NCBI GenBank assembly: GCA_050575255.1
Contig: JBNZDD010013718.1
Location: 7,432,579-7,496,578 of the forward strand
Reading direction: 5' to 3'
Length of the DNA: 64,000 nt
Source: Harriotta raleighana
Taxonomy: Eukaryota
This document shows, piece by piece, positions 1 to 64,000 of this stretch. The notes below the pieces were generated by a model. It searched no databases. It had not been told where the DNA came from and saw only the letters and a program-made list of their open reading frames with translations. Made by a program: the position numbers and the translations under genes. The stretch's first letter is position 1; every line of letters begins with the position of its first letter.

Positions 1-2089
1 AAGTGGGGTGTATGAAACGTCATGGGGTTGCTTTCAACTAGTCCGTCATTGCAGTGTTAAAATTAACCTTAACACTGCTCACGGCTTCATCCCATCACAA
101 CCTGTCCAACCTGCTCCTTCTCTCCAGCCCAACCTGCCCTAAAATTGGCCGCCAAGCTTTCGGCTTCTCTGCAACACCCTTTTGGAACTCCATCCCGCAA
201 TCCCTTTGCTTTGCTCACTCCCTTGCCTTCTTCAAGGCTTCAGACTGCCCTCTTACCTCTGCCCTCCCTCAGCTGCCTATTGGTTGGCGATACATAAAGC
301 GCTTCATAGAAATGTCAATAGGTAGGAAAACGTAGGTGCAACACTCAGCAGCTGTTACACTTTTCGCTGCGAGGGACTTCCCCAACAAGTTGGACTAGGT
401 CGCTTTAGTTTAGAAGTACATTTTCTTTCAATAAAAAAAAATCTCTCTTTAGTTAGAAGCAGAAGGAAGTCTGGTTGGATTTTCTTCTCTCCTCTTTGGA
501 AACGTCCTTGAAACTGTCGGCTAAAGTTTAAGAGACAAATCCTCCACTGTCTCTATCGGGAATGAGAAGCGTTACAGAGGCAAGTCTCTAACTTCAGCTC
601 CTGCAGTATTTTGAAGTTGTTTGTTGCTGGCGCTTCGGAAGATCACGGCGTGAGTTTGTGGTTAGTTTCTCTTGTTTATCGACATTGTTATGAAAAGAAT
701 GCTCAGCCCTGAGGTTATGATTATAAATATGATTATATATATATTTAAAAAAGTACTTGCGGTGGATCGGATACAATGAATATGCAATACAGAGGATTAA
801 ATCCATGTGTCAGCGAGTTAAGCAAACGTCGCGGGGTTTCTGACACTCCAGCATCCATGGCTGTGAGAAAATCAGGGAAAAAAAGATGAATCCAGAGTAG
901 AAATACTCCGAACTCGGAATACAGTTCCAGACACTCTCCCTCGCCCAAACAGTATTCGACTGGGGATTATTATTTTTAGATGTGTAATGTTGACCTCTCC
1001 CTTCCCTCTCCCCCCGTTCTTTGGTGATTTTAAATAAAAGCTGCTGAACACATAAACGGCAATGCACTTCCGGGTTGGACACAGCTGAATATAGTCCATT
1101 TCTGATTTTTTTTTAAAAAACTTAAAGACGATTTCATTATTGTTTTTTCGGAAAACAAATGACTAAGCTCGCCCTTTCGTGCTACAGTTAAGAAAGAAAA
1201 ATGTGCTTTTGTTCAGAAAGATAATTGTTAGAAGCATCTGGAAGTGACTTGCCAAACAATCCAATGAGCAGTCGGTGTCTGGGCATATTCTCAGCTGTCC
1301 TCCAGCGTGAAATTTGTGAACTATTTCGGGATTTTTAGTCTTAATCTCTATACCGTGTTTATTTAAAGTTGTAAAAAGTTGCCTTGAGTGAATGGGAAGA
1401 GCCGCATAACTTGTCTTGCTTCACGTTTTACATTGCAACCTGTCGCATTTCAATGGATGGGGGTTAAAATGTGATGGAGGGAGTCGATTTCACAGATTTC
1501 AAAACTCAACCTGGCTCCCGATTTACTCGGAATTTCGTAGCATTTCAGAGTCTGCAGAAATCAGCAAAGTGTTGAATTCTGTCTGAACTTTGAAGTCAGT
1601 TTTCACTAGTTCTTAAAATACAGGTAATCTAAAGGAAAACAAGTTCAAAATTAGTACTTTTGAAATTAGCTACCCAAATTCTGCAGACTCTCTTAACACT
1701 ATAACTAAATAAAGACTTCACAGCTATTTCAAATCTCATGTCTAACAACTTGCATATACATGGGATGATGTCTTGACTTGGAATGTACAGTGTATGTTTG
1801 ATACAGTACAAGCACACTCAGTTAGTCTTTTTTTAAAAAAAACTGGTGGTTTGTAAGGCATTGTAAACTTTTTTTAGACGCTATAATGTCTGAACTTTCA
1901 TCAAAAACAGTGGTTTGACAGCGATTCTGCTGATGGCTATGTGGAGAAATACAATACCAAATTACATCACTAAATTACGTTTGTATAGCGCCTTTCACGT
2001 CGAAAGAATGTCCTAATGAGGAGCAAAATCTTTTAAATCATTATTATTGGAAAAAAAACATAACGCACCGTTGAAAGCATTTGGAAATA

Positions 2090-2215
2090 ATAATAATAAT
2101 CCATGCATTTGATATAGCGCTTTTCACATCAAAAAGCGCTTCACATAACACACTGTAAAGTGAATTGACCGCACACTTGTGGGCGAAACGCAGCAGCCAA
2201 TCGCGCACAGCAAAA
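2090..2215 (-). mobile_element. SINE 3' fragment; similar fragments at about 14570-14690, 15440-15570, 32620-32720, 46920-47030, 48535-48700, 53060-53200 and 56725-56790
   Basis: Shares the tail gcatttgatatagcgcttttcac and the ctgtaaagtgaattgac motif with the full-length copies. Confidence 0.7.
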
Positions 2216-3439
2216 TCTAATTCATTTAAGAATTCCATGCTGGCTAACAGACATAATGTATCTGCACTTCTGACTAGTATGATTTAGGAATAGGAAACAC
2301 ATTTTGTTGTCCTCCAACAGTCTCTTGAACATAAATGAGACATTTCAAAGTCTAGGCCGGCGTCGGGATGTTTTCAACAAAGACTCCAGCGAACATTTGA
2401 AGAGTTAAGTATTTCTACAGCAAAGTACATAAAATCGTCGTAAACTGGCTTTCATAAATAGTTTGGGCACATTGGCAAATAAGCAATAAACTGAATTCAA
2501 GGTCTATCTTGCTTCATAGTCACACAATGTTCAAACACTCTCAACATGTTTTAGTCCTTATCAGTAACTGGCAGTAACTCTTCGTGCGTCTTTAGTTGCT
2601 GAAGTCTGCATTAAGTGTCTGGAAAAACCTCCAAGGAAAACACCCAAACGATTAATCCAAACCTTAAACTAAAAACTTCAGCAATGCACCATATTATAAA
2701 AGTAAATTGGGGAGCAAAACATTATCATAAAGCTTGGCCCAGTTTTCATCTTGCATTAGACTCTGCAATATAACTGCGGTTTAATTCAGAGATTTGTGGC
2801 GAGACAGTAACTTTGTTTTACTTTGTGCAACCTGTTTCTCTTTCTTCCCCCAATCCCTGCCTGGCTGTCCTATTGTACAAGGACAGTAAGCACAAGGGAT
2901 GGTTGGTCTGCATTGAATGTATAGTTATGAGTGTTTTGAAAGTGAGTTTAAAAGGAAGACGGTATTGTTATGGCGAAAATGATCATTTAAGCCACATCTA
3001 ACTCTTACTGTACATAAGGTTTATTTTGCATTTGGTAAAGCACCCAGAATGCCAAACATTTGTGCTGAACGTGTAGTTTCTGTGATCAAGTTCAGTGACT
3101 TCATTTTTAGACAAATATGAACAACAACATTTCCAGGAAATGAGGAGCCAGTTTTTATGCGGATAATCGTTGCCAAGGGAGATAAATTCCCCTTTCGGCT
3201 AATGTCATTGGATCTTTATTACCCACTTGAACAGACAGATCAAACTTAGGTTTAATATTTCATCCAAATAGTGGAACCTCCCACCTTCCCCATTACACCG
3301 ACTTCCATTTATTTCGCTTAGTGTGTATATAAGAGAATATTAATCCTGACTGTGAATCCCAAAGTGCCAACGTGGATCTTTAACCCACAGCCTTCCAATC
3401 CAGAAGTGAGAATGTTAATACTGAGACCTGGTTTTCCTG

Positions 3440-3690
3440 CTCTCTTCCCCCTACCCCGACCCCTCCCCTTGCCCTCTTTCCCCCTTTCATCCCTGGCCCC
3501 CTCACTTCCATGACTGTTTGTGGGACACTGCTATGCGCAATTTAGCTGCCGCGTTTCGCCCACAAATATATAGTCAATTTTTCCGACTTTCCTTGCGCCG
3601 AGCCCTCCCCCCCACTTGACTGTACAGCGCCTTGGGACGTCCTCCCGACGTGAAAGGCGCTATATAAATAAAAATTTTGATTGATTGATT
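3440..3690 (+). mobile_element. LINE-like 3' end carrying a SINE-shared internal block; related copies at 47810-47932 (-) and 56880-57060 (-)
   Basis: Pyrimidine tract, SINE-like block, spacer, then cagcgccttgggacgtcctcccgacgtgaaaggcgctatata and a (GATT)n tail; nearly the reverse complement of 47820-47930. Confidence 0.7.
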
Positions 3691-4052
3691 GAAGATGACA
3701 AACATTTTTTCCCCAAAAAGGCTTTCGGTAGAAACTAGAAGTGTAAATTCCATGTGTTCAGCTCATCGGAACAGCATTGATTTCAGCAAAGCTGCCAATT
3801 ATATATTTTTTTCCCCCACCCTGGCGATTCACTGAACTGGGACTACCTGGGAAGGAATGAAGGAGAAAAGGGATAGAAACTACAATATGTCTTGAATGTG
3901 GGAATCACACGCTGATACTTACAGCCACAACAACGACAACAAAATTACAGCTGTTCAATTACCCGCTGATGTAACCGAACGCATTTATTTCAATAAATCA
4001 AAGGAAAATAGGATAATAAGAAAGGTGGTCACTAAATATTTCAAAGGCATGG

Positions 4053-4206
4053 NNNNNNNNNNNNNNNNNNNNNNNNNNNNNNNNNNNNNNNNNNNNNNNN
4101 NNNNNNNNNNNNNNNNNNNNNNNNNNNNNNNNNNNNNNNNNNNNNNNNNNNNNNNNNNNNNNNNNNNNNNNNNNNNNNNNNNNNNNNNNNNNNNNNNNNN
4201 NNNNNN
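4053..4206. other. Assembly gap (N run); further Ns at 8787-8814, 9857 and 63920
   Basis: N characters in the sequence. Confidence 1.
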
Positions 4207-7200
4207 TTCCTCGCAAGATATTGAACTGTTAGCATCAATCTGCCTTCATCTCAGCTGGTAATTTGAACCTCATCCAAATATTTACACAAGAATCAGTTAA
4301 AAGAGCCCCCCTAGATCCTGAAGATTACACATTTATCATGTCTTCTAAGTGATTGATATTTATTATTTCAGCTGATCACTATCAGGCTAAAGGATCTCCC
4401 ATCTCCCTTCCTAAAGCAGATTAATCCCAAACTTTGAAGCTCATTGCATCACGCTGCGCATCTTCAATCACAGACAGCAGCCAATGTGGTAACTGTTATT
4501 CTCGACCATTTGATTGTTTTCCAACTTGTTTTCCCTTTCCACATCTGCAAGGCTGTGTGTTTTCTGGTGTTTTTTCAGCTTCACAACAATGGCGTAATCT
4601 CGACAAACTGGAAACCGAAAACCTGGTGATTTTGTGGAAAGGTCACGACTGAAAGGTTAACCAATCTTTCACTGTCACACTCAAATGACCTGCTGTGGAT
4701 TCCCAGCACTTCTGTTCCTCTCGTAAATACGGGAGAACCCAGGATTTCCTCCGAGATTCAGGCTGATATGATTTGGAGGGTGTGTGGGTTCACTTACCGT
4801 TGCTTCTTTTCATCAAGAACTTTTCATCAAGAATATTTTCTAAAAGCTTCTACTCTCTGAGCAGAGCAGTGTGGGTTTGCATGTACGTGTGAATATGCCT
4901 ACATAAACTTCCTGTGGTCTTGTAACTGCAGGATCCTGAGCGAAGCAATGAGTGTAACTTGTGCTGTTGTTGTGTTGCCTATTCTTGTGTAATAACACAG
5001 CTGTTTATCCACAATGGGTCCTTCATAACATGTTAGTATTGGCAACGTGCCTCCAGCACTAGTGAATATATTCCTCTGAAAGAAACACTTTGTTTTCTGA
5101 TTTCGGTTGTAACAATATATTTTTGCATCGCACCTCTCAACTACAAACTAGATTTTCAATTCCAGCATCTTTCCTCGACATTTGCGCATTAATTCAGACC
5201 CGACTGCTCCTGGCGATAGGTAGAGGGAGAGAAACGAATCAATTTTCCCTCAGATGAGTGCTATTGAACTGGTTCAGAACTAGATATTGTAATGGAAGGA
5301 CAGTGGGGTTGGTACACTGGAAGCGTGAGATTGTATGAGCTGAAGAGAAATGATGCTTTCATCTGAATTGCTTTGGTGAAACCACATCGACAGTATCTAG
5401 TACTTGTATCTAGTATCCAGTGTCATTGTACACAGTCAAAGGATCAACCGCGTTCTCAGTCTTATCTGTCTTTAAGCATCCGATTTCTTTGAAGAAGAGG
5501 GAAGGGAAGAAAAATCATGTTCCTTTTGCAGATCAGTGAGCACGATTGTATTTTCTTCCGCTGGACACTTTTGGCAATCTGCCATTATTTTCTTGTATTC
5601 AAAATAAATACATTGTAAATTGCTTTTGAAGAGTACATATATATATATAGTATATACACTCAATACAACACGTCAATGTGAAGTTTTGTGAAGCTAACCT
5701 GGAACAGCAGCCTCACACGTAAAGCAATGCTATAAATAGTCAATATATTTGGGGGAAGTTTGGATGAAGGATGATTGCTGGCCAAGACGCGAGCTGAACT
5801 TCCCTATTCTTTTGCAAACTAAAATTGTGCTGTAGGATTACCGGAACAAGTGAAAGAAACCTGGGTAAGAGCGGTACCGCCAACCAAACTGCACCCCCCC
5901 CCCCCCCAGCCACACACCCCTCAGTTGTGCGTTGGGAGTGTCAACCTGAAGACTTGCTATCTTGTCTAAATTCTGAAATCCAAACTACAAAGAGCGATTC
6001 AACACTGGGTTTGAAAGGTCTTTGCTTGTCCAAAGGTGTATAAATAATATCCATAAGTGAACCGGTAAGCAGCAAATGACATGCGTGTAATTAAATGGTG
6101 AGATCTCGCTGATTAAGGCGACTGACTGATGGAGTGACCGGTTTATTGAGCTATCTGTCTCCCTCTCTCTGCATTCAGTGCAGAGAAGCCAGTTGTGATC
6201 AAAGGCCGTTTCCCCTCTGGAAAAAAAGGTTGAATACCGAAAGCCGATCGAATTTCCTAGAATTGTACAGAGACTTGTACCACTAGGGTATTCAAAGCAT
6301 CCAGCGGGTGGGTCTCTACCCGATTGGTAGTCTCTTTGGTAATCCAAGTTAATTATTGTACTGTGAACCAAACTCTTATTTCACTCTGCAGTTGGAGATT
6401 GTCATACATCTGTCTGTGTGTCTAAGGAAACCATGTGAAATCCCATCACTGTATTTCTATTTTAAGTATATTTCAAATAGTGTCCCCCCCCCCCCGCCCC
6501 ATATCCCGTCTTCAATTGCAAAGTATGTGTTCAGTTGAAGAGAGTATTACTCTACGGATGTAGTAAAGTGTCACTGTAGTCCATGCTCTGCCCCTCCCGG
6601 CATTCCAGAGACTTTTTTAAAAAAAAGAAATGATTCGAACAGTTGTTGTGAGAAGTTTTTTCTTGGAATCTGAGATAAAATGTCTGTGATAGAGAGAGAA
6701 ACTGCAAAGATGAATGACCTGTCGACAGACTGACATTCCTATGGGTATTAATGTCGATGGGGCCTCTTCGTTCCACTTAGTTGAGTTCAAGACGGGATCA
6801 AGAAGGGAGACAATTAAGACACCACATGGATGGAAGTGAAGGTTATACGTTTAATGCAGGAAACGTCTGTTACTTATTGAAACTGGGTAACGCCTAATGA
6901 CTTTTAAATATATATATTTATTCATTTTATTTATGTTATTCTCCTATTTTTGATAAATACAAAGAGCGCTTATTTTCAGCTCCCAATGTACTTCAAACCT
7001 GTTAACTTGCCTTGATGGATGACAGTAAAATCCTAGACTTTTCTCATCTGGGATTGTCCTCAGTCTTGTCTTGTCCATAACTTAAGTTAGTGTCTATAGG
7101 ATATAAATTGATGCTCTAAACCCACCGGATTTCTGCCTAAATTGATGATAATGTATTGATTGGATTCTCCAAACGTGAGACGTAGGAACTGGTGATATAT

Positions 7201-8573
7201 GACATCAATTATTCCCACCGATCTTAAGGACCTATTTTTTTCTCATACATGCAACAGCCTGTTATCAACTCTTCACACCATTTACCACGTGTGCAAATGT
7301 TGTTCATCAGCAAGAACTTTGCAGAGTTTACAATGCGTTTGCACATTCCCCAGCCATCGCCTGCTGAGGTTCCCAGCTGGCATTCCCTTTCTTCTTAATG
7401 TGTTTACTTCCATTTATCTATATCTTATGAACTGTCCAGCTTTCTTTCCCAATCATTTATCTTTTCCTGCCTTTCATTCCTTCCCATCTTCTCTCTGCAC
7501 TTTCCCTTTGACACAGGCGAGAACAAAAGCCCCCCCTAATCATGCACATTTTAGACTTCAGCAATAATTAGACCTACCCCACGTCCAATAAATTTTGTTG
7601 GAAGACCACCAGAGAAATAAAATGTCAGGGAGTGGTAGCTTTATGGGGAAATTAACCACTTGAGATGGAATCAATTCCAACAGTGAGATACTTTACCAAG
7701 CTGCCCAAGACTGTTCTACAATCATCAATACGCCGGGGGCATCATCATGTTGTATTTACCGAATTAAATACAGGATTTTTTGGGGGGTTGAGAGGGATAT
7801 TTAAGAAATCCAATTAGTTTATCCCATGAAACGTGACTCGGTTTCAACAACTATGAAGCAAAGTACAAGATCAGGTGCTATAGAAAGCTGTTTGGTTTCA
7901 ATCTCAATACTAATGTATCTTGTCAGATTTGAGTTACGGGACAAAATTAATTTCACTGTGATTGTGGAAATTACAGCATGGAAGAAACCATTTGGACTAC
8001 AGTTCCTGTAAATTTAATTTTAAATGCTACTTTGATCTTGACCCATTTAATGTGTACGTTCTTGCAAAGCATCGCATTGTAACGGGAGCTGCCAAGCATC
8101 ATAACAATTAGTATGCTGACAATTTGCTTAATTGTTCCACTTACTAAATAACGGATAACGCATTTTAAGTCGGAAGTAAGACCTCATTAATTCGGTGTTG
8201 GTTAAGAAATGCACGTAAACTCTCTAGAGGCGGCTGGAATTCGGGACTAAACTTTTAATGCAACTCTTAATCTCTTGAAGTGGGCTGGTGACTAAGCCCA
8301 CTGTTTTTCCCAGTGTACTTACATTTCGCGTTGATCGCACTTCAAGTTTCACAAGGAAGGGTTGGCTGGGTGGGGAGGGGGGTGTGGGGGGGAAGAGGGG
8401 AGAGCATGCTATTGGCCAGGCTGAGTGTGTGTGTGAGGAGTTTTGAGGTTGTGTTCTGTTTGATTAACCCAGACCAGCAGCAGTGCAAAGCATTGAGGCA
8501 CCGACTCACCGGCGCTGATAGCAATCCTCAGGAGGGCATAACGTTAAGTTGCTTTTTACGCGAGTGAAAGGAG

Positions 8574-11500
8574 ATGGCCTCAACAAATTATTCTTTCGAT
8601 TATGATATGGAGGACAATTCATATTGGAATATTGAATACTCTAACGAACAAGAAGAAACCCCGCAAGAGTACGTTTGTATTATTCCTTTCGGATCACTTT
8701 CTGTTAAACTTTTTTTTCTTAATGTGTTTTGCATCCATCCGGTAGCTGACTCAGTTTATTACTTTTTTTTCTCTCCCCCCCCCCACNNNNNNNNNNNNNN
8801 NNNNNNNNNNNNNNCCCCCCCCCCCCCCCCCCACCCCCCATAGAATTATTCCGCCTTGTGATCCCACACTACGAGTCGATTTGTATCACATCTGCATGTC
8901 AGGTATTTCAGTAAGTGTCTCTTTATTTATCCCCTGTTAAGTTTAAATGAATGTGTATTTACTTTTTTCCACCCAAGTTGACCATTTGGAAACTAATTTA
9001 ATGGGACTGCAGATCAATATGTTGTGACTCTGAAAGTGAAGTTCAAAATATATATATATATATATACACACATACATATAATCTACGGGATAAGTTTACT
9101 TAAATAAATTTCTGTACTAGATCAATCTGCACATTTCTATGTTTGGTAATTGTGGTGAGTGGGTCGATCATGAAAATATACAGTAAATAAAAAGTGTTCG
9201 CATTTTTCCTTTCAGCTCGCTGTGCTTCTAGCTCTGTCGTTCTTGGTCAAACGCAGGCGTCTGTGCAGGAATTCATGTGGTGGGGCTCCCGGCTTATTAC
9301 AGTTAAGTTCTCCACCGACAGTCTCAAGTTCAAGGCATGAACGCTGGGTGAACTCAAACGGAACCACTGAAAACACCATATAAGGCTCTCGACATCAAAC
9401 CAATGGGTCGCTACACAGGCAGCATTGCGTTACACTGAGCTGCAAATAAGTCTACGCGAGAATGTGTCAAGTTTTACAGAGATTCACTTCATAAATAAGT
9501 CATACCTGTCTGCTCAATCCCCTATCCACAGTCTGATCAAAACCGCTTGCTTTCGATCTGTTGCGCCTGAACTTCATTATCAGGACTGGGCTCTAAGGCT
9601 GTTTAGCACTCGAGTTCCCTGATCACTAATACTGGTCCAGGTGACTTGTTTGGTTGGTTTATCAATGGACAAAAGGGCTTCGTCGCTTGGTGTCTTTGCA
9701 GCCATTCGCCAATTGTTAAAGTCAATGCTAAACAGCCAAACATTCTAGGATTTTACAAAACTGCTGAATGTATTTTACACTTTCAGTCGTTTTATTCAAT
9801 TGCTACTTTTTTCAGGAATTCCTGTTATTGAGTTATGGGAGCTGTCAACGTCTGCNCCCCCCCCCCCCCCAACATGACGATGTCTATTGTCTGAATTAGG
9901 GGAAATAAAAATGTACAGAAGTATTTCCATGTTAACTGCAGCTTTATAAATCACCATTCTACTCAGCACATCTCATTAAAAGTCCCCCCAATTTCCCAAT
10001 ATGGTAGACTAAACAGTAAGTTCAATTGTCTGAGCTTGACTTCCTGAGTTCGTTTCTACTTTGAATATCTTGAACAGTTTAGTGGGTACATTTGCAAATA
10101 TGATTCCAAAATATACACTTACCCTTGGTGATTACTGTCCCTGGGGGATCTGGAGAACATCCTATTCAAACGAAATGTCTTGATCACCAACTTTGGGCTT
10201 GCAATAATGTATTCGGAATTTGTCACTGTAGATGCTGAGTTTAAAAAAGGCAAGCGACTTATTTTTTTTCGAATAGTTTCCGTGAGTGAGTGAGTAAAGG
10301 TTCTTTCTCTTGTTTGTGGAGTGTAACGCGTGCATTTTGTTCTGTTTCAGTCCCGTTGGCCTTTTGGAACATGGCTATCATAAAGGAATTCCTGCAGCTG
10401 TATTTGGACTTGTTTTCTGTTCCCTGTGTTTTGTGATTCTGGATAGCAAACCTTTTCCTTTCATCACTGAACCTTCTGAGAACACCAAAGGTAAACGGAC
10501 CCAACCCATTTTATTGTACTGTATGTCTCGAAATAGAGGTGGGGAACCTTAGATGAAATGAACAGAGGAGTACAATTAAAGGGAGGTAGCTTGGAAGATC
10601 TATTGAAATGATTTATTACAGAATCTCTTAAACCATGGTAGCCAGGTATTTTTAAAATGTCTGACATTTCTTTCAAAGGTGATACTGTTTTACATATGCA
10701 GAGTGTTTTATAAAGTGAAACCAGTTACTACAATTGACCAATTATGACTTTTAAAAAAGGAATTAGGTAAATGCTTGAATGATTACATAGGAATTCATAG
10801 AATAATTGGGTAAAGAAGATTAAATAAGGAATTTGGAGTTAATAAGGGAACTGGCCCAGGTCTGATGGGTCAAATAGGTTCTGGTTAAATTCCTATTGCA
10901 AATTTTGCACATATGACATTTTAGAAATTAAAAATGTTGTAAATACTTTGCAGACTGATCAGAATGTGAATGAGAAAAATGGATTAGATTTCCGTGAGAT
11001 CCTGATGTGGGGAGAATACTGAACTGATTATATTGTAGGATGAGGCATACAGATGGCAATGGAATTTCATTAAGTAGCTGATACCTTTACCAAATACTAA
11101 ATCAGCTTCTTGCTTTCAGAGTATTTGAAGATACTGGCCTTGCTGTATTACCCAGCCATGTACTATCCCCTCCTTGCATGTGCAGCTGTTAAGAGCAAAG
11201 CCGGTTACCTCCTTGGTAGCCTGCTCTCCTGGGTTCACTGCGGAATCCAGATTTGGCACAAGGCTGAATGCCCTTATTCACTGGAGGTAATTTGCTTATG
11301 CGACTTGCTTTTAAAGTTTTAATCTCTAGCTTTTGTTTGTAGCGCTAATTACTAAACAAACAATATTGCTCTTGTTGCAGTTTGATGCCTTTTTTAAAAA
11401 CCTTCTCAACACCCCCAAAGCAGCCTCTCTTTGCGTAACTCACCCCTTTCTCCATTCCCCCCAATTTGGAGTCAAGCTGTGACACTGTTAAATGTCTGAG

Positions 11501-14500
11501 ATGCTACCCTGCTTGGAGGGTGCTAAATAAACACAAGTTGTTGTTAACTCCGTTGAATGATTATTTTAATTCAGAATTTATTTTCTTTAACCTGGATAAC
11601 AATTAAAATACAGTTATCTAGCACAGGCTGCTCGTTAAACATGAACCACAGGAATTGACCTATCTATGCCCAGTGCAGATTGCCAGAACATTTTTTCCCC
11701 CAAAATTCTGCACTGTTGATCTTCTCTTCTCCAACAGTGGCTCCATGTTTGTAACTTTCCCATCAAGAGAACAGGTGGCTCGCTCTCCAGGTCATTGTGT
11801 ATTCATCAATAGTAATCAATGATTAGCCAAGCAGAGCTTTTTTCATCAATGTTTTTTCATCTTGCTTCTTTCTCTGAATCCCCTTCTCCCCAACTAACCA
11901 CAGAATGATCCATAGTTAGGGTGTGCTAGCCTGGCAGATAATTCACTAAATGTAGCATCTGTTCCTAGTGCTTGTTGAACAGTTATCCAGGATGTGTCAT
12001 CTTCTGTGAATTCTTCCTATTTCCATTTGCTTGTTTGATGCTAAAACAGGCCTGATGGCAATGGAATCCAAATTATTAGTGGAAGTTATTATTCCAATGC
12101 AAGAACTGACATTTAAGTGGGCTTTTCCTTTGCTTCTTGGGGGCCCTGTCAGATGTAAGGAAATTAGTTTCTAAAAAGAATAATTGGAAAGTAACTGGGT
12201 GAGCGGGTTTGCAAAAAGGCGATTTATGGTCCATCTAATCCAGGAAAAAGTTTGACTTGATGAATACAGAGAGTCATGCTTCTTAGCTGGGTCAATAGGT
12301 GAGGTATCTTCTGATGTCCTGTCACGGAATGATTTTGACAGCAATTTGGAATGTGCATGGTCCAGGATCACTGTTTTTCTTCCCTCACCCCCACAATCCA
12401 AATGGGGGGGAGGCAGGGGAAGAAATCAAGAGACACTCTGGAAAGGGAAAATCTGATAATTTAACCACTAAATTATTTGTTTTGTAGCATAGTGAAGCTG
12501 CCGCATGCAAAAAGTTGAGGGGGGAACCGTTTCAACTAAAATCATCTGAATGCATAAAATAACACAATTCATTTTTTTATTCAAGGAAAGTAAGTGTTTA
12601 TACTCTTGTTAGTATATTGCAAAACCATTCCAGCTTAATCTGGCGTGACAAGCTTTGAAAGGAATGAAAAACTTTGGAAAATGGATTTTGCATAGTAACC
12701 AGTCTTTTCTTTCATTCTCCAGATATACAAATACTACTCATTGATGAGGAGTCTTCCTCAACTCTTATTTCTGGCATTCCTCAGCTTACTTTATCCATTT
12801 TTATTGGTGAAGAATGATGAGACATCTGGAAAAATTGGCTCAAATGAGGTAAGTGTCAAATTTGATGGCAGTGATTGTAGACTTCAATCAAAGTCAGGCA
12901 CCGATGAAGATGTCTGTTTGTTCACTGGGGTTGGATTAAAAGCTTATTATTTTTGAACTTCCCTAGGTACAATTTTTTAACAACACGGTGGATTTGAATT
13001 GAGTTGGTGATTAAAACAATGTTCATTTAGTAAAATCTCTGACTCACAAACTAACATTGTTGAAATCTTAAATTAAACTTTTAAAATTCTCATCATGATG
13101 TATTGAAATTATTAATGACCACTGCCTGAAAAGATCATGAATGCACAATGCATAATCTAACCTAATGAGGTTTTAGCACCATTTCCCACATTGTTTATAG
13201 TTTAGTAAGAATAGTGTTCATTCAGAAATCTACTATTCCAACTGAGGATAAATGCAGTCCCCGTGTTAATGCATCTTAAATGATTAACTAACTGATTGAC
13301 ATCATTTAGTAGCTGAGGATTTAGATCCTATGTTCTTTGCGTCCTCCATTTCCCTTGTTAGTTGAACTGGTTTTGATGGTTTTATATTGGGTTAATCCTA
13401 CTGTGTTTTCAGTAGCTATCTGGTTTCTCAAAAGGCTCATTCTAATCTCCATACTATTTGCACCAGACTGTCAGAATAATGTTCTTAATTGGTTGGGATA
13501 AAATCTGTTCCTGCATTGTGTGCCTCTCCAAATACAAAGTATTATGTTCAGGGCTCAATAAGGATTTCCATTTATGGTTAAGCAGCCAAGGGACGTGCAT
13601 TTAGTGGAAATTTTGAAAGTTGCTGTGTGTTAGCCTATAGTCATCGTTTATAACAGGAAAGTTTATTTGAATGTTTTCAATCAACCCCTTGAACTCATTG
13701 TTCATCTATATGCTTTTAGAGTAATTCTTTCTCCAAGAATAAACCTTTCCTTTTTTTTAATCCATGGTTGTGCTACATCTGATTTGTCTGTTTTGATTTC
13801 TTCCTCTGCAGTGCCTTTCTAATGCATATTACACCGACTACGTCAAGGTTATGCTGAGAAAGAAACCACCTCCTGGGTAGGATGGTTTTACATTCAGCTG
13901 TTAAATAAATTGCATCCCCAGCCATTTTAAAGTTGTGTATTCCTCTCTCATATTTATGCGATTAACTAAAATGTTCTGCTTTTTTTTTTCTCTCCTCCAT
14001 ACTCAGTGCCGAGCCAGCGCAGGTAAGTATCCCCTCTCGGATAGGAGCGATGATACGATCATACATCTACATACCAGTGGAAGGTAATTCACGTAGCTGA
14101 GGATTCTTATCTATGCTTGATAATAATACAAACTGTGCATACTCAAAAAGAACAATTCTAAATTTGCAAAATGATCAAAGTTTACAAATGGTGGGGGAGG
14201 GGGGGGAACTATATGTTTTGGTCTGCGCCATGGTCATGATCCTTATCCTTGCATTTGATGTCATGTCTTTCCAGATCAGGAGGATGTCTCAAAAGTATCT
14301 CGCATGATTCACAAAAGACTGTATTTTTGTAGGCAAACATGACAGCTGATTTTCACCCACATTGTACCACAAACATTTATCTGCTAATGAACACCTGTTT
14401 GGACAGTAAATCTGATGTTAGCAGAAAAGAGTGTATGAACTTGACTTGAATGATAAATGAAAGAACACAGTTTTCTCTCAGGTCTATGTATTTTTATTGA

Positions 14501-16376
14501 TTAAAAATCAGATCAGGAATGGAGCTATTCCAAAGTCCTTGCTTGGCTTTAAATGGTGTTATTTTTGTGGCATTTCATCCACAAATACTGTATATAGTCA
14601 ATTCGCTTTACAGTGTATTCTGTAAAGTGCTTTCAGACATCTAGAAGATGTGAAAAGTGGTATATCGAATGCAAGGATTATTATTTATTGTTTTTCTTAA
14701 CTTATCTTTTACCACCAGAGAGATTTTGTCAGAGTTTTATTGCAACTAACAATTCTTTTTACATCCTTTTCAGGATTCAGTGCACCAACAAAACTGGTCA
14801 TAACTATGACTGTGGCAATAGTTTCTGTCTATCAGGTAAGCACCTTTAATGATTTTTAAACTAATAACTCATTATTTTATAGCTCATGGGCATCTCCTCA
14901 GCTGTGAATCAGATTACATTTTCAGCACAATTCAGAGGAAACATCCTATAAATATATCGTATTTGGTTAGGGTGAATGTCCAAAGTGATGGGTATTTGTT
15001 AGATATTGCTTCATTGCTACAAGCATGCAGATAAATGTATGCAAAGCTGCTGATATTAATGGATTTATGAATAAGATGATTCTTCATTATTTTAGAATTA
15101 ATTACTTAAATAAAATGGGTTGTATATCTAGGGATGCTTTACACAAACATTTATGTATAAAATGGCCTCCCCACCTGAAAGGTGCTCTATAAATCTATAT
15201 ACAATATATATTTATATTATATTGCTAATGTTATCTTCTTCTACATTTCCTGCAGGTTGCTGTTCTAATTATTGTGAGTGTTTTACCCACTCTGCAGAAG
15301 GTACGGTTAGGAGTCCAAGAAGATATCTCCTACCTACTTGATGAATTTCATGTTAGCCTATCCCCAAATAGGGCTGAAGTTGTCACTATTGTCAAGTACC
15401 TATTTTGGGTGGTTGAAGGTACTCACTTAGTTGTTTGTTATAATAATATTTGATATAGTGCCTTATCACATTGTTGAGATGTCTCAATGTGCTTTATAGA
15501 ATATGTTAGAAAGCAAATTGATTGCGTACTTTTGTGGGAGAAATGTGGCAGCCAATTGCACAGCAGAAATTTGAATATTGTAAATAACTTTCATTTTGAT
15601 CTCATTTTTCTGAGTGTTTCCGTCACAAATGAGTCTTGGAACAAGTTTATAGTATATAGTTTATATGAGGCAAGGGAAAGCCATTGGCCCATTTATTTCT
15701 AGTGTAATAATGGGGATATCTGGATGTTTATGACCACATCAATGCATTGGTCTTCACTTAATCCTGGAATACAGTGGTTAAACCAAGGTTGTGATTAAAA
15801 GGCAAGGGCTTGTTTTTTTGTGGTGTTTTATCACGTCAAATGTTCACAATAATTGATGTTGAATGCAATAATTATTTTCTAGCCAGGTGCAGTAACCATT
15901 TGGGGCTATAATAATGGACAAAATATGTAGAAAATATGATGTATAATATCTGATTAAAACATGGAAGTTTTTTTTCTTCTTTTTCCAACAGTCTGCTATC
16001 TGTCTGCTGTGGCTGTTTCCTGTGTTGTAACTCTTCTTACATTAATGAGGTCAATGGTTTTACACAGGTAATTTTTAAAATCAATTCAGAGGTCATTCCT
16101 CCCAAGGGTAATGTACTTGGATATGTAAACTGCCCTGTGATCAATTTTAAACACATTGAGAATGGAGGCAGCAAATGTGACTTGATGTATAATATAATGG
16201 TTCAATGTGATGCTTTTAGAAGTATTTGAGCTTGTCAGTGTTTGGAAAATGCATCACATTTTTTCCTTTTTGAATTGTAAGTTATTATTAGTGTTGTGTG
16301 ATTGTGCACCAGTTTTCAACCTTGACATTGACAAAGAAATGGTCCCTGTTCTATTTAAATACTTACTGTACTGTCG

Positions 16377-16414
<38 letters not shown>

Positions 16415-19400
16415 CACTGCTTACATAATCCTAGCAATATGTATCCAAGCAAGCATGAAATTACATTTTGTTCATTACAGAGACAACCTCAGGGCTCTCT
16501 ACAGAGGCGACACTCAAAGAGTCTTCAACTGTATAAGGCATATTAAACCCTCGAGATCCAGCATTGCCTCCTGGATGTGTTTCACTGGCTACCAGGCTGC
16601 CCATGTCTGTTTAGGTAACTAATTGTGGACACTCTGATTAATGGAATGAATTCTGTAGTTGATGAACTTTAACTAAGACAAGTTGTAACCTTTTGCTTAT
16701 TTTCGTTACCTCCCCACACACACACACACTCACAGACAGACAGACAGACAGACTGTCACTGTCTGAAGTATACAATCATGTTTTCTGTCTCCCTCCTGAA
16801 TTATTTTTATTTTAAATAGTTAAGATTTAAATCTTATTGAATATTTCACTCAGATTTAAAATTCTGAAAAATAATAGTTACTGAATTTTTATTGCAGCAA
16901 ATTTTAAGGTGTGTCTGCTTGTGTATTTTTAAATATAAAATGTGATTACATTCCAGATTCCATCAGCTTGCTTATTCTAAATGCTTTTGATTTAACAGTG
17001 CCTGCATTTCCTATTAGAACTATTTGTTACTTAATTTAAATAGCTTTAGCATACAATCTATTTACTAGTTTATGCTATTTTCTTAATTCATTTCAGTCAT
17101 GACCTTCTGGGAAGTACTAAAGGTAAATGCATGTTCATCATAGAGTGGGGAGTGCCTTATTTGCCTTGCAATGCCTAATTTTCAATAAGATGTTGTTTGG
17201 TGAAATATTGACCAATGCATTGATGTGGTCATATACACCCAGATATCCCCATTATTACACTAGAAATAAATGGGCCAATGGCTTTCCCTTGCCTCATATG
17301 ACAATAAACTTGTTCCAAGACTCATTTGTGATGGAAACACTCAGAAAAATGAGATCAAAATGAAAGTTATTTACAAAAACCTCAATATTCACATTTCTGC
17401 TGTGCAATTGGCTTCTAAATTAAATCTAGTTGTGAACCTTATTCTTTGCATTGCTCCTTTTTTTGAAGGGCTCATCATTCAACAGATAGTGATCTTTATT
17501 TGTTTCCTGCTATTTGCCTTTCTCATCGTTATTCCCATTCTGACTGGCCAAAACATGATCATCTTCCATATACTGGAGAAAATGTGGTGAGTAATGTTAC
17601 TTACTGGAGAGCGAGGATTAAGATATCAAATGGAAATTCTTGATCTATTGTTACATGGGGAGTATTGTGATGCATATTTGTTTTCTCTCATTTTTTTATA
17701 GGCCGTTCTGGTTAATGCTAATTCTGGTAGTCTTACTCCAACATGTATTGGCTCGTTTCATTTTCCTTCAGAAAAATGGAGAAACATTCAGTGTCACAAA
17801 TAGGTATGGAATGAAACAACAAAATTACACTTGTATAGTGTTTTTCACATCAGGAAGACGTCCCAAGGCACTGGGCAATCATTGTTTCAGACCCAAGCTG
17901 GGGATGGGGAGGATGGAGGGAAAGGGGAGGATTTGGTGTGACCGATGGGACTGTCGAAGAGGATAAGTATTTTATTGTATATTTGAAAGCTGAATAGGAA
18001 ATTTTACTCCAAATGGTTGTGTGCATCTGGAATATTTCACAATGCATTTCAATTTTTCTGTTCTTCTTAGACGAATACTCTACATCTTCACCTACCTTCT
18101 ATTCACATTCAATGTGCTGATAGGAGTTATTGCTGCGGTTTGGCGATTGGTTCTCACTGCACTCTTCAATGTCATCCATTTCTGTCGACTGGACCTTGGG
18201 CTGCTCAATCGTGGGGTTGAGATGTTTGACCCAGGTAACGCTATAGACTCTACCATAAGTGTTCTGTTTTATGATGGATTTCTAATACTTCAGTAAATAG
18301 TCAGGATCCTCTGCAATAAAACAGGGGAAAAGATGTTGGGAAAAAAACATCTGTACAAAATGTACAAAATGCTTTTGACTTACATAGGAAATGGGTAGAA
18401 AGAGCTAACACTAATACAACAAATTATATGACCTCCAACTGTGTAATTTCCATGGGAAATTATAACTAATGGGATTTTATTAGTTTTATCCCATTTTGTG
18501 ACTGTACAGAATCCATTGTGCACATGTGTTTTACCACTCTATGAATGGTGTAACTTGATCTGAGGCTACTGGAGATCCTGTCCTTGAACTGACCAACCAT
18601 TAGGAAATTTGTAAATGCTCCTGAGGAGGACTTATGATTTGTCCGGTTACTTCCCCCATCCCCCACCCCTCCCATTGCAATTCCTGCGTGAAAGTGCCTA
18701 TGCCGTCCATCTGATTAGTTTCCCCTTTTTTTCCGACATCTTTTCCCCACCTACCCTGCAAACATTTTGGTCGCTGGGAAGGTCAAGAAATATAAAAATG
18801 ATCAATTTCTTGAAATAGTACTTTTTATGTTGGCTGGTCACCTGCAAATGTTTCACAAGATTTACTGTAAAGTATAGTGACTATGTTGTAGGATGTTAAG
18901 AGTTATCAACAGTTAATACTTTCCTCCCCCAGGTTACTATTCTTACATCAATTTCCTCACGATTGAAGTCAGCCAATCACATCCAGTGATGAAAGCTTTT
19001 TGCTCTCTTCTGCTTCATTCCCGAAGCTCTGAGCGAAGTGTTGGACATCAGAGTAAAGATGTGGAGGAAGGTTAGCTATGCTAAAATGGAGGACAAAGGC
19101 TGGAAATATAATGAAGAAACTGAATCCTCATCTCCTACTTTAAAGTTTCCATGGCACTATGTTTCTCTCAGTGACCTGTCCTACAGTTTTCACCCCTACC
19201 CACCCACGATAGAATTGTTCATTCCTTCATGACTGTTTGAGGGAAGTTTGCTGTGTTCAAATTGGCATCTGCATTTTCCTACAAAATATACAATCTCTTA
19301 ATTTCACAATAAATTCTGCAAAGCACTATGTCGCATGATGGCATTAGGATTATAAAGTGCATCCTGTTTCCTTGTAATCCACTCACTTAGAGTTACTTTT

Positions 19401-19832
19401 TTTTTCCTTTGCACATAATGCCACTTTCTAGCATTTCGTAATGTAAGTAAATTGAACCAATATCTTAAAAAGGCAACATGTCTCAATCCTGTTATTATAT
19501 TATTCCAGAACTGGGTGGGGGGAATGTTCATGAACTGCATTTGTGAAGAGCAAACATTATGTCTGATCATGATCTAATTGTGGATTTTTTCACCACTTCC
19601 AGGGATTCAACTGATGCAAACTGATCAAAAATGTACAAAAGCAGCCAGATCCAAACGGGCAAGAGCAAAGTGGTGCTTACTGCTCACTCTATTGAACAAT
19701 CCTTCACTGGTCGAAGCCAGAAGATCCTTTGGTCACTTGTCAACAGATATGGTCTTGAATGGAAAATTGAGCCTCTCACCCAAGGACAGCAAAGATGAAC
19801 TTGATAAACCTGAGACATGTGAAAGTGAATAG
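8574..19832 (+). CDS. STRA6: Receptor for retinol uptake STRA6 (multi-pass membrane protein), 17 coding exons, 669 aa
   Basis: Coding exons with GT-AG junctions and matching phases: 8574-8668, 8844-8910, 9216-9301, 10351-10490, 11120-11286, 12723-12848, 13812-13876, 14007-14083, 14774-14835, 15256-15418, 15992-16067, 16481-16614, 17469-17586, 17702-17803, 18071-18234, 18933-19070, 19603-19832 (2010 nt including TAG). The translation carries STRA6 motifs: PAAVF, YYPxx[56 protein letters not shown], RARxxW..TLLNNPSL. Confidence 0.97.
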
Positions 19833-21263
19833 GCTGATATGTAGATCTGAGCTTTTGTTGCACCTAATCTAGACAGCAAGGTCAGACATGTTACGTTTTT
19901 CACTTCTCACCTTTTTGGTTACTGGTTTCACTTACTAACATAAAAGTATTTGTCTAAATACACTGAAACACCTGCTCAAATAACCAGGAACAATTTAGAG
20001 CCAAGACTGCACTAGAATCAAAAGAAAACATCAACAAGCGTGACCTCAGTCAGTTTGTGAATGCCTATTCTCCCTTTTTTACTATTAATCTATAAATTAA
20101 ACCCCAAAGTTCAGCAAAATGCTACTTTAAGTACATAATTACTTTAAATTACATGATAGAAATGAATAATCTTCAAAAATAGTACATCTTAGAGGGAATA
20201 GAAAGGATTTTTTTGGTTGAATGATTTTGAAAACCAAGAGATTTACATCTGTTGCCATCTAATCCGTGCTGCCTGACGGTTGCCAATAGCAAGTGTGTAA
20301 GGTCTGCCATCTGCCACTCCTATGTATTGGGATACCTGTTGATTTTAATATTCTGCATTAACAAAAGTGAAATGTGTGAGGAAATGAATTTCTACACCTT
20401 TCCTTCCACATGTATTTAATACTGTATTTGATGTAAAACTATTGTGCGTACAATGACAAATGAGATCACCAATTTGTTGAATAGAGACTGAGTTGATGTA
20501 AAGCAAGAAAGCAAGAAAAAATAATTTCATGGTGTTTTGATTGGACACCTTTGAAAATATGGTGTATACTGACATGCAAACCTAATCTATAAAGCTACAT
20601 GCATTTTAATTCATGTCTAGATATTTTTCAATATTTTCTTGTATTGCCATATACTATATCTAATGAGAATATCTATATTTGGTGAGCTTTAAGGGCATGC
20701 CTTTTAAATTTAGGATCTTTACAAACCATCATCTTGCAATGTAACTACAGTAATCATTGAAGAAACCTGGAATAACACATCAGATAAAATGCAAACCCAC
20801 ATCCTGTATTATAGTCTCCATCCTGTAATTTGTCAAGAAATGTTGACCTGGGATCAGGATTTTTTTATGGCAATTCTATGCTTGGAATATTGTTTCATCC
20901 TTGCCCTGCTGTACCAAATGTTTCAAATTAGGATTTAGAAACATTATTTGTGTGTTTTGCTTAAACTCCAGACAGAAACCAAGAAGAAACATTACTATTT
21001 TAATGTCATCACTTTTGTGAATAATTGCCTGACTGAAAATTGTACACAGTTTCCAATGTTGAGTTCATACAAGAATGTTTGAAATAGCTAACACTTTGGT
21101 AAATGATATTTCAATTAGTGGATTTTCTATGGAAGTAAAATCTTGCAGCTTTTAAATGTCAATTAATCCAGAAATATCTGAATGCATTTATTTTCTTAAC
21201 ACCTGACCTAAAGATTGAATATTTTAAATATCCCACATTGCTGAGATTTGAATAATAATCCAT

Positions 21264-21627
21264 GGAGTCCTGTAGCTCAGTGGTTAGAGCGCTCAAGCCA
21301 GAGATATAGGTTTGATTCCCGACAGGGCAAAATGTTGGGCACGTTTCCTAACTCCACATTCCTTTGTTTACCTAGCAGTAAGCAGGCTCCCAGCTGTTAG
21401 TCAAATTCTGGATTGTTTTCCAAGGGTAATACCTCCTTTAGAAAAAATACAATAATAAATTGGTTACTCAATCTGTGACTGTTTGTGGGACGCTGCTGGG
21501 TTTTGCCCACAAAATATAGGGTCAATTCACTTTACATTATACACTGTCAGGTGCTTTGAAATAGTTTGACTTTAGTTTGAAGATAGTTTGAAGACTTGAT
21601 ACGGCGATATATCAAATGCAAGTATAA
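21264..21627 (+). mobile_element. tRNA-derived SINE, near full length
   Basis: A-box tagctcagtggttagagc, B-box ggtttgattcc, shared body gactgtttgtgggac…gtcaattcactttaca and tail tatatcaaatgcaag, as in the other copies. Confidence 0.85.
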
Positions 21628-23375
21628 TTGTGTGTGTTCAGTCAATACCTTCCAGGACACCATTTGCCACTGCTGCAAGTGTGTCTATGGTTATGTGAAG
21701 TTGTTTTTTATTAATAGCACTTCAGCTATCGCTATAATGTTATCTCTTAAGTGTTTAATCAGATCCGTGCAATGATTTCCATTGATTCAGTCTCAATAGC
21801 CAACTGTTACCCCACATCGTAACAACATCAACAACAAAATTACATGTGTAGAGCCCCTTTCAAGGTGGAAGAATGTCCCAAGGCCCTGAACAGTTGGGGT
21901 CCAGGACCCGAGCATGGGAGAGGGGAATGTTATCTCTCTAATAGCCATCTCAGTGAAGAAATTCCTTCCAACCTTATCTACTGCACACCTTCTCTGCGAT
22001 TCAGAAAGGTAACAGAAGCTGAGGGTATATTTTACTTCCCCTCTAACCTCTCTCCCCCCACCCCTGCCCGTGTGTGTTGAGGCACTTCATATGCGCCCAC
22101 TATCGCTTTCTCAGCAGCTGATCAACACAAACTTGCAGTTTTAGAGGAAATGTGTCCACTCTACCTTTTTGAGAAGGGGTCGAGATGGCAGGTATGTCTC
22201 ATGGTTTGTGGCTTCTGAGCTACTTTCCTAACTGAACTGAAACTTTATGTGCAAGATCACTGCCACACAAGGAGGAATTAAACTTGCTTTTTTAAAAAAT
22301 CACCAGACGAATTGCATTCATTTCATTCTCAACGCTATGTGTTTATTTCTACAAGTGATGGATGAATGATTCATTCTATACAGGGAGGAGAAGGGTAACT
22401 TAAAATTCCCCAAGTGGAAATGCATATATGTGTTATACTGTATACACACCACCGTCTAGGAGTTTTAAAAGATAACTAGTTTAAAATACTGTACAGCGAC
22501 CTTGATTTGTATTCATTTTGCCAGGCGCTGTTCTTTCCTTTAGGCTAAGCTAGAGAATGATGTGCTGGAAAGAGACAGCTGTTTCAGAGCAGTACACATT
22601 CTCAGCTGGAAGGGGGGGGGGGGGGTAGGCGGGGAAGGACGAAAGCCTCATCACTAGCTTGGAGTCGGGAGATCCCTATTAATGGCATGGATTGCTGAGA
22701 GCAGCTGCAAGGAAGGCAGGAGCCATGGTGAACACAAGCTCTTTGGGGGAAAGGGGGATCAGAAACCAATACAGTATTTCCAACCAAAGCTGAAATCACA
22801 GCCCAAGAGGACACCGCCGTCTTCTTTGACGATGTCCTTAGAATGCGCTGGGGCTCGATCACCGTTGATGGTTATCTTTTACAATGCCTCAACACAAAAT
22901 GGAAACTTAAAGCACTTTTTAAAAAAATAAAAACCTATAACTCGCCCCACTAATCAGTTGCAGTACATTCCATTAAATTCCATTTACACTCAGCTTTCGG
23001 ATATTTTTTAAAAAGTTGATTTATTTTTTGTTCATGTGGCATCAAATTAGACTTTTTTTGTAAGTTTCCTATTCTGTGCTATAATTTATTGGGGATTTCC
23101 TAATGGGGTTAGATTCTCCACTCAAATAGTACCATGGATTTTTCATGTTTCTATAATGTAAAACTTTCTATGGGTTCGTATGAATATCTATCAGATACCT
23201 TTTGTGGTGTGCATGCTGTCCAGATATGAAATATAAAATAGGCGTATTATTGGGATACAACTGTAAAGCATTTCACAAAGTAGGTAATACAATAATGATA
23301 GAGGGTCCCTCAAAACCTTCTTGCTTTTCTTCAAGGCATAGTGACATGTCTACAAAGTATTAATAACAAATAACA

Positions 23376-23975
23376 ATAATACTTGTATTTGATATAGCGC
23401 TCTTCACCTCTTCTGGGCGTCTCAAAGAGCTTCACGGGATATACTGTAAAGTGAATTGATTGTACATTTGTGGGCAATGCGGCAGTCAATTGTGAGGGGC
23501 TGTGTCCCACAAACAGTCATGGAAATGACCAATTTACAGTATTATATTGTTTTTTTTCTTCAGGGATTATTATCAGGCACGTGGTGGCAAGGAAATTTGC
23601 CCAAGGTTTCGTCCTGGCCTGTCGAGAATCAAACCCAGGTCTCTCCTGAGCTACAGGATCCCAAAGATTATAACAAAAATAATAATAAGCCTTGCATTTG
23701 ATATAGCGCTTTTCATGACTTCTAGAGATGTCTCAAAGCACTTCACGGAATATACTGTAAAGTCAATTGACTATATTTGTGGGTGAAACGCGGCAGTCAA
23801 TTGTGCCCAGCAGCGTCCCACAAACAGACTTGGATTGAGTGACCAATTTATTATAGTTTTTTTTTCTTGAGGGGATATCATCAGGCGTATGGAGTAAGGA
23901 AACTTGCCCAAGGCTTCGCCCGGACCAGGATTGAATTCTCGGCTGGCGAAGGCGAGTTGCTGTCACCACTGAGGT
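23376..23975 (-). mobile_element. Two tandem copies of the tRNA-derived SINE (about 23376-23662 and 23678-23975)
   Basis: Each copy is the reverse complement of the SINE body and tail (ttgcatttgatatagcgct…atactgtaaagt..attga…cccacaaacag). Confidence 0.85.
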
Positions 23976-24130
23976 GAATGTTTGTGAGATTTTTTTTGGA
24001 AAAAAAAACAGTCTCATCGCTAAAAGGCGTCGCGTTACATCAAACCACGTGAAGATCGCCAGGCTGGGCGGGGTTTGAATTTTTTTTTCCAAAATAACAA
24101 CGCTTCAGACAGATTTGGAATACCTTGTCA

Positions 24131-24136
24131 TTTAAT
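24131..24136 (-). terminator. Candidate ISLR2 polyadenylation signal (ATTAAA)
   Basis: ATTAAA on the minus strand about 1.1 kb after the stop codon and just before the SINE pair at 23376-23975. Confidence 0.35.
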
Positions 24137-24979
24137 TGACTGAACACATACATAAACCAATATCAAAAAGGCCCGCTTTGCTGTGGGCAGGTTCGGGATA
24201 GAATGAAGTCAGTCGGATCAGAAACGAGCGCTGGGGATCCACAAATTGACTGATATTGTTCGCACGACAAACGGTATGATGTTTCCTTACACGAAGTGCA
24301 CCTCGTAACGGGACTTAAAACATGAACTTTACATAGACCGACCGACCCGACACAAACATATTGCGTATCTCAACTCGGCGAACTTGTGTTCTGCATCACT
24401 CAGAATGTAGAATATTTGCAGGAACCTTACCGTATATAAACATTGACGGATACATACACCGCATGGCTACAACTCTTCACTATATTAATATCCGGAATAT
24501 GCACAGATTTTAGGAATGGGGAGGAGGGGGAAGGGGGCTGGGTGGGTGGGTGGGTGGGGGGAGGGAGGGAGGTATTTTTGACCGCTGACATGCCAAAAGA
24601 TACGATTCTCTACAAAGTCATAAACAACTTTAGAAATTGAAGTCCCAAAAGCACCAGCAAATTTCAAAACGTTGTAACAAATATTCGAAAACGCTTCAGA
24701 GCGTTGCTCAGCACGATTTAAAAAGAATGTCTTTTGTAGAGCAGGTTAGCTGATGTCTCCCCCCTCTCTCTCTCTCGCTCTCTCTGCCCAGCAGCCGAAC
24801 ACACGGAGTTAGTGGTCGAATCGCATATTCCATGTGAAACCCTGGATCGCATTTAAATCCTCCCGAACCCAAGCGTCGCTGTCGATCAACAGCAACATTC
24901 CTGGGGGTCTGGAAAAGCGTGGGATTGGGAATCCATCCATATTGTCATTCATTGCTTGTTTGTGTGGGATTTCTGTACT

Positions 24980-25180
24980 GTATATGTTTATACACATATA
25001 TGTGTGTGTGTGGGTGGGGGTGGATGTATGCCTGTGTGTGTATGTATGGGTGGTGGAGGGGGGGGTATGCTTATGTGTGTGTGTATGTATGGGTGGGGGG
25101 GGTGTATGCTTGTGTTTGTGTGTGTATGGGTGGGGGGGTGGTGGTGTATGCCTGTGTGTGTGTGTGTGTGTGTGTTTGTA
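24980..25180. repeat. Degenerate (TG)n/G-run minisatellite in the ISLR2 3'UTR
   Basis: Repeated roughly 35-40 nt units of the form gtatgc(c/t)tgtgtgtgt…atgggtggggg. Confidence 0.85.
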
Positions 25181-25210
25181 CATCATAATTTGACTGTTGC
25201 TCGTGACTGA

Positions 25211-37510: not shown

Positions 37511-40500
37511 GCCCCATATCCCTCGATACTAGTCTTCACTGTTGCCTTTCAGTCTCCTCAACTGCACTGCTATGCCTGTCTGTCTGGCCCATCGCATCAA
37601 TCAGAGCCGAGGTACACAAACGACCCTTGACTCAATTGTCATAATCACATCGTCTGAGAAATAATCGACCAACTTGCTGATTCGAACCGACTCTCCCAGA
37701 AATGTTTTGACAGATTGAAGTGAAAAACGTGATTGATTAAATTGTGTACACACACACACACACACACACTCACACACACACACACACAAAAACGCAGTCG
37801 CCATGGTCGGGAAAGTGTAAGACGTGTTTAGCAGCGCCGGTGCTTCTGTTTATATCAATGTCAGTAAAGATCACTCTGTTTTTCTTCTTTACTGATTCAG
37901 ATTTCCGCGCCCCCCTGAAAGCGAGAAAACCTTTGCACGACTCAGACCAGCCTGTGGGGATGTCGTCCTATTTTGAGCTTGTCTGGCAGATAAATACCCT
38001 GACAGCGCATAATGTTGACAATGATATTGCGTGTCAAAGAAATGTCTAACATATATTTAGCATCACAGCAAAATCTATTTGACCTTGTCCGGGACAGATA
38101 ATAGGAACTTTTTTTTAATAAAACAAAACGTTCACACAATCCCAGTCCTTGGGCAAAGCGTTGCATAGGCTAACAAGGTAACTAACCTCTCGCTAAAGAT
38201 GCTAATTCAAAACGCAGAGGTTGAGGTCACAACGATTCTCCTTCAAAATACAGAGTCCCAAAACTTTACGTGTTTTTTTTCAAACAAAAATAATGGCTCT
38301 GACCCGTCCTCGGTGCATCAAACTCAAACATTATCTTGTTACTTTTACTGGTATTATATTTATAAAGTTGTCCGTGTTGGAACCGTCTATTTGGGACGGT
38401 GCCTGAACCGTTTTCATCAGCCGGGAATTTCCAATGAATGGAAAGAGAATCGAAAGTCGATAATTCTATCAAAAGATGGCTAGACTCTGCAGGTAATTGG
38501 AGAATGGGGCTTAAAATAACAATATCAATCCCTAAATGTGATGAGATTCAGAGAAGATCTAATTGTCCGTTTCAGACGATTGCAGTCAAATGCAGTGACT
38601 GTGTATGTGCAGGCGTGGCTTAAAAATAAACCCATTTTTAAATATAACTTGAGAACATACTGTTAACAGAACAATATTGTGGTGGGGGAGGGAGGGGGTG
38701 AGGGTGAAAACAGCAAGGCATCAAAATAACATTTCAAATATGTTATTCTTACCCCGGTAAGAATAACAAAGACAATTAAATTAGGGTGGGAAAGCACAGG
38801 CGAAAATATTATTTTTGAATGATACTGTACTACTGTTTTTCTGTTTGGATTAAACAAAGAAATAAAAATAACAGAATTCATAAGACCCTAGGAATGGGAG
38901 GGGCGATCTTCTTGCATAATAGATGCACTTTTATTCCACATATTTAGCTGTAGGTGTGGTGTAGGGATTACTCAGACTGTGTTGTTACACACGGCAAAGG
39001 CTGTTGCCTTTTCTATTGCCCACGGATTGAAGAATCATGCAGTGAATTGAAATGACTGCGATAGTTTGCAAAGATGCAGAGTGGGCAAGTGGCTTTTTTG
39101 TCACGAATCCAATTTGCTACTTGTTTAAACTTTAATAAGCCTGATCCTCGTAGTTTAAGGTACTTTTTTTTTCCCCAGGCCGTTGAAATGTAATAGCATT
39201 GAACATTCGTGGTAAAACGATCGTGTTTTGATCTTCAGGGGGAAAAAATCTATTTATCTCCAATTACAATACATAATTGCTTTGGATTGGCGCATGGGTT
39301 AGCAATTAAAATGGGGATTATAACCCATCATGGCTGTTTTTTTTAACAAACCTCAGTATTAAATGCATGAATGAATAGATTTACAGTAATTCCAGTTGTG
39401 ATAAATATATGTTCTATTTTTAAATCCTTAGTATACTGTACTCTGAATTATTGCTTACTTATTGTTTCCTAGAGTACTTCTCCAGCAAACGTTTGAAGGA
39501 TATTTATAATAAAAGTGAATCTATTATGCAACCGCATATTAACTTGAAAATATATTTTGTTCGGGCCAAGCATGATTGTTATTAGACGGAGTTTATTTTA
39601 CATCTATATTTTGCTCCTTTGCTGTGCAAAACTACATAATCAACACATTTTCTGTTTGCTAATACTGTACTGCTTATGTAAAACATGACTTAGTGGCATT
39701 ACACTGAACACATGCCTGAAAGATAATTGATGGCAGGTAACCCGTCTCAGCCCTCCCTCCCGTTATCCCATCCCCACTTCTCACACGAACCCTTTCTGTC
39801 TGTGAAATGTCCTGAAACGTGTCGCCACCTCACGGTGGGAAACAAAACTGCACCAAATACAACAGTGACTCGCCAAACTCACTCCAGTTCAATTGCATGC
39901 TCGAATCCAAAATAACACACATCCCCTAACAAAGCCTTCAGCGACTGCATAGCAATATTTTTAAACGATCTGCATGTGCGAGCAGTGTGTCCAACATATC
40001 TGTGTGTGTATGTGTGTGAACGAGCGACTTGGAATCTGTGAGACAGTGTCTGACAGAACAGGATGCACTCAGTTCACTACTAATGCAATCACTACTATTC
40101 TCTTGAGACATTATGGAGTTTATCCTCATTTATTTATTTTCAAATACAATGAAAAGGGCAATAAAACTGAGGTAGTCGCTCTTTGGCAGTGGAGGGAAAT
40201 TCGGGTATGCTTCCAAATCAGCGAGTTTCACTGTCTTCCTGTACTTAACAAAAACAACTTCCAGCCCAATATATAAAAACACTAAATCAAAAAGTGCTAA
40301 AAGTCTAAAACAATTTTTATTTTTACAGTGGAGAGATACATTTTACAGACAAATACCTCTTTCTGGAGTGTCAGAAAGTTTTCATATCAGTCAGCCCATG
40401 AAGTGCCATTAAGAGGCTCCTGAGTAATACAAAGGCATTCACACCTTGTATCCCAAAGTCAAGCAAAATGAACAAAAATGCAGATACCAGAACACCGAGT

Positions 40501-41778
40501 TTGCATCGTATTCAAGGTAACTGAGTGTCTTGCCTATAGTCTTTTACAGTATCACATTTGTTCCATATCACAATATTACCCTTCAAAATAGTAATAATTG
40601 CTGCACTTCGGGATGTTTCTGTGTGGTATGACTATCAAAATCAAGTATTTATTCAATATGAAGAAATTACAGTACAATAAATCAATCAAAGTCTTGAAAT
40701 AGGCTCACGGTCAGATTCCCGCAGCAAGGTATATTGGAATGCACTTAACTCCATGTTAAATTGTTGTCTGTCCACAAAAGGTGAAACAACAAATTGTGGT
40801 CAACAATTTTACTCTTTTACTCCCTTTATCAGGAGGGAAGATGGAATCACAGAGACAGAGAGTGAATCATCATAGAAACAAAAAGAGAATTACAATTTAT
40901 GATGTACACTTAAAATATCATTTAATACAAAAAAAAACTATTGAATAGGAACTTTCACTGAAGACAAAATAGAAAACAGTGGAGCAGCTCGGCTTTAATT
41001 GGAATTTACTGACTCAACTCACAGTCCAAATAGATGGCCAATGTAAGCCCTCCCTTACAAGGGATCAGATCTGCCAGGAGTCAGCTACAAAGCTGTAATT
41101 TAATCATAGGGTCTGAACATCGTCAGCCGCTGGAATCAAGATTAAATTACAACTGTATTTAAACTGTTATTCAGCGCTGAACAATATAACTGAGAAAGTG
41201 AGACAGCTGACCTTAGTCAGTGCCTTGGTACGACCTGCAGACATGAAAGGCGGTATAAAAATGTAATGTTGTTGTTAGTCAGGGCAGCATTAAGTCACTA
41301 TGATTGACCTCAGCGGCACTTGGTTAGGGAGAGGAGGGATTAAATTGACCAGGTCACTTTCCAGTGACTCAATACTGGAAAATACATGAAGGTGAATGTC
41401 AAGAAAGTATAGGATCTGGCTGGGTATAGGATAGGATTCCCCCTGCCCTCCAACAGTCATTGTTGAAACTCATACATGAAAAATGCTCGCTTGAGCTGGG
41501 TATCAATCGGAGGGTCCTTTCAGGAGGAAGGGAGACATTCAAAGAGGATTAATCAGATATATACTCATATATATATATATATATATATACACTGAGAGAG
41601 GGAGTGACCCAGGACCTGAAGGCTATGTAAGTCTGATATGGTTCTGCACAAATTTATTTCTTTGGCATTGGATTTCTGGTTTTATGAGTTACTTATTATT
41701 TTATTGACAACATATTAAGAATCAGGTAAAAGCTAAGGCATCCGCGGTATATACAGTACATCTCTGAAGTAAGCAGTG

Positions 41779-44700
41779 TCAGACCTGAGTATTCTGTTTC
41801 AACATCTTGATCAGCTCCTCCAGCTTCATGGCAGTTTTTAGATCCCCACGTACATGCAAACGCCCGCTCATGTAGGCTGCCAGAGGCTTCAGATTACCAT
41901 TGAATATCGCTTTCATGTCGCCCTCACTCATTTCCAGTATCACATCAGGATTTCGCTCGGGTTTTCCATGCCCAGCCCTACAACAGCCTAGAATGGAGCA
42001 AAGGGGAAGCCACAAGAATCATCACTGACAAACTTACATGACCGTCACTTTTATTACTAAGTAAAGATCCATCCCTTAATCCTCATCTATAATATTTTTG
42101 ATTAGCGGAGCGACAGACAATTGGGAAAAATCATGCTTAAGAGTACCCAAATCTAACAGCTCCATGGTTCCCACTCACACATGATGTCTTGGAATACAAG
42201 AAAATTGCTTTGTGTAGGTGTCATCCTAAATCTATTGAGGATTACATCGCCTAATTGTGTTAGTTATATGCCGTATAAATATAGTTAAGCTTTGCACATG
42301 TTCATGTGCTCTTCATTCCACAATGTCAATATCAGGGTAAAACTCACTTCTGGTGAGGTCCAGATAATATGATGTCCGACTTCCATCCTTGAGGGTGATG
42401 GTGAAGAGGAAGCAGGATCCAATTTGTTTGATTATTCCATCAGAAATGGCCTGATTCACCTTAACAAGTATTTCATCTCCGATGGAAAGTTTGGGGCTTT
42501 CCTTGGGTAATTTGGATTCTTCCACAGGGTTGTCACACACAATCTGCGCTATTTCTATAACAACAGAAATCCAAAAACTCAGGAAAAAATTATCTTGGAA
42601 TAAGCGCATCAGACTAGCAATTGTGGGAAATTGTTTCTTCCTCACTTCTTCAGTTCTTTATCTGTGGCCAAGCCCGCAGTCATAATGCTTTCTAAAAGTC
42701 TCTTTAAAATCCCTTCACCTTGCACCTTTCTCCCTGATTTCAAAGTTCTCTGGAAAGCTATCACTCAACTATATCTCTTTGTTCTTTTAGTCAAACTCCC
42801 CCTCTTTTCCCCCCTGATGAGAAGAGCATATCTAATCTAGCTTCTCTCTTACTTATCTATTCATTCCTCATATCCCTAAAACTGTCCATCAGCTTCGTTG
42901 CTCTCTTTTTCTGCTCTGCCTCTGGGATTTTCCAACAAACAGAACTGCACTCTGCAAGGCAGGAACAACTGAATGGAAAGAGTACTGTACTTTGCATCTT
43001 GAGCATGGTCTCTTGAGATTAAAATTTAGCAATTTTGCCAGTGAACCCCTGCATCCTGTTTTGTTTATTTACTGCCACCGCACAATGTTTGACTTGAAAT
43101 TAAAATACAATTACTAGATATAAATATTGAGTGTACAGTGAAGTATTCAGTCTAACCTTCGGTTGGAGAAGGCTTTATGGGGTTACTGCCTATGAAATGC
43201 ATAGTTAGCTGTTGAACAGGTGCAGGCTGCCCCTCTAGTCCAAAGGGAGACGGATTCAACAGAGGTGCTGATGACACCATTTCTCGGGCTGGTGTTAACA
43301 CTGCATTCAGAATTAATTCCACTCGATCCACTTCTATGCCCCACGATTTAGTCCTCTCATTGATTTCAAGCTGTATGTGGCAAAATAAAAACAAGTTTTA
43401 AACAAATCTAGAACTTTTCAGATAAGACATTCCTGTTTCAAAATGCAATGTCGCTGGGTGGCAAGGCAGTGCCAGGAACCATCCCTGCTCTCTCTGTTCT
43501 TTACTCAGTAAGCAATAGACAGCCTTACCATTAACTCTTCTCCAATTTTCATCTTTTCCACTTGAATTTCTTTTAAGCTTTTCTTAAGTAGAATTCCAGT
43601 CATTATGTTCTGGGCAGTGAGCTGTGAGGAACTGTTTAAATCCTGGACTGCAATCACAGACAGGACCGGATTCCAAATCCGAAACTGTACTTCTGCACCC
43701 ACTGAGACCAAAGCTTCATCTTTGGATGTGATCTGTTTCAAGTGAGGAAGTAAATTTAGCTTTGTGAACGTTAGCTCAACAGAAATCAAGGTTGGGGGTT
43801 CAGTTCTATCCAGTATGTCATTTGCTATTTACAAGTATAATGAGATTATGCCAGAAGGAGGATGCTCCAGCTGAAAATAAACAATCTACAATTTTGTTTT
43901 ATCCATTCTTCTAGGCCACTTGCTCTCTGCAATCACTGACCAAAGAAAGTAGACCTCTCATGGAGGGAGGTGAAATGCTCTCCCTGTGAATTGCTCATGC
44001 AGTTTCAGAGAGGTTTCTTGTTTAAAAAGTAATGGTCAGTGCAGGTGAATTTGAACAAGAATTTTTTAAAAACATTTTTCAATCAGAAGGGTTCTGATTA
44101 CATGATAGAATGTACGATAGCTAACAATTAAACCGTTATCAATTTTTTAATTTAGATTTTATCGTGTAATCAGATGCACCAGAAGACAAAAAGGGAAATG
44201 TGATACAGCCAGAATACTGAGAGTGCAGATAAGGTTGTGCTAAACAGGTTCTTTAACAAGGGCACAAAGAACAGATCAGGAGGACACAAATGCAATAATC
44301 ACCGGCCTCAGGTTATCTTTGAATGGTTGTTTCCCTCTCTCCTCTAATAGTTACCAACACTGAAGGCCTAAGTACCTTACAAGGTGGAACACTGAGAGCT
44401 CTCGTCCGGATATCGACTTGCTGAATCTGATCAATGCAAGGCAGCACAAAGACCATGCCGGGGCCTTTCGAGCCTTTGATTCTTCCTAAGCGGAATAAGA
44501 CAAGCCTCTTGTAGCTCGGTACGGTCTGCAAGCATAAAGACAAGTACTGTACCGTTCATTCAGGTTAGAAACATCAACAAGATATCAATTGTTCAATGAC
44601 ATGATACAAGACCAGCGTTCGTAAAACTGGATTCCCTAATGATCCACTGCCTTATAATAATAATAATAATCCTTGAATTTGATATAGCGCTTTTCACATC

Positions 44701-46625
44701 TTATCGACGTCCCAAAGCGCTTCACAGAATATACTGTAAAGTGAATTGACTGTATATTTCTGGGCACAACGCGGCAGCCAATTGCGCACAGCAGCGTCCC
44801 ACAAACAGTCATGGATTGAAATGACCAATTTTATTATTGTTGTATTTTTGGAGGGATTATTATTAGGCATGTGGAGTAAGAAAACTTGCCCAAGGTTTCG
44901 CCCTGATCTGCCGGGATTCGAACACAGGTCTCATGCTTATAAGACAAGTGCTCTAACCACTAAGCCACAGGAGCTCCTTGAGAAGAGGAGGACAATAAAG
45001 TATTTGTTATGGATTTAATCTAAAACAATCTTGGGTTGATCTCAGCCTGGGCAGGAGCTAAAGTTGCCCCAGGAAAGGAATTTTAAAATGCCAGGTTCCC
45101 TATTCCTGGCCCCTATCTAGAGATTCTGATGCAAAGTATAGATCTCAGGCAGGAAAGGGATTGGCAGACTGACTACTTTGGCTGCCCACTTCAGACAATT
45201 GTTATATGTGATGTGCTTCAGAATTTTCAACATAAGTCCTGTAGCGGGAGTAATGTAGCACACTCGCCTCGCAAGTGTGAAATCAAAGTTTGATTCCCTG
45301 TAGGGCAAAACATTGGGCAAGTTTTCTTTCTCCACAAGCCCTCAATCCCTCAAAAAGAAAACAATAATAAAACTGGTCACTTCAATCCACGACTGTATGT
45401 GGGACACAGATGTGCGCAATTAGCTGCCGCATTTCACCCATAAATATAGTCAATTCACTTTACAGCATATTTTGTGATGTCTCAATAATATGAGCATTCC
45501 ACCATCCATTCAACATTAGAAACTACACCTGTAGCATTGCATACGTACCTTTATAGCAAACCACAGTGAGATTGGAAAGGTGACGAGTATCATTAAAAAA
45601 ATAAGAGATGTCACGAAGCCGTTGCAAATCTTTGACATCCAACCCTGCCTCTGATCTAGAAATGAGGAAGAATTTGAAAGCAGTGGGAGCTAAAGATTCC
45701 ATGACACCATTTGAAATGAGAAAGGAGATTCTCCCGGTGGCATTGACCAACAATCCTCCAGATGAAACTGATCAGTGTGAGACTTCAATGTGCACAAACC
45801 AGCTGCCAGGTTGGTCTGCAAATACAGTCACCACACCTGTTGCACTGCACCCACTGATGGCTGCCCAACCAGCCTAACTTATCGGCAGAACTTGGAAGGG
45901 CAGACCAGTCATTGGCGGGTTGGAGGGGGCGGGGTGGGGGGGTGGGAGACTCGTCCTGCTCATCTCCCAGTGAACTTGCAGGTGAAAGCCCTCATGGCAA
46001 AGGGTGGTCCAAGCTGGACAAGGAACGTGAAAACTTGCCGGACAGCTCTGTTGATGGAAGCTATGCGGTTTTAGTTGGTTAAGACTCCAGCAGCTCCTCA
46101 ACGCACACCCTGGGGTCCCCAAGTTCTTGCACCTAGTCCACAGAAGCAGGAGGGAGTCCCACCCGAGGGTCGTGGGTCGGAGGGGGGGGTGGAGTGCGCA
46201 TTCCACTCCAATAAACATCCATCGTTTCCATGTGTGGGTGGGACGCAGGGAACTCTCCGTCTGTGTTGGGTTTGGAGGCTGTTAAACGAGGTGATGGGTT
46301 TCCCTATTTGTGTCAAGCCACCTGAGAGCGACCCCACTGTCCCTGCCCAGGTGTTCCTATCGCTGGGCTATTCCTCACCTGTACACCCCGCCCCCAGCGA
46401 TATAGATCCCGCCCCCACAACATACCCCACCCCCACGCCCCCCATCCCCTCCCCACCAGTGGATTAGGCCTCGCCCTCCCTCACGCGTCCCCTCCCACAC
46501 GCGTCCCCTCCCTCACCTGTCCCCGCCCCCGCCCACCCGGGCTCGGAGACTTTCATGCTGTAGTGGACGGTGTCCCCACCAGGGCCCAAGCTGCGCTCGC
46601 TTGTAGACAGCGGCTGGTAGCGCAT
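41779..46625 (-). CDS. STOML1: Stomatin-like protein 1 (SPFH/band 7 plus SCP2 sterol-binding domain), 7 exons, 399 aa
   Basis: Exons: 46625-46517 (MRYQPLSTSE...), 45655-45549 (…LVTFPISLWFAIK hairpin), 44525-44376 (YKRLVLFRLGRIKGSKGPGMV), 43732-43529 (VGAEVQFRIWNPV), 43370-43157 (WGIEVDRVEL), 42554-42348 (SYYLDLT), 41987-41779 (AYMSGRLHVRGDLKTAMKLE). Total 1200 nt, phases consistent. Exon 1 is the least certain. Confidence 0.93.
44655..44977 (-). mobile_element. tRNA-derived SINE, full length and young (STOML1 intron 2)
   Basis: Reverse complement reads ggagctcctgtggcttagtggttagagc…gttcgaatcc…(TTA)n tail; highly similar to 62691-63018. Confidence 0.9.
45233..45480 (+). mobile_element. tRNA-derived SINE, older copy
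   Basis: Degenerate head (tcctgtagc…tttgattccc) and body (ggtcacttcaatccacgactg…gtcaattcactttacagc); inverted relative to 44655-44977. Confidence 0.75.
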
Positions 46626-46850
46626 CGTCCTGGGCCTCTCCCGGCCCAGAGGTGATTAACACAGGGACAGACAAGCTCACTCAGCGCCGGCCCCTCCTGT
46701 CTGGCCGAGCCCACCTCTCCCGTCAACGGAAATGGCTTGTAACCGCCGCAGCGCCTCCTGCTGGTGGGGAGTATCGCTGGCTCCGCAGCGCCCTCTGGCT
46801 GAAGCAGAGGTATCTTCAGCACAAGACAATGGTCCTTTATAGCAATGCCT
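46626..46850 (-). promoter_or_regulatory. STOML1 CpG-island promoter and 5'UTR
   Basis: GC/CpG-rich sequence 46400-46800 with a composite CGGAAATGGC (ETS/YY1-like) motif near 46727-46736. Confidence 0.6.
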
Positions 46851-47284
46851 TTCATTGTAATATTAACAATAATCCAGGGAAAGTTTTTCCTCTTCTTGTG
46901 AAAATTCTAAGATTTCTGTAATAATAATAATCCGTGCATTTTATATAGCGATTTTCACGTCCTCTAGACATATTAAAGTACTTCACAGACTATACTGTAA
47001 AATAATTGACTATGTGTGGGCGAAACATAAAATTCTTTTAACAAACTTTTCTAGAATTTAAACAAGTTTTTTCTAGTTAAGTCATGGTGCCCACTTTGGT
47101 GTATTTTCAAACAGAAAATATCAGGTTAACGCCATTTGAAAACATTACTGTTGTCGTGAAAACACCAAAAAACATGGAGTTATGGTTAAAGTCTGGAGTG
47201 ATTCTTTTTATTACAAAATGTGCACATCAGTCATTTTACATCCTGCATCTTATTGCTGGACAACACAGCAATACAACAACAAAA

Positions 47285-47745
47285 TTACATTTGTAGAGTA
47301 CCTTTCAGGTCGGGAGGACGTCTCAGAGCGCTAAAGAGTCAGGAGTCCAGACCCGAGCTGGGGGTGCGGAAAGCAGGGTTGACCAGCCCTTAAGGAGACC
47401 TTAAAAATGAGGCGGGGGTTTAAAATTATATCCTCTGAGGGACAGGGAGCCAGTGGAGCCAGGCAAGGATCAGGGTGATCGCATCACAGAGCCTGGTGCG
47501 GGAGAGGGGACAAACTGTAGTTTTGTATGATCCACATCTTGTGGAGGGAAGAGTTGGGGAGGCCGACAAGGAGGGAGTTTCCGTAGTTTTGGCAGCTTGA
47601 GGGTTGAGGCAATGGCGGAGTCGGGCAATATTGCGGAGATGATGAAAAGCAGTGGTGGTCATGGCACGCATACGGGGAAGAAAGGGCAGTTGAGGGTAGA
47701 ATACTACTTGCGTCTTGGGGGATAAAAACTTCAGGAAAACCACTT
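47285..47745 (-). mobile_element. L2-clade LINE 3' fragment
   Basis: Degenerate translation with AFHHLRNIARLR and LAWLHWLPVPQRI, typical of the L2 ORF2 C-terminal region, followed by the shared tail. Confidence 0.8.
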
Positions 47746-49876
47746 CTAATTTCAGATAATTTCATACTATAGAAATTGGCCGTGATATAACTATTTTTTA
47801 TTTTATTTTATTTATTGTATTTATATAGCGCCTTTCACGTCAGGAGGACGTCCCAAGGCGCTGTACAGTCAAGTGGGGGGAGGGGTCGGGGGAAGAAAAG
47901 CAGGAAAATACTGACTGTATATTTGTGGGCGAATACCTAAGTGAATGGACAAATCACCTCTAACTGTTTCCTGACACGTTTACAATTCACTGGTCATTAC
48001 ACTGCATTACAGGTTGTTACGCATATTAGTCACCTGCTGGTTCATGACACTCCCTTCTTTAAATGGGCACGCAGTGGTTTCATGACTCCAGAAAGAAAGA
48101 ACAAACAAAGGAGTGGGTCAACTGCCAAAGACAGATATTAACAAACAGGTGTGGAGGGAATATAAATCAAATGAAATATATCTCAATATCAAACATATTA
48201 ATATGCAAACTACAGTGCAGAACATCAAACCAAACTAACATTTATTTATCCGTTTTTAGACTTTTTAAACAAAAACACACAAAACACCAGTTAGCCACAA
48301 CACAGTAAATTTAACCTTATTGATATTGGTATTAGTATTAAATCCATCTTTAATCCTACAGATGCTTAATAATGAAATGATTCAATAGTTGTCATTTTCT
48401 TTTGCTCGCTGAGTTTTAACTCCTCTACAAATATTTTGCTTCCCAAGATTTTCAAACATTTTACAAATCTTTAATGGAAGACATCTGATGCAAACAAAGC
48501 AGTTTTTCCTCTTCCTGTGAAAATTCTAAGCTTTCTATAATAATCCTTGCATTTGATATTACACTTTTCACATCTTCTAGACGAGCTGAAGCGCTTCAAA
48601 GAATAGACTGCAAGGTGAATTGACTATATATGTGAGCAAAACACGGCAGGCAATTGGGCACAGCAGTGTCCCACAGTCGTGGATTGAAATGACCAATTTA
48701 ATTTATCTGTATCATGTAATAGCAGCTAAGTCTCATTGATGAGCCAGACAGGTGATGAAGAGATAAGATTTTGATGCTGTCCTGTTAAGTGGACTGTGAA
48801 CAATCACCAGAGGCACATGCATCCACATTGATCATTTGGGATGGAGTATCTATAGAACAGCATCTGTTGAACTGCTTCCCATCTTGACGAGGCTGGGGAC
48901 CAGGAGCAGAGGCAGATCCAGTGGAGAGAAATTTTGCAAATAATTTTTATTTTAAAAGTGGCTGAAATATTTCTGCTGTTTTTTCAGAATTAGTTACCTC
49001 TTTCCCTCCTGATATATACTGTTCAGATCGCTTAAAACATGTCCACAGTATAGTTAAACGAGGTTTAATATTTTTAACTTCAAAGCTGAGAAACGTCTTA
49101 ATGACAATAATCTTGATTACAATAATCCTTACATTCACTAAAACCCTTTCACATCTGGAAAATCCCTCAAATCCCTTTCTAGGATATCTTGTAAAGTGCA
49201 GTGACTATGTGTTCTGTGAGTGAATTATACTCTTAGAAATTTTAATTTTATTTAAGATAAATAGGTCCACAACGTTTGCATGGTAGCCAATACAATGTTT
49301 ACGCTCTGAGGTAAGAGTTGTATTTAAAAAAATCTGTGCATCTTAAAACACTATTGGTTCAGAAATAGGCCTGGCATTCAGGTTATAGACACACCTCTGC
49401 AGCATTGGAATAGGGTTGTAGTGTTGGAAGTGCCATCCTTCAGGTAAAATGCTCATTTTGAAAACATAGTTTGTGTGAAGGGAGAAATAAATGTGTTTAA
49501 TTTGGGGTTCCATTTTTATTGCAGAAATGCTTGCTATAACATTTCGTGAAAGTTGGATTTCAACAGTCCCAACTGTTTTTGAAAATGTGTCCTTGTTAAG
49601 ATTGTGGCTGCATGTAAAACCAAATTGAAGATGCTTGGTGAAACTGAAATATACTTCTGAACATTGTAACATCCCTGCAATCACCAAACGTTGAGCAAAC
49701 TAGTTTTGAGAAATGAAAATATGAACAAATATTCAATTATAAAGTAAGAAAAAAAATGGAAAAATTCTATCTCAGTGTAAGAACTTTTCAAGTATTTATA
49801 TGCACTCTCCTGTTATATTCTATTCACTGGTCTACATTACTACAGTGTATTGCATTAAACACTACACATAAGAAAA

Positions 49877-52800
49877 TTACAATAGACAGCATGCCCGGAA
49901 CAACAGCATTCCATTGTCAGAGCTAATATTTAAGCAAAATGTTTCATTGGCGGCAATAAAGAGTATGGATCCTCGCTTCAAGCAGATTTGTGATGAGCTG
50001 CCAACAGATGTGGCTTCTCCATTAATGACCAGTAAGATACTTGCAGAATCAATGCTGGACACTGTATACTGTTTCATTGAACATGGAATCTAGATTCAAA
50101 ACAGAAGAAAAAAAACAATCAGTTATTCTCTGAAAGCAGTCAAGTTTCCACCTCGTGCTAGGAGTTTGCGCTCAAATTCTCTATGAACATCTCCTTCAAC
50201 ATGAAACAATCCACAATAAACAGTGGAGAATTATTGTTCAATTGTAGCACTGTACTTCAGGCATAGTACTTTTGAGTGCATACAGAATACTTCAGTAAAC
50301 CCACTTCATTCTAAAATCCTAAATTTATGATCATAGAGATCTTTGAGATTTCATAGAATACAAGATTACTGAGAACAAAATAAACAATAATTCCAATCGC
50401 AAATATCCATTACAAAACCTTGTTCATCCGTGACCCAATCAACCGGATTGCACGACCCCCTCCCAGGGAAATTCCCCATTCCAGAATTGCGAGTTTGCTC
50501 ACTTTGCATATACGTGCTATGCATGCACACTTATTAAACTTCCGCACTTGGGTTTTTTGACCAATCGGTAAAAAAATGCTGTTTTACTGATTTTTTCCCC
50601 GACTGGAATGCTTTATTGGTAAGTATCCAAACAATATTCTGTTACTATTTAGTCTATTATTAACATGGTATGCTTTAAAATAAGTTAATTTTTTATGTTG
50701 GGTTTTCGGCAAGTTATCCCCCATTTATCTGGCACAGTCAATTAGTTGACCCCCAGAGCGGGCCGGATAAACGGGGTTTTACTGTACTTTCATCCCCAGG
50801 CAAACGACAAATCCTCGTCTAGCAGTTAGGTCATGAAGGCTTGTTTTCACCACTTACCAGTCCACACACAATATGGAACATTAAAAGCTCATAGTAAATG
50901 AAAAGAAATCAAGTCAGCAGGAGCAACCTACCAATAATGTAAATTATTGGAACATTACCTTGATTTTCAGAACTGTGAAGTCAGGCACTGGAGGATCATA
51001 TATAGTGACACAAGAATCATAAGGATCCTGCACCATTGGAAAGATCTTCGAGCATGCAGATGAAGGCGTGTAATTCAGCATTTCAACAAGAGTCTGCACA
51101 TCAATGAATTTTGGAGTAAGGCCAGCTCGCACAGTGTTATCAGAACAAGCCATGCATTCAATGCAATCTGGAATAAATAAACAATCAACCTATTTTGAGC
51201 ATTTAATTATCATAATTACATGCAGTCATTCCCTACCATTGACAGAGCAACACATCTCAAATTTTTACAAGGAATAAATACTTGTTTTTTGGACTAGTGT
51301 GCTTTTCTTTAAATCTTGTGAATCTATATGCAACCTAAATCTAATGAATAAAATTATAGTTAGGTTATGATTGATGTAAATCATACAGTTTTGTTTTATG
51401 CTTATTAGAAAAGCTTATTAAATGTACTGCATATAGATTACACTTGGCTCCTCAGATCAGAATTCTGCTCAAAGATTAATCCCTTAGTAAGTATCACAAT
51501 TAATAGATTTACATTAAACATTTTCTTGTCATGGGGAATTTAGTTTTAATAGAAAATAGTATCAGCAAGAAAATTTAGTTAATTAAAATAAAAGCACAGC
51601 ATAGTAGTTTAATATTATATTGCTATTTGAGTTACAAAGTAAATGAGACAATAAAGGTGCCTTCAAACTTCTGCATTAGTACCAGAGGTGATATTCAATG
51701 CACAAAATGTTTTTGAACAAAAAAATGGATTCAAAATTAATCATTTGCTCTCTGGTCACCGGGCTCCAACTAAAGCTAAGAATGGGAAATTAAGGTATGG
51801 AATAAGTAGTGGTTTGGCATTTTAGACAAGCACAGAGCCTTTCCAACATACACAGAAATTTCAATTAATCTGTGTTTTAAACAATGGATCCAAGTCTGGG
51901 TCCAATCCTCTTTGGGAGTCAATTTGAAAATTAGTTATCATACCTATCTAAATTTGGACATAAATACAACTGAATGAGAATAACAATGCATCGTAGCTTT
52001 GAACTAGAATAACCCTGTTGAGGGTTGTGTACTCTAATGCATTGGTATTTCCTTTCACGCTAATTTAATTCCTTCACAGAGTCGGGATCAGGAATGTCTT
52101 TTTTTTAAACTGATGTTCAAAAGAGAAAGTCTATGAAAGATTGAAACAAATTTGCATTTGCTCATAGTCTTCTTCAAAAAAACAAGCCTCACCTCCAGAA
52201 AGATATGCATGAGGTTCATTAGCACTCAGGAACATGGCCTGCCCAGGCTGTAGTTTCATCAGGTTCAAGAAGTAGATGACAAAACACCCAACATCACCTG
52301 GAAACTGAGAGTGTAATCGCAGCAACAGTTCACCATTACTTTCTGTAGTGTCTTTTCCTGCAGCAGCTATGAGAACATGGTCCATCTGTTAGTCCTTAAC
52401 AGTCAGTTATAATACATACAGAAATAAATAAAAAACAAATGATGCAGTTTTGCATCCAGAGTATGCAATTTGGAGGTAGACATGTAGGTCATTTGGAGGT
52501 AGACCGTAAGTCAATTTGGAGGTAGACCTGTAAACCATTAATCCTGAGTTGTAACACAAGTGAAATACAATAATAATCAGTTCAGTTTTGTCATTAAAAA
52601 TGGAAAGCTAATATCTAGTGAGACTGAAGCTGAGCAACATCATCACTGCTAGGATATTATAATCCGTGGAGCTGTGTCAGCTAAATTCAAGTGGTAGCAT
52701 TCTCCCCATTCGGTCAGAAAGTGTGAGTTTAGATGTGAGCTCAGTGTCAGCTGCTGCTCCAGTGCAGTACTAGACGCTACATTAACATTTTGGTAATCTA

Positions 52801-55800
52801 CACATTGAATTTGAAAATAAAAACACACCTTCTTCTGAGATCCTCTTCACCAACATGTTCAGCTGATCAATGAACATCTTCTTTTCACAGTTCATCAATT
52901 TGATGCAGCACTTCTTCAAAGCATCAAACACCTTGCCTGAGTCACCTATGCTGTTCTCGAGTGCTTCTCCAGCCTCATTACCAATCACTGCATGGAATTC
53001 AGGGATAGCTGCACCAAAGCATGAAAAGAAATTCAGAGAAGCACACAAAAGTTCCCATAATAATAATCATTGCATTTAATATAGCACTCTATCACGTTGT
53101 CAAGATGTTTCAATATACTGTAAAGTGGATTAACTGCGTATTTTGTGGATGAACCACAGCAGTTAATTACGCACTGCAATGTCCCACATCAGCCAGAGAA
53201 TTAGTTACCAATTTTATCTGGGATATTGTTGGCATGGACACCGGGAGATCCTCTCTTCTTTTCAAATAGTGCCATAGGACCTTTAAAGTCCATCTGAACA
53301 GAAGAATGTCTCGGTGTAACGTCTCATCTGAAGGACAGCACCTATGACAGTACAACACCTACATTGGAGGCCTTGTGACGTCCTCCTGACATGAAAGGCG
53401 CTCAATAAGTGTAATTTGGTTTTGTTGTTGTTGTTGAGTGTCTCCTATGATTATGTGATTCGAAGTCCCAAGGTGAGGTTTGAACCCACATCCTTCTGAC
53501 TCACAGTGGTATCACTTTAAACAACTTCCATTTATATAAGCAATTTTCACATTTTAAAAAGTCCCAAAGCACTGGTAGTATGAATTTGAAGAGAATACTG
53601 TTATGTTGGCAAATACAGCAGCAAATGTGTGCCACAAATGTCCTTCAAACAAAGGAGCAAATAACCACGATGAATGAGAATTTTTGGGATGAATTGCCAA
53701 TTTTGATTATGCATAGTTCATACTGTGTTCTCTCCAGTCATCAAGGTCTCCCTGGATATCTTACCAGTTACCTTTTATAAGTTTTTGTCCTCTTACTTTT
53801 TAAAAATACAACAATTTCTTCCACTGGTCTAAAGCCACACAGCCCTTCAAAGGGAGTCAGTGCTATGGCCATTTCTGGCTTATGGTTTTTATCCGGGTAA
53901 CGATCTGGAAACTGAGCATGGAGTTTTGCAGCCAGCTCCTGGAAAGACAAAAAGTTCAATATAAAACAATGTGGAGCAAATCCAAATGATTTTTAGAAAT
54001 ATTTTTATTAAAAAACTGCAATTCTTGAAATCATTCGTGATCATTTAAATGAGACATAACAATGAATGGTTATGGAACGATATCCAATTTCATATATCCA
54101 AATCACAGAACCCAGTTGTATTAGTTATTATCAGCTAACTAGGTAATATTTTAAAGTCTAATTGGCAATTAATTTGTTTTCCAACTTACCTTGTTTGGAT
54201 GAGCTTGAATTGACAACGAGATATTGATGGAAAGCACTTTGAACAAGAAAGGTAGCTGTCCCTGGAAAGTGTCTTTCACCTTCGACCCCAGGGAGTCCGG
54301 ATGAGCTGCAATCCATTGCCCTAGAGTCTTCTGGGTAATTCTGTTGTCAGAGATGGCTGAATCACCTTTAGGATGTGTTCCCATCCATAGCTATAACAAA
54401 CATAATAGAAACAACAATACCTTCCCATCCTATATAATTTGCATATTACCTGATAATTACACAATGCACCAGTTTACCCAGAACTCCACAGGCCAAATAT
54501 TCTCACACACTAGGCTCTGAAAAATCACCAATTTATGTTCCTACCAGAGACCACTAGTGCCATTTCTGATCCAACTCTACAATCTCTCCAGTTATAGTCT
54601 CACATTTACTTCTTTCACTTCGCAAATTGACCTGCTGTACATCCTCAGACCCCTCAACCCTACCATTGGCAGCCACTACTCATTCCCCTTCTCTAGAATG
54701 CTGGATTTGAAAGCCAGTATCCTGCTTAAAATAAACTTTGTATTTTATTTACAATCAAACAGTCAATGTCAACCAATTTGAAGAATTTGATCAAGTATAA
54801 AGTTACCTCAGCATAAGGCTTGTCTTCTTCAATGACGACTAATGGATCACCACTTGCAACAAGTTTGGCCACTTCACTGTCCAAACCAATCTTCCCCCAG
54901 TCATAGTGCTGCACGACACACGATAGTGGGAACACTGTGAAACAAAAAGGTTACAGATTGGCATCGGTCTCCAGATTAGAACAAAACATTTGGATGTGCA
55001 GCGTCCAGATATATGGCGTATTATAGTAGTGTTAAAGACATGCTGGGGTCAAACTTGAATGCTAGACTTAGCTGTAGTCAGACTTTGCTGTAACGCTGCA
55101 TTAAAACTGGAGTTAGTATTCTTCACAACATTCTTGCTGCATCTAAAAAGGTCAAGAATTTGACTCAACACTCTGGCTATCCAGTAGCTTGAAGCTGCAC
55201 AAACCTGAAATACTGACACTATCAATTGCTGAACACCATCTAAACCAGTACAAAGTATAAAATATTTACAGTTTATATCACCTCTATTTGCCATTTGATG
55301 TTGGTGATGACTAACAATGTTATGATGTTAGTGGTAATGAAGAGACAATACAGTGAAGAAAACAAATATAGTTCAGTGAAAGTGAACTAAATCATCATTA
55401 TGTTTAGGATTTACCCTTTTTTAAACTTAAAGCCACAGTAAAGTCATAAAACCAGAATTAAATGACATGTACAGTATTGCTTATTACAACATATCAAATC
55501 AGCAAACTTGGACAAAAATCACACATTCTAACTTTTCACATATTTTCAATTTACCACATTCCATTTTAAGACTAGTGTACAAGTCAAAGTGTAGCATCAC
55601 AGCTGCATACAGATTGAAAACTGTGACTAAACTATGATTTCAATACTGTAATTTGTGTAAACTCGTGATCTGCCTCAACGATTAACGCTCAATCATGCAG
55701 GTAAAGCCCCCTTTCAAATCTACAATAACCTGGGATGCAGGTGTTTAACCTGGGATGCAGGTGTTTAACCCCTTTAAATTCTTTTGACACCCTTTAAATT

Positions 55801-56576
55801 CCACTCCACGTTTCCATCCAGATCACAAGTATCCCTGTGAAGATCGTCAAGCCATTCATTTAATGTGTAAGGGACCATTTAATTTCAGGAAGTTGTGGAC
55901 TGTTAAACAAAAGATGAGGGGAAATTTAAATCGCGCCCCCCCCCCCTCCAGTGTCCCCCTTGACCAAAGCTAGTGTTTTACCCATTATCTAGGATTTTGG
56001 AATGCAATTTTACAGGTTTCTGAAACCAGAATGGACAGTAATGTTCCACACACTGTGGGAGCTCGTCACAAAATTGTACAGCATTTTCCAGCAGTGACGG
56101 CCGCTGTATTGAAGTGCTAAGAGTCAGCTAAATTGTCGTTGGGTCCTACACGGTCGTGTTCGAGAGATTCGTTCGGAAATAATCCTTCGCACAAGAATCC
56201 AGTTGGGGAAAGACTTCATTCAATCCAGAAATAAAGTGCCTTTCACATAAAATAGATGTCTTAACGATCTCCCAGAGAGAGGAGGCAGGACAGCGGAGCA
56301 AGCTCCCACCAGTGACCTTACAGCCCGAAATCGCGGTCTAGCGGCGGCTGCTGCTCCTTCCAAACGACCTGGTCAGGTCAGCAAGCCACCGTTAGAGGTC
56401 ACACATATACTCTCCCCTTCCTCACAGCCCAGCTACACTCTCTTCCTGACGCCCGCACTCTCTAACTATCTTTAAATCTTTCGCTCGGACCCAACACCTA
56501 TTTTTTTCTCTCTCTCCCTCGACGGTACCTTTCGGCTTTAAATTGAAGGCTAGCGCTCACCTCGCACCTCCGCCAT
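49877..56576 (-). CDS. MPI: Mannose-6-phosphate isomerase (type I PMI), 8 exons, 420 aa
   Basis: Exons: 56576-56561 (MAEVR), 54934-54807 (QHYDWGK…PYAE), 54390-54190 (LWMGTHP…LPFLFKVLS…SIQAHP), 53938-53797 ([15 protein letters not shown]), 53008-52829, 52366-52193 (PGDVG…ANEPHAY), 51167-50959 ([17 protein letters not shown]), 50089-49877. Total 1263 nt. The zinc-ligand motifs QAH, PEM and EPH are intact. Confidence 0.97.
50411..50786. mobile_element. Non-autonomous Tc1/mariner (pogo/Tigger-like) element in MPI intron 7
   Basis: Right end ccggataaacggggttttactgTA; its reverse complement matches the degenerate left end TAcaaaaccttgttcatccg; TA dinucleotides at both ends. Confidence 0.55.
53200..53520 (-). 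mobile_element. Deu-domain SINE (AmnSINE/SacSINE-like); other remnants at about 3180-3420 (-), 5760-5960 (-) and 58160-58300 (+)
   Basis: Matches the recalled Deu core (cagatgagacgttacaccgag…gtcctatggcactatttgaaaagaagag…tctcccggtgtcc) and has a tRNA-like head at 53470-53510. Confidence 0.6.
55728..55770. repeat. Perfect 20-bp tandem duplication (aacctgggatgcaggtgttt x2); other short tandems at 52468-52530 (ttggaggtagac x3) and 60583-60635 (taagagatattctc x3)
   Basis: Directly visible. Confidence 0.85.
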
Positions 56577-56700
56577 GACACCGCTCAGGCCGCCGAAACG
56601 TAAGTGTTCTGCGCCTGACGTTTCCACGCACGCAAAACGTGCCGCTCTGCATTCCGGGAGTTCTAGTCTCTTATAAACAACGCCCCTCCGCTTTCTGTAC
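56577..56700 (-). promoter_or_regulatory. MPI promoter and 5'UTR
   Basis: CpG-rich sequence directly upstream of gtcATGG (good Kozak context), with a CRE half-site TGACG and GC-rich motifs. Confidence 0.6.
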
Positions 56701-59083
56701 TGCAGTTCTTCTTATGAAAGTAACGATTCCTTGCATTTATATAGCGCTTTCCACATCTTATCGACGTCTTAAAGCGCTTCACAGAATACAGCAACGTCCC
56801 AAAATAGGTACCAGAGCAGGGGTCGGGAGAGGAAGGAAGAAAGAGGAGGGGGGGGGGTGGAAAAGAGGTAGGGATCAGAACGTGGGGGGGGAGGGGTTCG
56901 TGATAATGAAGGAGAGTAGGAAAATTGACTATATTTGTGGGCGAAACGTGGCAGCCAAATTGCGCACAGCAGTGATCCACAAACAGTCGCGGAAGGGGGG
57001 GGCAGGGGAGAAAGTGGGGAAAGAAGGTAAGGGGAGGGGTCGGGGTAAGGGGAAGGAGAATGGGAAAACCGTCTTCCAAATGTTAATTGGTTTTGTTACA
57101 ATGCTTGGCTCTGTGCTGTGAACTCTTTCACTGCTATGAAACAATTTTACATTGTTGAAGCTTCAACCCACCGTATACTTCTACGGATTGCGTACTGCTG
57201 TCTCACATCCGGAAAATGTTTGGAAGCGACATTTATGTGAATTATTTATATGAACAACCCATTTAAGAACATGGGGTTATGTTTTCAATGAATGACAGTG
57301 AATAATCAGCATAAAACTTTATAATAAAAAATATTTTTTCAAAGTATTCTAAAATTGGTTTGGCTGGCACAAATTTGCTGCCATGATTGTCCACATAATT
57401 GTATATGTTTTGAATTATTTTCAATTTGTGTATAACTTCATCGATTTCTTTTATGTAAAAGGAATAATCTAAATGTTTTTAAATCCTGCCTACAGTATTC
57501 TGAGAACTTGAGGTGCCTTCAGCCACTCTGCCCCAACCTCTGGAATTCCATCCCGCAATCCCTCCGACTCTATATCCTCCTTCAATTCCTGCCTCAAGAC
57601 CGTTCTCTTTGACTGTCTCATCGGTCACCCCACCCTTCCCTCCTTTCCATCCACCCTCCCCAATCCCGACCCCAGCTTGGGTCTGAAACACTGACTGTCG
57701 AGCGCCTTGGGACATCCTCCAGACGTGAAAGGCACTGTACAAATGTAATTTGTTGTTTTATAAATGCAAATTTTTGGTTGTACAATATTTATGAAGCCCA
57801 TCTGACGATCCTAATATGCATAAGGACAGAACTTGCAATTCATGTTTAATGGTAATTGTTTCTGTCAAGTACTAAGTCTTTCTAAATAATGCTTCAAAGT
57901 TTTCTTTGAATGACATCCAATCTCTAATGAGATTGAAAAAGGAATCAATAGAAAACAATCTTCACACTGGAAAAAGTTTGGAGTCTCGTTATAGCATGTT
58001 GGTGCAATACCTTACCCGTGATTCCTTGAAGACCAATTTTACATCACACGGCACTTTTTAAAACCCAGTATGTCAGTATGAGTCAGACATTTACACTTGC
58101 CTGAAAGTCAGCAATTTGTTAGGTCAGATTCCTTTTAGAACAATCTACTGCATTCCTGGGAGAGTGCTGCATTATTAGCACTCCTATCCTTTAGATGAAA
58201 TGTCAAAGTGAGGTCCTGTTTTCCTGTTCTTTGGATGGATGTTAAAGATTTTGTGATTAAAAGTCAAGGGAGTTTCTCTTGGTGTCCTGGACAACCACAC
58301 TCCAGAATAATTAGTCAAACAATTACATTTATATAGCGCTATTCACGCCAGGCTGTGTATGGAACACATCGCTGGCACAAATGGTTGCCATGTTTGTCTG
58401 CAAAAACAGTTGCTTGACTTAATAGAATTTGTCGAGCACTTCGAGATGTTTCAATTTGATTGGAAGTTGCACAACGCAACTATTTCTTGTACACCAGGAA
58501 GCTACACAACTAAACCTGTTGGGCAACTCTTTTTTATATCTTGCCTGACATAAACCTGACAGACAAGATGGATCAGTCTATACCAACATTAACAATAAAG
58601 AGTAATATTTGGGTGTGAACGTCACTTAATTATTATCAGTTGCAGGATTCCCAGCTGGTTTCTCTCCCCACCCACCAAAAAAAAAGTCAGTGGTACTGAT
58701 TATATCAACCTTTACCTAACCTCAACATAATAATACTCAATCGATTCTAAAACTGAATAAGGGCTGATGGGTAATGTTTGCACAAGGGGTGGGGGAGAGC
58801 TGAAATGCTGCCAAATTGTGGGACAAGAACACTCAAAAATAAAACCACCATAACATTCTTCTATGCAATACAACAATCATTATTACTGTACAATTCACAT
58901 TATATTGGACACAAAACAACATCTCAATGATGCGATGAGGCACTGCATCAAATTGCAAGGATTATTATTCAAGATGAACAGCCCCATAGCAAGTGAAGAG
59001 TGGGGGGGTGGGAACAAAGTTAAAGACTTAAAGGATTTCAAAGTGGGGTTGGGAGAGGTGATATAGCTATATGGGAATTTTAT

Positions 59084-59376
59084 GGAATCCTGTAGGTTTG
59101 AGGTGGTTTGAGCACTCGCCTTACAAGCGTGAGACCTGTGTTCAAATCGAGGCAGGTCAAGGCGAAACTTGGGCAACTTTTCTTACTCCGAACGCCTACT
59201 AATAACCCCCCCCACAATAAATTGGACATTTCAATCCACTGCTGTGCCCAATTGGCTGCCGTGTTTCACTCACAAATATACAGTCAATTCGCTTTACAGT
59301 ACATTCTGTGAAGCACTTTGAGACGTCTAGAAGACATGAAAAGCACTATATCAAAAGCAAGGATTATTTATTATTT
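59084..59376 (+). mobile_element. tRNA-derived SINE directly upstream of the SCAMP2 promoter
   Basis: Head, body and tail match the other copies. Confidence 0.85.
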
Positions 59377-59459
59377 AATCACAAATTACCTCCCCCATCC
59401 TCCACACCAAATTATGAGAGAGTTTCTGAACAAATAAAGACTTCTCTACTGTCCCAGAG

Positions 59460-59647
59460 CCCGAGGGGGAAGGAACTGGTCACATGACTGTGGCTCGGGG
59501 CTCCGCCCTGTCGTTTGTGACGTCACAATACGCAACCGTGGGCAACGCAGTTCGGGGCTGGCGGAAGTTTGAGGCACAAGGAAGCGCGAGCGGAGCAGCA
59601 GGAGGGGGTTGGGGGGTTGGCGTCCGGTGTCCACAATTCAACCGAAC
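59460..59647 (+). promoter_or_regulatory. SCAMP2 CpG-rich promoter
   Basis: GTCACATGAC (M-box/CLEAR-like) 59479-59488, GC box CTCCGCCC 59501-59508, full CRE TGACGTCA 59518-59525, ETS CGGAAGT 59562-59568. Confidence 0.75.
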
Positions 59648-59704
59648 ATGTCTGGGTTCGAAGCAAATCCCTTCGCCGACCCGGTGGATATCAATCCTTT
59701 TCAG
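59648..59704 (+). CDS. SCAMP2: SCAMP2 first coding exon (gene continues beyond the window)
   Basis: ATG…CAG|GTAATT encodes MSGFEANPFADPVDINPFQ with two NPF motifs, close to the recalled human SCAMP2 N-terminus MSAFDTNPFADPVDVNPFQ. It is head-to-head with MPI. No exon 2 was found before 64000. Confidence 0.9.
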
Positions 59705-60103
59705 GTAATTGTTTTCCCGAAAGTTGAGACGGTTCCGCTAATCAACAAGTCAATTGGTTAGTGCGGCGGGGTAGGAAGTTGGGCAGCAGTAGCTGAGGAA
59801 ACATTCCTGTGTGAAACCTAACCTGCTGGCTAGTGATGTGACTGGATTGACGTGAACTCTTGGCCAGTCAGAGAGGCAGGCGTCTGAATACTGAGCCAAT
59901 CAGTCGGCCCAGAGAGGCGGGGACTGCCCCTTTCAAGTTCGGTTGCGTTATCATAAGGATTGTGTTTCTTTAGGCGTAACCTGGTTTCAAAAGAGTCCAC
60001 AACATATCTCAACAAATGAAGGATCTTTGGGAAAGAGTTTTAATGGACTCAGTGTGGGATAGCAGTGCTGCCCTCGGCGGGGGGTGGGGGTGGTTTATGA
60101 TTT

Positions 60104-60340
60104 ACAAAAACGCAAAATATTGCAGATGTTCGAAATCTGAAATAAACCCAGAAATGGCTGGGAACACTCAGCAGGTCAGGCAGCATCTATGGAGAAAGTA
60201 AAAGTAAGTCAACCTTTCGGGTCCACAACACTTCGTCAGAACCAGAAGAAGTGTTGTGGACCCGAAACGTTGACTCACCTTTACTTTCTCCACAGATACT
60301 GCCTGACCTGCTGAGAGTTTCTCAGCCATTTCTGGGTTAT
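60104..60340. repeat. Palindromic (fold-back) interspersed element, copy 1
   Basis: Inverted arms of about 90 nt, from aacccagaaatggctg at 60145 to cagccatttctgggtt ending at 60338, with a short loop near 60240. Confidence 0.9.
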
Positions 60341-61494
60341 GATTTGGTTGTCCAGCACTTTGGGACGTCCTCTGGACATGAAAGACACTATACAATTCTG
60401 TTGTTGTTGTTGTCTGAGACGTTGGGATGACCCCCTGACGTGAAAAGCGCTATAGAAGTGTAATTTTGTTGTTTGTGAGCTGAGGTAGCTTGATAAATTA
60501 AAGGTCAGGGAGCATAGTTTTGAGGTGTTGCTCAGATCTTATCCAATCAGTAATTGAACTTGTTTTTTATGATCTTTTCTTGTTAAGAGATATTCTCTCT
60601 TTTTAAGAGATATTCTCTCTTTAAGAGATATTCTCCCCACCCCCATACTACTGGATTGGGCATCCTGTGATTGCCCAAATGAACATCTACGAGTCTTGAC
60701 AGTGAATGTGATCAAACTATTTCATCCTTCGGGAGGGTATCACAGCCAATCTAAGTTCCATCTTCAACCAAAAGTCCCACCCACATATGCAGGTACTAGC
60801 AGGGATTTTCTTTCCCAATCATAAATGCAGAGGTCATTTGTCGGGCCCCTATTTTAGCAAACACCAGATTTGACAATAAGTCATTTGCTATTTCTGCATT
60901 TTTATTATTTCTGTTCCATTTATCATCTGCTTGGGCTTAATTATTGTAGAAATTAAACAAATCTTCTGCATGACTCGTTGAGTAAATCCCATCATGTGCT
61001 GCAATACTGTACCATATTGATCAGGGGCATGGTTTAGTATAAGAAAAACAAATGCTTGAAACGTCTTCAAAGCACCTACCCAACTAAGCTGTACCTTGAA
61101 GCTTAGCAGCTATTTGTACCTGCAATAATGTCTGCACAAAGTAACCCCCAAGTTCATTTCTTCAAAATTAACAAAGTAGCATTTGTGCTTTAAACACTAT
61201 TGCAAACAAAATCCCTGTCACCAGTGTTTTTTGTATTCCAAATTTTACTGTACTTGTTGGTTTGGTGGTGCAGTTTTGAAGTGTTGCTTTGTGTGCAGGG
61301 AAAATATGTGGTATTTATCATAGAGTTGTTAAATTCTTACACTATAGCTTCAGTTCTGAAGAAAAGTGCTCGGTCCATGGGTGTTGAATGTTAGAGAGTT
61401 ATATTGTCTTGATGATCTAGGATGTTTAATGAAGTGTTATCTAAAAATCAGTTGGGACAGAGCTGCAAAGTTGCCTTTCTTCAATTCAAGCATT

Positions 61495-61765
61495 CGGATA
61501 CAAAAATCAGAAATCGCTGGGAACACTCAGCGGGTGAGGCAGCATTTAAAGAGAAAGGAAATGTGAGTCAACTATTCGGGTCCACGACCCTTCAGTCTGA
61601 CAAAGTCTTCTGTCTTGTCAGACCCTTCAGTTCTGATGAACAGTCATGGACCCGAAGCATTGACTTTTCCTTTCTCCATAGCTGCTGCCTGACCTGCTGA
61701 GTGTTCCCAATGATTTCTGATTTTGTTTCAGATTTCCAGCATCTGCAGTATTTTGCATTTTTGTC
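61495..61765. repeat. Palindromic (fold-back) interspersed element, copy 2
   Basis: Arms from aaaatcagaaatcgctgggaacactcagc to gctgagtgttcccaatgatttctgatttt; same family as 60104-60340; extra internal hairpin tctgacaa…ttgtcaga. Confidence 0.9.
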
Positions 61766-62164
61766 AAGCATTCTGATGTTTGGTTCTCTGTATCTGAATT
61801 TACAATTGGCCAAATTGCGGGGTGATGGGCCTACTTTGGTCTGTCAGATAGCAGTTTTAGGAATCTGGTGTAATTGTAAGATGGTCCATAAAAAGTAATT
61901 ATAATGAATAGTAGTGAGGAGGAGTGAAAATTAGAGTTAAAGATACATGAAGGAGAGTGACTAGGTTTGCTTGAAGACCACGTAAGATCTTTCATAATAA
62001 CCAGAAAGTGAGATAGATTTCCTCACTACACTGATGTGCTGTTAAGTGTGATGTAATTTCTCCTTGAACTTTGTTTCCTTATTTTGTTAAACTAATTATT
62101 AAACTTCAGACCTTTTGACAACAGTTATGTTCTGTTTAATGTATATGTTTAATTAATAAATTAA

Positions 62165-62640
62165 ACAACAAAAAAGTTATATTTGTATGGTGTCTTTCAC
62201 GTCAGGAGGACCTCCCAAGGCGTTGGACAGACAGTATTTCGGGCCCAAGTTTGGGATCGGGATTGGAGTGGGTAAAGGGTAGGAGGACAGGAGGTTGATT
62301 GAAAGTGTGAGCGAAGAAGAGGTCCTTGAATGGGATGAGGTGGAGGGCCTGCAGGATGGAGTCATACATTGTGGGGCAGAGTGGCTAAAGGTCTTCCCAC
62401 TGGTGGAATGGGCATGATAGGGTCCCAAGCCTAGTGCAGGAGAGAATACATTCTGGATGATCTACAGCCTGTGGATGGAGCAGTTGGGGAGGCGAACAAC
62501 CAAAGAGTTTGCATAGTCAAGCTTGGACATTCTGAATATATGCACAAGAGTTTCAGCAGACTGAGATGTGAGACAGTTGTGGAGCCGGGCAGAGGTGAGG
62601 GAATGCAGAGCAGCTTATGGCATGGATTGGAGTAGAAAAG
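62165..62640 (-). mobile_element. L2-clade LINE 3' fragment; shorter 3' ends at about 60-310 (+) and 57480-57760 (+)
   Basis: Purine-rich plus strand with tail ctttcacgtcaggaggac-tcccaaggcg; similar to 47285-47745. Confidence 0.7.
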
Positions 62641-62690
62641 ATAGTTTAGGGATGAGCAAAACTCCATTGAAGTGGAAAATATAACATCAT

Positions 62691-63018
62691 GGAGCTCCTG
62701 TGGCTCAGTGGTTAGAGCACTTGCCTTACAAGCTTTACAAGCATGAGATCTGTGTTCGAATCCAGGCAGATCAGGGCGAAACATTGGGCAAGTTTCCTTC
62801 CTCCACATGCCTAATAATAATCCCTCAAAAAAAACACAATAATTAAATTGGTCATTTCAATCCACGACTGTTTGTGGGACACTGCTGTGTGCAATTGGCT
62901 GCCACTTTCCGCCCATAAATATACAGTCAATTCACTTTACAGTATTTTCTGTGACGAGCTTTGGGACGTTGATAAGATGTGAAAAGCTATATCAAAGGCA
63001 AGGATTATTATTATTATT
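62691..63018 (+). mobile_element. tRNA-derived SINE, full length
   Basis: A-box tggctcagtggttagagc, B-box gttcgaatcc, (TTA)n tail; abuts an L2-like fragment. Confidence 0.9.
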
Positions 63019-64000
63019 AGTATCATAAATAGTTAGTTGAGACCAGATCCACTCCTAGTATGACATAATTGCACATCTTCAAACTTGTCATTCTCATTTT
63101 TACTTCATGAGGGCTCGTAAACGATGTTTCGATTGTAATTGTTTTTCATTTATTGATAGAACATCGTATTTCTTAATGTTCATACTATATATGATGCCTT
63201 TTGCTTCTTAAATGTTAAAGTATGTGCTTGAGATTAAATCCCTCTGCCACAATTTTGCTTTTTTCCTTTTGTCCCTATTAATTTGTTTGCTTTTACCCTC
63301 TCTTTCCCTCCCTTCCCATTTCCATTGAGGTCAATTGCATCGCTTTCACAAGTGATCCAGCTCAGATTAATGAATTCAGCACAGACCAGTGATAGAATCT
63401 GTGACATATGTACTACAATACATGCACATACAGTGAACCATTAAAACAGTCAGTCTTGTGTGTTTTTTTAATGAACTGAAGAAGAATTGATCACACTCTC
63501 CTTTAACCTCTTATGAGTTGCAGATTCCCCACTTAGAAACAACCTGCTTTTAAAAGTAATGTGTAATTCAATTAAATATCTTCTCTGTTCAGCCTCAGAG
63601 ACTTGTCATCTGCTAAGAAAGTAAAGCAGAAGCATATTACTGTTGGCCTAGAGTAATCACTGCCAAGTGTCTGCTTGCTAATACTTTTTTTTAATGTAGT
63701 TGGCACTATTAAAGGGATCTGTCTTTCTCTTAGCATAGTCATAGCTGACTTTTGCTATAATGCCATGGAAAGAAACTTAAAAGGTAAATTTCCTTGCTTG
63801 ACATTTATAGCATTGTTGATTAAGATATGATTGCAACTACAGCTAATTATTGTAAAAACATATGTTCGGTACATAATTGCTGAACCATTTCTAAAATACT
63901 TGTTCTGTGCTTAGTTTGTNATTTTGCTGAACCATTTCTAAAATACTTGTTCTGTGCTTAGTTTGTCATTCTCGATCAGGAATTGTGGTAAATGTGATTC

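Follow-up and report, generated by a model that had tools for sequence, protein, structure and literature searches.

The route from RBP4 through STRA6 to RBP1 and LRAT has been described in other vertebrates (available portions of PMC8620617 and PMC12225734), and zebrafish STRA6 supports ocular retinoid supply (PMC12225734, same portion). In the mammalian receptor, mutagenesis has named Tyr336, Gly340, and Gly342, residues that are highly conserved among mammals (accessible text of PMC9992173), and according to the accessible text of PMC4584289, which also has STRA6 contacting the retinol-exit end of RBP, changing a single one of three residues is enough to abolish both RBP binding and uptake. 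The distant paralogue RBPR2/STRA6L, with about 22% identity to zebrafish STRA6, is reported to bind RBP4 via a Ser-Tyr-Leu motif (PMC9992173, same text). A sequence-only reading of the DNA analyzed here, a window of 64,000 nucleotides from the chimaera Harriotta raleighana, had stated that the Tyr and both Gly of the mammalian loop are needed for RBP4 binding. This agrees with the literature, the need being stated in PMC9992173 and, without residue numbers, in PMC4584289 (both in part), and the mammalian loop as given there matches the orangutan record P0145 letter for letter.

The RBP-binding domain of mammalian STRA6 occupies the same place between two transmembrane (TM) helices as the Harriotta loop. 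The latter keeps the mammalian Tyr, Leu-Leu, Phe, and Leu-Ser, as well as the equivalents of L338, F341, and L345, while G340 is replaced by Glu, G342 by His, and A339 by Asp. Zebrafish STRA6 (structure 5SY1), with F-G-N at the three sites, resembles Harriotta in lacking the mammalian G342 but differs in lacking Y336 and in keeping G340 and A339, where Harriotta has Glu and Asp. The Ser-Tyr-Leu triplet of RBPR2/STRA6L is intact in Harriotta STRA6.

The STRA6 gene of Harriotta and its binding loop

On the gene model of Table 1, the locus is an intact STRA6 orthologue of a chimaera-type fish. All 16 introns are GT-AG, there are no internal stops, and 594 of 666 aligned positions (89%) are identical to Callorhinchus STRA6; identity is 65% to sharks and 51% to platypus, within the 50 to 65% found against true STRA6 proteins. 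In a tree of 24 sequences, with no vertebrate STRA6L among them, the protein grouped with the other holocephalans, their sister group being the elasmobranchs, and both the holocephalan and the chondrichthyan clades were supported. A search of the genome with the RBP_receptor Pfam family gave 11 exon matches, all at the STRA6 locus and hence none to a second family member, although short divergent exons can escape such a search, and no vertebrate STRA6L was recognized among 139 representatives. The downstream leucine-rich repeat (LRR) plus Ig gene is presumably ISLR or ISLR2, human STRA6 lying likewise tail to tail with ISLR. Among the best 120 of 541 homologues, 2 of 107 columns conserved at ≥98%, and 13 of 194 conserved at ≥90%, are changed in both Harriotta and Callorhinchus. 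Since the gene is intact and changes at conserved columns are few, STRA6 is evidently under constraint.

Table 1. Features of the STRA6 locus (positions in the window)
Feature	Position	Strand	Remarks
STRA6 coding span, 17 exons, 669 aa	8574..19832	+	Callorhinchus STRA6 as guide
STRA6 exons 1-6	8574-8668, 8844-8910, 9216-9301, 10351-10490, 11120-11286, 12723-12848	+	
STRA6 exons 7-12	13812-13876, 14007-14083, 14774-14835, 15256-15418, 15992-16067, 16481-16614	+	
STRA6 exons 13-17	17469-17586, 17702-17803, 18071-18234, 18933-19070, 19603-19832	+	
STRA6 coding exon 10	15256..15418	+	TM helix end, extracellular RBP-binding lid, next helix start
Predicted short lid helix, aa 318-325	15322..15345	+	Ends at Glu replacing G340; mapped by alignment from the Callorhinchus AlphaFold2 helix
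Tyr codon TAC, mammalian Y336 equivalent	15331..15333	+	Kept
Asp codon GAT, position 339	15340..15342	+	Conservative vs shark/ray Glu
Glu codon GAA at G340	15343..15345	+	Truly unusual change; common to 3/3 holocephalan sequences
Phe codon TTT	15346-48	+	
His codon CAT at G342	15349..15351	+	Position freely variable in ray-finned fishes
Single-exon LRR+Ig gene, 657 codons, intact	25211-27184	-	Downstream, tail to tail with STRA6

The loop lies in exon 10, which is flanked by CAG and GT, matches RBP_receptor (PF14752; E value of 4.8e-12, 45.8 bits against a curated cutoff of 25), aligns without gaps to residues 290 to 342 of zebrafish STRA6 5SY1, and has a single match in the Harriotta genome. 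Positions 15322 to 15372 translate into 17 residues, the putative RBP-binding loop, with Y-E-H at the mammalian triad sites in place of Y336/G340/G342. The sequence-only reading of this loop, including its Tyr, Glu, and His codons, proved exact on translation, and its description of a DEFH core in an otherwise intact gene holds as well, the 669-codon frame being open and the same core being present in Callorhinchus. Within the same exon there is an in-frame alternative splice acceptor at 15298, use of which would shorten the preceding TM helix by 14 residues, exactly the gap seen in another holocephalan sequence (P0003).

For the structural context we relied on an AlphaFold2 model of Callorhinchus STRA6 (pLDDT of 75), which has the STRA6 fold (TM-score of 0.82 to 5SY1, the only entry returned by our structure searches, which gave no STRA6-RBP4 complex). 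In this model, a short lid helix (residues 315 to 322, local pLDDT of about 89 to 91) ends on the Glu found in place of G340. Glycines at the ends of helices commonly serve as caps. The model suggests that G340 is mainly a helix-ending residue and not an irreplaceable contact, with a role in shape that other residues could fill. A complex prediction with two copies of Callorhinchus STRA6 (residues 272 to 560) and RBP4 (23 to 198) scored 0.00 against a mark of 0.34, in a run for which controls were not folded, and favors neither side.

Loop residues in holocephalans and other vertebrates

Callorhinchus milii STRA6 (UniRef V9KBE9; P0002) has the same YLLDEFH core as Harriotta, the two loops differing at two residues (Ile for Val and Pro for Gln), and the third holocephalan sequence, P0003, reads DEFR. 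Harriotta shares 15 of its 17 loop residues with each of these relatives. As the loop is common to Callorhinchus and the third holocephalan, it is a lineage trait and not an error. The holocephalan variant itself is already public through the Callorhinchus records, for which the literature searched yielded no functional study of STRA6. Our search, with most subscription journals outside its reach, found no treatment of the loop for cartilaginous fishes: the Callorhinchus sequence is used in PMC4177561, whose available portion does not discuss the loop, and the available portions of PMC8595884, PMC3815300, and PMC3546623 hold nothing on a holocephalan loop. A literature search for STRA6 with G339S gave no match.

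To place these changes, residues were counted in an alignment of the best 120 of 541 homologues, after removal of the isoform duplicates P0001 and P0021, to which we added 17 lamprey, hagfish, mammal, snake, bird, and fish sequences picked by hand out of 150 representatives together with the members of their clusters. Among the 101 ray-finned fishes in the best 120 of 541, the Y336 column holds N in 47, F in 42, Y in 10, and K in 2, and the G342 column K in 41, N in 39, R in 13, Q in 6, and G in 2, while all 15 elasmobranchs in that set have Tyr and Gly, respectively. The full Y-G-G is consequently present in 15 of 15 elasmobranchs and in 2 of the 101 ray-finned fishes, the remaining 99 departing from it (best 120 of 541). 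These counts indicate that the Y336/G340/G342 triad is a description of mammals and elasmobranchs, not of the STRA6 family. Its “essential” status rests on mammalian mutagenesis, and the comparison shows that it is not universal. With Y-G-G in every elasmobranch of the best 120 of 541, the loss of both glycines falls on the holocephalan stem. At position 339, Glu is found in 14 of the 15 elasmobranchs (best 120 of 541), which makes the Asp of Harriotta conservative.

G340 behaves differently, being Gly in every one of the 15 elasmobranchs and in all but 2 of the 101 ray-finned fishes (114 of 116 fishes; best 120 of 541), so that one surprising change remains. None of the 133 non-holocephalan sequences compared (best 120 of 541 plus those added) has Glu at this site, which it occupies in all three holocephalans. 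Within the best 120 of 541, the pair G340E with G342H or G342R occurs in 3 of 3 holocephalan sequences and 0 of 15 elasmobranchs, G340E is one of the two changes among the 107 columns conserved at ≥98%, and, of 12 conserved glycines, G340 alone is lost in Harriotta. From these comparisons, G340E is the real anomaly of the loop and is lineage specific. Other properties are unexceptional: the 25-residue lid segment carries a net charge (-2/-3) within the range of other fishes, and the divergence of the 17-residue loop from elasmobranchs lies at the 82nd percentile of windows, which is not an outlier (both measured against the best 120 of 541). The statement that both essential glycines are gone was therefore overstated, the loss of G340 being lineage specific and G342 being free in ray-finned fishes. 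Likewise, variation in non-mammalian STRA6, which the same reading had held to speak against its case, is found at Y336 and G342 but not, in fishes, at G340 (114 of 116 Gly; best 120 of 541).

Outside fishes the glycine is less constant. It is Gln in the three snake and four bird STRA6 sequences inspected (P0122, P0278, P0281, P0127, P0130, P0131, and P0174) and Ser in hagfish, as it is in 2 of the 101 ray-finned fishes, the opah and a sucker (best 120 of 541). According to the tree, the snake, bird, hagfish, opah, and sucker losses are independent of the holocephalan change. Counted on these sequences, G340 has been replaced independently at least five times (holocephalans; snakes/birds; hagfish, opah, and sucker). 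The snake and bird sample is small, made up of 50%-identity representatives and cluster members, biased toward divergent proteins and with partly poor gene models; chicken, turtles, crocodilians, lizards, and amphibians lie outside the comparison. These receptors resemble that of Harriotta in having lost G340 independently but differ in having Gln there, in keeping G342, in the replacement of Y336, which Harriotta keeps, by Ala or Val, and in an insertion of five to six residues after the loop. Without Y336 and G340, and with the insertion, they depart more from the mammalian motif than the chimaera does.

RBP4 and readings of the altered loop

A lipocalin search together with synteny located RBP4 at G000:C13726:7242047-7245120, adjoining FRA10AC1 and a PDE6C remnant. 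The gene is intact, with five coding exons, GT-AG introns, and a product of 198 amino acids that has six Cys in the mature chain and is identical to Callorhinchus RBP4 at 168 of 198 positions; its signal peptide was assigned by visual inspection and by resemblance to that of Callorhinchus. A paralogue at G000:C13480 (about 571096 to 576471), with four recognizable exons, is what we take to be a purpurin-like gene. RBP1-like and LRAT-like exons, named in part through Pfam, are also in the genome. The single match to the transthyretin family presumably represents a HIU hydrolase, which it resembles by its motifs. The proposed check for RBP4 and purpurin in this genome thus returned an intact, syntenic RBP4 and a purpurin-like gene.

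Compared with mammals, Harriotta RBP4 keeps F36, L63, W67, L97, and Q98 and differs at D31, G34, L35, D68, A71, D72, W91, and S95, among others, sites that fall within the retinol-exit loops or close to them. Hagfish RBP4 likewise has Arg91, a basic residue at 76, and Tyr96, so that these, though compensatory looking, are probably old, while Ser31, Ala/Ser34, and Val71 of holocephalan RBP4 differ from hagfish and mammals alike. The comparison set consisted of mammals together with Callorhinchus and hagfish, the two listed of three candidates from a protein search. It gives no shark RBP4 by which to assign the changes to the holocephalan stem, and co-evolution amounts to no more than a lead. 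The suggestion of a divergent RBP4 is compatible with these data, insofar as RBP4 is intact and several of its loop residues are unlike the mammalian ones. We also considered charge complementarity between an acidic lid and a basic RBP4, which was rejected, the lid charge being ordinary and Arg91 and the basic residue at 76 being shared with hagfish. The hagfish RBP4-like sequence P0272 has Arg at position 91 as holocephalans do, which suggests that it is the mammalian Trp91 that is derived.

Our preferred reading, to which we give a probability of about two in three, is that the binding lid of Harriotta STRA6 has been reshaped but that the receptor is otherwise ordinary and continues to serve its own RBP4 despite G340E. 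Holo-RBP4 would dock at the lid of a STRA6 dimer, from which retinol would pass into the cell to RBP1 and LRAT; G340E and G342H would have become fixed in the stem lineage of holocephalans, with the lid or the retinol-exit loops of RBP4 adjusting to them. That RBP4 changed in step with STRA6, as true compensation, is a tentative idea that we would sooner doubt than accept. With RBP4 intact and the purpurin-like gene and the RBP1-like and LRAT-like exons present, nothing suggests that the RBP4 route was abandoned, and because RBP4 is intact in Harriotta and this glycine is also gone from the snake and bird receptors inspected, uptake from RBP4 is likely retained. Mammalian mutagenesis gives the effect of one substitution in a mammalian background, not evolutionary tolerance. 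Overall, the comparisons favor an ordinary, retuned interface over a new vitamin A route. The receptor-ligand pairs of chimaeras, snakes, and birds are natural variants with which the STRA6-RBP4 interface could be mapped by cross-species swaps.

RBP4-independent uptake and a switch to purpurin, taken together, seem unlikely to us, and we find it quite unlikely that holocephalan STRA6 has stopped serving plasma RBP4 and draws on a purpurin-like lipocalin for its retinol, or takes retinol up free or bound to lipoproteins. Were binding to RBP4 lost, a whole vertebrate subclass would use a different vitamin A route, and a jawed-vertebrate lineage would have rewired vitamin A delivery to the eye. 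One version holds that G340E weakened or ended RBP4 binding, so that STRA6 would chiefly be a channel for retinol that is free or carried by lipoproteins, and RBP4 would persist because of other receptors or functions. The change is indeed a radical one at the most conserved glycine of the loop in a protein that is otherwise conserved (best 120 of 541), and mammalian point mutants lose RBP binding (PMC4584289, accessible text); however, the RBP4 gene is intact and its product well conserved from one holocephalan to another, Y336 and its flanking L338, F341, and L345 equivalents are kept, and the loop is conserved, not drifting, within holocephalans and no outlier in its divergence from elasmobranchs (82nd percentile, best 120 of 541), all of which makes this version improbable.

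Retuning of the lid to another lipocalin, for which the purpurin-like paralogue, as a carrier delivering retinol in the eye, is the most plausible choice, is very improbable. Although that gene is there with its four exons, its presence alone ties it to nothing, and the literature searched gave no match joining STRA6, purpurin, and retinol. Purpurin is not restricted to chimaeras. The earlier suggestions of another carrier, or of function without RBP, accordingly found no positive support. Scarcely credible, finally, is a loop produced by decay or sequence error (pseudogene, relaxed selection, or misassembly). The broken PDE6C-like cone gene beside RBP4 indicates that some eye genes are decaying, but the STRA6 frame is open with canonical splice sites, the same Glu appears in two independent holocephalan records, and very few conserved columns are changed (best 120 of 541), so this account is already largely refuted.

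Neighborhood of RBP4

Beyond RBP4 (G000:C13726, 7245000 to 7261000), exons that we take to be CEP55-like lie within about 13 kb. Between them and RBP4, in a region that is partly N, there was no long FFAR4-like frame. On the other side, between FRA10AC1 and RBP4, the PDE6C-like gene (about 7235000 to 7237300, minus strand) is broken: its first exon lacks an in-frame start, carries small deletions, and loses the frame close to its end, and a catalytic-domain exon is only about 2 kb away from it. Callorhinchus is reported to retain pde6c and the little skate to have a pseudogene (bioRxiv 10.1101/2025.07.30.667746, available portion). The loss of the PDE6C-like gene in this chimaera may be independent.
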